Origin: Escherichia coli
GTDB lineage: Bacteria > Pseudomonadota > Gammaproteobacteria > Enterobacterales > Enterobacteriaceae
Assembly (NCBI RefSeq): GCF_011045215.1
Contig: NZ_CP049201.1
Reading direction: 5' to 3' (one strand)
Length of the DNA: 64,000 nucleotides
Shown here: positions 1 to 64,000 of the stretch, piece after piece
Position numbering within the stretch: position 1 is the stretch's first letter
How the letters are laid out: every line of letters starts with the position of its first letter
Position numbers and translations under genes: made by a program
Notes under the pieces: generated by a model
Databases searched by the model: none
Told to the model about the DNA's origin: nothing
The model's input: the letters and a program-made list of their open reading frames with translations, nothing else

Positions 1-576
1 TGTTGGCGACGGCCAGCGCGTTGGTTTCATGCCCGGCGTTGACGGTGCGTTTGAAGTCGCTGGCGGAGATATTGTTTTTGGCGAAGACGTAGTAGCCGGG
101 GACGAGGAAGCCAGAGGTGGAGTTAGGATCGCCATTGCCGAAGGTGAGATCTTTCCGCTTCGCCAGCAGATCGCTCAGGTTGTTGATCGGGCTGTCTTTG
201 TTGACGATTAACACGCTCCAGTAACCCGGCGATCCATCCGCCGCGACGGTCTGAGCGAAGACCTGACCGTTGGCGCGATCCACTGCTTCCATCGCCGACA
301 GGTTGCCGTACCAGGCGATATCCACTTTGTTGAAACGCATTCCCTGGATAATGCCCGCGTAGTCCGGGGCAAAGAAGGCGTTGACCTTCACGCCCAGCTT
401 CTTCTCCATATCCTGTAAAAACGGCGTCCATTGCGGTTTCAGGTTTTGCTGTGATTCCGTTGAAATAATGCCGAAATTCAGCGCCTTTTCCTGCTCTTCG
501 GCGTGCGCCGGGCTAAACAGGGTGCTGAGGCTGAACATGCTGGTGAAGGCCAGCGAGGCAATTATCTTAGCGTTCA
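1..576 (-). CDS. phnD: Phosphonate ABC transporter periplasmic binding protein PhnD, N-terminal 192 codons (C-terminus lies beyond window start)
   Basis: Minus-strand frame from ATG at 574-576 encodes MNAKIIASLAFTSMFSLSTLF..., recognised as PhnD; sits upstream of phnC as in the phn operon. Confidence 0.9.
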
Positions 577-601
577 TTCGTTTTCCTCAATGATGGGGAT
601 G

Positions 602-1390
602 TCAGGCAGCTTTCGCGTTCTCTTCGATGCGATTAATGCTGCGGTAGAGATGGTCAAAACGTTCGTTATCAAACTGTTGGCTGCTGCCGTCGTAGAAGAC
701 GTGCCCCTGGCGCAGGGCGACGATGCGCTCGCAGTAGCGCAGGGCGTAATCCACCTGATGCAGCGTGACGACCACGGTGATGCCGTCGTTCTGGTTGATG
801 TCGCGCAGGGTGTCCATCACGATGCGCGCCGATTCCGGGTCCAGCGAGGCGATCGGTTCGTCGGCGAGAATCACCTTCGCCTGCTGCATTAGCGCGCGGG
901 CAATCGCTACACGCTGTTGCTGACCGCCGGAGAGGGTGGAAACGCGCTGATGGGCAAAATGCACCATGCCAACGCGGGTCAGCGCCTGTAACGCGCGCTG
1001 TTTCTGCTCGCGGGTGAACCAACTAAAACAGGTGCGCCAGAACGGCGTGCTGCCGAGCGCCCCAATCAGCACGTTCTCCAGTACGCTCAGGCGATTCACC
1101 AGGTTGAATTGTTGGAAGATGTAGCCGGTGTTGGCGCGGCTTTTGCGGATATCGTGGGCCAGGCGGCCTTCGCGCTGGACAGTGCGGCCCAGTAGCTCGA
1201 TATGGCTACCGGCGGATTTATCGCCGGTAATCAAACCGCTTAAATGACGTAAAAGGGTGGATTTGCCGGAACCGGACGGCCCCAGCAGAGCCACCATTTC
1301 ACCGTGATGAATGTTCAGATCAACCGCGTGCAGCGCCTGATGCTGATTAAAGGTTTTGGCGAGCTTCTCGACACGGATAATCGTTTGCAT
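602..1390 (-). CDS. phnC: Phosphonate ABC transporter ATP-binding protein PhnC
   Basis: 262-aa ORF with Walker [10 protein letters not shown] and ABC signature LSGGQQQR; recognised PhnC sequence. Confidence 0.95.
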
Positions 1391-1522
1391 GATGCAGCCT
1401 CCCTAAAAAAGTGGCTCCATCGTGGCGGATTATTGTGACGATTTGGTTAATTAAAAGTGACTAACAGATGAAGAGTTAACGGGAATTCGATGACAGTGCG
1501 GGAGGGCGGGCCTCCCGGCGGA

Positions 1523-1966
1523 TTATTGCGTTGGTTGTTGTTTGACGACATTAATCATCCACGGTACGCCAAATTTATCGGTGACTTTGCCGAAGCCATG
1601 CGCCCAGAAAGTTTCCTGCCAGGCCATTTCGATTTTTCCGTTGGCTGCAAGATTGTCAAACCAGCGTTTTCCTTCTTCGACCTGTTGCGAATCGAGCACC
1701 AGCGTAAAACCGGAGTAGCTGGCTTTTCCTGACGGTATAGCATCGCTCATCATGATATCGCTTCCGGCAATACGCACATTGGCGTGGGCGATGGCGGTAT
1801 CGGGAAATTGCATTCCGGAAGGGCAGTTCTCGGCGCTGTCCTGCGCTGATTTTGGCATTTCGCCGAAGCTGATTTTATAGAGCAGTTCAGCGCCCAACGT
1901 ACGTTGATAATAAGCAATTGCGTCGGCACAGTTACCGGCAAAAGAGAGGTAGGGACTTAACGGCAT
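1523..1966 (-). CDS. yjdN: YjdN (PhnB-like, glyoxalase/VOC-fold protein)
   Basis: Track ORF 1523-2065; start trimmed to internal Met of MPLSPYLSFAGNCADAIAYYQ, giving 147 aa. Confidence 0.85.
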   Translation of the reverse strand: MPLSPYLSFAGNCADAIAYYQRTLGAELLYKISFGEMPKSAQDSAENCPSGMQFPDTAIAHANVRIAGSDIMMSDAIPSGKASYSGFTLVLDSQQVEEGKRWFDNLAANGKIEMAWQETFWAHGFGKVTDKFGVPWMINVVKQQPTQ

Positions 1967-2028
1967 GATGGTGACCTCAGTTAAGAGAAGCCAGTTAAGT
2001 GTAGTTCGAAATTTGTACAGGTGAGGGG

Positions 2029-2111
<83 letters not shown>

Positions 2112-2124
2112 GATCACAATACAA

Positions 2125-2460
2125 TCAGTTCTTTTTCACGAACTCAGATTTCAGTTTCATCGGACCAAAACCGTCGATTTTGCAATCGATGTTATGGTCG
2201 CCTTCAACCAGGCGGATGTTTTTCACTTTGGTGCCAATTTTCAGCATCGAAGAGCTACCTTTCACCTTCAGATCTTTAATGATGGTAACGCTGTCGCCGT
2301 CAGCCAGCAGATTGCCGTTAGCATCTTTAACGATCAGCTCGTCGCTTTCCTGTGCAGGTTCTGCGTCGTTCCATTCGTAGGCACATTCCGGGCAGATGTA
2401 CATGCCGTTATCTTCGTAGGTGTATTCGGAATTGCATTTTGGGCAGTGTGGTAATGACAT
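2125..2460 (-). CDS. phnA: Alkylphosphonate utilisation protein PhnA (YjdM), zinc-ribbon protein
   Basis: 111-aa protein [30 protein letters not shown]... from ATG at 2458-2460; the longer track ORF is an upstream extension. Confidence 0.9.
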
Positions 2461-2861
2461 GTGGATTTCCTCAAAAGTCAGCAGGGCAAAAGCGCCAAAA
2501 AACGGCAGATTGCCGAAAAAGGCCGCAATTATACACAAAATCCCTGAGTTTGTCGGGGGTACTGCTGATTTTAGACGACGATCGTTTTCATTTGAAAGGA
2601 AACGCAAAAAGAAAATAATCTTTTTGCCTCCATTTATTATTTAAGATAAGGTTAATGCTCTACTTGTTCTTTTTTTTATTCACATGATATTTTTATCTTT
2701 CTGACGTTTTAAACGTATCGGAAGATGTTATTTATTCTAATAAAAAACAACACTCTAAATATAAAATTATTTCTTGCAGTAATTATAAAAGCCGAAAACA
2801 GAACTCAAAAACAATCTGGCTAAATAAAAGTAATAAAATTTGCTTTAAGGAAGAATTTTCT

Positions 2862-5099
2862 ATGTACACACAGACCCTGTATGAGTTAAGTCAGGAGTCT
2901 GAACGCCTGTTACAGCTTTCTCGCCAACAGTTGCAGTTACTGGAAAAAATGCCTCTCTCTGTACCCGGAGACGATGCGCCACAACGGGCTTTACCCTGGA
3001 GTCAGCCTAATATCGCCGAGCGTCACGCGATGCTGAATAATGAGTTGCGTAAAATTTCCCGACTGGAAATGGTGCTGGCGATTGTCGGTACTATGAAAGC
3101 AGGGAAATCAACCACCATTAATGCCATTGTTGGTACGGAGGTACTGCCTAATCGCAATCGCCCAATGACTGCGCTGCCGACGCTTATTCGCCATACGCCC
3201 GGGCAAAAAGAACCGGTACTGCATTTTTCACATGTCGCACCAATCGATTGTTTAATTCAAAAATTACAACAGCGCCTGCGTGATTGCGATATTAAGCATC
3301 TGACCGATGTGCTGGAAATAGATAAAGATATGCGTGCGCTTATGCAGCGGATCGAAAATGGCGTCGCTTTCGAAAAATATTATCTGGGTGCCCAGCCTAT
3401 TTTTCATTGTCTGAAAAGTTTGAATGATTTAGTGCGACTGGCGAAGGCGCTGGACGTCGATTTTCCTTTTTCTGCTTACGCCGCCATTGAGCATATTCCC
3501 GTGATTGAAGTGGAGTTTGTCCATCTGGCGGGGCTGGAGAGTTATCCCGGTCAGTTGACGTTACTGGATACCCCCGGGCCAAATGAAGCCGGGCAACCGC
3601 ATCTGCAAAAAATGCTTAACCAGCAGCTGGCTCGCGCCTCGGCGGTACTGGCGGTGCTGGCGGTGCTGGATTATACGCAACTGAAATCGATCTCCGATGA
3701 AGAGGTCCGTGAGGCGATTTTGGCGGTGGGGCAATCGGTGCCGCTGTATGTGCTGGTCAATAAGTTCGATCAACAGGATCGTAACAGTGACGACGCCGAC
3801 CAGGTGCGGGCACTGATTTCCGGGACGCTGATGAAAGGCTGTATTACGCCACAGCAGATATTTCCGGTGTCGTCGATGTGGGGCTACCTGGCAAATCGGG
3901 CGCGCCATGAGTTAGCCAACAACGGTAAGTTACCAGCGCCAGAGCAACAACGCTGGGTGGAAGATTTTGCCCATGCCGCGCTCGGCAGGCGCTGGCGTCA
4001 TGCCGATCTGGCGGACCTCGAACATATTCGTCATGCTGCCGATCAGTTGTGGGAAGATTCGCTGTTCGCCCAGCCAATTCAGATGTTGCTTCATGCCGCT
4101 TACGCTAACGCCTCGTTGTATGCTCTGCGATCTGCCGCGCATAAACTGTTGAATTACGCGCAGCAGGCGCGGGAATACCTGGATTTTCGTGCGCACGGGT
4201 TAAACGTCGCTTGTGAACAATTGCGGCAAAATATCCACCAGATCGAAGAAAGTTTGCAGCTATTGCAACTCAATCAGGCGCAGGTGAGCGGCGAGATTAA
4301 ACATGAAATCGAGCTGGCCCTGACCTCCGCCAACCACTTTCTGCGTCAACAGCAAGATGCGCTGAAGGTGCAGTTAGCCGCCTTGTTTCAGGATGATTCG
4401 GAGCCGTTAAGCGAGATTCGTACCCGCTGTGAGACACTGTTACAGACGGCGCAGAACACCATCAGTCGCGACTTTACGCTGCGTTTTGCCGAGCTTGAAT
4501 CCACCCTTTGCCGGGTGTTAACCGATGTTATTCGCCCCATTGAGCAACAAGTCAAAATGGAATTGAGCGAGTCAGGGTTTCGTCCTGGGTTTCATTTTCC
4601 TGTTTTTCACGGCGTAGTTCCCCACTTCAACACTCGCCAGCTGTTCAGTGAAGTCATTTCGCGCCAGGAAGCAACGGACGAGCAGAGCACGCGTTTAGGC
4701 GTTGTGCGTGAGACTTTTTCGCGCTGGTTGAATCAGCCTGACTGGGGACGGGGAAATGAGAAATCCCCGACAGAAACGGTTGATTACAGTGTGTTGCAAG
4801 GAGCATTAAGCGCAGAAGTCGATCTTTATTGCCAACAAATGGCTAAAGTTCTGGCAGAGCAGGTCGATGAATCTGTTACGGCAGGCATGAATACTTTTTT
4901 CGCTGAGTTCGCTTCATGTTTGACGGAATTACAGACGCGTTTACGCGAAAGTCTGGCTCTGCGTCAACAAAATGAATCGGTGGTCAGGCTGATGCAACAG
5001 CAATTGCAGCAGACTGTGATGACTCACGGCTGGATTTACACCGACGCTCAGCTGTTACGCGATGATATTCAAACACTTTTCACGGCAGAACGATATTGA
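2862..5099 (+). CDS. crfC: Dynamin-like clamp-binding sister replication fork colocalisation protein CrfC (YjdA)
   Basis: 745-aa ORF with P-loop GTMKAGKST; recognised YjdA/CrfC sequence. Confidence 0.92.
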   Translation: MYTQTLYELSQESERLLQLSRQQLQLLEKMPLSVPGDDAPQRALPWSQPNIAERHAMLNNELRKISRLEMVLAIVGTMKAGKSTTINAIVGTEVLPNRNRPMTALPTLIRHTPGQKEPVLHFSHVAPIDCLIQKLQQRLRDCDIKHLTDVLEIDKDMRALMQRIENGVAFEKYYLGAQPIFHCLKSLNDLVRLAKALDVDFPFSAYAAIEHIPVIEVEFVHLAGLESYPGQLTLLDTPGPNEAGQPHLQKMLNQQLARASAVLAVLAVLDYTQLKSISDEEVREAILAVGQSVPLYVLVNKFDQQDRNSDDADQVRALISGTLMKGCITPQQIFPVSSMWGYLANRARHELANNGKLPAPEQQRWVEDFAHAALGRRWRHADLADLEHIRHAADQLWEDSLFAQPIQMLLHAAYANASLYALRSAAHKLLNYAQQAREYLDFRAHGLNVACEQLRQNIHQIEESLQLLQLNQAQVSGEIKHEIELALTSANHFLRQQQDALKVQLAALFQDDSEPLSEIRTRCETLLQTAQNTISRDFTLRFAELESTLCRVLTDVIRPIEQQVKMELSESGFRPGFHFPVFHGVVPHFNTRQLFSEVISRQEATDEQSTRLGVVRETFSRWLNQPDWGRGNEKSPTETVDYSVLQGALSAEVDLYCQQMAKVLAEQVDESVTAGMNTFFAEFASCLTELQTRLRESLALRQQNESVVRLMQQQLQQTVMTHGWIYTDAQLLRDDIQTLFTAERY

Positions 5100-5974
5100 C
5101 CAAGACGTTACTGGACGGCCCCGGTCGCGTGCTGGAGTCGGTTTATCCCCGCTTTTTAGTGGATCTGGCGCAGGGCGATGATGCCCGCCTTCCACAAGCC
5201 CATCAGCAGCAGTTTCGTGAACGACTGATGCAGGAACTTCTTGCGCGCGTGCAGCTTCAGACATGGACGAACGGCGGCATGTTAAATGCGCCGCTTAGCC
5301 TGCGTCTGACATTGGTGGAAAAACTGGCGTCGATGCTGGATCCCGGTCATCTGGCACTGACGCAGATCGCGCAGCATCTGGCGCTGCTGCAAAAAATGGA
5401 TTACCGCCAGCACTCTGCTTTCCCGGAGCTCCCCCAGCAAATTGCCGCCTTGTATGAGTGGTTTTCAGCCCGTTGTCGCTGGAAGGAAAAGGCGTTAACG
5501 CAACGAGGCCTACTGGTGCAGGCGGGTGAACAGAGCGAGCAAATTTTTACCCGCTGGCGTGCTGGGGCGTATAACGCCTGGTCGTTACCTGGGCGCTGTT
5601 TTATCGTTCTCGAAGAGTTGCGTTGGGGGGCATTTGGCGATGCCTGTCGTCTGGGAAGCCCGCAAGCGGTGGCGTTGTTGCTGGGTGATTTGCGCGTGAA
5701 AGCGACACAACATCTGGCAGAGAGTATCAATGCGGCCCCGACCACGCGTCACTATTACCATCAGTGGTTTGCCTCTTCGACCGTTCCGACGGGCGGGGAT
5801 CATGCTGATTTTTTAAGTTGGCTGGGAAAGTGGACCACGGCAGATAAACAACCCGTTTGCTGGTCAGTGACCCAACGCTGGCAAACTGTCGCGCTGGGGA
5901 TGCCACGACTCTGTTCAGCGCAGCGTCTGGCGGGGGCAATGCTCGAGGAAATCTTCTCTGTAAATTTGGTGTAA
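5096..5974 (+). CDS. yjcZ: YjcZ, conserved protein co-transcribed with crfC
   Basis: 292-aa ORF overlapping the crfC stop by 4 nt; recognised YjcZ sequence. Confidence 0.88.
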   Translation: MTKTLLDGPGRVLESVYPRFLVDLAQGDDARLPQAHQQQFRERLMQELLARVQLQTWTNGGMLNAPLSLRLTLVEKLASMLDPGHLALTQIAQHLALLQKMDYRQHSAFPELPQQIAALYEWFSARCRWKEKALTQRGLLVQAGEQSEQIFTRWRAGAYNAWSLPGRCFIVLEELRWGAFGDACRLGSPQAVALLLGDLRVKATQHLAESINAAPTTRHYYHQWFASSTVPTGGDHADFLSWLGKWTTADKQPVCWSVTQRWQTVALGMPRLCSAQRLAGAMLEEIFSVNLV

Positions 5975-6237
5975 ATAATCAGTTACATCAATGAGTCCTA
6001 AACGAAATCCATGTGTGAAGTTGATCACAAATTTAAACGCTGGTAGGGTAAAAAGGTCATTAACTGCCCAATTCAGGCGTCAACTGGTTTGATTGTACAT
6101 TCCTTAACCGGAGGGTGTAAGCAAACCCGCTACGCTTGTTACAGAGATTGCATCCTGCAATTCCCGCTCCCCTTTTGCGGCCGTCGCGCTGATTTTTCTG
6201 GCGTTTGCGGAAATGGGCCAACTCTGCGAGGAAAGCT

Positions 6238-7740
6238 ATGCTGAAAAGGAAAAAAGTAAAACCGATTACCCTTCGTGATGTCACCATTATTGATGACGGT
6301 AAACTGCGTAAAGCCATTACCGCAGCATCACTGGGTAATGCAATGGAATGGTTTGATTTTGGTGTTTATGGTTTTGTTGCTTACGCATTAGGTAAAGTTT
6401 TTTTCCCGGGGGCTGACCCCAGCGTGCAGATGGTTGCTGCACTTGCCACTTTCTCCGTTCCCTTTCTGATTCGACCGCTTGGCGGACTCTTCTTTGGTAT
6501 GTTGGGCGATAAATATGGTCGCCAGAAGATCCTCGCTATCACTATTGTGATTATGTCGATCAGTACGTTCTGTATTGGCTTAATACCGTCCTACGACACG
6601 ATTGGTATTTGGGCACCGATTCTGCTGTTGATCTGTAAGATGGCACAAGGTTTCTCGGTCGGCGGTGAATATACCGGGGCGTCGATATTTGTTGCGGAAT
6701 ACTCCCCTGACCGTAAACGTGGCTTTATGGGCAGCTGGCTGGACTTCGGTTCTATTGCCGGGTTTGTGCTGGGTGCGGGCGTGGTGGTGTTAATTTCGAC
6801 CATTGTCGGCGAAGCGAACTTCCTCGACTGGGGCTGGCGTATTCCGTTCTTTATTGCTCTGCCGTTAGGGATTATCGGGCTTTACCTGCGCCATGCGCTG
6901 GAAGAAACTCCGGCGTTCCAGCAGCATGTTGATAAACTGGAACAGGGCGACCGCGAAGGTTTGCAGGATGGCCCGAAAGTCTCGTTTAAAGAGATTGCCA
7001 CTAAATACTGGCGCAGCCTGTTGACATGTATTGGTCTGGTAATTGCCACCAACGTGACTTACTACATGTTGCTGACCTATATGCCGAGTTATTTGTCGCA
7101 TAACCTGCATTACTCCGAAGACCACGGGGTGCTGATTATTATCGCCATTATGATCGGTATGCTGTTTGTCCAGCCGGTGATGGGCTTGCTGAGTGACCGT
7201 TTTGGCCGTCGTCCGTTTGTGCTACTTGGTAGTGTTGCACTGTTTGTGTTGGCGATCCCGGCGTTTATTCTGATTAACAGTAACGTCATCGGCCTGATTT
7301 TTGCCGGGTTACTGATGCTGGCGGTGATCCTTAACTGCTTTACGGGCGTTATGGCTTCTACCTTGCCAGCGATGTTCCCGACGCATATCCGTTACAGCGC
7401 GCTGGCGGCGGCATTTAATATTTCGGTGTTGGTTGCCGGTCTGACGCCAACACTGGCGGCCTGGCTGGTCGAAAGCTCGCAGAATCTGATGATGCCAGCC
7501 TATTACCTGATGGTAGTGGCGGTGGTTGGTTTAATCACCGGCGTAACCATGAAAGAGACGGCAAATCGTCCGTTGAAAGGTGCAACACCGGCGGCGTCAG
7601 ATATACAGGAAGCGAAGGAAATTCTCGTCGAGCATTACGATAATATCGAGCAGAAAATCGATGATATTGACCACGAGATTGCCGATTTGCAGGCGAAACG
7701 TACCCGCCTGGTGCAGCAACATCCGCGAATTGATGAATAA
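6238..7740 (+). CDS. proP: Proline/glycine-betaine:H+ symporter ProP (MFS osmosensor)
   Basis: 500-aa protein starting MLKRKKVKPITLRDV at ATG 6238; C-terminal coiled-coil HEIADLQAKRTRLVQQHPRIDE. Confidence 0.95.
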   Translation: MLKRKKVKPITLRDVTIIDDGKLRKAITAASLGNAMEWFDFGVYGFVAYALGKVFFPGADPSVQMVAALATFSVPFLIRPLGGLFFGMLGDKYGRQKILAITIVIMSISTFCIGLIPSYDTIGIWAPILLLICKMAQGFSVGGEYTGASIFVAEYSPDRKRGFMGSWLDFGSIAGFVLGAGVVVLISTIVGEANFLDWGWRIPFFIALPLGIIGLYLRHALEETPAFQQHVDKLEQGDREGLQDGPKVSFKEIATKYWRSLLTCIGLVIATNVTYYMLLTYMPSYLSHNLHYSEDHGVLIIIAIMIGMLFVQPVMGLLSDRFGRRPFVLLGSVALFVLAIPAFILINSNVIGLIFAGLLMLAVILNCFTGVMASTLPAMFPTHIRYSALAAAFNISVLVAGLTPTLAAWLVESSQNLMMPAYYLMVVAVVGLITGVTMKETANRPLKGATPAASDIQEAKEILVEHYDNIEQKIDDIDHEIADLQAKRTRLVQQHPRIDE

Positions 7741-7854
7741 GCTGAAACGGATGGCCTGATGTGACGCTGTCTTATCAGACCAACAATTGAACTCTTAAGG
7801 TTCACTTAATCTCTGCCGCGCATACTCTGCTCCAGGTTAACGGAGGAGAGTGCA

Positions 7855-7944
7855 ATGAAAAACCGTGTTTATGAAAGTTTAACTACCGTGTTCAGCGTGC
7901 TGGTGGTCAGCAGCTTTCTTTATATCTGGTTTGCCACGTACTGA
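7855..7944 (+). CDS. pmrR: Small membrane protein PmrR (29 aa)
   Basis: ATG at 7855 preceded by ggaggagag; encodes MKNRVYESLTTVFSVLVVSSFLYIWFATY; its 3' end overlaps the convergent basS 3' end; below the length cut-off of the ORF track. Confidence 0.85.
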   Translation: MKNRVYESLTTVFSVLVVSSFLYIWFATY

Positions 7945-9011
7945 TCTTTCTTCAGCCGTATCCAGGCGCGCGTGCCAGAAGTCTCTTGCCGGTTTTGCAG
8001 GAAAAACTGCCCGTGATGCAACTGTGTAATGCGGCTGACAATACTTAACCCCAGACCAATCCCGCCATAACGGCTGTCCATACGTACAAACGCTTTACTC
8101 AACTCCCCGCATTTACTCTCATCAATACCCGGTCCTTCATCTTCAACGGCCATGACGGCTCCGCCATCTTCTTGCAGCTTAATCATAATGTTGCTGCCTT
8201 GCGGGCTGTAACGATGGGCATTTTCTACCAGATTTCGCAATAACATCCGCAGCAGGGTTGCATCACCCTGAACGGTGATGTCGGCGGCGCTCTCTGGCAA
8301 TAGCAGGGTTTGCTGGCGCTGGTCGAGCATAGTACTGAGTTCGTCATACGAGGGGAGAATGACATCTTCCAGCAGTTTTACATGTTGATAATTACCGGAA
8401 GAAAATGACTGTCCGGCACGCGCCAGTTGCAGCAGCTGGGAGACGCTCTCCATCATCTGATCAAGCCGTGCCACTAACGGTGCTACATCAATGTGATGCG
8501 TTTTCGCCAGCAGTTCCAGATGCAAACGCACCCCCGCCAGTGGCGTTCGCAGTTCGTGCGCGACGTCAGCGGTAAATAACCTTTCGTTATCCAGCGTGCT
8601 GGTCAGGCGACTGACCAGATCGTTCAACGCCGAAACCACCGCTTCGATTTCGAGGGTGGCGCTGTGAATGGCAATGGGCGTTAAGTTGTCGGCGGTGCGC
8701 GCTTCCAGCTCTTTTTGCAGCTCCGCCAGCGGGCGGGTGATGCGGCGTACCGCCTGATAGCAGATAAATAGCGTCAGGCTGACCATAAAGACGCCGGGGA
8801 CAATCAGGCTGGCGACCGCCTCGCGGATCTCACGCATGATGTGGCGATCGTTGTTGCGATTGTCGCGTAGCGCCTGCTCAAACAGCTGAATCTGCTCGGT
8901 ACTTTCATGCCATAGCCAGAAGACGCTGATCAGCTCAAACACCAACAAAATGGCCCCGATGGTCAATATCAGCCGTTGGCGCAGCGATATTGGTCGGCGC
9001 AGAAAACGCAT
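7920..9011 (-). CDS. basS: Sensor histidine kinase BasS (PmrB)
   Basis: Recognised BasS sequence with H-box HELRTPL and ATPase G-boxes; start set at MRFLRR (363 aa), upstream ATG at 9020 is an alternative. Confidence 0.93.
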   Translation of the reverse strand: MRFLRRPISLRQRLILTIGAILLVFELISVFWLWHESTEQIQLFEQALRDNRNNDRHIMREIREAVASLIVPGVFMVSLTLFICYQAVRRITRPLAELQKELEARTADNLTPIAIHSATLEIEAVVSALNDLVSRLTSTLDNERLFTADVAHELRTPLAGVRLHLELLAKTHHIDVAPLVARLDQMMESVSQLLQLARAGQSFSSGNYQHVKLLEDVILPSYDELSTMLDQRQQTLLLPESAADITVQGDATLLRMLLRNLVENAHRYSPQGSNIMIKLQEDGGAVMAVEDEGPGIDESKCGELSKAFVRMDSRYGGIGLGLSIVSRITQLHHGQFFLQNRQETSGTRAWIRLKKDQYVANQI

Positions 9012-9020
9012 CAGATTCAA

Positions 9021-9689
9021 TTAGTTTTCCTCATTCGCGACAAGCATATAGCCAAAGCCGCGCACGGTGCGGATACGGGCTTTGCCCACTTTGTCGCGCA
9101 GATTGTGGATATGCACTTCCAGGGTGTTGGTCGAGGGTTCATTGTCCCAGTTATAGATGTCGTTGTAGAGAATTTCCCGATGCACCGGACTGCCTGCTTT
9201 GAGCATTAACCGTGACAGCAGAGCATATTCTTTGGGCGTCAGAATCAACTCTTCACCGCCCATCCATACCTGACGGCGACCCATGTTCAGCGTCAGATTG
9301 CCAACAATCAGCTCACTTTCGCCCTGATTATTATGGCGTCGTAGCAGGGCGCGGATACGGGCGTGTAACTCTTCCAGTGCAAAAGGCTTCACCAGATAGT
9401 CATCGGCACCGACATCCAGCCCGGCGATTTTGTCAGTCAGCGTATCGCGAGCGGTGAGGATCAGTACCGGCAGGGTATATTTTTTCTGCCGGATACGGGC
9501 GAGAAAATGCAGTCCATCTTCGTCGGGTAACCCTAAATCCAGTACCACCAGGCTGTAATGACCTGCCTCAAGGCTTTGTTCCGCCATCCGCGCGGTTGTC
9601 ACGCCATCGCACGCGTAGCCTTCGGTTTGCGCCGCCAGAATCAGTCCCTGCAATAACAGCGTATCGTCTTCAACAATCAGAATTTTCAT
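9021..9689 (-). CDS. basR: Response regulator BasR (PmrA), OmpR family
   Basis: 222-aa [19 protein letters not shown]... with receiver and winged-helix domains. Confidence 0.95.
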
Positions 9690-11329
9690 TCACTCACTCT
9701 CCTGCAAGTTTGCAGAATATCATCCGCAGCCTGGTAATACTTCGTCTCAACGCCAGTTAATCCCAATAGCGTGGAGAATAAATTGTCTTGTGAATAGTGT
9801 TGCGTTTGCGCCTGTTTTTGCAGACAGTTCTGGTCAACCTGATACCGTTTTTGATAATCCTCCGACAGCCACAGCAGCATCGGCACCTGTTTTTGGCTAT
9901 CCGGGGCGATGGCATAAGGCAGACCGTGCAGATAGATGCCATTTTCACCTAACGATTCACCGTGGTCAGAAAGATAAACCAGGCTGGTGGTAAATTTATC
10001 CTGATGTTCTTTCAGCAGATTAATCGCTTTATCAACAATATAGTCGACGTAAACCAGCGTGTTGTCGTAAGTGTTCACCAGTTGCTCTTTGGTACAGGTC
10101 TGGATCTCATTGGTGTCGCAGGTTGGGGTAAATTTCCTGAACTGCGGCGGATAGCGGTTGTAATAGGTCGGACCGTGGCTGCCGATGGTGTGTAAGACAA
10201 TCACGCCATCACCCTGCAGGTTATTGATGTACTCTTCCAGCCCGTGGAACAGCACTTCGTCATAGCATTCGCCGTTGATGCACTGATCAGGCAGATTCAG
10301 CGCGGTGACATTCTGGTGAGGCACGCGGTCGCAGGCACCTTTACAGCCGCCATCGTTGTCATTCCACAGCACGTTGATGCCCGCTCGCTGAATGATATCC
10401 AGCACGCCTTCCTGGTGCTGTGCCAGCTCTTCTTTGTAGTGCTCTCGCGGCATATCCGAGAACATGCACGGTACTGAAACTGCCGTTGCCGTGCCGCAAG
10501 ATGCGGTATTAGGGAAATAGACCACGTTATCTTTCGCCAGCCGCGGGTTAGTTTCACGCGGGTAGCCGTTGAGGGAGAAGTTCTCCGCCCGCGAGGTTTC
10601 GCCGACAATCAGGATGGTCAAATTTTTACGTTTTTCGTTCTGCATTAACGGGTTGCGGTGCGCGTCTTCACCAATTCGCACCAGCGGCAGATTTGCCAGT
10701 CGCTGATGGGAGTACCATGACCAGCTGGCAACAATGCTGTTAGAGGGGCTTAAGGACTTCACCAGCTCTTTGTTGTTGCGGAACAACGAGGCGTAGTCTT
10801 TATAAAATAGTGCGGCGACCAGCAAAATCAGCAGTACAGAAACCAGAATATTGGCTCCACGGAAAAGAACACTGCGCAGACGCGAGGTGGCAGGTTTGAT
10901 TTTAATCCAGCAGGCAATCAGCGCAGCAAGCACGCCGCTGAATCCCAGCGTTAATAACATTTGCGGTGTCATCAGCGCATAGCTTTCTGCCGGAGTGGTA
11001 TCAATAATATTGGCAATCATCGAGCGGTCGATGACGATGCCGTAAGTCATTATGAAATATTGTGCAGCCGCGCCAACCAGAATAAACAGGCAGGCCAGCG
11101 GTCGATTAAGCCATAAGAAAGAGCTTAGTGTCAGGACAATATTAATCACGCTGAAGGCGACGACCGGCATCGACAAGAAAACCAGTACGTTATGCAGCGA
11201 GTCCAGCGGCAGCGCCTGCAACACCTGTTTAAAAAAGGCAATATTCAGGCAGATAGAGATATAAAAAGCGGCCAACAATAGCCAGGCGAGTAAATTCAAA
11301 GAGGGTCTTTTTAGTAGGCGCTTCAACAT
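9686..11329 (-). CDS. eptA: Lipid A phosphoethanolamine transferase EptA (PmrC)
   Basis: Track ORF 9686-11374; start trimmed to [18 protein letters not shown] (547 aa); overlaps basR start, operon eptA-basRS. Confidence 0.93.
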
Positions 11330-11432
11330 CACGGTGTTTCCATCGAACAAAGTGCGCATATGCTCGCAAAGCAAAATTAAGCCAACCTTAAGTTCTTAAG
11401 GTTGGCTTTTATCTTTGCTGGATTAAGGGGAA

Positions 11433-12770
11433 TTAATCTTTGCTTATTGGTGCATCTAAGGGATACGGGTTTTTATGCAGCCGGTTGTAATTCAGCGCAT
11501 ACATGGCGGTGATGACCATCAGGGTGACAAATGACCACATAACCTCTTTCGCCCCGGACCCCACCACGGCCCAGATGCAGTAGAGGAAGGCAATGGTAGT
11601 AACTGCCAGATATGCCGGGCGTGCTTTACCAAAGTGACCGTGTCCGAGCAGCAGTAACGCCGCACAGGTGTAAAGATATGGCACCAGTGTAAAGATGACC
11701 GAGACGGAAGAAACCAGACCGAATTCTTTGGTCGCGTTTGGTGAAATGCTGCTGAGCTGGAAGATGGTCATCAAAATACCGACGATAATCAGCCCCGCCA
11801 CTGGCGTACCCGCTTTATTTACACGGGCAAAAATCGGTGGGAACAGTCCGTCATCGGCAGCGGCTTTCGCCGTTTGACCCGCCAGCAATGTCCAGCCGCC
11901 CAGTGAACCTAAGCAACCCGCAGCTGCGCAGAAGGAAACAATGGCCCCGGCGGTGTCACCCAACGCCATCCGTGCGGCATCACCGAATGGCGAAGCAGAA
12001 ACGCGCAGTGCGGCATTAGGGATCATCCCCATAATCGCGGTGGTGGAGAGCACATAGCAAACGGCGGCAATCAATACCCCACCAATGGTGGCGATAGGGA
12101 CGTTGCGTTTCGGGTTTTTCACCACACCTGCGGCAACGGAGGCACTTTCCACACCGATGAACGACCACAGCGTAACGTTAAGGGTACTTTGAATTGCACC
12201 GAAGGTGCCCAGGCCGCTGACGTTCCATGCCGCCATATAGGTTTCACCACGGAACCAGAACCAGCCAAATACGGCAATCCCGACGATGGGGATCAGCGCC
12301 AGCACGGTGGCAACGGCCTGCACACGGGTGATCATTTTCGGACCGACAATGTTCAGCAGGACGAAGATCCACAGCACCATGACGCAGGTGATGGTTAATA
12401 CCAATGGATCTTTCAGAATCGGGAAGAAGTAACTTAAATATCCTACGCCAATGACCACCATGGCGATATTGCCGATCCAGCAGGCCAGCCAGTAGAGGAC
12501 GTTGGTTTGATAACCGAGAAACGGGCCAAAGCAGCGGCGGGCGTAAGCGTAAGAACCACCAGGACTTGGGTCGAGGAACGACATTTTGGCGTATACCATC
12601 GAGAGCCCCAGCGCACCGATAATCGTCACCAACCATCCATAAATGGCAATCCCGCCAGTGGAGGCCAGGTTTGCAGGTAACAGAAAAACACCTGACCCCA
12701 TAATATTCCCCGACACCATCAGGGTGACGGGGATTAAGCCCACTTTGTGAGCATCAGCATCCGAAGACAT
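11433..12770 (-). CDS. adiC: Arginine:agmatine antiporter AdiC
   Basis: 445-aa APC-family transporter [32 protein letters not shown]... Confidence 0.95.
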
Positions 12771-12906
12771 AATTAAACTCCTGCGAAGGCGAGCTTCGTG
12801 ACAATAAATTACGTCATATCATACGCCTGCATTCGATAGTTGAATTATTATCGACCGGGTTATCGCTGATGCCGTTATTAATATAGCTCTTCGTTAAGGT
12901 TAAAAA

Positions 12907-13668
12907 TCAGGCGACAGTGCGTTCTCTGTGCTGACTAACATAATGCAGCGGCGTCATACCGTAGAAGTCTTTAAAGACAGAAATAAAGTACGACGTACTG
13001 TTGTAGCCGCAGGACTGTGATACCTGAGAGATATTTTTACCGTCCATCATTAATTCATTTACGGCATAACGCATGCGGCAGGTGGTGATTATTTGGCTAT
13101 AACTGGTGTTTTCGCTTTTCAGCTTTTTCTTTAACAGACTTGGGCTAAGACATAAACAACTGGCTACCATACTAAGATTCCAGTCTTTGTGAATATCGCT
13201 TTCAATAATTTGATAAACGCTGTCACTTACACAATTACGTAACATATACATCATTAATGAAAGGAATTTTTTACTGTCGAGAAAACGGGATAGCACCGTG
13301 AATAATAATGCGCGTGTTCGTTCCTTTTCTGACTCAGTTTCTGCGGGCATCATGCTGTGTTGCGCGGCAACGCGAAAGACGTCTGGTGTCAGGCATGGCA
13401 GGGTGAGAATGGGCGTAGCGCTACGTTGCCATACTGGTATTTGCGAGAGATCTTTATTCAGAAACCGGAGGTAATCTTTGATGATGTCGTGACTAATATG
13501 AGCAACCAAAGTGTTGTTAAGAGAGGAGACGTCGATAATATTATTTTCACAATTTAATAACGCCATATGGTTAGCTTTAAGGCTAATAGGTTCTTTCCCA
13601 TTCACCCTTATCCAGACATCTTTTTCAGTCAATAAAACAATACAAGGTTGGTCGCTGCAAATCCTCAT
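12907..13668 (-). CDS. adiY: AraC-family regulator AdiY
   Basis: 253-aa ORF with C-terminal AraC HTH; position between adiC and adiA. Confidence 0.93.
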   Translation of the reverse strand: MRICSDQPCIVLLTEKDVWIRVNGKEPISLKANHMALLNCENNIIDVSSLNNTLVAHISHDIIKDYLRFLNKDLSQIPVWQRSATPILTLPCLTPDVFRVAAQHSMMPAETESEKERTRALLFTVLSRFLDSKKFLSLMMYMLRNCVSDSVYQIIESDIHKDWNLSMVASCLCLSPSLLKKKLKSENTSYSQIITTCRMRYAVNELMMDGKNISQVSQSCGYNSTSYFISVFKDFYGMTPLHYVSQHRERTVA

Positions 13669-13992
13669 ACATGTACTCCTGAGTGCGAATAAAAGACCAG
13701 TTCTCGCTAAAGCAAAGCGATACCGGGAAATGGTTATATAATTGTATGATGAATATAAACATGCATAAAAATAACGAGTTTTACTAATATTACAAATTTT
13801 TATAGAAATTTCTCATGTACATATTTTTTTACAGGATAAATAACAGGCAAAAAAAAGCGCGGGGTGGGGCCGCGCAAAAAGTATGACATTTTTGTTTGCA
13901 GCAATTTTTATGAAAACGTTGCCATACTCAAAAGGCCTAAGGCCAGGCGGCGTAATGTTATTTAAACAATTACGCCTTCAGCGGAATAGTGG

Positions 13993-16260
13993 TTACGCTT
14001 TCACACACATAACGTGGTAAATACCGTCAATAATTTCAGTCCCTTCAGTTTCGTGTTCAAATCCAGGGAAATGATGATCCCAGGATTGCAGCGAGCGTAA
14101 ATAACTTACTTGCGGACTGTTTTTATCGCCGAAGTTTTCACCAGACAGCAGCATCGGGATTCCTGGCGGATACGGGATAACTGAGTTTGCCGCGATACGT
14201 CCTGGCAGATTTTCAATGGATACCAGTTCGACATTGTTGTCGACAATCGCGTTGTACGCTTCACGCGGGGTGATTTCCGCCACTGGCAGGCCGGAATAGG
14301 CTTCGTTCAACCGTGCGCCAGGGTTGTTTTCTTTCAGCCAGGCAAACATGGTGTCACCCAGATCGTGAATCCCCATGTTCGCATAAGTGTCAGGATATTG
14401 TTCAACAAGTTCCGGCATCACCTGCGCCAGCGGTGTGTTGGCGTCATAGTGGCGTTTGAAGGAGCAAAGGGTGTTAACCAGAGTCCCCCATTTCCCACGG
14501 GTTACGCCCATAGAGAACAGGAACATAATTTGGAAGTCAGTGGTGCGGGTAGGCACAATGCCGTGGCGACCAAGCCAGGCAGTGACCAGCGCCGCCGGAA
14601 CACCGGTTTCTTCCAGTTCACCATCTTCACCCATTCCCGGAGCAAGGATGCTGACTTTAATCGGGTCGAGCATACTCCAGTTATCCGGAATATCTTTGAA
14701 GCCGTGCCAGCTTTCGCCCGGATGCATTACCCAGCAGTCCTGAACGGTGGTCAGCAGTTTGGTTGGTGCGTCAGCAAAGTCATAGGTTTTGCCGGTTTGT
14801 GGGTCGGTGACGACTTCTTTGTTCCACGGTTTGAAGAACCAGCTACCGTCAGCGGTGAACTCTTTATACAGCCGCGCCATCGCCTGACGGAAATCAACCG
14901 CTTCGTCGATCACTTCCTGCGTCAGTGACAGGCCACTGTTGCCGTCCATCATCGACACCGCCACGTCGTTGGATGCGCAGATGGCATACAGCGGGGAGGT
15001 GGTGGCATGCATCATGTAGGCCTGGTTGAAGCGGGAGAAGTTAATCGCCCCACGACCTTCACGTACATGAATATAAGAGGCCTGTGACAGCGCATTCAGT
15101 AGTTTGTGGGTGGAGTGGGTGGCGAAAACGGTAGGACCGTTGTGATCGCCAGGTTCGCCGCGCATGGCATAGTGATCGGCATAGATCGGGTTGAAACGTG
15201 CATAGCCGTACCAGGCTTCGTCAAAGTGCAGACGATCGGAGGTTTTTTCCAGCAGATCCTGCGCTTCTTTAGCGTTATAACACACGCCGTCATAGGTGCA
15301 GTTGGTCACCACGCAGTAAGACGGTTTTTGCCCGGCTTTGTCTTTGGTCAGCGGGCTTTCACTGATTTTCTTCTGCAAGGTTTCAGGTTGCATTTCCTGC
15401 GGATAGATTGGCCCGATAATGCCGTAGCGGTTGCGGCTTGGCACCATATAGACCGGTTTCGCGCCTGTCAGCATCAAACCTTGTTCGATGGATTTATGGC
15501 AGTTACGGTCAACAACCACGACATCGTTATCGGTCATGCAAGCCTGCATGATGGTGCGGTTAGAGCCGGAAGTACCGACGACTACCGACCAGGAGCGATC
15601 GGCACCAAATACGCGTGCGGCATATTTTTCGCTTTCGCCAAATGCGCCAGTATGGTCAAGCAAAGAACCGAGGGAAGTTCGTTCGATGCCCATGTCGGTG
15701 CGGAACAGATTTTCACCATAGTAGTCATGGTAGAAACGTCCGGCGGGTGTTTTGGTAAAACCAACGCCGCCCTGGTGGCCTGGCGCTGCCCAGGAATATT
15801 CATGGATGTCGCTATATTTCATCAGTGCGCTGAACAGTGGCGGCAACAGCTGCTGGCGGTAGCGGGTCATCGCGGCAACGGCGCGTCCGGCGATAAAGTC
15901 GGCGGTATCTTCCAGAATCCAGGCGAATTCATCGACAAGCTCCAGCAGATCCCTGTCCATTGCGGCGAGGGCTTTTTCCCGATCGCCCAACAGGAAGACC
16001 GGCACGTTTTGTTGGCGCTCATGAAGCTTACTGATCAATTGTCTGACGTTTTGATGTTCGTCCGGATGTTCCATTTGATAGCTGAACATCAGGCAGTCAA
16101 TGGCTTCGTTTGAAGAGAGAATGGCAAAACCATCATCAAAGGAGGTGGATTTAATCACGGTAACATTTTGCTGGCTTAAAGCATCTGCCAGACGCTCAAC
16201 AGCGTTACCGACCCAGGTGTCTTGATGGAGAAACTCGCTTTCAACAATTAATACTTTCAT
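13993..16260 (-). CDS. adiA: Biodegradative arginine decarboxylase AdiA
   Basis: 755-aa Orn/Lys/Arg decarboxylase (PLP-lysine motif STHK), start at MKVLIVESE. Confidence 0.95.
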   Translation of the reverse strand: MKVLIVESEFLHQDTWVGNAVERLADALSQQNVTVIKSTSFDDGFAILSSNEAIDCLMFSYQMEHPDEHQNVRQLISKLHERQQNVPVFLLGDREKALAAMDRDLLELVDEFAWILEDTADFIAGRAVAAMTRYRQQLLPPLFSALMKYSDIHEYSWAAPGHQGGVGFTKTPAGRFYHDYYGENLFRTDMGIERTSLGSLLDHTGAFGESEKYAARVFGADRSWSVVVGTSGSNRTIMQACMTDNDVVVVDRNCHKSIEQGLMLTGAKPVYMVPSRNRYGIIGPIYPQEMQPETLQKKISESPLTKDKAGQKPSYCVVTNCTYDGVCYNAKEAQDLLEKTSDRLHFDEAWYGYARFNPIYADHYAMRGEPGDHNGPTVFATHSTHKLLNALSQASYIHVREGRGAINFSRFNQAYMMHATTSPLYAICASNDVAVSMMDGNSGLSLTQEVIDEAVDFRQAMARLYKEFTADGSWFFKPWNKEVVTDPQTGKTYDFADAPTKLLTTVQDCWVMHPGESWHGFKDIPDNWSMLDPIKVSILAPGMGEDGELEETGVPAALVTAWLGRHGIVPTRTTDFQIMFLFSMGVTRGKWGTLVNTLCSFKRHYDANTPLAQVMPELVEQYPDTYANMGIHDLGDTMFAWLKENNPGARLNEAYSGLPVAEITPREAYNAIVDNNVELVSIENLPGRIAANSVIPYPPGIPMLLSGENFGDKNSPQVSYLRSLQSWDHHFPGFEHETEGTEIIDGIYHVMCVKA

Positions 16261-16458
16261 CATTGCTTACCCGGTTATGAAGGAATCTTCGTTGCGGGCA
16301 AGTATCTTCCGGCCTTTTCGGGCTGTAAAGCGCGTGAAAAACAAACATTTTTGAAATATTTGTTTTTATAAACAATGTGTTATGTGATTATTTTAAATTA
16401 TTTTCACTGCTTATTATCGACGGCTAAACTATTTTTTTGGCTGATACTGATATCGTCT

Positions 16459-17367
16459 TTAGCCGGGAAACGTCTGGCGGCGCTGTTGGCTAAGTTTGCG
16501 GTATTGTTGCGGCGACATGCCGACATATTTGCCGAACGTGCTGTAAAAACGACTACTTGAACGAAAGCCTGCCGTCAGGGCAATATCGAGAATACTTTTA
16601 TCGGTATCGCTCAGTAACGCGCGAACGTGGTTGATGCGCATCGCGGTAATGTACTGTTTCATCGTCAATTGCATGACCCGCTGGAATATCCCCATTGCAT
16701 AGTTGGCGTTAAGTTTGACGTGCTCAGCCACATCGTTGATGGTCAGCGCCTGATCATAGTTTTCGGCAATAAAGCCCAGCATCTGGCTAACATAAAATTG
16801 CGCATGGCGCGAGACGCTGTTTTTGTGTGTGCGCGAGGTTTTATTGACCAGAATCGGTTCCCAGCCAGAGAGGCTAAATCGCTTGAGCATCAGGCCAATT
16901 TCATCAATGGCGAGCTGGCGAATTTGCTCATTCGGACTGTTTAATTCCTGCTGCCAGCGGCGCACTTCAAACGGGCTAAGTTGCTGTGTGGCTCGTGATT
17001 TGATCACCATGCCGTGAGTGACGTGGTTAATCAGGTCTTTATCCAGCGGCCAGGAGAGAAACAGATGCATCGGCAGATTAAAAATCGCCATGCTCTGACA
17101 GGTTCCGGTATCTGTTAGTTGGTGCGGTGTACAGGCCCAGAACAGCGTGATATGTCCCTGATTGATATTCACTTTTTCATTGTTGATCAGGTATTCCACA
17201 TCGCCATCGAAAGGCACATTCACTTCGACCTGACCATGCCAGTGGCTGGTGGGCATGATATGCGGTGCGCGAAACTCAATCTCCATCCGCTGGTATTCCG
17301 AATACAGCGACAGCGGGCTGCGGGTCTGTTTTTCGTCGCTGCTGCACATAAACGTATCTGTATTCAT
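16459..17367 (-). CDS. melR: Melibiose operon regulator MelR (AraC family)
   Basis: 302-aa ORF MNTDTFMCSSDEKQTRSPLSLYSEYQRMEIEFRAPH... Confidence 0.95.
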   Translation of the reverse strand: MNTDTFMCSSDEKQTRSPLSLYSEYQRMEIEFRAPHIMPTSHWHGQVEVNVPFDGDVEYLINNEKVNINQGHITLFWACTPHQLTDTGTCQSMAIFNLPMHLFLSWPLDKDLINHVTHGMVIKSRATQQLSPFEVRRWQQELNSPNEQIRQLAIDEIGLMLKRFSLSGWEPILVNKTSRTHKNSVSRHAQFYVSQMLGFIAENYDQALTINDVAEHVKLNANYAMGIFQRVMQLTMKQYITAMRINHVRALLSDTDKSILDIALTAGFRSSSRFYSTFGKYVGMSPQQYRKLSQQRRQTFPG

Positions 17368-17649
17368 GGATGGCTCTCTTTCCTGGAATATCAGAATTAT
17401 GGCAGGAGTGAGGGAGGATGACTGCGAGTGGGAGCACGGTTTTCACCCTCTTCTCAGAGAGGCTAGGGGACTGTCCGAGCATCATGAGGCCGAAAACTCT
17501 GCTTTTCAGGAAAATTATTCACATAAACTCAGATTTACTGCTGCTTCACGCAGGATCTGAGTTTATGGGAATGCTCAACCTGGAAGCCGGAGGTTTTCTG
17601 CAGATTCGCCTGCCATGATGAAGTTATTCAAGCAAGCCAGGAGATCTGC
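17368..17649. promoter_or_regulatory. melR / melAB divergent promoter region (MelR and CRP binding region expected)
   Basis: Intergenic region between divergent melR and melA; individual sites not mapped here. Confidence 0.6.
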
Positions 17650-19005
17650 ATGATGTCTGCACCCAAAATTACATTTATCGGCGCTGGTTCGACGATTTTC
17701 GTTAAAAATATTCTTGGTGATGTGTTCCATCGCGAGGCGCTGAAAACGGCGCATATTGCCCTGATGGACATTGACCCCACCCGCCTGGAAGAGTCGCATA
17801 TTGTGGTGCGTAAGCTGATGGATTCAGCAGGGGCCAGCGGCAAAATCACCTGCCACACCCAACAGAAAGAAGCCTTAGAGGATGCCGATTTTGTCGTGGT
17901 GGCATTTCAGATTGGCGGTTATGAACCTTGCACGGTGACTGATTTCGAGGTCTGTAAGCGGCATGGTCTGGAACAAACCATTGCCGATACGTTGGGGCCG
18001 GGCGGTATTATGCGCGCGCTACGTACCATTCCGCATCTGTGGCAAATTTGCGAGGACATGACGGAAGTCTGCCCCGATGCCACCATGCTCAACTATGTTA
18101 ACCCAATGGCGATGAATACCTGGGCGATGTATGCCCGCTATCCGCATATCAAACAGGTCGGGCTGTGCCATTCGGTGCAGGGAACGGCGGAAGAGCTGGC
18201 GCGTGACCTCAATATCGACCCGGCTACGCTGCGTTACCGTTGCGCAGGTATCAACCATATGGCGTTTTACCTGGAGCTGGAGCGCAAAACCGCCGACGGC
18301 AGTTACGTGAATCTCTACCCGGAACTGCTGGCGGCTTATGACGCAGGGCAGGCACCGAAGCCGAATATTCACGGCAATACTCGCTGCCAGAATATTGTGC
18401 GCTATGAAATGTTCAAAAAGCTGGGCTATTTCGTCACGGAATCGTCAGAACATTTTGCTGAGTACACACCGTGGTTTATTAAGCCAGGTCGTGAGGATTT
18501 GATTGAGCGTTATAAAGTACCGCTGGATGAGTACCCGAAACGCTGCGTCGAGCAGCTGGCGAACTGGCATAAAGAGCTGGAGGAGTATAAAAACGCCTCC
18601 CGGATTGATATTAAACCGTCACGGGAATATGCCAGCACAATCATGAACGCTATCTGGACGGGCGAGCCGAGTGTGATTTACGGCAACGTCCGTAACGATG
18701 GTTTGATTGATAACCTGCCACAAGGATGTTGCGTGGAAGTAGCCTGTCTGGTTGATGCTAATGGCATTCAGCCGACCAAAGTCGGTACGCTACCTTCGCA
18801 TCTGGCCGCCCTGATGCAAACCAACATCAACGTACAGACGCTGCTGACCGAAGCTATTCTTACGGAAAATCGCGACCGTGTTTACCACGCCGCGATGATG
18901 GACCCGCATACTGCCGCCGTGCTGGGCATTGACGAAATATATGCTCTTGTTGACGACCTGATTGCCGCCCACGGCGACTGGCTGCCAGGCTGGTTGCACC
19001 GTTAA
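17650..19005 (+). CDS. melA: Alpha-galactosidase MelA (NAD/Mn-dependent, GH4)
   Basis: 451-aa ORF MMSAPKITFIGAGSTIFVKN... Confidence 0.96.
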   Translation: MMSAPKITFIGAGSTIFVKNILGDVFHREALKTAHIALMDIDPTRLEESHIVVRKLMDSAGASGKITCHTQQKEALEDADFVVVAFQIGGYEPCTVTDFEVCKRHGLEQTIADTLGPGGIMRALRTIPHLWQICEDMTEVCPDATMLNYVNPMAMNTWAMYARYPHIKQVGLCHSVQGTAEELARDLNIDPATLRYRCAGINHMAFYLELERKTADGSYVNLYPELLAAYDAGQAPKPNIHGNTRCQNIVRYEMFKKLGYFVTESSEHFAEYTPWFIKPGREDLIERYKVPLDEYPKRCVEQLANWHKELEEYKNASRIDIKPSREYASTIMNAIWTGEPSVIYGNVRNDGLIDNLPQGCCVEVACLVDANGIQPTKVGTLPSHLAALMQTNINVQTLLTEAILTENRDRVYHAAMMDPHTAAVLGIDEIYALVDDLIAAHGDWLPGWLHR

Positions 19006-19107
19006 AACGCGACTAAACGCTACTGCGCCGGGGGATTTATTCCGGCGCACACCTCTGACGATACCAATAACAGAAGGCAGGCGTTGGTAACAGCGACCCG
19101 ATACCCT

Positions 19108-20529
19108 ATGAGCATTTCAATGACTACAAAACTCAGTTATGGATTTGGAGCGTTCGGGAAGGATTTTGCGATCGGCATTGTGTATATGTACCTCATGTAT
19201 TACTACACCGATGTCGTCGGGCTGTCTGTGGGTTTGGTCGGTACTTTGTTTCTGGTGGCGAGGATCTGGGATGCTATTAACGATCCGATTATGGGATGGA
19301 TTGTAAATGCTACGCGATCGCGATGGGGTAAGTTCAAACCCTGGATCCTGATCGGTACGTTGGCAAACTCTGTAATCTTATTTCTCCTCTTTAGTGCGCA
19401 TCTGTTTGAAGGTACTACTCAGATTGTCTTTGTTTGCGTGACCTACATCCTCTGGGGCATGACTTACACCATTATGGATATTCCCTTCTGGTCGCTGGTT
19501 CCAACCATCACGCTCGATAAACGTGAGCGTGAACAACTGGTTCCTTATCCGCGTTTTTTTGCCAGTCTGGCGGGCTTTGTTACGGCAGGTGTGACGCTAC
19601 CATTTGTTAATTATGTCGGCGGTGGCGATCGGGGATTTGGCTTTCAGATGTTCACACTGGTACTGATCGCCTTTTTTATTGTTTCAACCATCATCACTCT
19701 GCGCAATGTGCATGAAGTCTTTTCGTCAGACAATCAACCGTCTGCTGAAGGAAGCCATCTGACACTTAAAGCCATCGTTGCGCTTATTTATAAAAACGAT
19801 CAGCTTTCATGCCTCTTGGGTATGGCTCTTGCTTATAATGTAGCCAGCAATATTATTACCGGCTTTGCTATCTATTATTTCTCATATGTTATCGGTGATG
19901 CGGATTTGTTCCCCTATTATCTGTCGTATGCGGGAGCTGCTAACCTGGTGACGTTAGTATTCTTCCCACGCTTAGTTAAATCATTATCCCGACGCATTTT
20001 ATGGGCCGGAGCATCTATTCTTCCGGTGTTAAGCTGTGGTGTTCTCCTGTTAATGGCATTAATGAGCTATCACAACGTCGTCCTCATTGTGATTGCGGGT
20101 ATTTTGCTGAATGTGGGAACGGCGCTTTTCTGGGTATTACAGGTCATCATGGTGGCAGATACCGTTGATTACGGTGAATATAAACTGCACGTACGCTGTG
20201 AAAGCATCGCTTACTCCGTGCAGACTATGGTGGTGAAGGGCGGTTCAGCCTTTGCGGCTTTTTTCATTGCGGTTGTGTTAGGGATGATTGGCTATGTACC
20301 GAATGTTGAACAGTCTACGCAAGCCCTATTAGGTATGCAGTTTATTATGATTGCTCTACCGACTCTGTTTTTCATGGTAACGCTGATTCTCTACTTCCGT
20401 TTCTATCGCCTCAATGGCGACACGCTGCGCAGGATCCAGATTCATCTGCTGGATAAATATCGCAAAGTACCGCCCGAGCCTGTTCATGCTGATATTCCGG
20501 TCGGTGCAGTGAGTGATGTGAAAGCCTGA
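19108..20529 (+). CDS. melB: Melibiose:Na+ symporter MelB
   Basis: Start trimmed to [35 protein letters not shown] (473 aa). Confidence 0.94.
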
Positions 20530-20549
20530 CGTGGACAATGGCTAACGAA

Positions 20550-20660
20550 AATGGCCTGATGCGATATGTTTATCAGGCCACGTCTTAATGTAATGCTTTG
20601 GATTTGCAAATTTTGTAGACCGGATAAGGAATTCACGCCGCATCCGGCATCAACAAAGTG
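20550..20660. repeat. REP/BIME elements downstream of melB
   Basis: REP-type palindromes ggcctgatgcgatatgtttatcaggcc and gtagaccggataagg...cgccgcatccggcatc. Confidence 0.75.
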
Positions 20661-20667
20661 CACGTTG

Positions 20668-21297
20668 TTATCCGGTTATCAAGCCAAAGCGCCGTAGCTG
20701 GCGGCAATGAAAGCGAGCGAGGAATATCACCGTCGTTAATGCGCCAAGTAGCGCGCAGAACATATCGGATTGCGTGTCCCACTGGTCGCCCTGGGTGCCG
20801 AGAAAATCATCCGCTCCCTGGCCCATTGCCAGCGCCGCCCACCACTCGATTAATTCATACATCGCGCTTATCGCCAGCGCCACGCAACAGACCAGAAACG
20901 CCACCATTTTACGTCCGCGAACGTACATCCCGCGCACAAGGATCTCACGTGCCACCAGTGCAGGCACCAGCCCCTGGAAAAAATGCCCCAGCTTGTCATA
21001 CGGATTACGGCTCAACTTCAGCCATTCCTGCACCTCAAAACCAACGGGGACTTTCGCGTAGGTGTATTGTCCGCCGACCATCAGGATGATGGCGTGAAAG
21101 AAAATGAGCGTATAGAGCAGCGGTGTTAACGGATAACGTTTAGCGGTGGCAAGCAGTAGCGGCACGACAATAATCACCGGTGTCACTTCCATCAGCCAGG
21201 TGAGTTTGTCATGGGCCGAAATGCCGGTATAAATGAGGATTAACGTTAGCGCCAGTGCGCCGGTGTTAAGAATTAACGGCTTGAGTGTGCGGGTCAT
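20668..21297 (-). CDS. yjdF: Inner membrane protein YjdF
   Basis: 209-aa hydrophobic ORF MTRTLKPLILNTGALALTLILIYTGISAHDKL... Confidence 0.9.
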   Translation of the reverse strand: MTRTLKPLILNTGALALTLILIYTGISAHDKLTWLMEVTPVIIVVPLLLATAKRYPLTPLLYTLIFFHAIILMVGGQYTYAKVPVGFEVQEWLKLSRNPYDKLGHFFQGLVPALVAREILVRGMYVRGRKMVAFLVCCVALAISAMYELIEWWAALAMGQGADDFLGTQGDQWDTQSDMFCALLGALTTVIFLARFHCRQLRRFGLITG

Positions 21298-21419
21298 GGT
21301 GAGTTCGCAAGTCAGGGAAAATACTGACTATTCACCAGCAAGCGTGAAATTACAATCGCAAAAGAGGTGGCCCAGGGGGATCACCTGGCAGCATGCTGCC
21401 AGGCGCTGGGCCGAAGAGG

Positions 21420-23066
21420 TTACTTAGTGCAGTTCGCGCACTGTTTGTTGACGATTTGCTGGAAGAAGTCGTTACCTTTGTCATCGACCAGGATAAACGC
21501 CGGGAAATCTTCTACTTCGATTTTCCAGATAGCTTCCATACCCAGCTCCGGATAAGCGACGCATTCCAGATGCTTGATGCTCTGCTGCGCCAGTACCGCC
21601 GCCGGACCGCCGATGCTACCGAGGTAGAAGCCGCCGTGTTTATGACACGCGTCGGTAACCTGCTGACTGCGGTTACCTTTCGCTAGCATGATCATGCTGC
21701 CGCCGTGGGATTGCAGCAGATCCACGTAGGAGTCCATACGACCTGCGGTAGTTGGGCCAAGTGAACCTGATGGATAACCGGCAGGGGTTTTCGCCGGACC
21801 CGCGTAGTAGATCGGGTGATCTTTGATGTACTGCGGAAGTTCTTTACCGGCGTCAATCAGCTCTTTCAGCTTGGCGTGTGCAATATCTCGGCCCACGATA
21901 ATGGTGCCGGTGAGCGACAAACGAGTGGAAACCGGATATTGCGAAAGCTGGGCGAGGATCTCTTTCATCGGGCGGTTAAGGTCGACCTTCACCGCTTCGC
22001 CTTCACCGGCCTGGCGCAGTTCTTGTGGAATGTACTGACCTGGATTGTGTTCCAGTTTTTCGATCCAGATACCTTCGCGGTTGATTTTCGCTTTAATGTT
22101 ACGGTCAGCGGAGCAGGAGACGCCCATGCCTACCGGGCAGGATGCGCCGTGACGTGGCAGACGGATAACGCGAATGTCGTGCGCGAAGTATTTACCGCCA
22201 AACTGCGCGCCAAGACCGAGTTTCTGGGCCTCTTCCAGCAGTTCCTGTTCCAGCTGGACATCGCGGAACGCCTGACCATGTTCGTTCCCTTCCGTCGGCA
22301 GTTCATCGTAATAGTGAGCGCTTGCTAACTTAACGGTTTTCAGGTTGGTTTCCGCAGACGTACCGCCAATCACAAACGCGATATGGTACGGCGGGCAGGC
22401 TGCAGTACCGAGGGTACGCATTTTCTCGACGAGGAAGTTTTTCAGTTTGCCGGGAGTCAGCAGGGCTTTGGTTTCCTGGTAGAGATAGGTTTTGTTGGCA
22501 GAGCCGCCGCCTTTCGCAACGCAAAGGAATTTGTACTCATCGCCATCTACCGCGTACAGGTCGATTTGTGCAGGCAGGTTAGTGCCGGTGTTGACCTCTT
22601 TGTACATGTCCAGCGCCGCGTTTTGCGAGTAGCGCAGGTTATCCTCGATATAGGTGTTATAGACGCCTTTCGACAGCGCTTCTTCATCACCGCCACCGGT
22701 CCACACGCGCTGGCCTTTTTTACCGACGATGATCGCGGTGCCGGTATCCTGGCAGGTCGGCAGCACGCCTTTGGCGGCGATTTCGGAGTTTCTTAAGAAT
22801 TGCAGTGCCACGTACTTGTCGTTTTCGCTGGCTTCTGGATCGTGAAGAATAGCCGCAACCTGTTTCTGGTGTGCCGGACGGAGCATGAAAGAAGCGTCGT
22901 GAAAGGCTTGCTGCGCCAGCAGGGTCAGGGCTTCTGGTTCCACTTTCAGGATGGTTTCGCCGTCGAAGTCGGCAACGCTAACGTAATCGGAAGTGAGTAG
23001 ATAGTATTCGGTATTGTCTTTCCCCATCGGGAAAGGTGCCTGGTAGATAAAGGGTTTGTTTGACAT
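21420..23066 (-). CDS. fumB: Fumarate hydratase class I, anaerobic (FumB)
   Basis: 548-aa [27 protein letters not shown]...; adjacent to dcuB, which separates it from fumA. Confidence 0.95.
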
Positions 23067-23143
23067 AGCTTCCAGCCTGTAACTCTGTATTTGTTATTCG
23101 AAAATGGCGTGCCGCGTAGTAACGGGCGGCACGCAAAGTGCAT

Positions 23144-24484
23144 TTATAAGAACCCGTACATCGCGGCGAAGATCCAGCCGAAGACGCACGATACGCTCAC
23201 ACCAATCAACCCCGGCAGAATAAAGCTGTGGTTGATGACGAAGCGACCGATGTGGGTGGTGCCGGAACGGTCAAACTGAATCGCTGCCAGATCGCTCGGA
23301 TAAGTCGGCAGGATGTAATAACCGTAGCAAGCCGGTGCTGAAGCCACGATGTATGCCGGATCAACGCCGATCGCTAGCGCGACCGGAACAATCGCCGCCA
23401 GCGCCGCAGCCTGAGAGTTTACAAACTTGGAAACCAGCAGCAGAACAATGGCATAGGCCCACGGATACTCTTTCACCATTTCACCCAGTACGCCCTGAAT
23501 TTCAGACATATGCGCACCGAACATGGTTTCTGCCATCCATGCGATACCGTACACCGCCACGATGGCGATCATACCGGAACGGAAGACTTCGTTTTTTGAG
23601 ATAGACGCGGGATTGGTTTTGGTCAGGATAATAATCAGCGCCCCGGTCAGCAGCATAAACATCTGAATAACCAGTACCATCGACAGCGGTTTGCCGCCGA
23701 AGGATGGACGCAGGTCCGAATCAGCACCAAGAAGTGCGACTACAGCGATTGCCCCGAGGAAAATCCACATTGCCAGCCAGTTGCTTTTCGGCAGTTTTTT
23801 ATCCAGCAGCGTCGCGGTATCACCGTAAACATACTCACGGTTTTCCGGTACGGAGATGAATTTCTGGAACTCTTCGTCTTTATCCAGATCTTTACCGCGG
23901 AACCAGCTGAAGATACCGATCGCCAGGATACCGATTAACGTCGATGGAATGGTGATTGCCAGCAGGTCGAGGAACTCAAGATGGCGACCATCAAAGGTGA
24001 CATTACCCAGCATTGCAACCAGAGACACGACCGCAACCGACACCGGACTGGCGATAATCCCCATCTGTGCACCGATAGAACTTGCCGCCATCGGACGTTC
24101 CGGACGGATGTTGTTCTTAATGGCGACGTCGTAGATGATCGGCAGAATGGTGTAAACCACATGACCCGTACCGCAAAGAATGGTCAGCGTACAGGTCACA
24201 AACGGCGCGACAATTGAGACATATTTCGGGTTGCGGCGCAGCAGCTTCTCGGCAATTTGCAGCATGACATCAAGACCGCCCGAAGCTTGCAAGGTCGCCG
24301 ATGCCGCAACCACCGCAATGATAACCAGCATGACATCAACCGGTGGTTTACCTGGCTGAAGGTGGAAGACGAAGACCAGAATGACCAGACCGATACCGCC
24401 TAATAAACCCAGCGCGATACCACCCTTTCTGGCACCATAAAACAGACATATCAGTATTATGATAAGTTGGATAGTAAATAACAT
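23144..24484 (-). CDS. dcuB: Anaerobic C4-dicarboxylate transporter DcuB
   Basis: 446-aa polytopic membrane protein [22 protein letters not shown]... Confidence 0.96.
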
Positions 24485-25054
24485 GTGTGAACCCTCGCGA
24501 TAATCCTATTTAAATTTTTGCTGAATAGATCACAGTCACGTTCTGTTTTGTATGAACTGTTTTCAGAGCCTGACTAAATATCCGTTTGGTCGTTACCGGC
24601 TTTAGCAAATACCTCACAGTGAATATTGGCTGATTAAAGCAGCGGCAAATTTATGCACTGTGATAAGCGGCTTTTTCAGAGAGAAAAACTCTCTGGCGAT
24701 GGGTTTAAAGTTTGTACTGCGCAGATGTTAATGTTTTGTTTGCTGTTATCTTATTGATATTTATCGGTCTATTTTTTGTTCTCAGGGCAGATATCATTAG
24801 GTTTATAGATTAATCTGATCTACCCATTTGTGGGTAAAAATACACATAATGCGGGTGACATAATAGTTAATTAACTTTTGTTAGCGTTTTGAAATTAAAA
24901 ACACCGTTCACCTGAAGAGATATTAATTTTTAGCGATGATGGAGGGATAATTATATTTGATCTGGCACAAGTTTTACTGATGAAGGATGTAACTTGTGCC
25001 AGGGGTATTTTGCATTACGGTAATAATTATTACTTACAGATAACCAGCGATCCG
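24485..25054. promoter_or_regulatory. Long AT-rich dcuB promoter/regulatory region
   Basis: 570-bp AT-rich non-coding region upstream of dcuB, expected to carry DcuR, FNR, CRP and NarL sites; sites not individually mapped. Confidence 0.6.
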
Positions 25055-25774
25055 TTATTGGCAATATTGTTTCAGTAGTGAGTAGTGTTCTGCCTGAATA
25101 CGGTAACGGTAAACCGGACGCCCCGTGACGCCATAATGGATACTGGTGAACAAGATGTGGCAGTTGACCAGCCAGATGAGGTATTTACGGCAGGAAACAC
25201 GCGAGATGTTAACCTCGTTAGCCAGCTCGTCGGTTGAAAACTCATAGTCCTGATGCGCGTCAATCCACTGGCACAGCGTGCGTAACGTCTGCGGCGTTAA
25301 GCCTTTTGGCAAGCGACGAGGATCCTGCTCGTTGGAGCTGCTGCCGTGGATTAACTGATCAAGCTCGGCCTGGTCATAATACTGATGTTTTTCCAGCGCC
25401 ATTTTCTTTTGCCGCCAGCCGGTGAGCGCCTCTTCAAAGCGGGAAGCCTGGAAGGGTTTGATCAGGTAATCCACGACACCGTAATGCAGCGAATCTTTAA
25501 TGGTTGCCGCATCGGCTGCGGAGGAGATGACAATCACATCACTTTTGTAACGCGCGTTATGCAGGACAGGCAGTAAATCGAGCCCGTTCTCTTTTTGCAT
25601 ATAGATATCGAGCAATATCAGGTCGATAGGCGTATCGCTATTGAAGATAATCTCTTTGGCTTTCTCCAGCGTCGAGGCTGTTCCACAGCATTGAAAGCCT
25701 GGGATTTGTGCTACGTATCGGCGATTCAGCTCCGCAACCATTGCGTCGTCATCGATAATTAATACATTGATCAT
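25055..25774 (-). CDS. dcuR: Response regulator DcuR
   Basis: 239-aa ORF MINVLIIDDDAMVAELNRRYVAQIPGFQCCG... Confidence 0.95.
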   Translation of the reverse strand: MINVLIIDDDAMVAELNRRYVAQIPGFQCCGTASTLEKAKEIIFNSDTPIDLILLDIYMQKENGLDLLPVLHNARYKSDVIVISSAADAATIKDSLHYGVVDYLIKPFQASRFEEALTGWRQKKMALEKHQYYDQAELDQLIHGSSSNEQDPRRLPKGLTPQTLRTLCQWIDAHQDYEFSTDELANEVNISRVSCRKYLIWLVNCHILFTSIHYGVTGRPVYRYRIQAEHYSLLKQYCQ

Positions 25775-27402
25775 CTGTTCGACCTCTCCCCGTCCCAGGG
25801 TATCTGGACAAAAAATTGTGTGAAAATCCCGGGTTCCGATTCCACGGCGATGCTGCCGCCGAGATTTTCTACCTGTTGTTTGACAAGTGCTAAACCGACG
25901 CCTCGCTCGCTTCCTTTTGTCGAGACACCTTTGTCAAAAATGTGATCGATTTTGTCGGGTGCGATCCCCGGTCCATCATCGTTAACTTCGCAGTGCAGCC
26001 AGCCGTGACGGTAGTGCAATGTTACGCTAATTTCGCCACCGGGTTCCGGCCCTAATGCTTCCAGCGCGTTTTCTATCAGATTTCCCAATGTGGTAATCAG
26101 CGTCGCGACCTGGTCCTCACTGCCGCTGTCTGGCAGCTGGCTTTCACTGTTTAAAATCAGCGTATGGCCTAAATCGGTCGCGCGGTTAATCTTGCTGATT
26201 AAAAAACCAGCGATAACCGGAGATTTGATCTTACCCAGCAGAGAGCCAATCTCTTCCTGATAGTTATTGGCTGTTTTGAGAATGTAATCTTCCAACTGCT
26301 TATAACTCTTCAGATGCAATAATCCGAGAATCACATGCAATTTATTCATAAATTCGTGGGATCGTTCACGAAGTGCGTCAGCATAGTTGACCAGACCATC
26401 GAGTCGCTGCATCAGTTTACGTACTTCAGTTTTGTCCCTGAAGGTTGAAATGGCACCGATGATAACGCCATTACTGCGCACCGGAACGGTGTTGATCAGT
26501 AATAGCCGATCTTTAATCGTAATCTCTTCGTCGCGGCGCGGGGTACCGTCGCGTAACACTTCCGAGACATCTACCACCTGTGACCACGAGTGGCTGAGCG
26601 TCGACAGTTTCTCATCGTCCTGCGACTTACGGTAATTCAGCAATTCTTGTGCGGCATCGTTGATCAGCGTGACCTCGCCGCGATCGTCCACGGCAACGAC
26701 GCCTTCTTTGATAGACTGCAACATGGCCTGGCGTTGCTCAAACAGCGTGGAGATTTCGTAGGGTTCCAGGCCGAAAAGGATTTTTTTCAGTACTTTAACC
26801 AGAATGCAGGTGCCAATCAGTCCGACCAGCATGCCAAATAATACTGACCAGATAATGCTCCAGCGACTGTCATTGATCTGTTGGGTCACGCGGCTTAACT
26901 CAAGGCCGATCGCCACCACGCCAATTTGTTTATGATTTTCATCATAGATGGGGGTAAATACGCGTAAAGCCTGCGCCAGAAAACCGCGATTGATAGCGAC
27001 ATTTTCTTCGCCCTTCAGCGCTTTAAGGATGTCATCACCTTTAAATGGCTGACCAATACGCTGGGCTTCAGGATGCGAGTAGCGAAGACTTTGCATATCG
27101 GTAACGACAATAAACAGCAGATCGTTGCGTTTGCGCACGGCTTCCGCGATGGCCTGGATGCCGCTCTCCTGCGGTTTTTTCTGCAAGCCCTGACGGATTT
27201 CCGGCGAGTCGGCGAGAGTACGCGCCACTGCCAGTGCCTTGTTGGCTAGCCCGTCTCGCGTCATATCACTGATTTGCGAGAAGTAAATCAGATGCACCAC
27301 CAATAGCACCGAGAACAGTACCGCGCTGACCATTAAGATCACTGTGGTACTCAATTTCATCGGACGTTTGCGTAACATGCGGTAGGGCAATGAATGTCTC
27401 AT
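25771..27402 (-). CDS. dcuS: C4-dicarboxylate sensor histidine kinase DcuS
   Basis: 543-aa ORF with two TM segments, PAS domains and kinase core; overlaps dcuR start. Confidence 0.95.
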   Translation of the reverse strand: MRHSLPYRMLRKRPMKLSTTVILMVSAVLFSVLLVVHLIYFSQISDMTRDGLANKALAVARTLADSPEIRQGLQKKPQESGIQAIAEAVRKRNDLLFIVVTDMQSLRYSHPEAQRIGQPFKGDDILKALKGEENVAINRGFLAQALRVFTPIYDENHKQIGVVAIGLELSRVTQQINDSRWSIIWSVLFGMLVGLIGTCILVKVLKKILFGLEPYEISTLFEQRQAMLQSIKEGVVAVDDRGEVTLINDAAQELLNYRKSQDDEKLSTLSHSWSQVVDVSEVLRDGTPRRDEEITIKDRLLLINTVPVRSNGVIIGAISTFRDKTEVRKLMQRLDGLVNYADALRERSHEFMNKLHVILGLLHLKSYKQLEDYILKTANNYQEEIGSLLGKIKSPVIAGFLISKINRATDLGHTLILNSESQLPDSGSEDQVATLITTLGNLIENALEALGPEPGGEISVTLHYRHGWLHCEVNDDGPGIAPDKIDHIFDKGVSTKGSERGVGLALVKQQVENLGGSIAVESEPGIFTQFFVQIPWDGERSNR

Positions 27403-27582
27403 CAGCTTCCTTGTGTGACAAATTTCTTAAGCATTATCTCTGATGAGGCGGGTAATTCAAAGGGAGTAAGAATGATTGGCTATATAGGGGAAGAGACTCT
27501 GGCAACGGAAACTGCCAGTGCTGTATGAAGATTCCAGGGCTATGCTTATAGTGAAAACCATACTGATGAGAGAGGGAAGGTC

Positions 27583-27813
27583 ATGGATCAGGCGCTACTG
27601 GACGGGGGTTATCGCTGTTATACCGGCGAAAAGATCGATGTCTATTTCAACACTGCGATATGTCCGCATTCTGGCAATTGCGTACGTGGCAACGGCAAGT
27701 TATTTAATCTCAAACGAAAGCCGTGGATCATGCCGGATGAAGTCGACGTTGCCACTGTGGTTAAAGTGATTGATACGTGCCCGAGCGGCGCGCTGAAATA
27801 CCGTCATAAATAA
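27583..27813 (+). CDS. yjdI: YjdI, small cysteine-rich protein
   Basis: 76-aa [41 protein letters not shown]... Confidence 0.85.
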
Positions 27814-27824
27814 GCGAGGGTAAA

Positions 27825-28097
27825 ATGGAAATACGCGAAGGCCACAATAAATTTTACATTAATGATGAACAGGGCAAGCAAATCGCTGAAATTGTCTTTG
27901 TGCCGACCGGAGAGAATTTAGCAATTATCGAACATACCGATGTCGATGAAAGCCTGAAAGGGCAAGGGATTGGTAAACAGCTGGTTGCGAAAGTCGTGGA
28001 AAAAATGCGTCGGGAAAAACGAAAAATTATCCCATTATGTCCATTTGCGAAACACGAATTTGATAAAACGCGGGAGTATGATGATATTCGCAGTTGA
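27825..28097 (+). CDS. yjdJ: YjdJ, GNAT-like acetyltransferase
   Basis: 90-aa ORF with GNAT motif [15 protein letters not shown]. Confidence 0.85.
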
Positions 28098-28323
28098 TGG
28101 GAGAGTACAGATTCACGATATTTTTCATGCTCTCCACGGTGTGATGCAGGAGAGCATCTGAAGGGTAGGGGGATGCACAAAGAATGGGCAGAGAGCGCGT
28201 TTTTTTGTCCCAAGTCATCCCCTTTACTGAGCAAAAAAAAGAATATCTCCTATATGAGAATCATCAATCGGGGTTAATAAGTTTTGCGTCCCCAGAGTGT
28301 TCAATATTGATAGGAGTCATATT

Positions 28324-28620
28324 ATGGAAGGTAAAAACAAGTTCAATACTTATGTTGTTTCTTTTGATTATCCATCATCTTATTCCTCAGTGTTCTTAAG
28401 GTTAAGATCATTGATGTATGATATGAATTTCTCTTCTATCGTGGCTGATGAATATGGGATACCACGACAATTGAATGAAAACTCCTTCGCAATAACGACA
28501 TCGTTAGCCGCAAGTGAAATCGAAGATTTAATCAGGCTTAAATGCTTAGACTTACCGGATATTGACTTTGACCTCAACATTATGACAGTTGATGACTATT
28601 TCCGTCAGTTTTACAAGTAG
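28324..28620 (+). CDS. ghoS: Type V antitoxin GhoS (endoribonuclease that cleaves ghoT mRNA)
   Basis: 98-aa protein from MEGKNKFNTYVVSFDYPSSY...; the track ORF starts 9 codons upstream. Confidence 0.85.
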   Translation: MEGKNKFNTYVVSFDYPSSYSSVFLRLRSLMYDMNFSSIVADEYGIPRQLNENSFAITTSLAASEIEDLIRLKCLDLPDIDFDLNIMTVDDYFRQFYK

Positions 28621-28647
28621 CCAGGAAGGATAAGAAGAACATAAAAA

Positions 28648-28821
28648 ATGGCACTATTCTCTAAAATATTAATTTTTTATGTGATTGGTGTGAACATATC
28701 CTTTGTCATTATCTGGTTTATCTCACATGAGAAAACACATATTCGTTTACTTAGTGCATTCCTGGTCGGAATAACCTGGCCAATGAGTCTGCCTGTGGCA
28801 TTACTTTTTTCTCTCTTTTAG
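28648..28821 (+). CDS. ghoT: Small membrane toxin GhoT (57 aa)
   Basis: ATG 28648 to TAG 28819-28821 encodes MALFSKILIFYVIGVNISFVIIWFISHEKTHIRLLSAFLVGITWPMSLPVALLFSLF; below ORF-track cut-off. Confidence 0.85.
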   Translation: MALFSKILIFYVIGVNISFVIIWFISHEKTHIRLLSAFLVGITWPMSLPVALLFSLF

Positions 28822-28939
28822 GAGCTGTAGTTGAGTGGACCCGCTGGTTATCGTGAAACGAAGCGTCTCTCCTCAAAACTGGATTTGCGGAACGATGAAC
28901 GAAGCAGTCGCCTGACTGCTTCGTTCACTAAAGTGAAAT

Positions 28940-30457
28940 TTATTTCTGTGGGCGCATCGCCGGGAAGAGAATAACGTCGCGAATAGTATGACTGTTTGTA
29001 AACAGCATAATCATTCGGTCGATACCAATACCCAGACCAGCGGTTGGCGGCAGACCATATTCCAGCGCAGTCACGTAATCTTCGTCATAGAACATGGCTT
29101 CGTCGTCACCTGCAGCTTTAGCGTTAACCTGTTCCTGGAAACGTTCAGCCTGATCTTCTGCGTCGTTTAATTCGCTAAAACCATTACCGATTTCACGACC
29201 ACCGATGAAGAATTCAAAACGGTCGGTGATTTCCGGGTTAACATCATTACGGCGTGCCAGCGGTGACACTTCTGCCGGATATTCCGTAATAAAGGTTGGC
29301 TGAATCAGATGTGCTTCTGCCACTTCATCAAAGATCTCCGTGACAATACGTCCCAGCCCCCAGCTTTTCTCTACCGTAATACCGATAGATTCAGCTAATG
29401 CTTTAGCAGCATCAAAATTATCCAGGTCGGCCATATCGGTTTCTGGACGATATTTTTTGATTGCTTCGCGCATGGTGAGTTTTTCAAACGGTTTGCCGAA
29501 ATCAAACACATGCTCGCCATAAGTGACTTTAGTGGTACCCAGAACCTCTTGTGCCAGGGTGCGGAACAGTGACTCTGTCAGTTCAATCAAATCGTGGTAA
29601 TCCGCATACGCCATGTAGAGTTCCATCATTGTGAACTCAGGATTATGGCGAACAGAAATACCTTCATTACGGAAGTTACGGTTGATTTCGAATACCCGTT
29701 CAAAACCGCCTACAACCAGACGTTTCAGATACAGCTCCGGCGCGATACGCAGATACATATCTAAATCCAGAGCATTATGATGGGTAATAAACGGGCGAGC
29801 AGATGCCCCACCTGGAATTACCTGCATCATCGGGGTTTCTACTTCCATAAAGCCGCGCGCGACCATGAACTGACGGATAGCGGCCAGAATTTTTGAACGG
29901 ACAACAAACGTTTGACGGGATTTATCGTTAGCGATGAGGTCCAGATAACGTTGACGATAACGGACTTCCTGATCCTGCAGACCATGGAATTTATCTGGTA
30001 AAGGACGTAGTGCTTTTGTCAGCAGGCGCAGCTCAGTACAGTGAATGGAAAGCTCACCCGTTTGCGTCTTAAACAGCGTACCGCGGGCACCGATAATGTC
30101 ACCCAGATCCCATTTTTTAAACTGATCGTTATAAACACCTTCTGGCAGGCTATCTCGTGCGACGTACAGTTGAATACGGCCACCGACATCCTGCAACGTT
30201 ACAAAGGAGGCTTTCCCCATGATACGACGGGTCATCATTCGGCCAGCAACCGAGACTTCAATGTTTAAGGATTCCAGTTCCTGGTTATCCTTCGCATCAA
30301 ACTCTTCGTGCAACTGGTCAGAGGTATGGTCGCGGCGAAAATCATTGGGAAACGCCACACCTTGCTGACGTAGTGCCGCCAGTTTTTCGCGGCGATTTCT
30401 CAGTTCATCGTTAAAATCAATAGCCTCATTGGCTCCCCGTGTTTCTTGTTCAGACAT
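28940..30457 (-). CDS. lysU: Lysine--tRNA ligase, heat-inducible (LysU)
   Basis: 505-aa class II aaRS starting [15 protein letters not shown]; located beside the cad locus as lysU is (lysS is elsewhere). Confidence 0.93.
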
Positions 30458-30693
30458 TTTGGTTCCTCTAAATCCAGCTTTCAATTTAGCGTAGATAAAG
30501 AGACAGATCGGTACACTGTATTATCTGCCTCGACTATTAGTAACTCAGTTTATCTTATCGAAACTAACGCTTACCTCAAGTTGATATCACTAATAAATAA
30601 CCATCAAAATGGTTTAAATGACTTATTAATATCGATTTGCTAGTGTTATAAACTGAAAGTTAATTTATTCATAACTAATTGTTTTTACGACAG

Positions 30694-32151
30694 TTAATCG
30701 TTGCTCTCCTGTACCATATTCGTCGGCGTGCTAAACAGAAAACGGGTAGCAAAGGCCAATACGACGATGATCGCGACACAAGCCAACGTCCACTCTCCCA
30801 TCTGAGAAAAGAATCGCTGGTAAGCTGCAATTGCCATACCGCTAATTTGCGACTCTGTCGTCTGCTGTGCCACTACGCCTGCCAGCCAGTTGGCGACCGC
30901 GCCTGTTGCCAGCATATAAATCCCGGTTAATACGCCAGACATTTTCAGACGCGTGATTTGCGCAATCGCCACCGGGTCAATAAAGAGTTCGGCAAAGCCC
31001 ATTAGCGCCAGCCCGGATACCATCACGCCCATTGACGCTTGACCGTCAGCCGCTGCATGTCGGGCATCAAATGCCAGCAACATAAAGCCACAAGCCATCA
31101 GCAGTAAGCCAAAGGCAAACTTCAGCCAGACGCGCAATGTTGAGTTGCCGTGGCTTTCTGGCGACGCCAGCCAGGCCAGAACAACCCCAGCGAGCATCAC
31201 CGCAATTGCATTCACCGACTGGAATAGTGCAGTAGGTACTTCAATATTGAATGCCTGACGATTCACAAAGCGATCGATAAACAGACTGATGGTACTGCCG
31301 CCCTGTTGTGCCAGTACCCAGAACAATGTCCCGACAAACATCAACAATACAATTTGCCAAAGAGCACGGCGGTGTTCGGGGAATTTGATCATCATGCGGG
31401 CAATGATTTGTGCGGCAATGAGGCAAACGATCGCCAGCAAATATCCGGACCAGTCGTTCTCCAGCAGCAGGGTAAAAAATACTGGGGCTAAACAGAGCAT
31501 CACCACTAACCAGCTCCATACTGGTAAGGCAAATTTCACGCTAGTGAGCGCTTTTTTATCCATACTACGCGTGGACTGGAAATGACGATGACCGCTTAAG
31601 AAAATCAACAAACCGATAAACATGCCGCCACCCGCAAGGGCAAAGCCAACATGCCATCCATACCACTGAGCAGCCAGGCCGCAGGCGATGGGGGCTGCGA
31701 TAGAACCGATATTGCCCGCAGCATACAGCAGCGAAAAACCGCCATCACGTCGATGATCGTTCTCGTCGTAGAGCTCGCCAAGCAAACAGCTGATGTTTGA
31801 TTTGAATAAACCGTAGCCACAAATAATGATTGCCAGCGCCAGATACAGGCTAAAGGTTGAATTTGTATCAATGCCCAGCACCACATGGCCAAGGGTCATT
31901 AACAGCGCGCCGGCAATCACTGCAGTGCGGTTGCCGAGCAGGCGGTCGGCAAGCCAGCCGCCGAGAATAGGGGTAACGTAAACCAGAGAAGCATATGCGC
32001 TGAACAGGCTGATGGCATGGTTATCATCAAAACCAAGCTGATGGGTGAGATAGAGAATGAGTAAGGCACGCATGCCGTAAAAACTGAAGTACTCCCAGAT
32101 TTGGATCGCCACGATATAGTATATCGCGCGCGGCTGTGAGGGTGTTTTCAT
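30694..32151 (-). CDS. dtpC: Dipeptide/tripeptide permease DtpC (YjdL), POT family
   Basis: 485-aa [38 protein letters not shown]... Confidence 0.94.
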
Positions 32152-32209
32152 GTGTTCTCCTTATGAGCAAAAAAGGGAAGTGGCAAGCCACTTCCCTTGT
32201 ACGAGCTAA

Positions 32210-34357
32210 TTATTTTTTGCTTTCTTCTTTCAATACCTTAACGGTATAGCGGCCATCAGCCTGACGGTATGCACCGTGAATATCGGTTTCAAAGCCCGGA
32301 TAGTGAGCGCCGATTTCACACAGCATCTGCAGGAACTCCAGAACCGGACGGCTTTCTTCGGTGATCATTTCACCCGGCATTACCAGAGGAACTCCCGGCG
32401 GATATGGAAGGATCATATTGGCGTTAATACGACCTACCATTTCGTCGAGGTAAACTTCTTCGATCATACCGTGCAGCTCTTTCTGGAACGCAGCATACGG
32501 AGTCATTACCATTGTCGGCAGCACTTCAAATGCGCGATACATCAGATCCGGCAGATTGTGGTGAACAATCCGTTTGTGGATATTCTGAGCCAGTTCCTGA
32601 ATACGCATGTTTTCATAGAATTCAGGATCTTCACGATACAGAGACGGCAGCATGTTTTTCACACGCAGGTTCAGGTCGAACGCACGTTTGAAGTCAGTCA
32701 GAGCACGCAGCAGGCTCAGTGCTTTGGTCTTATCGATACCGATGCTGAACAGGAACAGCAGGTTATACGGACCGGTTTTCTCAACAACGATGCCATGTTC
32801 GTCGAGGTATTTCGCCACGATGCTGGCCGGAATACCAAAGTCGCTCATGGTGCCGTCTTTTTCCATCCCCGGAGTCAGCAGGGTGACTTTGATCGGGTCA
32901 AGATACATGTGCTCGTTATCGATGTTTTTGAAGCCGTGCCAGGTGCTGTCAGAACGCAGCGGCCAGCATTCAGTCGTATCGATATGATCCGGCTGCCAAA
33001 CATCAAAGAACCAGCCATCAGATTCCGTTCTCAGACGTTTGATCTCTTTACGGAATTTGATCGCACGTTCAATGGAACCGTTGATCAGACGCTTACCAGC
33101 ATTACCTTTCATCATCGCCGCAGCGGTTTCAGTGGACGCCACGATACCGTAGTGTGGAGAAGTGGTGGTGTGCATCATGTAGGCTTCGTTAAAGGTTTCT
33201 TCGTTTACGTCACCTTTAACGTGGATCATGGAAGCCTGAGAGAACGCCGCCAGCAGTTTGTGAGTAGACTGGGTTTCGTAAATCACTTTCCCTTCTACAC
33301 GGCCACCGCTCATACCGCATTTACCTTCGTAAATCGGTGAGAAGTTGGTGTAAGGCACCCACGCGGAGTCAAAGTGGATGGATTTCACATCCAGTGTTTT
33401 CTTGATGAAGTCGGTGTTGTACAGCAGACCATCATAGGTAGAGTTAGTAATTACAGCATGTACCGGCCAGGTTGCGTTTGGTGTTTCCTTCACGCGCTTA
33501 GCAATGGTAGCGTGCTGGAATTCACTCTGTGGGATACCACCAAGAATACCGTAAGCGTTACGGGTCGGGCGGAAATAGATTGGCGTAACATCGCTCATCA
33601 TCATCAGGTGGGTCAGCGATTTGTGGCAGTTACGGTCAATCAGAATGGTGCTGCCTGCTGGAGCAGAGTACATACCAACAATTTTGTTCGCAGTGGAAGT
33701 ACCGTTGGTCACCATGTAGCTGCGGTCTGCGTTAAAGACGCGAGCGATATACTGTTCTGCTTCTTTGTGTGGACCACTGTGATCCAGCAGAGAACCCAGT
33801 TCAGATACTGAAATGGAAATATCAGATTTCATGGTATTCGGACCAAAGAAATCATAGAACAGGCTACCTACCGGGCTTTTCTGGAATGCAGTACCGCCCA
33901 TGTGACCAGGAGTACAGAAAGTATATTTACCTTCACGAACATATTTAAACAGTGCTTTAGTCAGCGGAGGCAGAATAGTGTTGATATATTCGTCAGTGGT
34001 CTGCTTGATCTTGTTAGCAATATCTTCAGCAGCACCTAGCGCATATTCAAAGAAGCTAATCTGTAAACGCAGGTCATTCAGGCTTACATCGAGAGTGGAA
34101 TACGTATTAGCGAACGCGTACAACGGCAGGTTCTCGTTCATTTTGCTAATTTCTTCGCACAGCTCGAGATTATATTTATCCCAGTCAAAAATAACGCCGC
34201 ACAGACGCGCATTGTTTTCGATCAGTTTTAATAAGTCGTCACGGTCGTTCGGGTAAACAATCTGGAAGTTCAGACGTTCAAGCGCGCGATGAAGTTCACG
34301 GATGGGTTCTTCTTTAAAATAAACCCCCATGTGATTCAATATTGCAATAACGTTCAT
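32210..34357 (-). CDS. cadA: Inducible lysine decarboxylase CadA
   Basis: Start trimmed to MNVIAILNHMGVYFKEEPIRELHRALERLNF (715 aa). Confidence 0.96.
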   Translation of the reverse strand: MNVIAILNHMGVYFKEEPIRELHRALERLNFQIVYPNDRDDLLKLIENNARLCGVIFDWDKYNLELCEEISKMNENLPLYAFANTYSTLDVSLNDLRLQISFFEYALGAAEDIANKIKQTTDEYINTILPPLTKALFKYVREGKYTFCTPGHMGGTAFQKSPVGSLFYDFFGPNTMKSDISISVSELGSLLDHSGPHKEAEQYIARVFNADRSYMVTNGTSTANKIVGMYSAPAGSTILIDRNCHKSLTHLMMMSDVTPIYFRPTRNAYGILGGIPQSEFQHATIAKRVKETPNATWPVHAVITNSTYDGLLYNTDFIKKTLDVKSIHFDSAWVPYTNFSPIYEGKCGMSGGRVEGKVIYETQSTHKLLAAFSQASMIHVKGDVNEETFNEAYMMHTTTSPHYGIVASTETAAAMMKGNAGKRLINGSIERAIKFRKEIKRLRTESDGWFFDVWQPDHIDTTECWPLRSDSTWHGFKNIDNEHMYLDPIKVTLLTPGMEKDGTMSDFGIPASIVAKYLDEHGIVVEKTGPYNLLFLFSIGIDKTKALSLLRALTDFKRAFDLNLRVKNMLPSLYREDPEFYENMRIQELAQNIHKRIVHHNLPDLMYRAFEVLPTMVMTPYAAFQKELHGMIEEVYLDEMVGRINANMILPYPPGVPLVMPGEMITEESRPVLEFLQMLCEIGAHYPGFETDIHGAYRQADGRYTVKVLKEESKK

Positions 34358-34436
34358 AGTCATATCTCCAGGTAAAAAAGGCCCCTCCCAACACATGGGA
34401 CAAAATGAAAGGAGGAGCCTCGGAAAATACTTTTAA

Positions 34437-42760: not shown

Positions 42761-44128
42761 ATGGCTGAAATGTCTGTTCTCTGTGCATACGAAGCAGAGC
42801 AGGCCGTTCTGGGCGGTCTGATGCTGGAGAATGAACGCTGGGATGAAGTGGTGCTGATGCTGAGTCCTGACGATTTTTATGTGGCTCCGCACCGGGTCAT
42901 TTTTCGTGCCATGTCTGAACTGGCGGTGAATGGCCAGCCTCTGGACCTGATTACACTGTCAGAACTCCTGGAACATCAGGGCAGGCTGGACGTACTGGGC
43001 GGTTTTGCTTATCTGGCAGAGCTCAGCAAGAACACACCTTCTGCGGCCAACATCATGGCCTATGCAGGCATTGTGGTGGAGAAAAGCGTTCTGCGTCAGT
43101 TACAGGCCACCGGAAACACCCTGATTGCTGATGTGGCGGCACCGAACGCCACATCACGGGACGTGCTGGATACTGCAGAGCGGCGTCTGTTTGCTCTTGC
43201 GCAGAACAGGACGCTCCGGGAGCGCACGGAAGCCTCTCTTTCATCCGCGCTCGATACCGTTCTGCAGCAACTGGAAAGTGTGCTCGGTTCCGGCGGTGTG
43301 ACCGGTACCCCCACGGGATTTGACTGTCTGGATGAAATGACCTGTGGCCTGCAGCCAGGTGACCTGGTCCTGCTGGCTGCCCGTCCGTCAATGGGGAAAA
43401 CCTCTCTGGCACTGTCCATGTGTCTCAGTGCCGCCCTGCGGCGGACGGAAGAGAGCGTTCTGGTATTCAGCATCGAGATGCCGAAGGAGCAACTGATTCT
43501 GCGCATGCTTTCCATGCTGGGACGTGTGGAACTGAATCATCTGCGCAGTGGCAACATGGATGATGAGGACTGGACGAGGGTGTCATCTGCGGTTGGCATG
43601 GCGCTGGGTGACGGAGGCATGGATGCGCTGGGTGAGCGCCTGATAATTGATGACTGCAGCCAGCAGACACCGTCATCGCTGCGTGCCAGTGCCCGCCGTT
43701 ATACCCGCCTGTACGGTAAACCCGCTCTGATTATGGTGGATTATCTGCAGCTGATTCGTGCGCCGGAGCTGGAGAACCGCACCCAGGAAATTGCTGAAAT
43801 TTCCCGTTCCCTGAAAGCGCTGGGGAAGGAGCTGGGATGTCCGGTGCTGGCCCTCTCCCAGCTTAATCGTCAGGTGGAACAGCGTGCAGATAAACGCCCC
43901 AATAACGGTGACCTGCGTGATTCCGGGGCACTGGAGCAGGATGCTGACCTGATTATGTTTATTTACCGCGACGAGGTCTATAACCCCGATTCACTGGCAA
44001 AGGGGGAGGCTGAAATTATTGTCAGCAAGCAGCGTCAGGGGCCCACAGGCACGGTGCGGGTCAGGTTCGACGGTCGTTACACACTGTTTACGCCCTCTGA
44101 AAATGACGGACAGGGAGGATATGCGTGA
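42761..44128 (+). CDS. DnaB-family replicative helicase (island-encoded)
   Basis: N-terminal DnaB-like domain and RecA-like domain with Walker A AARPSMGKTSLAL; start ATG 42761 preceded by gggggagggg; track ORF start 42596 is an upstream extension. Confidence 0.85.
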   Translation: MAEMSVLCAYEAEQAVLGGLMLENERWDEVVLMLSPDDFYVAPHRVIFRAMSELAVNGQPLDLITLSELLEHQGRLDVLGGFAYLAELSKNTPSAANIMAYAGIVVEKSVLRQLQATGNTLIADVAAPNATSRDVLDTAERRLFALAQNRTLRERTEASLSSALDTVLQQLESVLGSGGVTGTPTGFDCLDEMTCGLQPGDLVLLAARPSMGKTSLALSMCLSAALRRTEESVLVFSIEMPKEQLILRMLSMLGRVELNHLRSGNMDDEDWTRVSSAVGMALGDGGMDALGERLIIDDCSQQTPSSLRASARRYTRLYGKPALIMVDYLQLIRAPELENRTQEIAEISRSLKALGKELGCPVLALSQLNRQVEQRADKRPNNGDLRDSGALEQDADLIMFIYRDEVYNPDSLAKGEAEIIVSKQRQGPTGTVRVRFDGRYTLFTPSENDGQGGYA

Positions 44129-45804
44129 TGGCACACAAACCACTGAATCTCGGGGCTGCCATTATGCAGCCCGGTCGTCAGGCCAGTGCCGCCGGTAATG
44201 TGGTGGCGCTGGGGGAAACCCCCATGATTCTGACGCTGGACCAGTTGCGTCCGAATCCGGATAACCCGCGCACCACGCGCAATCCGCGTTATGACGACAT
44301 CAAAAACTCCATTCACGCCCGCGGGCTGGATACAGTGCCCAAAGTCACCCGTATGCCGGACAGTGAGCCGGATGTGTATATCTTCAGTGACGGGGGAAAC
44401 ACCCGTTACCAGATACTGACGGAACTCTGGAAAGAAACGGGGGACCCGCGTTTTTACCGTATTCATGTGCTGTTCAAACCCTGGCCGGGACGGCTTCAGT
44501 GTGTGATTGGTCATCTGGCGGAAAATGAAGTTCGCGGTGAACTGACCTTTATTGAGAAGGCACAGGGCATTCACAAGGCAAGACAAATTCATGAGGAACA
44601 ACTCGGCAGAAAAGTTTCCCTTCGTGAACTGGCGGATTTGTTAACCCATGAAGGGTTGCCGGTACACAACTCCACGATCAGCAGAATGGAGGATGCCCTG
44701 AAATATCTGTACCCCTGGATCCCCGACCTGATGGAGTCAGGACTGGGGCGACATCAGATTACGGCACTGCTGGCACTTCGTCAGGACGCAGAGCGTGTCT
44801 GGGGACAGTTTGCGCTGACGTCCGGCACGGACGCGGAATTTGACCGCGTGTTCGGGGAAAGCTGCCGGAAGTTTAATTCGCCGGAGCTGTGGTCACTGGA
44901 GATGTTTCGGGATGAGCTGATTGGAGATTTGTTGCAGGCGCTGCCACATCCCTCCCTGGACTATGACCGGTGGCTGTTGGAGCTGGATCCGAAAGAGCGG
45001 AACCGTCGTCACCATTTTGGTGAGCCGGAACCGGTGGTGGTACCGCCGTCAGTCCGTGACAGTGGCACAGGGCAGTCCGGTGCACCGGTATCCCGTATCC
45101 GGCCGGAGGTACCGGAAATCTCTGCCCCTGATACTGAGCCCGGACAGCATGATGTTGCCCGACCGGAGAACGCTGTTTCTGACACAGGCCTCACTGAAAA
45201 ATGCGGGTTTCCTTCCCCGGAGGAGACTGCAGACAGAGCGCCTTCTTCTGCCGGGAAAGTCCGGCGTTCAGAGATGCAGCCGGATATGTACGGCGGTGAG
45301 CCGGTCTTCAGCGGTGATGCTGTGGACGCGGGGATTGCCGGGGCCGCTGTGCCATCCGTTATGACCGGCGATACAGTGCCGTCCGGAACACCTGATGTAC
45401 TTCCCGTGTCTGTGACGCATTTTGCTGAAGGACGGGATGATATCGAGCATCTGCAGAATGAGGCCTTCCGGCTGGCATGGGAACTGGCTGAATCTGCCGG
45501 CTGTGCTGAAGAAATTGCCATGGACAGAGAAAGTGACCTGTCGGCTGGTTTCGGGACTGCAGAGGAGAAATGTTCGCCGGTGACGGCATTTCTGATGGGG
45601 CTGACCGGCGATGCGCCGCTGACAGTGTCTCCCGTCAGTCTGACAGACCTGCTGACAGGCGGCAGTGCGCCGGAAGCATGGCCACTGCTGGATGATGAAC
45701 ATGCCGTGAAGCTGCTGCGTCTTCTGAGTGTGCTGCGCCGTCTGCGCGCCCTGCAGCGCAGTGTGTTACCCGAAGATGATGAGGAGGATGAAAGTGATGA
45801 GTGA
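44125..45804 (+). CDS. ParB-like nuclease/partition domain protein (559 aa)
   Basis: N-terminal ParB-like region (LTLDQLRPNPDNPR...), long acidic C-terminus; start overlaps the helicase stop. Confidence 0.7.
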   Translation: MMAHKPLNLGAAIMQPGRQASAAGNVVALGETPMILTLDQLRPNPDNPRTTRNPRYDDIKNSIHARGLDTVPKVTRMPDSEPDVYIFSDGGNTRYQILTELWKETGDPRFYRIHVLFKPWPGRLQCVIGHLAENEVRGELTFIEKAQGIHKARQIHEEQLGRKVSLRELADLLTHEGLPVHNSTISRMEDALKYLYPWIPDLMESGLGRHQITALLALRQDAERVWGQFALTSGTDAEFDRVFGESCRKFNSPELWSLEMFRDELIGDLLQALPHPSLDYDRWLLELDPKERNRRHHFGEPEPVVVPPSVRDSGTGQSGAPVSRIRPEVPEISAPDTEPGQHDVARPENAVSDTGLTEKCGFPSPEETADRAPSSAGKVRRSEMQPDMYGGEPVFSGDAVDAGIAGAAVPSVMTGDTVPSGTPDVLPVSVTHFAEGRDDIEHLQNEAFRLAWELAESAGCAEEIAMDRESDLSAGFGTAEEKCSPVTAFLMGLTGDAPLTVSPVSLTDLLTGGSAPEAWPLLDDEHAVKLLRLLSVLRRLRALQRSVLPEDDEEDESDE

Positions 45805-46522
45805 TATGCCGCATCAGGAGCGTCTGGTCAGACGGGTCAGGAAACTGCTGGAGCTGAGTCGCAATAACAGTAATGCCCATGAGGCCGGGCTGGCGCTTGC
45901 AAGGGCGCAACAGCTGATGGCGAAACACGGTATCACGGAGCAGGATGCCGGACTTTCTTCGGTGCAGACGTCTTCATCACAGGGGGCACCTTCTGAGGCT
46001 GAAAAAGTTCCGGCGTGGATGTTTCGTCTGGTCATGGTGGTGTCACAGACATTTGGCTGCAGGGCGTATTACGACTGGCGGTTGATGCCCGGTGGCAGGT
46101 ATCGCCGGTGTGTGACGTTTTACGGTTTCAGTGAACGTCCTCAGGTGGCGGCTTATGCGTTTGATGTTCTGTGCCGCCAGTTGAGGGACGCAACGGATGC
46201 GTATCTCCGTACACAGAGCCGGCGGCTGAAACTGAGCACCCGCCGCGCCCGGGCCGCTCAGTTCCGCGATGGCTGGGTTCAGGGCGTTCGTCAGGTGGTG
46301 ATGCCATTCAGTGTGACAGAAGAGGAAAGCCGGCTGATGCGCCTCTGGCTGGAGCAGCAGGAGATGGAGACGGTGGACCCCCGGGAGGTGAAAGCCTGTC
46401 GCGGCGGTGACCAGGCCCGCTGGCAGGGGTATGAGGCCGGGAAAAATGCCTTACTGCATCATGGTGTGGGGGGAACAGCCCGCCAGATGGTGCCGGGGCT
46501 GATGATACGGGAGGCGTCATGA
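45797..46522 (+). CDS. Hypothetical ICE-associated protein (~241 aa)
   Basis: ORF overlapping the parB-like stop; start ATG 45797 or 45806; no domain recognised with confidence. Confidence 0.5.
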   Translation: MSDMPHQERLVRRVRKLLELSRNNSNAHEAGLALARAQQLMAKHGITEQDAGLSSVQTSSSQGAPSEAEKVPAWMFRLVMVVSQTFGCRAYYDWRLMPGGRYRRCVTFYGFSERPQVAAYAFDVLCRQLRDATDAYLRTQSRRLKLSTRRARAAQFRDGWVQGVRQVVMPFSVTEEESRLMRLWLEQQEMETVDPREVKACRGGDQARWQGYEAGKNALLHHGVGGTARQMVPGLMIREAS

Positions 46523-47097
46523 ATAACAGCTTATCTCAGGCAACCAACGGTCTGCTGATGCAACTGGTGATGGACCTCAGGAGCGGCTATCTGCGTCGCT
46601 GTGAATCTCTGGGACTGGCCCGGGAGGAAATGCAGATGCTGCAGGGACTGACCATTGAGGAAATCCATTACCTGTCTAACTCGGAAGTGTCGGTTATCCG
46701 GCTGGACATTAATCATGAAAACCTGCTGCGAATGCTGCAGCAGGCCCGGACGGAGCAGAAACGTCTGCAGCGCATTGACCGTGCCCTGGCGCTGGGTGGT
46801 TCCATTGAGCTGATGGCGTTTTACTTTGGACTTTCCAGTGTGGATGTTGCGGCGCGCCGGCGCATTGCCGGTATTGATGTTCGTCCGGGACGTGGTGTCA
46901 CGCTGAGCGATGAGGAAAGTGCAGAGCTGTGGCGGTTATGGCAGAAGGCGGGCATCACGGATGTGGAGAGTGCGGACGGACTGGATGTCATGATGCTGGC
47001 TGCGGAGCAGATGAATATCCCGCTGACGGCTATCTGGCATGCAGTAAGGGGTTGGTGCGCTGACCGGCAGACGGAGCCGGTAAGGAATGCGTCATGA
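46519..47097 (+). CDS. Hypothetical ICE-associated protein (192 aa)
   Basis: ORF translationally coupled (4-nt overlap) to the previous gene. Confidence 0.5.
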   Translation: MNNSLSQATNGLLMQLVMDLRSGYLRRCESLGLAREEMQMLQGLTIEEIHYLSNSEVSVIRLDINHENLLRMLQQARTEQKRLQRIDRALALGGSIELMAFYFGLSSVDVAARRRIAGIDVRPGRGVTLSDEESAELWRLWQKAGITDVESADGLDVMMLAAEQMNIPLTAIWHAVRGWCADRQTEPVRNAS

Positions 47098-47342
47098 AAA
47101 TGACAGAGCTGGCACCGGGCATTCTGGCCAGCCCGTGCGTTCCGCCGGCCTGCTGTCGTAAGGCGGTTCAGATGGTCATTCTGTTCCGGCAGGGTGTGCG
47201 TAATTACCGGCAACTGAATGACCGGGGGACCCGTTATTACAAGATAAACGTCGGACGTGCCTGGCGTCTGCTGAGCCGTAACCGGGGAGAGACCTGGGAA
47301 CTGCTCAGTCATGAGCGTTACAACAGCGCCAGACGTAAATGA
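47094..47342 (+). CDS. Hypothetical small protein (82 aa)
   Basis: ORF coupled to the previous gene by a 4-nt overlap. Confidence 0.4.
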   Translation: MKMTELAPGILASPCVPPACCRKAVQMVILFRQGVRNYRQLNDRGTRYYKINVGRAWRLLSRNRGETWELLSHERYNSARRK

Positions 47343-47415
47343 AGCGTGCAGGCCGGACCGGAGTATCGGGGCCGGCCCTGTTGACGACAGGGTATTGCAC
47401 AGGAAATTGATTCCC

Positions 47416-47691
47416 ATGAATGAGCTTAGCTGGAAGGCGTTAAGTAAGGCGGTAAAAAGATATCAGGATGTGCTGTCGTGGAGTCGTTCAGACAGACACA
47501 GTCCGGGCGCTGAGCGGGAATTAGCTGCTGCAGCCGGAAATATCAGGAAGGCCATTGGTGATCAGGAAATTGACGTGATTGTGGAACTGGTGACGGAACT
47601 GGAAGATGCAGAATGGAGAATTACAGTATACGGCACCCTCTTATTATGGACGTGGGCATTAATCGCCCTGTACATCCTGTATTACCGGTGA
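47416..47691 (+). CDS. Hypothetical small protein with C-terminal transmembrane helix (91 aa)
   Basis: ATG 47416 preceded by aggaaa; paralogous in its N-terminal region to the next gene product. Confidence 0.45.
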   Translation: MNELSWKALSKAVKRYQDVLSWSRSDRHSPGAERELAAAAGNIRKAIGDQEIDVIVELVTELEDAEWRITVYGTLLLWTWALIALYILYYR

Positions 47692-47705
47692 ACAGGAGAC
47701 AACCA

Positions 47706-48134
47706 ATGAACAGTATTCATTATCAGGCACTGCGTGAAGTTGCACAAAACTATCAGTCGACGCTGGCGTGGTATCAGGCTATCCCGGATAGCCCAAACGC
47801 TGAGGTTGATTGTGATGAGGCTTTGGCTGCGTTTAAGCGTCAAATCCGTCACAGGGAAGTGGATATTATCGCCGATCTGCTGGATGAACTGGAAGCCGCA
47901 AAAAAGCGTATTGCGGAACTGGAGGAAGAGAAAGAAACGTTGCGTCCGGTTGGTGTTATGAGCAGGAGAGCATTTTGGCGGCTTGAGAATAGAGGACCAC
48001 GATTTATTGCACTCTGGCCCGGACCGGGAATATACCTGCTGCGTAAACGTCCTGATGATGGCGTTATTGTTTACGCCAGAACTGACGCCGGCATTGGCGT
48101 GAAGCAGCAAAATGACGCAGGGATTAAGGATTAA
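47706..48134 (+). CDS. Hypothetical protein, soluble paralog of the preceding gene (142 aa)
   Basis: ATG 47706 preceded by aggag; shares motif IRHREVDIIADLLDELEAA with the upstream paralog (IGDQEIDVIVELVTELEDA). Confidence 0.45.
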   Translation: MNSIHYQALREVAQNYQSTLAWYQAIPDSPNAEVDCDEALAAFKRQIRHREVDIIADLLDELEAAKKRIAELEEEKETLRPVGVMSRRAFWRLENRGPRFIALWPGPGIYLLRKRPDDGVIVYARTDAGIGVKQQNDAGIKD

Positions 48135-48237
48135 TCGAAAGTGTTCAGCCAGCCCCCTGCATCCAGCAGGGGGCTGTAATAAGCATTTTTGTACCGGATA
48201 AAAAGCGGCGATATTGCCGCTACTGAATGAGGTGATT

Positions 48238-49482
48238 ATGGCGTTACCTGCGGAAAGCCTGATTGCGTATACCCTGGAAAAAATGAAGCACCGTATGACC
48301 ACCGGAGCCCGGAAGGAGGAGGGGCGAATACGCAGCGGACTGTTGTTCACCGGCAATGTGCACGATGCCATTCCGCGTCGTCTGTTGCTGGATACGCGTC
48401 TTTCACCGCTGGACAAGATGGCATGGATGATGATCCGGCTGTATGCGCAGAATAATGAGGGGGCCATTTTTCCTACTTACGATGAACTGCAACTGCAGCT
48501 GGCATCGCCGGGAAAGGGAAAAGCTTCCAGAGAAACCGTCAGCCGGGTATTGCTGATGTTGCGGATCACGGGCTGGCTGAGCCTGTGTAAACGGGTACGT
48601 GATGATAAAGGCCGGGTTCGGGGAAACATTTACGCCCAGCATGACGAGCCCCTGACGTTCTGCGATGCAGAGGCGATGGATCCGCGTTATCTGGATATAG
48701 TGGCAGAAGCCTGTATGAGCCGGAACCGGACCATCAGTCAGACGGCACGGGATATTCTTTGTGAAATAAAAAATGATCCGGGAATGCGTCACTATCACAG
48801 CCATATCAGTCAGCTGGAAGCCCGGATAGGAAGTGCCCAGACACCGGGGCAGATGGCTGCCCGTCAGCGGGTGACAGAGGACAGAATGCGGCCGGGTTCG
48901 GAAACCGAACCAGTGGTGAGAACACTGAGTTCGGCACCGGAAAAGCTGAGTTCGGAAACCGAACCGGGTAAAAAAATGGGGCAAAAAAGACAGAGTTCGG
49001 ATCCCGAACCATCAGGAAAATCAGCAGGTTATCACAGAGTCCGGGAACCGAACCATTACGTACGTAATATCACACACAGTGTGATTAAAAACACGTACGT
49101 ACTGCCGGCGTCGCTGACGGGGCAAATCAGGGAGGAAGATGCCATCATGCTGACTAGTCAGTTGCAGGCGTTGCCGGAAGCGCTGGCACAGGGGGTGCTG
49201 GAAAGCCTGTCAGGGATGCTGGGCAGTCAGTCACTGCAGAACCCGGTGGGCTGGCTGCTTGCAGTGCTGAAGCGTGCCCGGGAGGGAAATTTTTATCCAC
49301 CGAAACAGAAACAGCGCGTCGCTGCATCAGCCACCATACAGGCGGGAGCGGGAGGGCGCACCACTTCGCAGCCTGTTGTCACCCGGAAACGTACAGAACC
49401 CATTTCAGCAGAACGTCTGAGTGGCATTGTGGCAGGACTACGGGCCTCCCTTCGCAACCGTCCTGCGATGAGAGCCCGGTGA
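48238..49482 (+). CDS. Island replication-protein-like gene (resembles the SPI-7 STY4528-type family)
   Basis: ATG 48238 preceded by gaggtga; ~414 aa; immediately followed by the iteron array; family assignment from memory, unverified. Confidence 0.6.
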   Translation: MALPAESLIAYTLEKMKHRMTTGARKEEGRIRSGLLFTGNVHDAIPRRLLLDTRLSPLDKMAWMMIRLYAQNNEGAIFPTYDELQLQLASPGKGKASRETVSRVLLMLRITGWLSLCKRVRDDKGRVRGNIYAQHDEPLTFCDAEAMDPRYLDIVAEACMSRNRTISQTARDILCEIKNDPGMRHYHSHISQLEARIGSAQTPGQMAARQRVTEDRMRPGSETEPVVRTLSSAPEKLSSETEPGKKMGQKRQSSDPEPSGKSAGYHRVREPNHYVRNITHSVIKNTYVLPASLTGQIREEDAIMLTSQLQALPEALAQGVLESLSGMLGSQSLQNPVGWLLAVLKRAREGNFYPPKQKQRVAASATIQAGAGGRTTSQPVVTRKRTEPISAERLSGIVAGLRASLRNRPAMRAR

Positions 49483-49506
49483 TGGCGTTGTGATTCACGT
49501 TCACAG

Positions 49507-50076
49507 AGAGCAAAAATCAACCAGTGCTGCCAGTGGCAGCATAGAGCAAAAATTAGCCAGTGCTGCTCGGGGCAGCATAGAGCAAAAATTAGCCAGTGCT
49601 GCCCGGGGCAGCATAGAGCAAAAATCAGCCAGTGCTGCCCGGGGCAGCATAGAGCAAAAATCAGCCAGTGCTGCCCGGAGCAGCATAGAGCAAAAATTAG
49701 CCAGTGCTGCCCGGGGCAGCATAGAGCAAAAATTAAGCAGTGCTGCCCGGGGCAGCATAGAGCAAAAATTAGCCAGTGCTGCCCGGGGCAGCATAGAGCA
49801 AAAATCAGCCAGTGCTGCCCGGGGCAGCATAGAGCAAAAATTAAGCAGTGCTGCCCGGGGCAGCATAGAGCAAAAATTAGCCAGTGCTGCCCGGGGCAGC
49901 ATAGAGCAAAAATCAGCCAGTGCTGCCCGGGGCAGCATAGAGCAAAAATCAGCCAGTACTGCCCGGAGCAGCATAGAGGAAAAATTAGTCAGTGCTGCCC
50001 GGGGCAGCATAGAGCAAAAATTAGGCAGTGCAGCCCGGGACAGCATAGAGTGAAAATTAGCCAGTGCTGCCAGTGT
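49507..50076. repeat. Tandem array of ~15 direct 36-bp repeats, each containing the 17-bp perfect palindrome tgctgcccggggcagca (iteron-like; candidate origin or centromere)
   Basis: Unit agagcaaaaat(t/c)agccagtgctgcccggggcagcat repeated head-to-tail with few substitutions; first and last units degenerate. Confidence 0.9.
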
Positions 50077-50354
50077 CACCAAAGAACAAAAATTATGCTG
50101 CGTCAGCAGCATGGAAGGCGGCGGCACTGAATATCCTGAAACATCTGACGGTAAACCGCCGAAGCCCGGCGTCAGCCGGAAACGTCCTGACAGGATGCAG
50201 TGCTCTCCCCGGCCCTGCCAGACCCTGTTTGTTTCAGGAAAAAGCCTGTGTCACATAAAAGAACCGGAGTACAGAGGTAAAACAGAATACTTGCCGCCGT
50301 TTTTTCCGTCAGTATACTTTTTCGTGCTGAAATTCTGGCTAAGGAAAGATTTTT

Positions 50355-51101
50355 ATGACAAATATTAAAATTCTGGCATTCAGTGTGCTGGCAGCCTTTT
50401 CAGTGGGTGCCGCGCATGCGGAAAGTACGCTGACAGTGGGGGCCGGGGTCGGCGTTGTTGAACAATCCTATAAAGGGTATGACGCAAAGGCTTACCTGAT
50501 CCCTGCGGTTTCTTATGACAGTGATTATTTCTGGTTCCGGGGGCTGGGCGGGGGCTTTTATCTGTGGAATGACAGTGCGGATACGCTTTCTGTGACGGCA
50601 TACTGGGCACCGATGTATTTTAAACCGGATGACAGTAATGACCATCAGTTACGTCTGCTGGATGAGCGTAAAAGCACACTGATGGCGGGGATATCCTGGT
50701 CTCATAATACGCCATATGGTTTCCTGCGCACGGGGCTTGCTGCGGATGTACTGGATAACAGTAATGGTGTTGTTGGTGATGTGGCGTGGTTATACCGTTA
50801 TGTGAATGGTGGATTCACCCTGACACCGGGGATTGGTGTGGAGTGGAGCAGCCAGAAACAGAACGACTATTATTATGGCGTATCGCGTCGTGAATCTGCG
50901 CGCAGCGGTCTGGAGCGGTATAAAGCGGATAATGGCTGGTCACCTTACCTTGAAATCAGTGCAAATTACACCTTTGCCGGCAACTGGGGGATCTACGGAA
51001 CCGCACGTTACAGCCGCTTATCTGATGAAGTTAAAAACTCTCCCATGGTGGATAAGTCATGGGATGGACTGTTTTCCACCGGGATCACTTATCGTTTCTG
51101 A
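50355..51101 (+). CDS. MipA/OmpV-family outer membrane protein
   Basis: Signal peptide MTNIKILAFSVLAAFSVGAAHA, beta-barrel-like alternating pattern, C-terminal ITYRF; promoter-like ttgccg-N16-tatact upstream. Confidence 0.7.
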   Translation: MTNIKILAFSVLAAFSVGAAHAESTLTVGAGVGVVEQSYKGYDAKAYLIPAVSYDSDYFWFRGLGGGFYLWNDSADTLSVTAYWAPMYFKPDDSNDHQLRLLDERKSTLMAGISWSHNTPYGFLRTGLAADVLDNSNGVVGDVAWLYRYVNGGFTLTPGIGVEWSSQKQNDYYYGVSRRESARSGLERYKADNGWSPYLEISANYTFAGNWGIYGTARYSRLSDEVKNSPMVDKSWDGLFSTGITYRF

Positions 51102-51265
51102 TATCGGTATGATCTGATGCTCACCGGTGCCGGATCATGGGCACCGGTGTACTGAACTTCCCTTTCTTCCCCATTTTTCTGTGGCCTGAATCTGGTTTTC
51201 TGTTGTTCCTTCTGCGCTTCGTCCTGACGATCTCACTTTATCCCTGATTGTTATAAGGAACTGAT

Positions 51266-51964
51266 ATGAGTGAAGATAAACTGAACCAGAAAGATGTCCG
51301 GGCCGGCGCATTGCAGTCCTCGCTGTCCATTCTGTTACATACCCATTATGCCATTCGTCTTTGGGAAGGACGTTTACCCGGACGAAAGCCCGGGAATATG
51401 CCCTGGATTATGAGTATGCCGCAGGCAATAAAACGTGCCGGGGGGATTTACCGGGATTCCCTGGCGGATAATCCCTATGCCGATGAAGCGATGTGGAAGG
51501 TGGAAAATGCAATTAATGCTGCCAGTGAAAAAGTACATGCTCTGGTTGGCTGGCTGGAGCAGGTTCTGTGTGCCGTGCCGGCGAATATTACCATGACTGA
51601 TGTTGTATCCCGTTCTCCATTAAATATTGGGGTTTACAGTAGTTCTCCGCTGGGGTATCGCTGTGTCTGGCTGCTTGTGGGATATGATCAGATGGCTCTG
51701 AAAGCGTTTCAGGCATCCCACTTTGGCCTGATTTCCCGGCAGAAACGGGACGAGTTACTCTCACATGGCGGGTATCTTATCCGGAAAATTTACGGCATTT
51801 TAAGGGGTTATTATGCCATCCCTGTCACACGACAGGATCTTGAAGAAAAAACACCGGCGGGAGAACAGGCGATGGCACGCCTGGGGCTCCCTGATGCTGA
51901 GATTATGAATGGGCAGTTGCGATCATCATTTTCTCCTCCGCTGAAGAAAAAGAAGAATAAATAG
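51266..51964 (+). CDS. Hypothetical ICE-associated protein (232 aa)
   Basis: ORF directly upstream of topB. Confidence 0.55.
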   Translation: MSEDKLNQKDVRAGALQSSLSILLHTHYAIRLWEGRLPGRKPGNMPWIMSMPQAIKRAGGIYRDSLADNPYADEAMWKVENAINAASEKVHALVGWLEQVLCAVPANITMTDVVSRSPLNIGVYSSSPLGYRCVWLLVGYDQMALKAFQASHFGLISRQKRDELLSHGGYLIRKIYGILRGYYAIPVTRQDLEEKTPAGEQAMARLGLPDAEIMNGQLRSSFSPPLKKKKNK

Positions 51965-51974
51965 TGGGGGATAA

Positions 51975-53984
51975 ATGCAACTTTACTTGTGTGAAAAACC
52001 GTCACAGGCGCGGGATATTGCCCGGGTGCTGGGGCTCAGCGGGCGGGGAGAGGGCTGTATTGAAGGTGATACTGTCACGGTCACCTGGGCTGTGGGGCAT
52101 CTGCTGGAGCTGGCCGCCCCGGAAGCGTACGGGGAACAGTTCGGGGTTCCCTGGCGTATGGAGTCGCTTCCCGTTCTGCCTGAAAAGTGGCAGATGACGG
52201 TTAAACCGCAGACGAAATCCCAGTTTACGGTGATCAGCCGCCTGCTGAAGCGTGCGTCTGAAGTGGTGATTGCCACGGATGCGGACAGGGAAGGAGAAGT
52301 CATCGCCCGGGAACTGCTGACGTACTGCCGGTACCGGGGGCCAGTCCGTCGGCTGTGGCTGTCTGCCCTGGATGAGGCCAGCGTCCGGGAGGCGCTGGCA
52401 AATATTCTGCCCGGTGAGCAGACGGCCCGTCTGTATGATGCCGGCCTGGCCCGTGGTCAGGCTGACTGGCTGATCGGGATGAACCTGACGCGTCTGTATA
52501 CCCTTAAGGCCCGGGCGTCGGGGATCCAGGATGTGTTGTCCGTCGGAAGGGTACAGACGCCGACACTTGCCATGGTGGTCAGACGGGATCAGGAGATTGC
52601 CGGTTTTGTGCCACGCCCCTGGTGGCAGGTGTTTGTCGGGCTGGAGAAAGACGGGATCCGGTTCCGGGTCGTCTGGGTGGCGGCAGAGCAGTACTGCGAT
52701 GAAGAGAAACGGTGCGTGAACGTTCAGGCGGCCCGGGCTGTTCTTCAGTTGTGTCAGCAGACACCGTCAGCGGTGGTGCATGAGGTGACCCGGAAGTGTG
52801 AAAAAACACCGGCTCCGCTCTGTTTTTCGCTGGGTACACTGCAGGAGGCCTGCTCCCGGAAATTTGGTATGGGAGCGCAGACTGTGCTGAATATCGCGCA
52901 GTCCCTGTATGAGACGCACAAAGCCACGACGTATCCCCGGACGGACTGTGGCTATCTGCCTGAATCCATGCAACAGGAAAGCCGGGAGGTACTGGCGGCG
53001 ATGGCGCGTTCAGACCCGGCCCTGACGCCGGTTCTGGCACAGCTCGATCCCGGTTTTGTTTCACGTATCTGGAATGACAAAAAGATTACGGCACACCATG
53101 CCATTATTCCGACCCGGCAGGTCTTTGATATCAGGGCACTGAGTGAAGATGAACTGAAGGTGTATCAGCTTATCCGCCAGCATTATCTGGCCCAGTTTCT
53201 GCCCCTGCAGGAGTCTGATATTACTGATGCAACACTGACACTCGGCGGGCAACGGTTCAGGGCCCGCGGGAAAGTGAATGTGGTGACGGGCTGGCGAAGC
53301 CTGTTTTCCGGGGAGGCTGCAGAAGTTGCTGAAGGTGAAGATGAACAGACGACGGAAATGGCGTTGCCGGCGCTTGAACGGGGAGAGCACTGCCGGATTA
53401 GCGGTTCAGAACTGAAGGACCGGATGACGTCACCTCCGGCACCTTTTACGGAAGGAACCCTGATTGCCGCCATGAAGAATGCTGCCAGTCAGGTCAGCGA
53501 CCCGAAGCTGAAAAAAGTGCTGCGGGAGAATGCCGGTCTGGGGACGGAGGCCACGCGGGCCGGTGTGCTGGAGGTGTTATTTGCCCGGCAGTATCTGGAG
53601 AAGAGCGGGAAGCATATCCGGTCAACGCAACGGGGCAGGGAACTGACGGCCGCCCTGCCGGAAGCCCTGACCAGTCCGGGCATGACGGCGCTGTGGGAGC
53701 AGGCTCTGGATGATATTGCACAGGGCAGAATGTCACTGGATACCTTTATGGGCAGACAGCAGCAGTGGGTGCGTCATCTGGTCTCATCCGGGCGGGAACA
53801 GCCCTTCAGTATGACGGTTCCGGTGACGCCGCCGTGCCCGCTTTGTCAGGGGCCGACCCGGCAGCGAAAGGGAAAGCACGGACTGTTCCGGAGCTGTCAG
53901 CGGTATCCTGAGTGTAAGGGCGTGGTGAACACGCAGAAAAAGGCCGGGCGACGAAAAAACGCGGGAAAAACTAAAACGGAGTAA
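51975..53984 (+). CDS. topB: DNA topoisomerase III (TopB-like), island-encoded
   Basis: 669-aa ORF: Toprim N-terminus MQLYLCEKPSQARDIARVLG, type IA core, C-terminal zinc ribbons CPLCQG...CQRYPEC. Confidence 0.88.
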   Translation: MQLYLCEKPSQARDIARVLGLSGRGEGCIEGDTVTVTWAVGHLLELAAPEAYGEQFGVPWRMESLPVLPEKWQMTVKPQTKSQFTVISRLLKRASEVVIATDADREGEVIARELLTYCRYRGPVRRLWLSALDEASVREALANILPGEQTARLYDAGLARGQADWLIGMNLTRLYTLKARASGIQDVLSVGRVQTPTLAMVVRRDQEIAGFVPRPWWQVFVGLEKDGIRFRVVWVAAEQYCDEEKRCVNVQAARAVLQLCQQTPSAVVHEVTRKCEKTPAPLCFSLGTLQEACSRKFGMGAQTVLNIAQSLYETHKATTYPRTDCGYLPESMQQESREVLAAMARSDPALTPVLAQLDPGFVSRIWNDKKITAHHAIIPTRQVFDIRALSEDELKVYQLIRQHYLAQFLPLQESDITDATLTLGGQRFRARGKVNVVTGWRSLFSGEAAEVAEGEDEQTTEMALPALERGEHCRISGSELKDRMTSPPAPFTEGTLIAAMKNAASQVSDPKLKKVLRENAGLGTEATRAGVLEVLFARQYLEKSGKHIRSTQRGRELTAALPEALTSPGMTALWEQALDDIAQGRMSLDTFMGRQQQWVRHLVSSGREQPFSMTVPVTPPCPLCQGPTRQRKGKHGLFRSCQRYPECKGVVNTQKKAGRRKNAGKTKTE

Positions 53985-54220
53985 TCTTAATTTCTCCCTG
54001 TTCAGGATCGGGTAGTGTGGTTAAGCTTTGATGTATACCCCCGTTATCAGCGGGAGGCTGGCTCAACGAAAACACAACGGCGTTCAGTCAGCTACTGATA
54101 CCACAACCGGCCATCGCACATCCTGTCGGGTTGTAAGGCGCATGCCCTCCGTGAAAAACGCGCCGGGATTTATCCCCGGAGACAAGTGAGATAACCACCG
54201 GGCTGGTACCCCCCTGTAAC

Positions 54221-54248
54221 GGCGCTGTATTTGCAGCGCCGTTTTTTA
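54221..54248 (+). terminator. Rho-independent terminator-like hairpin
   Basis: ggcgctg-tatttg-cagcgcc followed by gtttttt. Confidence 0.6.
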
Positions 54249-54614
54249 TTCCGGGTTGACTTTCCATGGATGTGTTTTAAAAATAACCGGGCTTATTTGC
54301 TGCATCTGCAGCCAGCCAATGTTTCAGCAGTCTGAGAGAAACGCCTTCGGGTGACTGCCAGCCAACGTTTCACCGGCCTGAGAGAAACACCTTCGGGTGG
54401 CCGGAATATCCTCGTAGCCTGAAAGAGGATGCCTGTGGGCGGTACATCCGTTTAACCTCTGGAAACGGATATCACTGTTCAGTGATTGAGGTCTTTTTAC
54501 TTCTCAGACAGCCGGAATTCAGCTGATCCGGCATCCCCGACGGGAACATTCACTTCCGTCAGGGATGGTGATGTTCTCCGTCATCACATTTTTTAACTCC
54601 ATGGAGAAATCATC

Positions 54615-55070
54615 ATGTCTGTAAATACTGCTAAAACTGAATACTTTAATCTGACCCTGAAAGGTCTGGGGTATCTCAGTAATGTACGTCAGGTGAATCA
54701 CCAGAACGGCTCGTTTCTCAGCTGTGTGGTGAATGCGCTGAGCGGACCCACGGACAGCCCGTCCTACGTCCGTTTTGATGTCACGGTTGCCGGTAAAGAG
54801 GCGACTGCCCTGATTGCCCGCTGCCAGAAGGCGGTGGATGAAGATCGCAAGGTGCTGCTTGGCTTCACGCTGAGCAACCTGTCCACTGACATCTTCACTC
54901 TGAACAAGGGAGAGCATGCCGGTGAACAACGCGTCAGCCTGAAGGCCCGCCTGATCAAGGTGGACTGGATCAAGATAGGCCAGGAGATGGTTTACAAGGC
55001 TGAAAAATCAGACTCCCAGCCGCCGCAAAACGGCACCATGCAACAGCAATACGCAGAAAACTCTTTCTGA
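54615..55070 (+). CDS. ICE-associated protein (151 aa; resembles the SPI-7 STY4534-type family)
   Basis: ATG preceded by ggaga; conserved position between topB and ssb; family assignment from memory. Confidence 0.55.
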   Translation: MSVNTAKTEYFNLTLKGLGYLSNVRQVNHQNGSFLSCVVNALSGPTDSPSYVRFDVTVAGKEATALIARCQKAVDEDRKVLLGFTLSNLSTDIFTLNKGEHAGEQRVSLKARLIKVDWIKIGQEMVYKAEKSDSQPPQNGTMQQQYAENSF

Positions 55071-55160
55071 TCGTACTTTTCTCAACCGTCCTGATGAAAA
55101 CAGACTGCCTCATCAGGGCGGTCTGTTTTCTTATTGTCTTTATCTTTAAGGAAACTTCTT

Positions 55161-55364
55161 ATGCAACAGCCAAATGGCATGCTGGCCGCACAGGCCGGCT
55201 ATACGTTACCCCTTCAGGTTCTCCGCAGCGTACGTGGTTATTATATTGGTACTCAGTGTGATGAGGGACCGGTGTCCCGCGAATCCGTGGAGTATTACAG
55301 AGACCATGAGCAGGCGGCACAGGCGCTGGAAAGCGGCACCTGGACGCAGCGGACGTGTGCGTGA
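55161..55364 (+). CDS. Hypothetical small protein (67 aa)
   Basis: ATG 55161 preceded by aagga; directly upstream of ssb. Confidence 0.4.
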   Translation: MQQPNGMLAAQAGYTLPLQVLRSVRGYYIGTQCDEGPVSRESVEYYRDHEQAAQALESGTWTQRTCA

Positions 55365-55379
55365 GGATGAGGAGGCTAT

Positions 55380-55913
55380 ATGGCATCACGCGGTATTAAT
55401 AAGGTGATACTGATAGGACATCTTGGACAGGATCCGGAGATTCGTTATCTTCCCAATGGCGGAGCCGTGGCGAACCTGACCCTGGCCACCAGTGAATCCT
55501 GGCGTGATAAACAGAGCGGTGAAATGAAGGAGCAGACCGAGTGGCACCGCGTGGTGATTTTCGGAAAACTGGCGGAGATAGCCGGTGAATACCTGCGTAA
55601 GGGTTCACAGGTGTACATCGAGGGCCAGTTAAAGACCCGGAAGTGGTTCGATCAGCAGAATGGTGTTGATCGCTACGCAACGGAAGTGGTGGTGAGTGTC
55701 AACGGCACCCTGCAGATGCTGGGCTCTCCGCGCCAGCAGGCCAGTGGTGCCGCACCCGTACACAGCGGTCAGGGAACTGCCGGTGCGCCGGCGGGTAACT
55801 CACCGTCACCGGCTTCCGGGAACGGCGGGGGAATGCCGATGGATTTTGACGACGACATTCCCTTCAGTGGACCGGGATATGGCGCTGAACGGCGGATTAT
55901 CCATGCCATGTAA
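55380..55913 (+). CDS. ssb: Single-stranded DNA-binding protein (island-encoded SSB)
   Basis: OB-fold N-terminus [44 protein letters not shown], Gly/Pro-rich linker, acidic tail DFDDDIPF. Confidence 0.92.
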
Positions 55914-55961
55914 TGTTAACCCCGGGGGCATCACTGCCCCCATTTTTACCAAGGAGGTATC

Positions 55962-56894
55962 GTGAGTGAAAAAAATCATACCACCCCCACGCCACACGAT
56001 GCGGCGTTCAGGGCGATGATGGAAACCCCTTCGGTTGCAAGGGATTTTCTGGAGGCTGCGTTGCCGCCGGCACAGTTACAGCGGTGCGATATGAACACCC
56101 TGAAGCTGGAGCCGGCCACGTTTGTGGATCCGGATTTGCGTCAGTATGCCAGTGACGTTCTGTGGAGCATGAAAACCACCGACGGGCGTGATGGTTACAT
56201 CTACGCGCTGACGGAACATCAGAGCTCTGCGGATCGTTTTATGGCCCTGCGCATGATGCATTATGTGCTGGCGATAATGTATCGTCACCTGAAAACGCAT
56301 AATCAGGCCCCCGTTGTGATCCCGGTGCTTTTTTATCACGGTGAACCCAGTCCGTATCCGTACAGCCTGAACTGGCTGGACTGTCTGGACGATCCGGCGC
56401 TTGGTCGTGAGCTTTACGGCGAAGGAAAGCCGCCCCGCGTCATTGATGTGGGTCTTCTTGATGATGAGGGTATCCGTCACTATCAGCAGATGGCGGCCCT
56501 GATGCTTCTGATGAAGGTCCGTCAGCGGAAGGGCGATCTGATGACGCAGCTTGACTTTCTGTCACAGTTGCTTCAGATACAGGGAACACACGATCAGGTG
56601 GTGGTTCTGTTAAACTATATGGTGAAGGCGTGCGATTCGGCTTCACCGGAATTTATACGGGTGATGGCAGAACATCTGCCCCGGTATGAGGATGATATTA
56701 TGACTATCGCTGAACGACTTGAACTGGCGGGTATCGAAAAAGGTATCGAAAAAGGCCGTCAGGAAGAGAGAGAAAAGGCGCTTGAGAAGACGCTTGAGGC
56801 TGCCCGTCGGATGCAGAAGATGGGGATGTCGCCTGAGAGTATTCAGGAGATCCTGCAGCTTTCTGATGACGAGCTGCGGAAAGCGCTCGGTTAA
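55962..56894 (+). CDS. Rpn-family (YhgA-like) PD-(D/E)XK recombination-promoting nuclease / putative transposase
   Basis: N-terminus TPHDAAFRAMMETPSVARDFL...YASDVLWSMKT...YIYALTEHQS resembles E. coli RpnA-E; C-terminal helical domain. Confidence 0.75.
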   Translation: MSEKNHTTPTPHDAAFRAMMETPSVARDFLEAALPPAQLQRCDMNTLKLEPATFVDPDLRQYASDVLWSMKTTDGRDGYIYALTEHQSSADRFMALRMMHYVLAIMYRHLKTHNQAPVVIPVLFYHGEPSPYPYSLNWLDCLDDPALGRELYGEGKPPRVIDVGLLDDEGIRHYQQMAALMLLMKVRQRKGDLMTQLDFLSQLLQIQGTHDQVVVLLNYMVKACDSASPEFIRVMAEHLPRYEDDIMTIAERLELAGIEKGIEKGRQEEREKALEKTLEAARRMQKMGMSPESIQEILQLSDDELRKALG

Positions 56895-56963
56895 TCCGTT
56901 TCCGTGTTATCACGGGGCGGGGTGTGGCTGATATGAGAGGCCACTTTCCGCATAATCAACATC

Positions 56964-56992
56964 ACGCCAGCTTTTACGCTGGCGTTTTTTTT
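56964..56992 (+). terminator. Rho-independent terminator downstream of the rpn-like gene
   Basis: acgccagc-tttt-acgctggcgt hairpin followed by an 8-T run. Confidence 0.8.
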
Positions 56993-57079
56993 GTTTACTG
57001 ATAATGAGTTGTTCGTTGAGCCTGCCGGCGCTTCTTTGCACAGTGACCGCTGTTTTATCACTGCAGAGGAGTTATCCGG

Positions 57080-57682
57080 ATGAAGATGCAACCCGGGATC
57101 TTATTTTCCCTGGTTACCCTGGCCCTGCTGGCCGGGTGTAACAGCCCACAAAAACTTCAGCAACGTGCGCCGGCCACGCCGGTACCTTCCGTCAGCGTTT
57201 CCCGCAATGTACAGCCGGTGTCACAGGATATTTATGCGCAGCCGGCACCGGAGGTGGTGCGTTACGACCGTTACCTGCTGGTCAGCACGGCACCGCAGGC
57301 CGCGCAGCGTGACCCGCTTTCCCAGGTGATTGATATCCGTATTCCGGCGTCGTTAAAGCCCACCGTGGCTGATGCCATGCGTTATGCCCTGAAACAGTCC
57401 GGTTACACGCTGTGTGTCACCGGGCCGGCCAATGGTGTGTTGTACCGCCAGCCCCTGCCCGCCGTGCAGTATCAGCAGGGACCGGTGCGACTGCGTACGG
57501 CCCTGCAGGTGATGGCGGGACCGGCCTGGCAACTGGAGGTGGATGACGTTCAGCGTGTGGTCTGCCACAGCCTGCGGGCGGGGTATCAGTTACCGGCAGG
57601 CCAGCTGGCACCCGTGTCGGTTTCCCCGGTAATCACGGCCCCGGTGGTGCAACCGGTTAAGGGAGGCTTCCTGAAAAAATGA
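57080..57682 (+). CDS. PilL-like conjugative-transfer lipoprotein
   Basis: Lipoprotein signal MKMQPGILFSLVTLALLAGC; position and size match ICE pilL-type genes. Confidence 0.6.
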   Translation: MKMQPGILFSLVTLALLAGCNSPQKLQQRAPATPVPSVSVSRNVQPVSQDIYAQPAPEVVRYDRYLLVSTAPQAAQRDPLSQVIDIRIPASLKPTVADAMRYALKQSGYTLCVTGPANGVLYRQPLPAVQYQQGPVRLRTALQVMAGPAWQLEVDDVQRVVCHSLRAGYQLPAGQLAPVSVSPVITAPVVQPVKGGFLKK

Positions 57683-58452
57683 GCAAACAACAGGAGATGA
57701 TGACACCTGTTCCGGCAGATAACCCCACAACACGCCGGTGTTCACTTCTGCGGGGTGTGGCAGTCGGCTCCCTGATCCTGCTGGTTATGGTGGCGGGCAT
57801 GGCGCTGTATCTGACAGGGCGCGGCATGCTGGCGATGGATACCCGCCTGGCAACACTGGAACAACAGCAGGGGGAGCGTCTGACACCGGCGGCGCTGGCC
57901 CCGTTACAGTCACGACTGAGTGAACTGGAGACGAAGCTGCAGACGGAGAGTGCGCGTCTGGCGCAGCTGGCCCGGCAGCCCGTTCTGACGGAGGTTCAGC
58001 AGACGCAGCTTAATGGACTGCCGGCGTCCCTTGAGCAGATTCAGGCGGCACAGAAGGCCCTTTTCCTGCGGCTGGACACACTGGCGGCACTGGCAGAGAA
58101 GTCACAGTCCCGGGCGGTTCAGTCCGAATCCCCCTCTGCTTCCGGTACTGAGAAAAAGGACGTATCCGGAACGAAAGAACCCTCTCCGGTGGTACAGAAA
58201 ATCGCCCGCCCTGCAACGGCACGCTCAGGTACGTCACACACCTCCCGTTACGCACCGTTTGTGCTGACCGGCACCGAGCGCCGGGGGGCGCTGTCATATG
58301 CGGCGGTGGCACCCCGGGGATATACCAGCCTGTCGCAGGTGGCACTGCTCGGGGAAGGTGAGAGTGTGGCCGGCTGGACACTGATTCATGCCGGTCACGA
58401 ACAGGCGACGTTCCGGGTGAACGGACGTCCGGTACAGGTCAGGGTGGAGTGA
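57679..58452 (+). CDS. ICE conjugation-module protein, single-pass membrane with coiled-coil
   Basis: N-terminal TM helix VAVGSLILLVMVAGMALYL; translationally coupled to the pilL-like gene. Confidence 0.5.
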   Translation: MSKQQEMMTPVPADNPTTRRCSLLRGVAVGSLILLVMVAGMALYLTGRGMLAMDTRLATLEQQQGERLTPAALAPLQSRLSELETKLQTESARLAQLARQPVLTEVQQTQLNGLPASLEQIQAAQKALFLRLDTLAALAEKSQSRAVQSESPSASGTEKKDVSGTKEPSPVVQKIARPATARSGTSHTSRYAPFVLTGTERRGALSYAAVAPRGYTSLSQVALLGEGESVAGWTLIHAGHEQATFRVNGRPVQVRVE

Positions 58453-59178
58453 GTGAAGATGAGACTGAAATCCCTGTTACTGGTGATGCTGATACCTGCA
58501 CTGGCGCAGGCTGCAGACCAGAACACGACCGGGACGGACGCGTCCCGCACGGATACGTCACAGCATACGCAGAGCACCACGCAGTCGCTGCAACAGCAGG
58601 CTGGCCGGTGGGGACTGAGTGAGGAGGACTGGGGGCGTTATCAGGAACTGATGGCGGGACCCCGCGGGATACAGTCGCCGGGTCTGGACCCGCTGACAGC
58701 ACTGGGTATTGAGGCCCGTACACCGGCTGAACGCCGTGCATATGCCGAAAAGTGGGTGAAGGAAGAGTATGCCCGTACGGAGAAGGAGCTGGCTTTTCAG
58801 CGGGAGGTTGATGCGGCATGGCAGCGTCTTTATCCCGGAAAGCTGCCGGTCAGTATGGGCAATACCGGTATTCTGACCGGGGACACCGGAGGCAGACTGG
58901 CGCTGTTTGTGAAGGCGAAGGACTGTGCGTCCTGTGATATCCGCCTGAGTAAGGTGCTGGCATCCGGTAAGCCGGTGGATATTTATCTGGTGGACAGTCA
59001 GGGGAAAGACGGAGTGCTTCGTCAGTGGGCACGTGAGCACAACATCCCACCAGAGAAGGTCCGCAGCCGGCATATCACCCTGAACCATGATGCGGGGCGC
59101 TGGCTGCGTTTTGGTGAGGGACAGATGCCGGTGGTACTGCAGCAGGGGGCAGACGGATGGCGCGTGGCTGCATTCTGA
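58453..59178 (+). CDS. Exported ICE conjugation-module protein with a CxxC motif
   Basis: Signal peptide MKMRLKSLLLVMLIPALAQA; contains CASC. Confidence 0.5.
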   Translation: MKMRLKSLLLVMLIPALAQAADQNTTGTDASRTDTSQHTQSTTQSLQQQAGRWGLSEEDWGRYQELMAGPRGIQSPGLDPLTALGIEARTPAERRAYAEKWVKEEYARTEKELAFQREVDAAWQRLYPGKLPVSMGNTGILTGDTGGRLALFVKAKDCASCDIRLSKVLASGKPVDIYLVDSQGKDGVLRQWAREHNIPPEKVRSRHITLNHDAGRWLRFGEGQMPVVLQQGADGWRVAAF

Positions 59179-59819
59179 GTCTTCTGCTGATGACGGGCAT
59201 GTGTCAGGCCGTTGCGCAGACCATTCCGGACGGCTATGTGCAGGTGGCCCGTGCACATGGGATTCCGGCAGAAGTGCTGTATGCCGTCTCCCTGACAGAG
59301 ACCGCCATGGCACCCGGGGATGTGGCCGGCGTCATGCAGTATTCCCGCCGCGACGGGCGTCTGCCGGATGTCTCCCGCCCCTGGCCCTGGACACTCAATG
59401 TGGCCGGGAAGGGGTACCGTTATGCCAGCCGTCTGGAGGCCTGGCAGGCACTGCAGGTGTTTCTGAAACGTTATCCGGCCAGACGCATTGATGTCGGGAT
59501 AGCGCAGGTCAATCTGGGGTGGAATGGTCATCGCTTCCCGTCAACATGGGCGGCCTTTGACCCGTACATCAGTCTTGAGACGGCGGCGGTCATTCTGCAG
59601 GAGTGCCGTCAGCGCCATCCCGACAGCTGGCTGAAGACAGCCGGTTGTTATCACCATCCTGCCGGTGGAAAGCCGGCCGCCCGTTACACCGCTGTGGTCA
59701 GACGTCATCTGGACCGGCTGTATGTCCGGTCAGCAACAACAGGTATGACGTCACGGCAGACAGCCATGCTGGCACCGGCTGCGGATTATATCTGGACAGA
59801 GCCCCGGAGGCGCGAATGA
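59157..59819 (+). CDS. Lytic transglycosylase (SLT domain), conjugation-associated
   Basis: Signal peptide, motifs AVSLTETAM and VGIAQVN typical of SLT domains. Confidence 0.6.
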   Translation: MARGCILSLLLMTGMCQAVAQTIPDGYVQVARAHGIPAEVLYAVSLTETAMAPGDVAGVMQYSRRDGRLPDVSRPWPWTLNVAGKGYRYASRLEAWQALQVFLKRYPARRIDVGIAQVNLGWNGHRFPSTWAAFDPYISLETAAVILQECRQRHPDSWLKTAGCYHHPAGGKPAARYTAVVRRHLDRLYVRSATTGMTSRQTAMLAPAADYIWTEPRRRE

Positions 59820-60343
59820 ACAGACTGAAACGGATTATCCCTTTTACTTTTCCTGTATGGCTTCTGTTTTCAGCGAACGTCAGTGCTGAACTGACGGTGA
59901 TTGCTGACCTGGGCGGCAGGGATGCTGCTCCTTTTTTTGAGGGTATCAACCGGCAGGCACCGGCTTCTGCTCCGGTTGTTTCACCACCGCCTCTTCTGCA
60001 GGGGGAAGCCGCGATGCTGCCGGTCAGCACACCTGAAATGTCACCCGGCGAGGTGACACCACGCCCGCTTCAGCTACCGGGCATCGGTGCACTTTTCCTT
60101 GTGGGGGATGATGCGTATTCCCGCGAGTGGCTGCAGAAAAATGCTGCTGCGCTCCGGGCGCGCCATGCCGTCGGGATGGTGGTGAATGTGGCTGATGAAA
60201 ACGGCCTGCGCACGCTGCGTGAACTGGCCCCCGGCGTGGCGATGGCACCGGCATCCGGTTCTGCGCTGGCCCGCCGGTTACAGCTGAAGTCTTACCCGGT
60301 ACTGATAACGGACAACGGGCTGTCACAGGAGGTGGTGCCATGA
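59816..60343 (+). CDS. Exported ICE conjugation-module protein
   Basis: Signal peptide MNRLKRIIPFTFPVWLLFSANVSA; overlapping start/stop with neighbours; the track ORF start 59603 is an upstream extension. Confidence 0.5.
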   Translation: MNRLKRIIPFTFPVWLLFSANVSAELTVIADLGGRDAAPFFEGINRQAPASAPVVSPPPLLQGEAAMLPVSTPEMSPGEVTPRPLQLPGIGALFLVGDDAYSREWLQKNAAALRARHAVGMVVNVADENGLRTLRELAPGVAMAPASGSALARRLQLKSYPVLITDNGLSQEVVP

Positions 60344-60945
60344 TGCCGGCACCAGTGATAACCGCAGCCCTGCTGGTCAGCCCGGTGCTGATGGCCTGTC
60401 TGATGCTCTGCCTGCTGACCGTGTTGCTGATGCTCATTCTGCGGGAATGTCGACGGAAACGGGGAGGTGTCCGGAACCGTCGCCATCAGCGTTACCGTGC
60501 CACCGCCGCCCGGGTACTGGGCAGACTGAAGACGCTGCCGGGGGATGCGCATCGTCTGAAGTATCTGCGCAAAATCAACCCGTATGTCTTCGAAGAATTG
60601 CTGTTACTGGCCCTGAAGCAGCAGGGGATGACGGTTATCCACAATCCCTGCTACAGCGGTGATGGTGGTCTGGACGGACAGGTGATGATTAACGGTGAGC
60701 GCTGGCTGATACAGGCAAAGCGCTACGGACGGACCATCCGCCCGGCACATATTGATGCCTTCGGGGAACTGCTGCGCCGGGAGGGCTGCCGGGGGTTTTT
60801 TATTCATACCGGCCGTACGGGGCCGGCCAGCCGGGCCAGGCTGACACTGTGGCCGGATATCGAACTGGTCAGCGGGCAGCGTCTGCTGAAACTGCTGAAC
60901 GGAACATTACTGACAGATGAACTTACCAGAGGGGAGCGGAGATGA
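60340..60945 (+). CDS. Membrane-anchored protein with Mrr-like restriction-endonuclease catalytic domain
   Basis: N-terminal TM helix, basic stretch, then PD-(D/E)XK-like GDGGLDGQVMINGERWLIQAKRY. Confidence 0.5.
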   Translation: MMPAPVITAALLVSPVLMACLMLCLLTVLLMLILRECRRKRGGVRNRRHQRYRATAARVLGRLKTLPGDAHRLKYLRKINPYVFEELLLLALKQQGMTVIHNPCYSGDGGLDGQVMINGERWLIQAKRYGRTIRPAHIDAFGELLRREGCRGFFIHTGRTGPASRARLTLWPDIELVSGQRLLKLLNGTLLTDELTRGERR

Positions 60946-61454
60946 TGACGGTAAAACGGATGTTTATGCTTTTATTCAGAGTGGTGATTGTCTGGCCGGC
61001 CATGCTGACGGGATGCCTGATGATGCTGTATTTCGCAGAGGTTGCCAGCGGTGGTGTGACAGGGCTGGCGCAGCGTTATGAGGCGGAGTCTGCCCGCTGG
61101 CGTGATGCGCCGGAAGGGGCGGTGATGATGCTCCGGTGTCCGTCGCGTCCCTTTGTGGTGCCGGTAACAACCGGGGAGTGGCGTGCACTGTCCGCCACTG
61201 ATGCAGAATGCCTCCGGGCACCGCGCTCTTTCAGGCAGGCTGCGGAGGCAGATTTTCAGTCACTGCACATACTGGCGCTGACACTGCTGCTGGCATCCGT
61301 GGTTCTGGAAGGCATTTCGGCCGGCATGTTGCGCCGGAAAACCGCATCCGTACCGGTATCACCACACTGTGGATGTGGCCGGGGCCGTGGTGCGGTTGCA
61401 CACTGGCCTGAGCGTGACAGTGATGCGACATCACAGAAGGGAGGCCCGGTATGA
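60942..61454 (+). CDS. ICE integral membrane protein
   Basis: Hydrophobic N-terminus MMTVKRMFMLLFRVVIVWPAMLTGCLMMLYF; coupled to the previous gene. Confidence 0.5.
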   Translation: MMTVKRMFMLLFRVVIVWPAMLTGCLMMLYFAEVASGGVTGLAQRYEAESARWRDAPEGAVMMLRCPSRPFVVPVTTGEWRALSATDAECLRAPRSFRQAAEADFQSLHILALTLLLASVVLEGISAGMLRRKTASVPVSPHCGCGRGRGAVAHWPERDSDATSQKGGPV

Positions 61455-61469
61455 CCGTTTCACTGCTGG

Positions 61470-61625
61470 CCCGTGTGCAGGCAAATGTTCCTTGCAAAAT
61501 GGCATCTGAATCGATCGCAGTTTGGCATTCGAATCGATCATGATTTGGCATCCATCTCCGATCACAGTTTGGCATCACAATCGATCACGATTTGGCATAC
61601 TTCCGATCATTGATTGGAATTCGCC
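61470..61625. repeat. IS21-family terminal region with multiple direct repeats (putative transposase binding sites)
   Basis: Five copies of tttggcat-N8-10-gatc(a/g) immediately upstream of istA. Confidence 0.7.
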
Positions 61626-61693
61626 AGTCACTCCGGGAATTAACTCTTTTCACCACAGTCTCCATTGCCGTGTTTAAACCAGTGGAGACGTCA

Positions 61694-64000: not shown

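Follow-up and report, generated by a model that had tools for sequence, protein, structure and literature searches.

A second mipA gene as probable host-benefiting cargo of one sublineage of SPI-7-type ICEs in Escherichia coli

The window (the whole 64,000-nt stretch of E. coli DNA that was analysed) includes an SPI-7-type ICE adjoining cadC, and a mipA gene was found in this element, flanked by the Rep/iteron array on one side and the AcaB-like/topB genes on the other (Table 1). We consider that this gene is probably (at a rough probability of 0.6) a functional, horizontally acquired second mipA, which is carried as lineage-specific cargo by one SPI-7-type ICE sublineage and benefits the host. 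Its insertion at this position dates to the ancestor of one rep clade. The gene is an ordinary representative of the known MipA/OmpV family within a known type of element.

Table 1. Positions of the features at the island mipA locus in the window.
Feature	Position	Strand	Evidence or remark
Rep gene, STY4528 family	48214/48238-49482		NCBIfam STY4528_fam, E = 5e-121
Iteron array, 36-nt unit, 16.4 copies	49507-50095	.	Tandem Repeats Finder; follows the Rep gene
Palindrome ATGCTGC-GTCA-GCAGCAT, first stem of the plasmid-type element	50096-50113	.	Unchanged in 8 islands; covariation
Conserved structured non-coding element, ~140 nt, candidate single-strand priming site (G-site-like)	50096-50235	.	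Plasmid homology, folding
Recombinant (mosaic) tract: promoter region and 5' two-thirds of mipA, divergent allele	50234-50770	+	Identity pattern, dS
Sigma-70-like promoter candidate: -35 TTGCCG, 16-nt spacer, -10 TATACT	50291-50318	+	Scan; conserved in 8 islands
Ribosome-binding site AAGGAA, 8 nt before ATG	50341-50346	+	Sequence
mipA coding sequence	50355-51101	+	248 aa; ORF listing, Pfam, K-12 alignment, AlphaFold2, Foldseek
mipA signal peptide codons (predicted)	50355-50420	+	
Mature barrel codons of mipA	50421-51098	+	C-terminal ...ITYRF
Putative 3' stem-loop of the mipA transcript (stem 10 bp, loop 8 nt, U-tract absent)	51122-51149	+	Inverted-repeat search, covariation
PFL_4669/AcaB-family gene	51266-51964	+	Pfam AcaB 4e-75; NCBIfam ICE_PFL4669 4e-68

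The preliminary description of this DNA had taken the gene for one encoding a MipA/OmpV-type outer-membrane protein, and the protein analyses agreed with it. The product matched the Pfam MipA profile over its full length (PF06629; residues 28-248 against positions 1-221 of 221, E = 2.2e-51, 175.6 bits with a cut-off of 24.2). Compared with the MipA of E. coli K-12 (b1782), it showed 67% identity and 81% similarity with zero gaps, both proteins being 248 aa long. The signal-peptide layout was the same in the two proteins, the N-terminus MTNIKILAFSVLAAFSVGAAHA|ES, a predicted Sec-type signal peptide, being aligned with that of K-12 MipA, and so was the C-terminal pattern ...Y(K/R)F. The terminal Phe of the island protein is the C-terminal aromatic residue typical of an outer-membrane barrel. 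In the AlphaFold2 model, the island MipA formed an all-beta barrel of 11-12 strands (mean pLDDT 85.3, pTM 0.79), and disorder or low confidence was limited to residues 1-23. The best matches in the PDB by Foldseek were the outer-membrane barrels Tsx, OmpG, OmpA, and OmpW, with E values of 1e-6 to 1e-4. The lack of a signal peptide or of a predicted barrel, which would have refuted the preliminary description, was thus not observed. Moreover, all 58 columns that are invariant across the mobile and chromosomal MipA sequences were kept in the island protein. In strain 8178 the start codon of mipA is ATA, so expression of the island gene is not certain in every carrier. These genes already bear the RefSeq label 'MipA/OmpV family protein'.

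With respect to OmpV, the island protein scored 73.4 bits against the NCBIfam OmpV equivalog (NF045789), which is under the cut-off of 400; therefore, it is not an OmpV orthologue. Vibrio OmpV and the MipA of Pseudomonas aeruginosa (mipBA operon) belong to the same Pfam family and have the same barrel fold, and they are the members that experiments have linked to the sensing of cationic peptides (PMC10936184; PMC12012098). Nevertheless, unlike Vibrio ompV and P. aeruginosa mipA, the island gene does not adjoin a two-component system, mipB or virK.

The gene was present variably at an otherwise conserved position of the ICE backbone. The preliminary description had placed it after the iteron array as island cargo, and both statements held when related islands were compared at this site: the gene was absent from four related islands (L003, L004, L005, and L006), in which the iterons are followed directly by the PFL_4669/AcaB-family gene, and present in one sublineage. 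In the related islands of E. coli (L005 and L006), Chimaeribacter, and Kluyvera, the Rep gene, the iterons, and the PFL_4669 gene were found with nothing of mipA between them. The backbone gene order around the site was unchanged in the sister island L005. A deletion derivative, L022, retained only the last ~15 mipA codons and the hairpin after the stop codon, with an intact AcaB-like gene. The right edge of the insertion is approximate (~51150-51180), because the alignment to the islands without mipA is weak there.

Approximately 36 (36-37) of the 5,426 complete E. coli genomes carried the island mipA. A STY4528-type rep gene was found in 133 E. coli genomes, of which 37 had an island rep at least 90% identical and ~96 had no island mipA; within this rep clade of 37, the gene was intact in ~36. 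The word cargo thus means here a gene that is fixed in one sublineage, not a sporadic one. The census across genera covered E. coli genomes, plasmids, and a few contigs, and the search of genome contigs with the AcaB-like protein gave two loci.

The chromosomal mipA was matched in 5,425 of the 5,426 E. coli genomes. The chromosomal copies retain the yeaG-mipA-(yeaE)-yeaD-gapA neighborhood, whereas the island copy is on a mobile element, sits between ICE replication genes, and falls outside the chromosomal clade. The two are alike in that DNA homology with K-12 mipA reaches 43 nt upstream of the gene, into the leader and the -10 region. However, the K-12 gene has a canonical terminator and the island gene a stem-loop without U residues.

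In a neighbor-joining tree, the mobile mipA sequences were placed outside the chromosomal clade, which tracked the genera; the chromosomal context was verified for two tree members, P0016 and P0017. The earlier view that MipA proteins are chromosomal is right only in broad terms: the island copy is part of a separate, mobile clade, other members of which reside on plasmids or elsewhere in accessory DNA. The mobile copies (on plasmid A of E. coli C5, a plasmid of Citrobacter sp. TSA-1, and an IncFII contig of Salmonella Javiana, or linked to a fimbrial operon) showed 73-79% protein identity to the island MipA. They have the leader in common with it, the -35/-10 region in two cases, and the 3' hairpin in two copies; they differ from it in their neighbors (rck/cptA, chaperone-usher fimbriae, autotransporters) and their terminators. 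Homology with the plasmid and other accessory copies begins between 50276 and 50328, and it ends at the stop codon for L013, L016, L017, and L029 (plasmid and E. coli chromosomal copies) or at ~51130, the hairpin edge, for L027 and L030. These limits indicate that the mipA unit moves independently.

The mobile copies have surface or envelope genes as neighbors, as seen at a handful of loci. The Salmonella Javiana contig carried two mipA copies with rck and cptA as neighbors, and other copies were found near a CS6-like chaperone-usher operon, near MrpH-like adhesin genes and DsbA, near an AraC-family regulator and a SPATE autotransporter, or near a trimeric autotransporter adhesin; one copy adjoined a Thoeris defence system. 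We regard it as a rather unlikely proposal that the mobile clade is a horizontally spreading envelope determinant which makes the cell more or less susceptible to serum or to cationic antimicrobials such as polymyxins, chlorhexidine, and host peptides. Such a role would account for its travel with rck, cptA, and adhesin operons and for the selection on the ICE.

The island mipA is under purifying selection, and its alleles have been exchanged by recombination. Among the island alleles, dN/dS was 0.08-0.12, and dS was 0.5-0.8 for mipA versus 0.10-0.14 for rep. The mosaic tract showed 68-88% identity to the other group A islands, whereas its flanks showed 90-100%.

A sigma-70-like promoter upstream of mipA had been proposed before. 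The site is present and agrees with the consensus at 9 of 12 positions. The scan found 3 such sites in 2 kb versus 1.8 ± 1.2 in shuffled sequences, so that the motif match by itself is at chance level. The candidate is rather made plausible by comparison: in K-12 it aligned with TTGGGT-N17-TAAACT ahead of mipA, in Salmonella and C. koseri with TACACT, and it was kept in plasmid copies of mipA. Downstream of it, TAAGGAA was kept across most of the mobile mipA leaders and all three chromosomal ones. An 85-aa ORF spanning the intergenic stretch 50111-50368 was ruled out, its frame being broken by 1-nt indels among the islands.

The perfect 10-bp hairpin reported after the stop codon was also recovered, one base lower (51122-51149) than the earlier position of 51123-51150. 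This inverted repeat, CACCGGTGCC-N8-GGCACCGGTG, was matched in none of 100 shuffles; however, short-loop hairpins with perfect stems of 10-12 bp are not rare in the ICE part of the window (26 kb), where four others were found. The hairpin is kept in 8 islands, and in L007 a C-G pair of its stem has become U-A through a compensatory change. Homologous hairpins in the non-ICE copies L027 and L030 showed double-sided changes and G·U wobbles on the + strand, and in the alignment with these copies 96% of the cells were paired, which 0 of 500 shuffles attained. Covariation with G·U wobbles fits a putative stem-loop at the 3' end of the mRNA. A canonical Rho-independent terminator was ruled out, since no T-run follows the stem and the terminator scan was silent. 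An ICE-specific DNA-binding palindrome was disfavored, since the non-ICE homologues pair via G·U wobbles that are possible on the sense strand only.

The position of the gene allows another reading, in which the insertion acts in cis: the mipA promoter and a leaky hairpin would feed the AcaB-like/topB operon, or the plasmid-type element described below would aid replication, and mipA would be a passenger. A gap of 164 nt separates mipA from the AcaB-like gene downstream on the same strand, the mipA stem-loop lacks a U-tract, the promoter scan found no promoter-like site on the + strand between 51102 and 51265, and the plasmid-type element and mipA are restricted to the same island clade. However, the protein sequence itself is under purifying selection, the AcaB-like gene is still intact in L022 after the loss of the promoter and coding region, and the mipA unit is also conserved where there is no AcaB-like gene, in unrelated contexts. 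We therefore judge an effect in cis to be unlikely.

MipA is the partner of the lytic transglycosylase MltA, and in the closely related island L001 the annotated transfer genes include one for a lytic-transglycosylase-domain protein. The island MipA might thus serve conjugation, either as an outer-membrane scaffold that recruits a peptidoglycan synthase and a lytic transglycosylase so that the wall is opened for the T4SS/pilus, or by stabilizing mating pairs. This is quite improbable, because most of the E. coli genomes with the family rep gene (~96/133) do without the island mipA, the backbone gene order of L005 around the site is the same without it, L022 has deleted it, and the mipA unit is also found on non-ICE plasmids and in pathogenicity-island-like regions. 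Moreover, the transglycosylase of the island is presumably of the SLT type and not of the MltA type.

A role in surface variation or defence was weighed as well. A variant barrel could shift the susceptibility to phages, colicins or contact-dependent toxins, act as a decoy or in exclusion, and owe its mosaic allele to diversifying pressure. The replacement of the 5' two-thirds of mipA by a divergent allele between flanks of 90-100% identity, and the mobile copy beside the Thoeris system, would be in keeping with this. However, no hypervariability or loop-focused diversifying selection was seen in the mean entropy of the predicted loops (loops versus strands, 0.56 versus 0.41, similar to 0.68 versus 0.62 for the chromosomal orthologues), the loops being assigned from the strand order of the model and published surface-display sites (PMC9728377) rather than from a computed topology. 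The dN/dS was ~0.1, and an extra copy cannot abolish a receptor that is still encoded by the chromosome. To our knowledge, no phage or colicin uses MipA, and we give this reading little credence. That mipA is a decaying and functionless hitch-hiker is very improbable indeed: the one deletion derivative and the one ATA start codon would fit decay, but the gene is intact in nearly all clade members, its dN/dS is ~0.1 at substantial divergence, and the family-invariant residues are kept (58/58).

If the island mipA is a host-benefiting second copy, as we favor, its transcription would be driven by its own sigma-70 promoter, derived from the ancestral mipA locus (-10 at 50313-50318), with a leader of ~30 nt. 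The mRNA would end at the 3' stem-loop or gain stability from it, and for want of a U-tract in this stem-loop, the AcaB-like gene may receive some read-through. Sec would export the protein and BAM would insert it into the outer membrane, where it may then play a role like that of MipA, as an envelope scaffold or as a barrel that binds cationic compounds or affects their entry, and such a role would benefit the host and not the transfer machinery. MipA was reportedly described by Vollmer in 1999 as an MltA-PBP1B envelope scaffold. To judge from the 67% gapless identity to this characterised protein, the island MipA may bind MltA and PBP1B. Nearly every E. coli already has a chromosomal mipA, so it is not obvious what a 67%-identical copy would add.

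Several reports bear on the trait that such a copy may confer. The MipA of P. aeruginosa binds polymyxins (PMC10936184). In Proteus, chlorhexidine tolerance was associated with the loss of mipA (PMC12304739); since it is the loss and not the gain that raises tolerance, an extra copy could even sensitize the cell. The carRS-ompV-virK operon of Vibrio cholerae reportedly senses antimicrobial peptides (PMC12012098). MipA is also reported to be a protective ETEC antigen (PMC4526226), and vaccine coverage could therefore be affected by a second copy that has diverged. ICEPca4 of Pectobacterium, from a different host, is a published precedent for an ICE with such a gene, a mipA/ompV family protein being listed in passing among its cargo (PMC9373382). 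If an extra MipA alters the envelope, an ICE present in ~0.7% of complete E. coli genomes would be spreading the trait, as would its relatives on plasmids. The trait could be vesiculation, serum resistance, or a changed tolerance or sensitivity towards polymyxins and cationic biocides. In practical terms, the island mipA is a clean marker for one island sublineage.

The palindrome directly after the last iteron had been suggested as an additional protein-binding site. It is present there, but it is not isolated, being the first stem of a ~140-nt element. Its stem covaries in the plasmid homologues (ATGCCGC/GCGGCAT and ATGCGC/GCGCAT). Folding of the element gave z = -3.1 on either strand; consensus folding found one covarying pair, and the remaining helices are invariant in the alignment and hence uninformative. 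A search of 49400-51400 against Rfam gave nothing meaningful, and BLAST of a 156-nt element sequence against phages gave no match. A search of the available literature returned nothing on an IncFII G-site and nothing relevant on STY4528 or SPI-7 iterons.

The element is missing from the islands without mipA, and the two are confined to one island clade. Homologues were found in 3,611 of 72,556 plasmids, the plasmids with a homologue being conjugative and mainly IncF. In the IncFII loci, they lie 720-850 nt past the repA stop codon and ~360-490 nt past oriR, as located by the DnaA box. The nearest known counterpart of the element may be the primase G-site (G4-type single-strand initiation signal) downstream of oriR in the IncFII plasmids R1 and R100, and leading-strand synthesis in R1 presumably starts ~400 bp beyond oriR, where the homologues sit. 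The element itself is rich in stem-loops. A G4-type site is defined by primase- and SSB-dependent priming on single-stranded DNA and by stem-loops with a 3' CTG; on the + strand of the window, a CTG follows the second hairpin at a distance of 7 nt on its 3' side. Unlike the IncFII G-site, the element has an inverted orientation relative to rep in the island, and the CTG is missing from two plasmid homologues. The complementary-strand origin of phage G4 was rejected as a homologue, a comparison by eye showing a similar style of GC hairpins only and no sequence similarity. The element is put forward as a candidate G-site-like single-strand priming site, and for the replication of these islands it is arguably a more interesting lead than mipA.

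The window is E. coli chromosome, its cadBC region (34400-38400) matching thousands of E. coli genomes at 99% identity, and from about 38 kb on it is occupied by a SPI-7-type integrative conjugative element (ICE). In the closest relative, RM11911, the RefSeq gene order runs ParA, SPI-7-type DnaB, ParB, DUF2786, DUF2857, Ead-like, STY4528-family Rep, MipA/OmpV, PFL_4669, topoisomerase III, STY4534, SSB, PilL, and TraD; an integrase fragment is annotated at its cadC/island junction. The usual E. coli gene at the cadC site is pheU. ARAGORN detected no tRNA gene in window 1-64000, although the island abuts cadC. The iteron array gives rise to long repeat ORFs on both strands (49490-50127), and the equivalent ORFs of related islands (L001 12102-12836; L009 1588-2067) are named 'hypothetical protein' or 'saposin' in RefSeq; such coding calls over the iterons are almost certainly artefacts.

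Features around mipA in the window, and settings of its relatives elsewhere
Feature	Coordinates	Description
Rep gene	end 49482	
Tandem array (iterons)	49507-50095	36-nt unit, 16.4 copies
Palindrome	50096-50113	ATGCTGC-GTCA-GCAGCAT
Plasmid-type element	50096-50235	non-coding, ~140 nt; begins with the palindrome
Promoter candidate	50291-50318	TTGCCG-N16-TATACT
mipA	50355-51101	
3' hairpin	51122-51149	perfect, 10 bp
AcaB/PFL_4669-family gene	51266-51964	
topB	start 51975	
Mobile mipA, Salmonella Javiana IncFII-type contig	L016 1-9921	two copies flanking rck (complement resistance), beside cptA (LPS phosphoethanolamine transferase) and ISNCY/IS481-type transposases
Mobile mipA, metagenome contig		immediately after CS6-like chaperone-usher operon
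Mobile mipA, S. enterica contig		preceded by MrpH-like adhesin genes, DsbA, and GerE-family regulator; followed by Thoeris system
Mobile mipA, E. coli chromosome		AraC-family regulator and SPATE autotransporter
Mobile mipA, E. coli contig		trimeric autotransporter adhesin
mipA, another metagenome contig		ICE context identical in kind to the window

The mipA product matched the Pfam MipA profile over its whole length (E = 2e-51) and shares with K-12 MipA its 248-aa length and N-terminal layout, the two aligning without a gap over 248/248 residues (67% identity, 81% similarity). Its N-terminus, which aligns with that of K-12 MipA, comprises a basic residue, a hydrophobic core, and AHA followed by E, and its C-terminal residue is Phe. 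The AlphaFold2 model (52 homologues) is a barrel with a pLDDT of 85.3 and disorder limited to residues 1-23, resembling Tsx, OmpG, OmpA, and OmpW among PDB structures. A predicted barrel and a Sec-like N-terminus are therefore both present, and the preliminary description of a MipA/OmpV-type outer-membrane protein gene is upheld. In the comparison with chromosomal mipA and ompV that it proposed, the NCBIfam OmpV equivalog cut-off was missed (73 bits vs 400), so by this score the product is a MipA-type member and not an OmpV orthologue. RefSeq already labels such genes 'MipA/OmpV family protein'.

We next consider whether mipA is island cargo, as had been proposed. In two E. coli sister islands, with rep about 80% (L005) and about 70% (L006) identical, the PFL_4669 gene comes within 95-250 nt of the iterons and mipA is missing, and the Chimaeribacter and Kluyvera islands likewise pass from iterons to the PFL_4669 gene. 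Among 5,426 complete E. coli genomes, an STY4528-type rep gene was found in 133, with at least 90% identity in 37 of them, and island-type mipA in 36-37. Since these carriers match the 37 genomes with the closest rep, mipA seems to have entered a single rep clade through one acquisition by its ancestor, and to have been kept since. In the AH19B041 island (L022 6070-6130), a deletion that starts at the -35 hexamer and reaches about codon 233 fuses that hexamer directly to the last ~15 codons of mipA, leaving the hairpin and the AcaB-like gene intact. The cargo proposal thus holds, and mipA is, as judged from the mipA-less islands and this one loss, dispensable for the ICE, yet rarely lost. The AH19B041 genome has a second island with intact mipA. 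In E. coli 8178 (L007 2225-2227), mipA starts with ATA rather than ATG, which may reduce translation; match coordinates and identity repeat in 3/3 assemblies of this strain, and ATA was read in one of them.

The best database matches to the window protein (73-94% identity) form two groups, both outside the chromosomal MipA clade. The latter follows genera (Kosakonia, Leclercia, Kluyvera, Salmonella/E. coli, Citrobacter) at 63-69% identity, and the yeaG-mipA-yeaD-gapA neighbourhood was confirmed for the Salmonella and C. koseri matches. MipA-family genes are scarce on plasmids (39/72,556 records, several being mis-filed chromosomes), and the two closest plasmid matches (77-79%) lie within the identity range of the mobile groups. 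The view that MipA proteins are chromosomal holds only broadly, as mobile copies occur on plasmids and in accessory regions too. DNA homology of the mobile copies begins between 50276 and 50328 and stops at the stop codon in some and at ~51130 in others, so the moving unit is essentially the promoter/leader and mipA, plus the 3' hairpin in part of the clade.

Among the eight island alleles, the dN/dS of mipA was 0.08-0.12 at a dS of 0.5-0.8, far above the dS of the adjacent rep gene (0.10-0.14). In a sliding comparison with other islands, 50234-50770, which covers the promoter and the 5' two-thirds of mipA, was 68-88% identical, whereas the flanks on both sides were 90-100% identical. This segment is, on that pattern, an allelic replacement through recombination, and it explains the high dS of mipA. 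No concentration of variation was found in the predicted surface loops. The AcaB-like gene (51370-51960) has two deeply divergent alleles among islands with near-identical rep and mipA flanks (nucleotide identity 40-60%, dN ~0.37) that share conserved 5' and 3' ends; this split suggests swapped regulator specificity types.

The sigma70-like promoter sequence proposed for mipA is present, but its consensus match alone is at chance level (three such sites in 2 kb vs 1.8 expected). Nevertheless, 8/8 islands retain the two hexamers together with their 16-nt spacing. Homology with K-12 mipA starts 43 nt before the start codon, and the counterpart of the candidate -10 TATACT is TAAACT in K-12 and TACACT in both Salmonella and C. 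koseri, followed by a conserved leader to TAAGGAA-N8-ATG. Most simply, the candidate would be the promoter of ancestral mipA, having travelled with the gene.

The perfect hairpin after the stop codon was also found, one base lower than first placed; shuffled sequence gave 0 occurrences, and the ICE-occupied portion of the window holds four other comparable perfect hairpins. It is kept in 8/8 islands, with a compensatory C-G to U-A change in one, and two non-ICE mipA copies have homologous hairpins at equal distance from the stop codon with differing inner stems and G·U wobbles. Overall, 96% of cells were paired and three pairs were altered on both sides; the pairing and covariation scores were each reached by 0/500 shuffles. 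Because G·U wobbles are tolerated on the sense strand only, the hairpin fits a 3'-end stem-loop acting in the mipA transcript. No U-tract follows it, and a canonical intrinsic terminator was rejected; some transcription may run through the hairpin into the AcaB-like gene. At the equivalent site, other mobile mipA copies have unrelated canonical terminators. Further perfect 10-11-bp short-loop hairpins lie just after the Ead-like gene (48150-48176) and downstream of topB (54218-54243), and stem-loops behind genes seem to recur throughout the ICE replication module.

Conserved family residues, purifying selection, and independent mobility suggest that mipA probably encodes a working MipA-type barrel benefiting the host, and most sister islands lack mipA, which speaks against a role in transfer. 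MipA has a peptidoglycan scaffold role, which is one candidate activity; interaction with cationic compounds is the other. P. aeruginosa MipA binds polymyxin (PMC10936184), mipA loss in Proteus is associated with chlorhexidine tolerance (PMC12304739), and the V. cholerae ompV operon is likewise linked to cationic compounds (PMC12012098). The neighbours of mobile copies (rck, cptA, adhesins) point loosely to envelope and host-interaction traits. A Pectobacterium ICE likewise carries a mipA/ompV gene, listed in passing (PMC9373382); no functional study of an ICE-borne mipA was found in the literature searched.

More unusual than mipA itself is the plasmid-type element, of which the palindrome noted just after the iterons proved to be a part. 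The element is 90-100% conserved among mipA-carrying islands and absent from mipA-less ones. A 156-nt query had homologues in 3,611 of 72,556 plasmids. The majority are conjugative and come from E. coli, Salmonella, and Shigella, and the matched stretch is almost never annotated. Its conserved blocks are the palindrome, GGAAGGCGGC, AAACCGCCGAAGCCCGGCGT(A/C)AGCCGG, and CCCTGCCAGACC. The palindrome stem covaries (ATGCTGC/GCAGCAT, ATGCCGC/GCGGCAT, ATGCGC/GCGCAT); the remaining helices are invariant and thus uninformative. The element matched nothing in Rfam and showed no resemblance to the phage G4 origin. In IncFII replicons, its distance past the repA stop is 720-850 nt, and the oriR DnaA box TTATCCACA lies 176-184 nt past repA, which places the element ~360-490 nt (about 400 bp) beyond the 188-bp oriR. 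At that position, the primase 'G-site', at which R1 leading-strand synthesis starts, was reportedly mapped by Masai and Arai in 1989 and Bernander et al. in 1992. A primase G-site is thus our lead for the identity of the element. Its orientation relative to rep is inverted in the island; extension of a primer made there on the window + strand would proceed leftward and cross the iterons. An IncI-type resistance plasmid of S. Typhi, pSTY-blaCTX-M-65 (L018 3676-4097), carries a 420-bp island fragment that runs from the last iterons across the plasmid-type element into the initial 80 nt of mipA, which shows past recombination between the mipA-carrying ICE lineage and plasmids.

What the first reader, a model, noticed from the sequence alone, without database searches (positions are those of the whole stretch)
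54300..54614. Structured non-coding region between topB and the next gene: tandem ~45-bp repeats with UUCG-type hairpins and a compensatory substitution
Two direct repeats (about 54310-54354 and 54357-54400) each contain gagagaaac-(g/a)cc-ttcg-ggtg. In RNA this is a 4-bp stem closed by a UUCG tetraloop; the first copy has a G-U wobble where the second has A-U, which preserves pairing. Downstream lie a perfect 8-bp hairpin atccgttt-N9-aaacggat (54446-54470) and a terminator-like gtgatg-N8-catcac plus T-run (about 54568-54598) that ends just before the RBS of the 54615 gene. Candidate interpretations are a small RNA, a riboregulatory leader, or a DNA element such as oriT.
Basis: seen in the sequence. 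Interest (0 to 1): 0.6.

Follow-up and report, generated by a model that had tools for sequence, protein, structure and literature searches.

The report
Known STAXI pseudoknot-repeat leader RNA
The repeats and hairpins between topB and the next gene are a textbook copy of the already catalogued STAXI RNA motif (Rfam RF01728), and here they form the start of a long structured leader on a gene of a mobile genetic island; what the motif does is still unknown.

Summary
Window 54298-54448 (+) matches Rfam RF01728 (STAXI RNA) over the full model at 135 bits, against a threshold of 40.5 (E 1e-30).

The 'separate' 8-bp hairpin at 54446-54470 is the pseudoknot stem of the fourth unit.

The window is an E. 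coli SPI-7/PFGI-1-type integrative conjugative element: topB, terminator, promoter, STAXI, STY4534/DUF3577 gene, ssb.

Comparison with 28 related loci from about 12 enterobacterial genera shows:
- A TTGACA/-10 promoter sits at a fixed distance upstream in 24 of 25 arrays.
- All stems covary, including the pseudoknot (97% paired in 49 distinct units).
- G·U pairs and C(UNCG)G loops place the fold on the sense strand and favour RNA.
- The leader ends in a conserved helix that hides the ribosome-binding site and start codon.

The terminator-like hairpin is specific to this window and weaker than that helix (-7.4 versus -22.7 kcal/mol).

Best reading: STAXI is the 5' domain of a cis-acting leader on mobile-element mRNAs. 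The effector mechanism is not shown. A trans-acting small RNA or an antitermination role stays possible; oriT or another ssDNA origin is disfavoured. Novelty: already known.

The parts
54218..54243 (+). Intrinsic terminator closing the topB transcription unit (11-bp stem, followed by a T-run)
   Evidence: Terminator scan. topB is the ORF 51975-53984 (NCBIfam DNA topoisomerase III, 858 bits).
54256..54284 (+). Sigma-70-type promoter: -35 TTGACT (54256-54261), 17-nt spacer, -10 AAAAAT (54279-54284). The predicted start is near 54290-54291, about 8 nt before the first hairpin.
   Evidence: The same arrangement, with the -10 ending 28-31 nt before unit 1, occurs in 24 of 25 STAXI arrays against 1.8% of random positions, and the spacer sequences have diverged. 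The transcription start was not mapped.
54299..54312 (+). 5' hairpin of STAXI (GCTGC-ATCT-GCAGC)
   Evidence: Rfam alignment. The stem differs but stays complementary in other loci (GTCGC/GCGAC, GTTGTC/GACAAC, GCTGT/ACAGC; seen in the sequences).
54314..54358 (+). STAXI unit 1. Pseudoknot 54321-54325 with 54338-54342; outer stem 54327-54332 with 54353-54358; inner stem 54343-54345 with 54350-54352; UUCG loop.
   Evidence: Unit model R1, 73.2 bits. Pair counts.
54360..54404 (+). STAXI unit 2. Pseudoknot 54367-54371 with 54384-54388; outer stem 54373-54378 with 54399-54404; inner stem 54389-54391 with 54396-54398; UUCG loop.
   Evidence: R1, 62.6 bits. Direct repeat of unit 1.
54405..54445 (+). 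Pseudoknot ATCCTC 54408-54413 with GAGGAT 54425-54430; outer stem 54414-54419 with 54441-54445 (one bulge); inner stem GCC-UGUG-GGC.
   Evidence: Rfam alignment. The pseudoknot changes on both sides in other loci (TCTCCC/GGGAGA, ACTCCC/GGGAGT, GCCAC/GTGGC, GCCTC/GAGGC).
54446..54492 (+). STAXI-type unit 4, beyond the Rfam hit. Loop ACCUC 54455-54459 pairs with GAGGU 54488-54492. The inner hairpin is 54471-54476 with 54481-54486.
   Evidence: Same order of parts as units 1-3. Helices 1-3: 4, 1 and 4 pairs changed on both sides, 92-100% paired. The original 2010 alignment also contains this unit.
54511..54532 (+). Leader hairpin c (GCCGGA ... TCCGGC)
   Evidence: RNAalifold and pair counts: 3 pairs changed on both sides, 83% paired.
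54535..54564 (+). Leader hairpin d (CCC.G.CGGGA ... TTCCG.C.GGG)
   Evidence: 95% paired, changes on one side only. It is also present ahead of unrelated genes in other elements.
54560..54621 (+). Helix that sequesters the Shine-Dalgarno sequence and start codon. The 5' arm contains the anti-SD UUCUCC (54574-54579). The 3' arm covers SD GGAG (54603-54606) and reaches the AUG (54615-54617). The loop is U-rich.
   Evidence: The minimum-energy fold of 54555-54625 is -22.7 kcal/mol, and the same helix appears in the fold of the whole leader. It is conserved in all ICE loci at 7-15 contiguous pairs, and the bases flanking the SD differ between loci while staying complementary to the upstream arm.
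54568..54594 (+). Terminator-like hairpin GTGATG-N8-CATCAC plus six T. It is an alternative to the helix above.
   Evidence: Only -7.4 kcal/mol. The stem is absent in the other 13 aligned leaders, although the U-run is kept.
54615..55070 (+). First gene downstream: STY4534-family / DUF3577 protein (151 aa)
   Evidence: NCBIfam NF040584, 196 bits. Pfam PF12101, E 1.3e-57.
55096..55130 (+). Strong intrinsic terminator (15-bp stem) after the STY4534-family gene. It would make the unit monocistronic unless it is read through.
   Evidence: sequence.

Best explanation
The element is a canonical copy of the STAXI RNA motif (Rfam RF01728).

Anatomy. It is the 5' domain of a leader of about 325 nt on the STY4534/DUF3577 mRNA of an SPI-7/PFGI-1-type integrative conjugative element. 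Transcription is predicted to start from a conserved sigma-70 promoter (54256-54284), about 8 nt before a small 5' hairpin. Four tandem H-type pseudoknot units follow (54314-54492). Each has an upstream strand, an outer stem, a UGAGA-like bulge, the pseudoknot partner, an inner hairpin and the outer-stem return. Two more covarying hairpins follow. The leader ends in a long helix that buries the Shine-Dalgarno sequence and the start codon.

Proposed function. This promoter-plus-STAXI cassette sits at the head of transcription units in mobile elements. I infer that it acts in cis on its own transcript: it sets how much of an intrinsically translation-repressed mRNA persists and is translated, most plausibly as a compact 5' structural or protein-binding platform.

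Shown here: family identity, the structure, the folding strand, the promoter association, and the sequestration of the ribosome-binding site.

Inferred only: that the RNA acts in cis, and by what effector (stability, standby or translation control, or action on RNA polymerase).
For: Identity: full-length RF01728 hit, 135.2 bits against a threshold of 40.5.

Context matches the family's name: topB upstream and ssb downstream, in an ICE with MPF_G-type conjugation genes.

Conservation: STAXI lies on the gene's strand upstream of the STY4534 homologue in 13 of the 14 protein-anchored loci scanned with Rfam, and the unit model finds it in the 14th (L021). The loci come from eight genera: Superficieibacter, Mixta, Edwardsiella, Serratia, Cedecea, Photorhabdus, Xenorhabdus and Pantoea.

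Structure:
- A unit model built without the pseudoknot found 60 units, all on the + strand.
- The pseudoknot is 96.9% paired, with all 5 pairs changed on both sides. The outer stem is 98.9% paired. Partners slid by one to three columns give 32-72%.
- Unit 4 and the downstream hairpins are 94.4% paired against about 42% when slid, with 12 pairs changed on both sides.

RNA and sense strand:
- About 60 G·U cells against 14 non-standard cells, and a conserved G·U in 38 of 49 units.
- 40 of 49 loops are UNCG and 42 of 49 have a C-G closing pair.
- A promoter at fixed distance in 24 of 25 arrays against 1.8% in the control.
- The topB terminator lies just upstream.
- Transcripts over the homologous site in Pectobacterium (PMC4710047) and RT-qPCR detection in E. 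coli vesicles (PMC12370729).

Cis-leader reading:
- The helix over the ribosome-binding site is -18 to -26 kcal/mol in most leaders folded; the Pantoea symbiont leader (L022) was folded over a misplaced segment and is uninformative.
- The same leader end (hairpin d plus the helix) occurs ahead of unrelated first genes in other elements.
- No conserved terminator follows the array.
Against: - No transcription start or 3' end has been mapped for this element.
- The predicted start leaves about 8 unpaired nucleotides, which is not ideal for simple protection of the 5' end.
- The distance from STAXI to a start codon is not constant: about 120 nt here, about 700-800 nt where an EFASI RNA and an integrase-domain gene follow. 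A 3.1-kb plasmid carries STAXI plus EFASI with no convincing ORF. That fits a self-contained RNA at least as well as a leader.
- I found no conserved alternative pairing that links the STAXI units to the anti-SD strand, so nothing shows how the array would open the ribosome-binding site.
- Rfam files the family as a small-RNA gene.
- The loci are related by descent, so promoter spacing and co-orientation are not independent observations.
Confidence: 0.6

Rival explanations
1. STAXI is a stand-alone, trans-acting small RNA. It would be ended here by the hairpin and T-run at 54568-54594, or cut out of the leader, and would work as a stable decoy or sponge for a protein, for example a host or element factor that handles DNA or RNA.
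For: - Rfam and the 2010 description class it as a small-RNA gene.
- It was detected as an RNA of about 228 nt in Pectobacterium and in E. coli outer-membrane vesicles.
- A 3.1-kb plasmid keeps promoter, STAXI and EFASI with no clear ORF.
- The first gene downstream belongs to different families in different elements.
- Tandem, near-identical structured units are typical of protein-titrating RNAs (general knowledge).
- The window does have a terminator-like site before the gene.
Against: - The terminator stem is not conserved and is much weaker than the competing helix (-7.4 against -22.7 kcal/mol).
- No terminator follows the array in the other contexts.
- Wherever an intact gene follows, it is co-oriented, and the leader between is itself conserved and covarying.
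- No target or partner is known.
Confidence: 0.18
2. STAXI is a cis-acting processive antitermination RNA. Once transcribed, it would modify the RNA polymerase that made it, so that the polymerase reads through the weak terminator at 54568-54594, the strong one at 55096-55130 and later ones. That would couple STY4534, ssb and the long co-directional pilus and conjugation genes.
For: - The cassette always sits directly after a promoter, at the head of long co-directional gene arrays.
- Terminators lie inside the downstream array on the + strand: 55096-55130, 55924-55941, 56964-56985.
- RNA elements that do this exist at the start of conjugation operons in Gram-positive plasmids (conAn, PMC8191782).
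Against: - There is no sequence or structure similarity to known antitermination RNAs, and nothing was hit in Rfam besides STAXI.
- The partial resemblance of GGCGGTAC to the ops element lacks the G at position 8 and is not conserved.
- The idea does not explain the conserved helix over the ribosome-binding site.
- Terminators between genes are ordinary.
Confidence: 0.1
3. The motif works as single-stranded DNA, not RNA. It would be an origin of transfer, a single-strand initiation site or single-strand origin for complementary-strand synthesis, or an ssDNA promoter, used during conjugative transfer or rolling-circle replication.
For: - The 2010 authors raised this because the neighbouring genes handle DNA (flagged 'DNA?' in their table).
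- The motif is restricted to conjugative or mobilisable elements and one rolling-circle plasmid.
- Each unit holds a conserved CTG, the trinucleotide at which DnaG primase starts on G4-type origins (my own recollection, not tested).
Against: - The fold is on the mRNA-sense strand, with G·U pairs that would become A·C mismatches on the other strand.
- The loops are C(UNCG)G, which stabilise RNA and not DNA (PMC2864571).
- An ordinary duplex promoter at fixed spacing precedes 24 of 25 arrays.
- Elements of this ICE type carry two arrays in the same orientation within about 3 kb.
- On the Rep_1 rolling-circle plasmid the motif is on the strand opposite rep. By analogy with the pC194 and phiX174 families that strand should not be the displaced one. 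This step is inference.
- Leading-region ssDNA promoters of the Frpo type form the promoter inside one long hairpin, which is not seen here.
Confidence: 0.04

Closest known systems
STAXI RNA motif (Rfam RF01728; Weinberg et al. 2010, PMC2864571)
   Same: Full-length match well above threshold. Tandem pseudoknot repeats with UUCG loops. Enterobacterial mobile element, flanked by a topoisomerase gene and an ssb gene. The Salmonella Typhi SPI-7 copy in the original alignment is the same locus type.
   Different: Nothing essential. This copy has four units, whereas the Rfam model covers a 5' hairpin plus three. The promoter at fixed distance, the strand and tetraloop statistics and the helix over the ribosome-binding site are additions made here. 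I did not find them in the 2010 main text or in the supplementary files I could search (the first 200 of 438).
EFASI RNA (Rfam RF02957)
   Same: Found several hundred bases downstream of other STAXI copies, in the same orientation (L003 and L004).
   Different: Absent from this window. Here a protein-coding gene follows STAXI instead of EFASI and an integrase.
Phage T4 gene 32 mRNA leader (5' pseudoknot plus translational operator)
   Same: A pseudoknot at the 5' end of the leader of an mRNA from a module of ssDNA-binding proteins, with control at the ribosome-binding site. This resemblance is from my own knowledge and was not tested.
   Different: T4 has one pseudoknot followed by an unstructured operator bound by its own product. 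Here there are four units, a closed helix over the ribosome-binding site, and unrelated genes downstream in other elements, which argues against simple autoregulation.
conAn2 and put-type processive antitermination RNAs (PMC8191782)
   Same: A structured RNA transcribed first at the head of long operons of conjugative elements, with terminators downstream.
   Different: No sequence or structural similarity. conAn also needs a partner protein, ConAn1. No read-through data exist for STAXI.
Frpo / ssi single-stranded DNA promoters and priming signals of plasmid leading regions
   Same: Association with ssb and anti-restriction genes of conjugative elements.
   Different: Those form one long hairpin on the transferred, template strand. 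STAXI folds on the sense strand into small pseudoknots and has a conventional duplex promoter upstream.

Membership tests
STAXI RNA (RF01728) | Covariance-model score at or above the curated gathering threshold over the whole model | tested here: met
   135.2 bits against 40.5, model positions 1-153 of 153, E 1.2e-30. Also found in the whole-window scan at gathering threshold.
STAXI RNA (RF01728) | [quoted passage not shown] | tested here: met
   Four units at 54314-54492. The pseudoknot helix is 96.9% paired in 49 distinct units, with 5 of 5 pairs changed on both sides, even though the pseudoknot was left out of the search model. Unit 3. Unit 4.
STAXI RNA (RF01728) | UUCG-type tetraloops capping the inner stems | tested here: met
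   Units 1 and 2 have C(UUCG)G. Family-wide, 40 of 49 loops are UNCG.
STAXI RNA (RF01728) | Enterobacterial, next to genes for ssDNA-binding protein, topoisomerase, anti-restriction protein or integrase | tested here: met
   topB at 51975-53984 and ssb at 55380-55913. The window is 99.8% identical to E. coli chromosomes.
Intrinsic (Rho-independent) terminator defining a small RNA's 3' end | Stable G+C-rich stem directly followed by a U-tract, conserved among homologues | tested here: not met
   The window has a 6-8-bp stem with 3 G-C pairs plus six T, worth -7.4 kcal/mol. The stem is absent from the other 13 aligned leaders.
Translational repression by Shine-Dalgarno sequestration (leader hairpin) | An anti-SD strand pairs with the SD and start-codon region, is conserved, and shows compensating changes in the flanks | tested here: met
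   UUCUCCG with UGGAGAA is 96.9% paired. Minimum-energy folds are -18 to -26 kcal/mol. The flanks change together: GAUGUUUUCUCC/GGAGAAAACAUC, GAAUUUCUCC/GGAGAAAUUC, GGAAC/GUUCC. Repression itself was not measured.
Riboswitch | A conserved ligand-binding core coupled to mutually exclusive expression-platform structures | tested here: inconclusive
   No riboswitch family was hit. By inspection of the sequences and folds, I found no conserved pairing alternative between the units and the anti-SD strand. The 2010 authors scored 'switch: n'. Ligand binding cannot be tested here.
Origin of transfer (oriT) | A nic site and relaxase-binding repeats on the transferred strand, sufficient in cis for mobilisation | not testable with these tools
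   No nic consensus for the MOBH relaxase of this ICE family was available to me. Indirect evidence is against it: two arrays per related element, a sense-strand fold and a promoter at fixed spacing.
Single-strand origin / single-strand initiation signal | Folds on the displaced or transferred DNA strand, with orientation-dependent priming | tested here: inconclusive
   On the Rep_1 plasmid (Pfam PF01446, E 4e-89) STAXI is on the strand opposite rep. Which strand is displaced is inferred by analogy, not shown. Priming was not testable.

The most novel reading that the evidence does not exclude
STAXI could be a portable 'promoter plus RNA' head-module that MPF_G-type ICEs and related elements place before each establishment operon (ssb/DUF3577, integrase, anti-restriction/ArdC). 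Its pseudoknot array would then have an active role not yet described in Enterobacteria. Candidates are an RNA-based processive antiterminator, a ring-like block to 5'-end-dependent RNase E scanning, or a decoy that titrates a host defence or RNA-binding protein during entry into a new cell.
Probability: 0.15. Interest if true: 0.7.

Novelty: already known. Interest (0 to 1): 0.28.

Why it matters
As a discovery it does not matter much. The motif has been in Rfam since 2010 and this copy is typical.

Its value is in narrowing an old open point, whether STAXI acts as RNA or as ssDNA, and in making the function testable. The comparison shows three things:
- STAXI is transcribed from its own conserved promoter as the first thing on the RNA.
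- It folds on the sense strand with RNA-specific tetraloops.
- It heads leaders that end in a closed ribosome-binding site.

It also recurs before several operons of one ICE type. Cury et al. 2017 report that STAXI and radC together make up 80% of the RNA genes detected in MPF_G ICEs. Working out its role would therefore say something about how a large class of enterobacterial pathogenicity and resistance islands controls its replication, establishment and anti-restriction genes.

Tried and rejected
- Other Rfam families at relaxed threshold over 53500-55200: only chance-level hits (OrzO-P, Thr_leader and others), which are caused by terminator hairpins.
- Phage origin: no blastn match in 50,697 phage records.
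- Autoregulation by the downstream protein: rejected as a general rule. The first gene after STAXI is DUF3577 in ICE replication modules but an unrelated family ahead of ArdA/ArdC arrays (13-24% identity).
- ops/RfaH element: the GGCGGTAC in unit 3 resembles GGCGGTAG, but position 8 is not G, the sequence varies between loci (GGTGGTAC, TGTGGTAC, TTGGTAAA), and JUMPstart was not hit.
- pC194-type nick site CTTGATA on the small plasmid: absent. A candidate origin, ACTTAAGGGATAAC, lies upstream of rep on the rep strand, but I could not verify it.
- STAXI units as a conserved anti-anti-SD (GAGAGAAAC against GGAGAAAAC): the similarity is partial and does not track the anti-SD changes between loci, so I dropped it.
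- Literature: no paper in the held library assigns a function to STAXI, EFASI or STY4534.
- Selection bias: my first unit finder required pairing, so the 99% paired is biased. I replaced it with a model search that ignores the pseudoknot.

Full report
**1. What is in the sequence**

- Two 43-nt direct repeats, 54311-54353 and 54357-54399, 88% identical.
- The motif GAGAGAAAC-(G/A)CC-TTCG-GGTG in each repeat.
- ATCCGTTT-N9-AAACGGAT at 54446-54470.
- GTGATG-N8-CATCAC at 54568-54587 followed by six T.
- GGAG at 54603-54606 and the ATG at 54615.

**2. Identity**

A scan of 53500-55200 against Rfam 15 gives one strong hit. Window 54298-54448 (+) matches RF01728, STAXI RNA, at 135.2 bits (gathering score 40.5), E 1.2e-30, over model positions 1-153 of 153. 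The hit recurs in the whole-window scan.

STAXI stands for Ssbp, Topoisomerase, Antirestriction, XerDC Integrase. Weinberg et al. 2010 described it as a pseudoknot repeated two or usually three times, found near such genes in Enterobacteria. They left open whether it acts as RNA or as ssDNA, and leaned to RNA because of the UUCG loops (PMC2864571).

**3. Context**

- The ORF at 51975-53984 is DNA topoisomerase III. The ORF at 54615-55070 is an STY4534-family 'ICE replication protein' (DUF3577). The ORF at 55380-55913 is ssb. PFL_4669, PilL and other PFGI-1/SPI-7-class ICE genes flank them.
- The region is 99.8% identical to E. coli chromosomes. There it lies in an ICE next to cadC, with ParA, DnaB-PI, ParB, STY4528, topB, STY4534, ssb, pilL, traD and the conjugation genes all on one strand.
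- Cury et al. 2017 noted that STAXI and radC RNAs together make up 80% of the RNA genes detected in MPF_G ICEs (PMC5587801).

**4. Full anatomy in the window**

- A 5' hairpin at 54299-54312.
- Unit 1 (54314-54358) and unit 2 (54360-54404). Each has a 5-bp pseudoknot (GUUUC with GAAAC), a 6-bp outer stem and a 3-bp inner stem capped by UUCG.
- Unit 3 (54405-54445), with pseudoknot AUCCUC/GAGGAU.
- Unit 4 (54446-54492), which has the same order of parts. Loop ACCUC pairs with GAGGU at 54488-54492. ATCACT/AGTGAT is its inner hairpin.

The 2010 alignment already contains this last unit. The Rfam model simply holds three.

The G·U to A-U change it noticed is real. It sits at the first inner-stem pair, which is G·U in 38, G-C in 5 and A-U in 4 of 49 distinct units.

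**5. Related loci**

- A protein-anchored search with the STY4534 homologue returned 14 loci from eight genera: Superficieibacter, Mixta, Edwardsiella, Serratia, Cedecea, Photorhabdus, Xenorhabdus and Pantoea. Rfam finds STAXI on the gene's strand just upstream in the 13 that were scanned (42-121 bits). The unit model finds it in the 14th, L021.
- DNA searches found about 1,500 places in 690 of 5,426 complete E. coli genomes and 38 plasmids.
- Other contexts are: ICE modules on plasmids; a cassette of STAXI, EFASI and an integrase-domain gene followed by a second STAXI heading small genes and ArdA or ArdC; decayed copies next to IS elements; and a 3.1-kb Rep_1 plasmid carrying only rep plus STAXI and EFASI.
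- No phage record matches.

**6. Structure support**

I built a single-unit covariance model without the pseudoknot. It found 60 units in 28 sources, all on the + strand. On that alignment:
- The pseudoknot is 96.9% paired and all five pairs change on both sides.
- The outer stem is 98.9% paired.
- Sliding the partners by one to three columns gives 32-72% paired.

An earlier count used units that I had selected for pairing, so it is biased. Unit 3 pseudoknots differ on both sides between loci.

The leader from unit 4 to the start codon was aligned for 14 sequences. It folds into unit 4, hairpins c and d, and an anti-SD:SD helix. It is 94.4% paired against about 42% when slid, and 12 pairs change on both sides.

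**7. Which strand, RNA or DNA**

- G·U cells number about 60 against 14 non-standard cells. The conserved G·U would be an A·C mismatch on the other strand.
- Loops are UNCG in 40 of 49 distinct units, with a C-G closing pair in 42.
- In 24 of 25 arrays a TTGACA-like -35 and a -10 with a 16-18-nt spacer end 28-31 nt before unit 1. That is 11-14 nt before the 5' hairpin. The score is at least 8 of 12, against 1.8% of random positions. The spacer and discriminator sequences have diverged.
- In the window this promoter is TTGACT-17-AAAAAT at 54256-54284. It is preceded by the topB terminator at 54218-54243.
- RNA-seq in Pectobacterium atrosepticum reports a transcript labelled "3'UTR: topB, STAXI sRNA" (PMC4710047). 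RT-qPCR found STAXI in E. coli vesicles (PMC12370729).
- On the rolling-circle plasmid, STAXI lies on the strand opposite rep. This is modest evidence against a single-strand-origin role, because which strand is displaced is inferred by analogy.

**8. The 3' end of the leader**

- The terminator-like hairpin is worth -7.4 kcal/mol.
- The competing helix is worth -22.7 kcal/mol. It pairs 54560-54581 (including UUCUCC) with 54601-54621 (the SD and the first bases of the AUG). It is the minimum-energy fold both locally and in the whole leader.
- The terminator stem is absent in the other aligned leaders. The anti-SD helix and its U-rich loop are kept.
- The same design, hairpin d followed by a closed ribosome-binding site, precedes unrelated genes in other elements. 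The bases between the SD and the AUG change together with the upstream arm: GAAUUUCUCC/GGAGAAAUUC, GUGUUUC/GAAACAC, GGAAC/GUUCC.
- A strong terminator at 55096-55130 follows the gene.

**9. Mechanism**

Shown here: a promoter-proximal, sense-strand, covarying pseudoknot array, followed by a structured leader whose ribosome-binding site is closed.

Inferred: the array acts in cis on that mRNA. I could not find a conserved alternative pairing that would open the ribosome-binding site, so the effector step is unknown.

Rivals:
- A trans-acting or processed small RNA. The plasmid with no ORF, the EFASI contexts and the vesicle data favour this.
- Processive antitermination. The head-of-operon position, the terminators downstream and the conAn precedent (PMC8191782) favour this.
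- An ssDNA function, which section 7 disfavours.

**10. Verdict**

The element is an already known family of unknown function. Interest is low to moderate.

Noticed in passing
window 55096-55130 (+): A strong 15-bp intrinsic terminator directly follows the STY4534-family gene. Promoter, STAXI leader, gene and terminator therefore look like a monocistronic unit inserted between topB and ssb. Further + strand terminators follow ssb (55924-55941) and rpn (56964-56985).
   Followed up: partly
L004 (E. coli plasmid NZ_CP059920.1, 3140 bp): A tiny Rep_1 rolling-circle plasmid carries nothing recognisable except rep and a promoter-STAXI-EFASI block (three units above the model's threshold plus the hairpin/GAGGT unit seen by eye). 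The block is nearly identical to a chromosomal island copy. This suggests the RNA block is a self-contained, selectable module.
   Followed up: partly
L003 4126-4719 (E. coli APEC 102026, NZ_CP087290.1): The annotated 'hypothetical protein' starts inside the STAXI array. The likely true start is the ATG at L003 4318, which has its own Shine-Dalgarno hairpin. So the RefSeq ORF is over-extended across a non-coding RNA.
   Followed up: partly
L029 (K. michiganensis plasmid NZ_CP048109.1, 33-39 kb) and L003, L028: A recurring module in MPF_G ICEs: promoter-STAXI(-EFASI)-integrase-domain gene, then a second promoter-STAXI heading about five small unknown genes. ArdA or ArdC follows in L003 and L029; within the L028 stretch only hypothetical genes are annotated. 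In L029 a methylase, UvrD, the TraI relaxase and the integrase come next. The first small gene belongs to a conserved unknown family (NxSGNxAVRAH...FRYRF).
   Followed up: partly
window 7786-7951 (+) and 2031-2107 (-): Two other known small RNAs: STnc630 (169 bits) and naRNA4/CssrE (104 bits). Their location was not examined and they appear unrelated to the finding.
   Followed up: no
window 55962-56894 (+): An Rpn-family recombination-promoting nuclease or transposase gene sits between ssb and pilL. At that position the Salmonella and Pantoea relatives have DUF4160/DUF2442 genes and the Serratia relative has none, so it is a variable insertion point in this ICE type.
   Followed up: no
L018 3612-5961 (Photorhabdus heterorhabditis): Group II intron RNA domains (D1-D4 and the catalytic domain) lie just downstream of the STY4534 homologue.
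   Followed up: no
L010 about 2860-2940 (Mixta tenebrionis): The leader carries a duplicated block of about 40 nt containing an N. This is probably an assembly artefact and not a real duplication of hairpin c.
   Followed up: no
L001 3829-3988 (E. coli RM11911, next to cadC): A frameshifted integrase fragment lies at the cadC-proximal edge of the ICE, just before parA. This may mark an older insertion at the same site.
   Followed up: no

What the first reader, a model, noticed from the sequence alone, without database searches (positions are those of the whole stretch)
55962..56894. Rpn-family PD-(D/E)XK nuclease carried as cargo between ssb and the pilL-like gene, with its own terminator
Rpn (YhgA-like) proteins are normally chromosomal paralogs in E. 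coli; here one sits inside the island's conserved backbone, followed by a strong terminator at 56964-56992. Rpn proteins have been reported to promote RecA-independent recombination, and I recall reports that the C-terminal domain can be produced from an internal start as a cognate antitoxin (unverified from memory). An island-borne copy could act in addiction or defence, or in island recombination.
Basis: partly seen in the sequence, partly recalled or inferred. Interest (0 to 1): 0.55.

Follow-up and report, generated by a model that had tools for sequence, protein, structure and literature searches.

The report
ICE-borne Rpn nuclease with internal antitoxin
The gene is an intact Rpn-family DNA nuclease that also carries its own small antitoxin reading frame inside it, a toxin-antitoxin type described in 2023; here it sits in a swappable cargo slot of an E. 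coli conjugative island, so it is a new example of a known kind of system.

Summary
The ORF at 55962-56894 (+, 310 aa) is real and belongs to the Rpn/YhgA family (Pfam PF04754 E=3e-61; TIGR01784 above its cut-off). All residues shown to be needed in RpnA (D11, D63, E82, Q84, R94) are present. An in-frame ATG at 56700 (M247) follows a GAGGA Shine-Dalgarno and aligns with the verified RpnA internal start M244. It would give a 64-aa RpnS antitoxin. Ten residues into RpnS lies a perfect 12-nt tandem repeat (GIEK x2). Among near-identical island copies in 36 E. coli genomes this tail differs only in steps of 12 nt (-36 to +12; 0 to about 4 GIEK units). That is the published hallmark of Rpn toxin-antitoxin pairs.

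The host is E. coli and the island is an SPI-7/PFGI-1-class ICE next to cadC. Three diverged ICE lineages (two E. coli, one Salmonella) carry rpn between ssb and pilL. None of the 42 of 52 ICE loci from other species in which the slot could be delimited does. There the slot is empty or holds DUF29, DhiTA-like DUF4160/DUF2442, PIN, GNAT or DndB-like genes.

The terminator at 56964-56992 is real, but it is a conserved backbone feature, not rpn's own. Toxicity, antitoxin action and phage defence are untested. This is a new member of a known kind, of moderate interest.

The parts
55924..55947 (+). Hairpin GGGGGCATCACTGCCCCC followed by ATTTTT, directly after the ssb stop codon and directly before the rpn ribosome-binding site. 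Candidate attenuator of read-through from ssb into rpnL.
   Evidence: terminator-like, 7 pairs, 6 G-C; dG -14.9 kcal/mol. The diverged rpn-bearing ICE L004 keeps a hairpin here with a changed stem (GGGGCG/CGCCCC). The attenuator role is inferred.
55951..55957 (+). Shine-Dalgarno AAGGAGG for the full-length protein (RpnL); the GTG start is 4 nt downstream.
   Evidence: Read directly from the sequence.
55962..56894 (+). rpnL: 310-aa Rpn-family PD-(D/E)XK nuclease (predicted toxin). Equivalents of the RpnA catalytic residues: D13 (55998-56000), D65 (56154-56156), E85 (56214-56216), Q87 (56220-56222), R97 (56250-56252).
   Evidence: alignment with K-12 RpnA/B/C/E; RpnA mutant data in PMC5350276. 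dN/dS of the N-terminal domain is 0.06-0.29 against eight E. coli ICE alleles and one Salmonella allele. AlphaFold model: mean pLDDT 84.9.
55989..56591 (+). Region encoding the Transposase_31/YhgA-like domain (residues 10-210), which contains the PD-(D/E)XK core.
   Evidence: E=3e-61. The best structural neighbours are PD-(D/E)XK nucleases (Cap4, EcoO109I, Nt.BspD6I, EndoMS, XisH), but only weakly, with E of 0.02 or worse.
56688..56692 (+). Internal Shine-Dalgarno GAGGA, 7 nt upstream of the internal ATG.
   Evidence: The diverged ICE lineage has AAGGGGG at the same place although the encoded residues differ (HKGVI against YEDDI).
56700..56894 (+). rpnS: in-frame internal reading frame from M247, 64 aa (MTIAERLELAGIEKGIEKGRQ...). 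Predicted antitoxin and oligomerisation domain.
   Evidence: M247 aligns with RpnA M244, the experimentally verified internal start. The MTIA motif is invariant or nearly so in 46 homologues down to 37% identity. The model has a long helix plus two short helices. The top PDB match among 350,542 chains is 7TH0, E. coli RpnA-S, but with E=1.
56730..56753 (+). Perfect tandem repeat (GGTATCGAAAAA) x2, encoding GIEK-GIEK (residues 257-264; starts at residue 11 of RpnS). Hypervariable specificity region.
   Evidence: Sequenced alleles carry 0, 1, 2, 3 or 4 GIEK units in otherwise closely related ICE copies (N-domain dS 0.03-0.06; region about 96-97% identical). Tail lengths in 34 of 36 E. coli genomes differ from the window by -36, -24, -12, 0 or +12 nt.
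56772..56795 (+). Second, imperfect 12-nt repeat encoding EKAL-EKTL. One unit is missing in some alleles (R-KKTLE).
   Evidence: 56775-56798, period 12, 91% matches.
56964..56992 (+). Intrinsic terminator (ACGCCAGC-TTTTAC-GCTGGCGT plus T8) that closes the ssb-to-cargo transcription unit. ICE backbone feature.
   Evidence: Positionally conserved in other ICE loci regardless of cargo, with stem changes that keep the pairing.

Best explanation
This is an RpnL/RpnS gene-within-gene toxin-antitoxin module carried as cargo in the ssb-pilL slot of an SPI-7/PFGI-1-class integrative conjugative element of E. coli. The full-length 310-aa product (RpnL) is a sequence-nonspecific PD-(D/E)XK DNA endonuclease that is toxic when unopposed. 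A second product, the 64-aa RpnS, is translated from the in-frame ATG at 56700 behind its own GAGGA Shine-Dalgarno. RpnS consists of the C-terminal helical domain that RpnL also carries, binds RpnL through that shared domain, and blocks it. The number of 4-aa units (GIEK, EK[A/T]L) in the long first helix sets which RpnS fits which RpnL. The 12-nt tandem DNA repeats let that number change quickly, plausibly by slippage. RpnL can only be transcribed by read-through of a -15 kcal/mol hairpin after ssb, or from a promoter inside ssb, so it is probably made at a low level. The most likely benefit is defence of the ICE-carrying cell against phage or other incoming DNA, with stabilisation of the ICE as a side effect. 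Shown here: family membership, intact catalytic residues, the conserved internal start with its Shine-Dalgarno, repeat-number polymorphism, purifying selection, and cargo status. Taken from Zhong et al. 2023 and Kingston et al. 2017 rather than shown here: nuclease activity, toxicity, neutralisation by RpnS, repeat-number specificity, and phage defence.
For: Family: PF04754 E=3e-61; TIGR01784 119.5 bits against 52.1. Catalytic residues D13/D65/E85/Q87/R97 align with RpnA D11/D63/E82/Q84/R94, whose mutation alters the RpnA phenotypes (D11A, D63A, E82A and Q84K abolish all three; Q84A and R94A abolish only recombination) (PMC5350276), and are invariant in 46 homologues. Internal start: M247 aligns with the verified RpnA start M244; GAGGA-N7-ATG here and AAGGGGG-N5-ATG in a lineage about 50% identical, despite different residues. 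Repeats: a perfect 12-nt x2 repeat starts at RpnS residue 11, inside the published range of 8-20. Tail lengths in E. coli ICE copies differ only by multiples of 12 nt, with counts 6/1/23/5/1 for -36/-24/-12/0/+12. Alleles with 0, 1, 2, 3 and 4 GIEK units were read. Selection: N-domain dN/dS 0.06-0.29. Cargo status: rpn lies between ssb and pilL in three diverged ICE lineages and in none of 42 anchored ICE loci from other species. There the slot is empty (13 loci), holds DUF29, DUF4160/DUF2442 (DhiTA toxin-antitoxin, PMC8198452), PIN, GNAT, DndB-like or IS4 genes (28 loci), or holds unclassified ORFs (1 locus). GC content is 53.6% for rpn against 57-62% for the flanking genes. A diverged ICE lineage also has a separate downstream copy of the tail (RpnSs-like), as described for rpnE-ypaA.
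Against: No experiment or expression data exist for this locus. The consensus scan found no sigma-70 promoter on the + strand inside rpn upstream of 56700, so a separate rpnS transcript is unproven. The tail is not recognised by sequence against the RpnA-S crystal structure, and the fold match is rank 1 but not significant (E=1). Close ICE homologues lack the precomputed Pfam HTH_Rpn_C (PF27070) hit that plasmid and chromosomal relatives have. PADLOC matches only a 'putative invertase' model, on the tail, at E=1e-5. Only one plasmid Rpn (RpnP2) has been shown to defend against phage, modestly and under special conditions. RpnA's PDDE motif reads DDEG here.
Confidence: 0.7

Rival explanations
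1. The module mainly serves the ICE as an addiction (post-segregational killing or stabilisation) system. Cells that lose the excised ICE would lose RpnS faster than RpnL and be killed. Phage defence would be incidental or absent.
For: The same slot in related ICEs holds classical toxin-antitoxin-type modules: DUF4160/DUF2442 (DhiTA), PIN and GNAT. Rpn behaves as a toxin-antitoxin pair. This ICE family forms an excised circular intermediate that can be lost (general knowledge).
Against: Zhong et al. report that RpnS is stable and appears to be released rather than degraded, which does not fit classical killing after loss. Rapid repeat-number diversification is easier to explain by conflict with an outside agent than by self-addiction. 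The slot is empty in 13 of 42 ICEs, so no module there is required for maintenance.
Confidence: 0.2
2. The ssb-proximal slot is the ICE counterpart of a plasmid leading-region island. Rpn would be expressed early after transfer and act in conflict between mobile elements: RpnS would neutralise resident Rpn nucleases of matching repeat class, or RpnL would attack competing DNA.
For: The nearest non-ICE relative (P0012, 57% identity) lies in the leading region of I-complex plasmids, in the order ssb-psiB-psiA-ardA-...-rpn-small tail gene-...-nikA/nikB, all on one strand pointing towards oriT. Leading regions are enriched for SSB genes, toxin-antitoxin genes and orphan antitoxins (PMC11541004). 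One ICE lineage carries an extra RpnS-like copy whose repeat number does not match its neighbouring RpnL.
Against: The oriT and transfer polarity of this ICE are unknown, and its relaxase lies outside the window. In the distantly related ICEclc the inrR promoter, in the regulatory region that extends to ssb, is active only in transfer-competent donor cells (PMC12409273); recipient-side early expression was not examined there. There is no evidence that an RpnS acts on a non-self RpnL.
Confidence: 0.1
3. Rpn acts as a recombination-promoting nuclease for the ICE itself. It would make breaks that drive RecA-independent exchange of cargo, tails or whole segments between related ICEs.
For: Overexpressed Rpn proteins raise RecA-independent recombination (PMC5350276). 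The rpn tail is mosaic in strain A19: tail dS is 1.19 against 0.058 for the N-terminal domain. The slot next to rpn gains and loses genes, such as the 216-aa ORF in A41 and KE41 and IS600 in JNEC-KY171. Zhong et al. speculate that RpnL may drive repeat expansion.
Against: The recombination phenotype was seen only on overexpression and is now attributed to DNA damage by the unblocked toxin. ICEs without rpn show equal or greater turnover in the slot.
Confidence: 0.07
4. The gene is an inactive relic or an IS-type transposase gene (RefSeq names some relatives 'ISNCY family transposase').
For: The best NCBIfam equivalog model is named ISNCY family transposase, and PHROG 3300 is labelled transposase. 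K-12 RpnE is annotated as inactive.
Against: The reading frame is intact, the catalytic residues are conserved and dN/dS is 0.06-0.29. No terminal inverted repeats or target duplications flank it; the only candidate is a 10-nt pair inside coding sequence. It holds the same position in ICE lineages diverged to about 50% identity. Zhong et al. found no evidence of autonomous transposition.
Confidence: 0.03

Closest known systems
E. coli RpnA-RpnE (YhgA-like) RpnL/RpnS toxin-antitoxin genes-within-genes (Kingston et al. 2017, PMC5350276; Zhong et al. 2023, PMC10400941)
   Same: Same Pfam domain. Same catalytic residues (D, D, E-x-Q, R). Same MTIAE internal start, aligned to RpnA M244. Same 4-aa repeat array, including the KGIE/GIEK unit of RpnC, beginning about 10 residues into RpnS. 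Same strain-to-strain variation in repeat number.
   Different: Only 38-44% identical to K-12 RpnA/B/C/E and below the NCBIfam equivalog cut-offs (252 and 230 bits against 583), so it is not an orthologue of those tested (RpnD was not compared). It is carried on an ICE, downstream of ssb with a hairpin and no room for a promoter in between. Its tail belongs to a 52+4n length series rather than 49+4n and has a second repeat (EK[A/T]L). RpnA's PDDE motif reads DDEG.
Plasmid-borne Rpn such as RpnP2 (phage defence shown) and the I-complex plasmid Rpn cluster P0012
   Same: Rpn carried on a conjugative element a few kb from or next to an ssb gene. Some have a separate downstream RpnS-like gene, as in one ICE lineage.
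   Different: 57% identity at most. The carrier is a plasmid with an MPF_I transfer system and MOBP relaxase, against a PFGI-1/SPI-7-class ICE. The plasmid tails score as Pfam HTH_Rpn_C; the ICE tails do not in the precomputed annotation. I did not have the RpnP2 sequence, so its identity to this protein is unknown.
rpnE-ypaA and rpnC-rpnCSs arrangement (a separately encoded second RpnS)
   Same: The diverged E. coli ICE lineage (MS15052, TUM1887, FDAARGOS_1287) has an 82-aa gene downstream of rpnL. It is a duplicate of the last 314 nt of rpnL, including 80 nt upstream of the internal start.
   Different: The window's own copy has no such second gene. In the ICE case the duplicate has 16 fewer residues (four 4-aa units) than its neighbouring RpnL.
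Variable cargo hotspots of ICEs that hold defence or toxin-antitoxin genes (for example the SXT/R391 hotspots; from my own knowledge)
   Same: A fixed intergenic position in a conserved backbone, where unrelated small toxin-antitoxin or defence-type modules replace one another between related elements.
   Different: A different ICE family and position (between ssb and the pilL promoter region). The contents here are mostly very small modules, and none has been tested for defence.

Membership tests
Rpn / YhgA-like family (PF04754, TIGR01784) | Significant match to the Transposase_31/YhgA-like domain model, above the curated family cut-off | tested here: met
   PF04754 E=3e-61, residues 10-210. 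TIGR01784 119.5 bits against a cut-off of 52.1.
Rpn / YhgA-like family (PF04754, TIGR01784) | PD-(D/E)XK-type catalytic residues equivalent to RpnA D11, D63, E82, Q84, R94 | tested here: met
   D13, D65, E85, Q87 and R97 align with them and are invariant in 46 homologues. The residue list comes from PMC5350276.
Rpn / YhgA-like family (PF04754, TIGR01784) | PD-(D/E)XK nuclease fold | tested here: inconclusive
   The model is confident (pLDDT 84.9). The top PDB neighbours are PD-(D/E)XK nucleases (Cap4, EcoO109I, Nt.BspD6I, EndoMS, XisH), but with E of 0.02 or worse and TM about 0.2. No full-length Rpn structure is in the PDB.
Rpn / YhgA-like family (PF04754, TIGR01784) | Mg-dependent DNA endonuclease activity; toxicity or SOS induction on expression | not testable with these tools
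   Requires expression and biochemistry.
Orthologue of a named K-12 paralogue (RpnA-E) | Score above the NCBIfam equivalog cut-off, or high identity to one paralogue | tested here: not met
   PRK09956 252 bits and the RpnA model 230 bits, both against a cut-off of 583. Identity is 44/42/38/44% to RpnA/B/C/E. RpnD was not fetched.
RpnL/RpnS gene-within-gene toxin-antitoxin (Zhong et al. 2023) | In-frame internal start codon with a ribosome-binding site at the start of the C-terminal domain | tested here: met
   ATG 56700 (M247) aligns with RpnA M244. GAGGA lies 7 nt upstream. An SD-like element is kept in the lineage about 50% identical despite different residues.
RpnL/RpnS gene-within-gene toxin-antitoxin (Zhong et al. 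2023) | Four-amino-acid repeats starting 8-20 residues after the RpnS Met, with copy number varying between strains | tested here: met
   GIEK x2 starts at RpnS residue 11. Alleles have 0-4 units. Five length classes were seen, all multiples of 12 nt, in 34 of 36 E. coli genomes.
RpnL/RpnS gene-within-gene toxin-antitoxin (Zhong et al. 2023) | Internal promoter giving a short rpnS transcript | tested here: inconclusive
   The consensus scan finds no + strand sigma-70 site inside rpn, but that scan is crude. It needs 5'-end mapping.
RpnL/RpnS gene-within-gene toxin-antitoxin (Zhong et al. 2023) | RpnS folds as a three-helix domain with a long first helix, like RpnA-S (PDB 7TH0) | tested here: inconclusive
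   The model has helices at 3-40, 45-51 and 56-63, with pLDDT 78. 7TH0 is the top hit of 350,542 chains, but with E=1.0, probability 0.77 and target-normalised TM 0.64. There is no sequence-level hit to 7TH0.
RpnL/RpnS gene-within-gene toxin-antitoxin (Zhong et al. 2023) | Pfam HTH_Rpn_C (PF27070) on the tail | tested here: inconclusive
   The close ICE homologues P0001-P0011 carry no precomputed PF27070 hit, whereas P0012 and more distant relatives do. My own Pfam scan did not report it; its library reported PF04754.18, while the precomputed hits cite PF04754.19, so it may predate PF27070.
RpnL/RpnS gene-within-gene toxin-antitoxin (Zhong et al. 2023) | RpnS binds and neutralises the cognate RpnL; the system protects against phage | not testable with these tools
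   Requires genetics, biochemistry and phage plating.
Insertion sequence / autonomous transposase | Terminal inverted repeats and target-site duplication flanking the gene | tested here: not met
   The only flanking inverted pair has 10-nt arms at 90% complementarity, inside the ssb and rpn coding sequences. The slot boundaries are the ssb stop codon and the backbone terminator.

The most novel reading that the evidence does not exclude
The ssb-pilL slot of SPI-7/PFGI-1-class ICEs would be the functional counterpart of a plasmid leading-region island. The hypervariable Rpn module there would work in conflict between mobile elements. Repeat number would define immunity classes, so that an incoming ICE's RpnS (or the mismatched extra RpnS copy seen in one lineage) disarms resident Rpn nucleases of the same class, or RpnL attacks rival elements, rather than simply defending against phage.
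Probability: 0.1. Interest if true: 0.7.

Novelty: new member of a known kind. Interest (0 to 1): 0.35.

Why it matters
It extends the 2023 Rpn toxin-antitoxin model to a conjugative island and provides a natural allelic series. Closely related ICE copies (region about 96-97% identical) differ by 0-4 GIEK units, which suits tests of how repeat number sets toxin-antitoxin specificity and what selects for its change. It also marks the ssb-pilL junction of this ICE family as a cargo slot where small toxin-antitoxin or defence-type modules replace one another (Rpn, DhiTA-like, PIN, GNAT, DndB-like, DUF29). That is useful for annotating these islands and for finding new modules; DUF29 and a 194-aa protein are unexplained occupants. 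The ssb-adjacent position is echoed by plasmid Rpn genes in leading regions, which gives a testable link between Rpn and the establishment of conjugative elements.

Tried and rejected
1. Sequence search of the full protein and of the tail against the PDB. The full protein gave nothing. The tail hit only designed helical repeat proteins, not RpnA-S; a control search with the RpnA tail did find 7TH0.
2. Foldseek of the full-length model against the PDB gave only weak matches to PD-(D/E)XK nucleases.
3. PADLOC gave no defence-system call for Rpn, only a 'putative invertase' model on the tail. It gave no hits for the other slot proteins except DndB.
4. The promoter scan found no internal + strand promoter. 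I inspected the 80 nt upstream of the internal start by eye and found nothing convincing.
5. An Rfam scan of 55000-57400 found nothing at E of 1 or better.
6. The search for IS-like terminal repeats was negative.
7. A literature search for Rpn in ICEs found no paper linking the two.
8. I considered locating oriT and transfer polarity to test the leading-region idea. The relaxase and oriT lie outside the window and cannot be identified from annotation, so I dropped it.
9. I rejected the idea that rpn is part of the conserved backbone, because it is absent from the slot in every other species examined.
Full report
**The observation**

The window carries an ORF at 55962-56894 on the + strand: 310 codons, a GTG start, and AAGGAGG 4 nt upstream. 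RefSeq annotates the same start in E. coli homologues.

- Pfam assigns residues 10-210 to Transposase_31/YhgA-like (PF04754, E=3e-61).
- NCBIfam places the protein in the Rpn family (TIGR01784, 119.5 bits against a cut-off of 52.1).
- It stays far below the equivalog cut-offs for named paralogues (252 and 230 bits against 583).
- The gene lies between ssb (55380-55913) and a PilL N-terminal-domain gene (57080-57682).

**Host and element**

The first 25 kb of the window is E. coli chromosome (adiA, fumB, eptA, proP and neighbours), 99.2% identical to O157:H7/O55:H7-group genomes. From about 37.9 kb, next to cadC, the sequence is an integrative conjugative element. Its genes are annotated in close relatives as SPI-7-type DnaB, STY4528 and STY4534 ICE replication proteins, topoisomerase III, ssb, PFGI-1-class PilL2, TraD and TIGR037xx ICE proteins. 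The ssb-rpn-pilL stretch is 96.9% identical at best to other E. coli genomes and matches 92 of 5,426 complete genomes, always on the chromosome.

**Is the nuclease intact?**

I aligned the protein with K-12 RpnA, RpnB, RpnC and RpnE, fetched from MG1655.

- D13, D65, E85, Q87 and R97 sit on RpnA D11, D63, E82, Q84 and R94. Kingston et al. showed that mutating these residues alters the RpnA phenotypes: D11A, D63A, E82A and Q84K abolish recombination, toxicity and SOS induction together, while Q84A and R94A abolish recombination but remain toxic (PMC5350276).
- All five are invariant in a 46-sequence alignment.
- RpnA's PDDE motif, where D165A is hyperactive, reads DDEG here.
- Identity to the K-12 paralogues is 38-44%, so this is a separate Rpn lineage rather than an orthologue of the four compared (RpnD was not fetched).
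- dN/dS of the N-terminal domain is 0.06-0.29 against eight E. coli ICE alleles and one Salmonella allele. The gene is under purifying selection.
- An AlphaFold model is confident (pLDDT 84.9). Its best PDB neighbours are PD-(D/E)XK nucleases, but only weakly (E of 0.02 or worse).

**The internal antitoxin frame**

Zhong et al. 2023 (PMC10400941) showed the following:

- All E. coli rpn genes, and one from C. difficile, produce a small RpnS protein from an internal translation start.
- RpnS neutralises the toxic full-length RpnL by direct binding.
- Both proteins contain a run of 4-aa repeats beginning 8-20 residues after the RpnS methionine.
- The repeat number varies between strains and determines which RpnS blocks which RpnL.
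- One plasmid system, RpnP2, gives modest protection against T-even phages.

Every sequence-level element of this design is present here:

- ATG 56700 (M247) aligns exactly with RpnA M244, the start verified by mutation.
- The MTIA motif is invariant or nearly so across the 46 homologues, down to 37% identity.
- GAGGA lies 7 nt upstream. In a second ICE lineage only about 50% identical the encoded residues differ (HKGVI against YEDDI), yet the DNA still reads AAGGGGG 5 nt before the ATG.
- The predicted RpnS is 64 aa. At its residue 11 begins a perfect tandem repeat, (GGTATCGAAAAA) x2, encoding GIEK-GIEK (56730-56753). A second, imperfect 12-nt repeat follows, encoding EKAL-EKTL (56772-56795).
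- A model of the tail has one long helix and two short ones. Its top match among 350,542 PDB chains is 7TH0, the RpnA-S crystal structure, but at E=1, so I count this as inconclusive.

**Repeat-number polymorphism**

I queried E. coli complete genomes with the tail region. Thirty-six genomes hold it.

| Difference from the window's tail | Genomes |
|---|---|
| -36 nt | 6 |
| -24 nt | 1 |
| -12 nt | 23 |
| 0 | 5 |
| +12 nt | 1 |
| Tail replaced beyond the repeat | 2 |

All differences are multiples of 12 nt. Reading representative alleles shows 0 (KE41), 1 (8178, NGF1, VG35A2), 2 (this window, A41), 3 (RM11911) and 4 (F2_407_2_2) GIEK units, plus presence or absence of one EK[A/T]L unit. These occur in ICE copies whose N-terminal domains differ at only a few percent of synonymous sites. 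Strain A19 has an N-terminal domain nearly identical to the window's (dS 0.058) but a tail with dS 1.19, which indicates a swapped tail. This is the behaviour Zhong et al. describe for chromosomal rpn genes.

**Cargo or backbone?**

Three diverged ICE lineages carry rpn in exactly this position:

- the window type;
- a second E. coli type (MS15052, TUM1887, FDAARGOS_1287), with pilL 77% identical in nucleotides and Rpn about 48-50% identical;
- a Salmonella enterica type, with Rpn 62% identical.

I then anchored on PilL and scanned one genome per species. That returned 52 ICE loci from Enterobacterales and Pasteurellaceae. In 42 of them ssb or the STY4534 gene could be found upstream of pilL, and none has rpn there.

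| Slot content | Loci |
|---|---|
| Empty (gap 96-264 nt) | 13 |
| DUF29 protein of about 145 aa, alone | 11 |
| DUF4160/DUF2442 pair | 9 (plus 1 with an IS4 insertion) |
| Combinations with a PIN protein, a GNAT acetyltransferase, a DndB-like DGQHR protein or an unknown 194-aa protein | 7 |
| 4.8 kb of other, unclassified ORFs (Avibacterium) | 1 |

The DUF4160/DUF2442 pair is listed as the type II toxin-antitoxin pair DhiTA of Dickeya dadantii, in a paper titled as identifying three such systems; I read only its table (PMC8198452).

So rpn is cargo in a slot where small toxin-antitoxin or defence-type modules replace one another. Its GC content (53.6%) is also below that of the flanking backbone genes (57-62%).

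**The terminator**

I compared the 230 nt upstream of pilL across loci. Hairpins of related sequence, each followed by a T-run, lie immediately before a conserved AGAGTTGTT(A/C)ATTGAG motif in the more closely related loci: L001, L004, L007-L010, L012, L017, L025 and L026, and the window itself. This holds whatever the slot contains, including the cargo-free L026. The stems differ but keep their pairing (ACGCCAGC/GCTGGCGT, ACGCTGACC/GGTCGGCGT, GCGCCGACC/GGTTGGCGC and others). In the more diverged loci the picture is weaker: L038 and L041 keep a hairpin and T-run but not the motif, and L048 and L051 show neither clearly.

The terminator therefore belongs to the backbone and closes the ssb-to-cargo transcription unit. 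It did not arrive with rpn.

A second hairpin (55924-55941, -14.9 kcal/mol, then ATTTTT) sits between the ssb stop codon and the rpn ribosome-binding site, and is kept with a changed stem in the diverged rpn lineage. There is no room for a promoter between it and the Shine-Dalgarno, and the consensus scan finds none in the 3' part of ssb. I infer that rpnL is transcribed by attenuated read-through from ssb. In the distantly related ICEclc the inrR promoter, in the regulatory region that runs from attL to ssb, is active only in transfer-competent cells (PMC12409273). Whether the same applies here is unknown. An internal promoter for rpnS, reported for the K-12 genes, could not be shown.

**Relatives on other elements**

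- Rpn homologues occur on 4,804 of 72,556 plasmids, 3,017 of them conjugative. All but three are below 60% identity, and the three closest fall in the 60-80% band. Rpn is therefore not mainly a chromosomal family, and the ICE clade is distinct.
- The nearest non-ICE cluster (P0012, 57% identity) lies in the leading region of I-complex plasmids. The order is ssb, parB-like, psiB, psiA, ardA, several small genes, rpn, a small gene with a faint HTH_Rpn_C hit, then nikA-nikB, all on one strand.
- Leading regions are reported to be enriched in SSB genes, toxin-antitoxin genes and orphan antitoxins (PMC11541004).
- The second E. coli ICE lineage also carries, downstream of rpnL, an 82-aa gene. It is a duplicate of the last 314 nt of rpnL, including 80 nt upstream of the internal start, but has four fewer 4-aa units. 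This resembles the rpnE-ypaA arrangement of K-12.
- A 66-position PHROG profile (phrog_5416) matches the RpnS tail end to end, so stand-alone RpnS-like proteins exist in phages or prophages.

These parallels motivate the more novel reading, a role in conflict between mobile elements. They do not establish it.

**Verdict**

The feature is real and intact. By every sequence criterion I could test, it is an RpnL/RpnS gene-within-gene toxin-antitoxin nuclease. It is a new, ICE-borne lineage of a family whose mechanism was published in 2023.

What this analysis adds:
- the context, a replaceable cargo slot between ssb and the pilL promoter region;
- a natural series of repeat-number alleles;
- the correction that the terminator is a backbone feature.

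Function (toxicity, neutralisation, defence against addiction) is inferred from the family and untested here.

Noticed in passing
window 49507-50095: A tandem array of a 36-nt unit, 16.4 copies at 92% matches (AGAGCAAAAATTAGCCAGTGCTGCCCGGGGCAGCAT). It begins about 25 nt after the ORF (48214-49482) that corresponds to the STY4528-family ICE replication protein. It could be an iteron-like or origin-like array, or a repetitive coding region (ORFs 49490-50053 + and 49501-50127 - overlap it).
   Followed up: no
window 61500-61623: About 4 copies of a 23-nt unit (or 2.4 copies of a 47-nt unit) in a stretch where GC drops to 47%, downstream of the ICE genes that follow pilL.
   Followed up: no
window ~37900-42500: The left end of the ICE abuts cadC, with an integrase fragment and parA as in E. 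coli 8178. No tRNA gene is found anywhere in the window. Between about 39.3 and 42.5 kb the window has extra small ORFs that the otherwise collinear 8178 ICE lacks.
   Followed up: partly
L004:3668-3916 (E. coli MS15052; also L005, L006): A diverged ICE lineage has a separate 82-aa gene after rpnL. It duplicates the RpnS region, including 80 nt upstream of the internal start, but carries four fewer 4-aa repeats than the neighbouring RpnL. By the published specificity rule it should not neutralise its own neighbour.
   Followed up: partly
L074:8992-10162 (plasmid pZ1323HEC0494-3, IncK2/Z); L071-L073: The closest non-ICE Rpn (57% identity) sits in the plasmid leading region between ardA and nikA/oriT, on the same strand as ssb, psiB, psiA and ardA. 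A small gene follows it; in L071-L073 the corresponding 69-77-aa product has a faint HTH_Rpn_C hit.
   Followed up: partly
L007:2680-3330 (E. coli A41) and L066:1247-1897 (KE41): Some window-type ICEs have an extra 216-aa hypothetical protein inserted between rpn and the backbone terminator. A41's has no hit in NCBIfam, PADLOC, PHROGs or Pfam; KE41's was not scanned.
   Followed up: partly
window 56368-56388 (rpn residues ~136-143, LNWLDCLD): A 9-nt near-repeat (TGAACTGGCTGG / TGGACTGTCTGG). It coincides with a 3-aa LDC insertion/deletion polymorphism in the N-terminal domain of close homologues (two LDC units in P0002, none in P0003). Strain A41 has a separate 4-aa duplication (YQQS) near residue 175.
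   Followed up: no
ssb-pilL slot of L009, L010, L014, L015, L018, L019, L038, L040, L043 and others: The commonest occupant of the slot in other species is a DUF29 protein (PF01724, about 145 aa) of unknown function, sometimes alongside toxin-antitoxin-type genes. A 194-aa protein with no family hit sits next to it in two Pectobacterium ICEs (L041, L047).
   Followed up: partly
PHROG phrog_5416 against the RpnS tail (window 56700-56891): A 66-position phage protein family matches the RpnS tail end to end (E=4e-4). Phages or prophages therefore encode stand-alone RpnS-like proteins, which could be orphan antitoxins or counter-defence proteins.
   Followed up: no
L001:24958-25563; L004:7344-7934; L068:8390-8960 (window equivalent downstream of pilL): A gene annotated 'restriction endonuclease' (L001, L004), with a Pfam Mrr_cat (PF04471) hit in the Salmonella ICE (L068), is a conserved backbone gene about 3 kb downstream of pilL in all three rpn-bearing ICE lineages.
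   Followed up: no

Follow-up and report, generated by a model that had tools for sequence, protein, structure and literature searches.

The window, by which we mean the whole stretch of 64,000 nt of Escherichia coli DNA that was analysed, ends within a conjugative transfer operon in which the gene of a predicted membrane-tethered nuclease of the Mrr family lies between the gene of a PFL_4695/DUF2859 periplasmic protein and a small open reading frame followed by an insertion sequence. The features of this region are the following:

59816..60343, plus strand: upstream operon partner, the PFL_4695/DUF2859 periplasmic protein (DUF2859, E=5.5e-50; TIGR03765, E=4.6e-40)
60327..60332, plus strand: Shine-Dalgarno sequence AGGAGG, 7 nt before the ATG of the nuclease gene (from reading of the sequence)
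60340..60945, plus strand: gene of the predicted membrane-tethered Mrr-family nuclease, 201 aa (list of open reading frames; Pfam Mrr_cat)
60352..60441, plus strand: single transmembrane helix, aa 5–34, predicted N-out/C-in (hydropathy, charge, family, AlphaFold)
60442..60531, plus strand: basic juxtamembrane linker, aa 35–64 (13 K/R, 1 D/E)
60565..60897, plus strand: Mrr_cat (PD-(D/E)XK) nuclease domain, aa 76–186 (Pfam PF04471)
60589..60597, plus strand: Mrr motif I, F84-E85-E86 (family alignment)
60661..60675, plus strand: Mrr motif II, D108-G-G-L-D112 (family alignment)
60712..60720, plus strand: Mrr motif III, Q125-A-K127 (family alignment)
60942..61454, plus strand: downstream ORF of 170 aa with a lipoprotein-type signal (..MLTGC..), belonging to the variable stretch that separates the nuclease gene from traD
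61493..64000, plus strand: ISSso4, of the IS21 family, before traD (istA at 61592–63259, istB beyond)

The open reading frame of the nuclease, with its 201 codons, is present exactly as the earlier note had described it. Its ATG overlaps the stop codon of the upstream DUF2859/PFL_4695 gene (ATGA)—a 4-nt overlap that recurs in 27 of 33 related loci—and its own stop codon overlaps the start of the ORF that follows. The nuclease gene is accordingly predicted to be co-transcribed and translationally coupled with the transfer genes; and, because of that coupling in an operon just upstream of TraD, the nuclease would be made together with the transfer apparatus.

Upstream of the nuclease gene the window carries TIGR03759, a lytic transglycosylase, and PFL_4695/DUF2859. 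The segment containing the nuclease gene is found on the chromosome, at 96–98% identity, in 19 of 5,426 complete E. coli genomes, and the E. coli orthologues of that gene, with 96–98% DNA identity, are annotated as "restriction endonuclease." An intact E. coli copy of the element runs, in its first part, from ParA to DnaB and from ParB to topoisomerase III, Ssb, and Rpn; continues through PilL-N, a Tat-signal protein, TIGR03759, the transglycosylase, DUF2859, and the "restriction endonuclease"; and ends with two genes for hypothetical proteins of 170 and 262 aa, followed by TraD, TIGR03747, and the remaining genes of a secretion system of the ICEclc/SPI-7 type. In the window, the match to the intact E. 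coli ICEs ends at 61491–61492, and from 61493 onward annotated copies of ISSso4 are matched at 100% identity; this element cuts the transfer operon 42 nt into the 262-aa gene, before traD. The location within a conjugation cluster, as the earlier note had proposed, is thus confirmed by the three genes upstream and, in the near-identical E. coli ICEs, by TraD and the type IV secretion genes downstream. A tRNA scan of the 64-kb window, made in search of an island border, gave no tRNA gene.

The 170-aa ORF downstream, for its part, had no family match in profile searches, and its homologues were detected in only 4 of the 33 related loci; like those of the 262-aa ORF next to it, they are restricted to a few related ICEs. 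A conserved downstream partner was considered and rejected, since the ORFs that follow the nuclease gene in the window and in pOXA-48 both possess a lipoprotein signal, beyond which BLASTP found no similarity.

The nuclease domain matched the Pfam profile Mrr_cat (PF04471) over its entire length (1–115 of 115), with E=7.5e-18 and 65.2 bits against a cut-off of 21. This match bears out the PD-(D/E)XK core that had been suspected from the stretches GDGGLDG (residues 107–113) and IQAKRY (residues 124–129), both of which are present. A search over 1.84 billion cluster representatives retrieved 1,027 relatives at E<=0.001 and 609 at E<=1e-10, nearly all of 170–230 aa; and 141 of the representatives listed were aligned with the query, which procedure gave a family alignment of 142 sequences from 141 divergent clusters. 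The definition of three Mrr-family motifs by Smith et al. (2009; PMC2790908)—F-E, D-x-G-x-D, and Q-x-K—provided the frame in which that alignment was read: motif I is the glutamate after a conserved phenylalanine of the first core helix (E38 of LlaGI, E172 of Mrr), motif II comprises D74/D78 in LlaGI and D199/D203 in Mrr, and motif III Q92/K94 in LlaGI and Q219/K221 in Mrr; in LlaGI, cleavage is lost upon the substitution D74A, D78A, or K94A and is weakened by E38A or Q92A (PMC2790908). All three motifs are preserved in the family. Among the 142 sequences, motif I retains F84 in 135, E85 in 142, and E86 in 140; motif II has D108 in 141 and D112 in 142; and motif III has Q125 in 142 and K127 in 141, which conservation is unchanged in a subset of 74 sequences. 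Further conserved positions are Y105, G109-G110, R128-Y129, H156-T157-G158, T160, and S178-G179. The features peculiar to Mrr are also present, namely the catalytic aspartate of motif II with the Mrr-specific extra aspartate four residues earlier, the two being linked by glycines, and the Q-x-K of motif III, in which a glutamine replaces the usual acidic residue. Of the "D-E-K triad" put forward in the earlier note, therefore, a catalytic set does exist, but in the form E85 / D108-x3-D112 / Q125-x-K127; the E120 of the quoted "ERWL" stretch does not belong to it, that position being variable (Q/E/K).

Sequence searches of the PDB, whether the query was the protein alone or the family profile, gave chance matches to designed repeat proteins, save for one marginal alignment of the profile (E=0.45) in which the family stretches DGGiDG...iQaKRY were matched to DTGVD...IQAKFY of LlaBIII (residues 74–96), in the register that places D108/D112 on D74/D78 and Q125/K127 on Q92/K94. 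For the structure, a first AlphaFold model from the single sequence (pLDDT 66, with a poor core) was replaced by one built from the 74-sequence alignment, which model reached a pLDDT of 92.5 and a pTM of 0.81. Its helices span residues 15–65, 81–94 (carrying E85), and 135–148, and its strands residues 98–101, 113–117 (with D112 at the start), 120–127 (with Q125 and K127), and 151–156; this is the alpha-beta-beta-beta-alpha-beta arrangement of the restriction-endonuclease-like fold, and the model matches Mrr-like nucleases. Domains of this kind are shared with E. coli Mrr, with LlaGI and LlaBIII, and with AF1548 (PDB 1y88). The two findings that the earlier note had named as fatal to its nuclease reading—loss of the catalytic residues among homologues, or assignment to a different fold—were sought and did not materialize: the motifs are invariant or nearly so in the 142 sequences, and Pfam and the structure comparison give the same fold, with no other fold assigned.

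That the domain might be degenerate and catalytically dead, serving only as a structural or DNA-binding piece, was an option raised at the outset, for which two observations may be cited. One is a weak match to the NACHT-associated inactive restriction endonuclease 1 (PF22722, NA-iREase1; E=0.0059, 17 bits), which score lies below the cut-off of 27; the other is that the window protein has H101 and C104 at positions where most of the family have R. Nevertheless, the residues needed for catalysis in the characterized Mrr-family enzymes are all kept in the window protein and are invariant or nearly so in the family, and the H101/C104 substitution proved to be a trait of the E. coli/S. Typhi lineage: H101 is common to ten close clusters, nine of which also have C104, with the motifs intact in all. 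Moreover, the window protein and an annotated E. coli orthologue differ at 16 amino acids, 13 of them among the first 46 residues and just 2 inside Mrr_cat. The invariant catalytic residues contradict a dead domain, which explanation we regard as most improbable. The domain is, as judged from motifs and modelled fold, a genuine Mrr-family nuclease domain and is predicted to be enzymatically competent. PD-(D/E)XK enzymes of the Mrr kind are dependent on divalent metals.

The N-terminal region is of a different nature. Residues 5–34 reach mean Kyte-Doolittle values of up to 3.1 in 19-residue windows, and no charged residue stands N-terminal of that hydrophobic segment, which is helical in the AlphaFold model and continues into the basic linker as one long helix (residues 15–65). 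Both the transmembrane helix and the basic linker thus stand as the earlier note had them. A signal peptide in place of an anchor was also considered; the lack of a positive n-region, the 30-residue hydrophobic run, and the strongly basic flank after it led us to reject that candidate. In the family, a single hydrophobic N-terminal helix is present in 120 of the 142 sequences, most of those without it appearing N-terminally truncated, and the K/R count has a median of 9 over the 25 residues that follow the helix and of zero ahead of it. On the positive-inside rule only, we infer that the protein crosses the membrane once, its N-terminus lying outside and its catalytic domain in the cytoplasm. 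The anatomy itself—a membrane helix, a basic linker, and an Mrr-type nuclease domain—we propose with high confidence.

A DNA-recognition module did not appear alongside these elements. Pfam gave no match to the winged-helix DNA-recognition domain Mrr_N in the window protein, residues 1–65 being taken up by the membrane and basic helices, and a Pfam search of the longer family members revealed no extra domain. NCBIfam, for its part, holds no dedicated model for the family. In its predicted domain content, then, the family is defined by the membrane helix, the basic linker, and Mrr_cat, without a recognition module. The contrast with the characterized relatives is evident: in E. coli Mrr the nuclease is paired with a winged helix, in whose stead the window protein has the membrane helix and basic linker; and in the Type ISP enzymes LlaGI and LlaBIII an N-terminal nuclease is joined to helicase, methylase, and target-recognition domains, all of which the window protein lacks. 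Furthermore, the window protein is encoded in a conjugation operon and not in a defence locus. With the recognition domain absent, the window protein is, as predicted from its architecture, not an Mrr-type restriction enzyme.

A scan with one genome per species yielded 153 relatives, of whose loci the best 80 were analysed. ICE loci of the window's type, with TraD or DUF2859 as a neighbour, numbered 32 among the best 80 of 153 and came from Enterobacterales, Shewanella, and Photobacterium; in a 33rd ICE locus, L017, situated at a contig edge, only a VirB4-like gene was seen. When the ICE loci bearing TraD are considered—32 in all, of which 31 were scanned and one is L001, the annotated copy from E. 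coli—the stop codon of the nuclease gene overlaps or abuts the start of traD in 18, and in the remainder one or two variable small ORFs lie between the two genes, as in the window. In Shewanella and Photobacterium the nuclease gene is still fused to traD even though DUF2859 is 2–3 kb off. A second type of operon, with 24 loci among the best 80 of 153 and mostly from Sphingomonadales, has the order coupling protein, TrwC relaxase-helicase, nuclease gene, and a 180-aa secreted protein with weak similarity to the IagB/TrbN transglycosylases; its coupling protein is of the TrwB_AAD_bind kind, with F-type TraD as the best NCBIfam match. In a Micavibrio contig the coupling-protein gene that the nuclease gene overlaps lies downstream, and in a contig of Crocinitomix (Bacteroidota) upstream; in four further loci a coupling protein is found less than 10 kb away, with KorB or a DUF3363 relaxase nearby. 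The other scanned loci had plasmid-like neighbours (ParM-like, ImpB, HipA, topoisomerase, DUF3987), and for three distant representatives from metagenomes the contigs were too short for gene context.

Altogether, a coupling-protein gene lies within about 3 kb of the nuclease gene in 58 of the best 80 of 153 loci. These loci are not phylogenetically independent and should therefore be counted as about four or five separate arrangements; the two main families of coupling protein involved are only distantly related. Read from gene order, the linkage of the nuclease to the coupling protein is strong and recurs in several arrangements.

The family extends well beyond the ICEs. By tblastn, 2,593 plasmid records in PLSDB contain a homologue, and 2,023 of those plasmids are typed as conjugative. 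The member on pOXA-48-like IncL/M plasmids, with 195 aa, has the same helix and an RRRRRRH stretch; that on IncN plasmids corresponds to the gene annotated "mrr" after kikA (table of plasmid N3; PMC3347995), whose intact copy has 215 aa with the helix and basic stretch present, and of which one copy has been shortened by an IS/integron insertion. Both belong to the same family as the window protein, to which they are 47–51% identical over the domain, with the same helix and basic stretch; unlike in the window-type ICEs, however, both lie away from the coupling protein. In pOXA-48 the nuclease gene stands between a helix-turn-helix gene, which it overlaps upstream, and resD/parM, with a PLD-family nuclease gene nearby; in IncN it comes after kikA, in an operon that diverges from traL/korA, with the EcoRII restriction-modification genes adjacent. 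In an MPF_F plasmid of Enterobacter the order is SLT transglycosylase, a hypothetical gene, the nuclease gene, and TraP, with a MobF relaxase near; in Xanthomonas plasmids the gene lies between replication and partition genes, and in those of Shewanella its neighbours are replication, partition, or helicase genes. Conjugative elements with mating-pair types G, T, F, and I thus commonly carry a gene of this family in their backbone. The earlier note had called such a nuclease among conjugation genes unusual, which description does not hold for a large family spread over several types of conjugative element: the arrangement is unstudied, not infrequent. Within a literature search conducted mostly without subscription journals, we found neither a functional study of any family member nor a paper analysing the family or its link to the coupling protein. 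The string "MRR" in plasmid papers mostly denotes "multiresistance region."

The positions away from the coupling protein, in regions of regulation or maintenance—as in IncN, pOXA-48, Xanthomonas, and Shewanella plasmids—fit a portable general-purpose function equally well as a pore-specific one, and must be weighed together with what else the gene could be. Were it defence cargo, that is, a stand-alone, modification-dependent restriction enzyme of Type IV or some other nuclease directed against phages or plasmids, riding on the ICE, one could understand the public annotations ("restriction endonuclease" or "mrr"), the location beside the EcoRII genes in IncN and away from transfer genes in some plasmids, the patchy presence among related elements, ICEclc being without the gene, and the weak domain-level matches to the PADLOC models mREase_IV (E=1.2e-5) and PDC-S02 (E=8e-6). 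Those matches, however, cover the nuclease domain alone (query aa 73–186) and the C-terminal third of the models, the one to mREase_IV spanning only positions 166–291 of 317, so that no defence model is matched over its full length. In addition, the place of a recognition domain, whether Mrr_N or other, is occupied by the membrane helix; the gene is embedded by its overlapping start and stop codons in a core transfer operon rather than in a cargo hotspot; and the sequence is unusually constant, the architecture being one and the same in enterobacteria, sphingomonads, cyanobacteria, and Bacteroidota. We consequently hold defence cargo to be unlikely.

A toxin-like or maintenance function—addiction, an abortive response, or an aid to multimer resolution or segregation, with the protein kept harmless by its tether or a partner—is suggested by the overlap with the helix-turn-helix gene in pOXA-48, where resD, parM, and the PLD-family nuclease gene are close by, and by the position between replication and partition genes in Xanthomonas. 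Against such a function, neither the ICE nor the sphingomonad operons contain a candidate antitoxin or regulator, and neighbour clustering over some 47 non-ICE loci returned no conserved partner except the coupling protein, the relaxase, and the transglycosylase-like gene; we rate it as very unlikely.

Entry (surface) exclusion, in which the protein would block or destroy DNA from a second donor in a cell already bearing the element, was likewise among the roles first suggested. The product is a small predicted inner-membrane protein encoded in a transfer operon, as exclusion proteins are, and a membrane nuclease could conceivably degrade incoming DNA. Known exclusion proteins, however, act through protein recognition at the envelope, and nearly the whole of the present protein is predicted to be cytoplasmic; nor would tight coupling to the gene of the coupling protein be expected of an exclusion factor. 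Furthermore, the IncN and IncM plasmids that carry the family have separate exclusion systems of their own (PMC8923210; ExcA/TraY cited in PMC8125031). Exclusion is in our estimation a rather unlikely role, and the linkage to the coupling protein favours the other function initially proposed, DNA processing at the transfer pore.

How far the secretion system depends on the nuclease can be judged from ICEclc, which serves as experimental model for this family of elements. Those of the ICEclc/ICEHin1056 type (MPF_G, in the definition of Daveri et al. 2023) have the same framework as the window, with PilL-like, TIGR03759, lytic transglycosylase, DUF2859, TraD, and TIGR03747 genes; in ICEclc, DUF2859 (orf71178) directly adjoins iceD4/TraD with no gene between (Table 1, PMC10018362). 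Daveri et al. (2023) deleted individually 22 of the 24 ORFs of the ICEclc region, and the element, which has no nuclease gene, transfers efficiently (PMC10018362). Since ICEclc transfers without it, the nuclease is not essential to the MPF_G secretion system; it is not a core MPF_G component but a lineage-specific addition in Enterobacterales, Shewanella, and Photobacterium. As, in addition, some plasmids place the gene elsewhere, its function would be accessory and not a required step.

The coupling protein is anchored by N-terminal membrane helices. With the topology, the catalytic activity, the co-localization with TraD, and the substrate that we infer, the transmembrane helix and the long basic helix would hold the nuclease domain at the inner membrane, on its cytoplasmic side, where the enzyme would work beside the membrane-bound TraD and cut DNA where the conjugation channel opens to the cytoplasm; candidate uses would be the clearing of stalled or aborted transfer DNA or the destruction of DNA arriving through the channel. 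In this scheme DNA transfer could do without the nuclease, which would be an accessory to it and not a classical restriction enzyme. A tethered, competent Mrr nuclease acting beside TraD at the channel mouth is, taken as a whole, our best explanation, which we credit and doubt in about equal measure; the pore-associated role considered by itself we propose only tentatively. In a more specific version the family would be a working part of conjugative DNA transfer that has so far escaped recognition: its membrane helix would dock the nuclease onto the coupling protein, cleavage would take place at the channel entrance, and elements of types G, T, F, and I would have recruited it independently; under that docking, the enzyme may terminate or abort transfer, free a jammed channel, or destroy DNA returning via the pore. 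This version is speculative, and we consider it a doubtful one. Counting against action at the channel mouth is the consideration that Mrr-type domains usually cut double-stranded DNA, while the DNA transferred is single-stranded.

Other nucleases of comparable setting are distinct. Nuc, a periplasmic protein of IncN, IncI, and IncM plasmids, is likewise a nuclease encoded on a conjugative backbone, but has a different fold (PLD); and the NERD proteins, which are PD-(D/E)XK-like and often membrane-anchored, constitute a different subfamily from the window nuclease. We know of no case in which Nuc or NERD is coupled to coupling-protein genes. Nuc is dispensable for the transfer of R64 (PMC8125031).

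The public label "restriction endonuclease" is generic and probably wrong for a family present in the backbone of resistance plasmids of clinical importance (IncN, pOXA-48/IncL-M) and also in that of the SPI-7-type islands of Salmonella and E. coli. If the protein were instead a membrane-positioned nuclease of defence or competition, it would represent a very compact single-gene system, in which self-damage would be limited in an unusual manner, by the tether instead of by recognition of a sequence or modification. Either role is cheap to test, because the model plasmids R46/N3 and pOXA-48 already carry a member. In current models of conjugation the relaxase is, to our knowledge, the sole DNA-cutting enzyme; if the nuclease does act with the coupling protein, a nuclease step would be added to those models, and a handle gained on how transfer is ended or policed.

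The nuclease gene occurs naturally fused to its upstream neighbour: the E. coli homologue P0006, a protein of 340 aa recorded on 4 contigs, joins in frame, and in this order, the periplasmic DUF2859 protein, the membrane helix and the Mrr domain. That layout fits the topology of an N-out/C-in nuclease, and it suggests that the two neighbouring proteins, the DUF2859 protein and the nuclease, may be physically linked. A different deletion, which removes the membrane helix, is found in the homologue P0015, and that product is probably defective.

In four types of element that are otherwise unlike one another, namely the ICE type of the window, the sphingomonad operon, IncN (traL) and an MPF_F plasmid of Enterobacter, the nuclease gene has a lytic-transglycosylase-type gene no more than about 1.5 kb away; the genes concerned are the following:

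Window 59157-59819, lytic-transglycosylase-type gene
Locus L037 10528-11070, lytic-transglycosylase-type gene, with its equivalents
Locus L084 3659-4393, lytic-transglycosylase-type gene
Locus L092 3576-4286, lytic-transglycosylase-type gene

This proximity may simply be a matter of location, where secretion-system operons begin.

Synteny with the annotated, intact E. coli ICE of locus L001 (L001 16951-17895) indicates that the island in the window also encodes a putative second nuclease of the PD-(D/E)XK type, a short way upstream of the transfer operon:

Window 55962-56894, putative Rpn-family (YhgA-like) recombination-promoting nuclease

Between the nuclease gene and traD, the coupling-protein gene, the small ORFs differ from ICE to ICE. 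In the window, this interval is occupied as follows:

Window 60942-61454, ORF of 170 aa, 3' of the nuclease gene, with a lipoprotein-type signal
Window 61493-64000, ISSso4, an IS21-family element (istA at 61592-63259, followed by istB)

The 170-aa ORF carries its lipoprotein-type signal (..VWPAMLTGC..) at the N-terminus together with a second hydrophobic stretch; a lipobox (..ALLLTGC..) is likewise present in the ORF located 3' of the pOXA-48 homologue (L082 7477-7962), and the two products had no similarity beyond the lipoprotein signal. ISSso4 is inserted 42 nt inside the gene that lies 3' of the 170-aa ORF, upstream of the expected position of traD, so that the transfer operon of this ICE copy is interrupted and the copy may be transfer-defective.

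In the IncN plasmid pLJ1, the nuclease gene is itself truncated:

Locus L083 7013-7522, copy of the nuclease gene in pLJ1, 5' end missing

The membrane helix has gone along with the 5' end, and the copy adjoins IS4321 and a class 1 integron insertion; the loss of the 5' end beside these elements therefore places the gene at or near the insertion site of resistance regions in IncN backbones. Finally, because the records for the homologue cluster P0098 (58% identity), named from Salmonella 4,[5],12:i:-, span at least 1,000 contigs, a very common epidemic lineage of Salmonella has fixed a member of this nuclease family.
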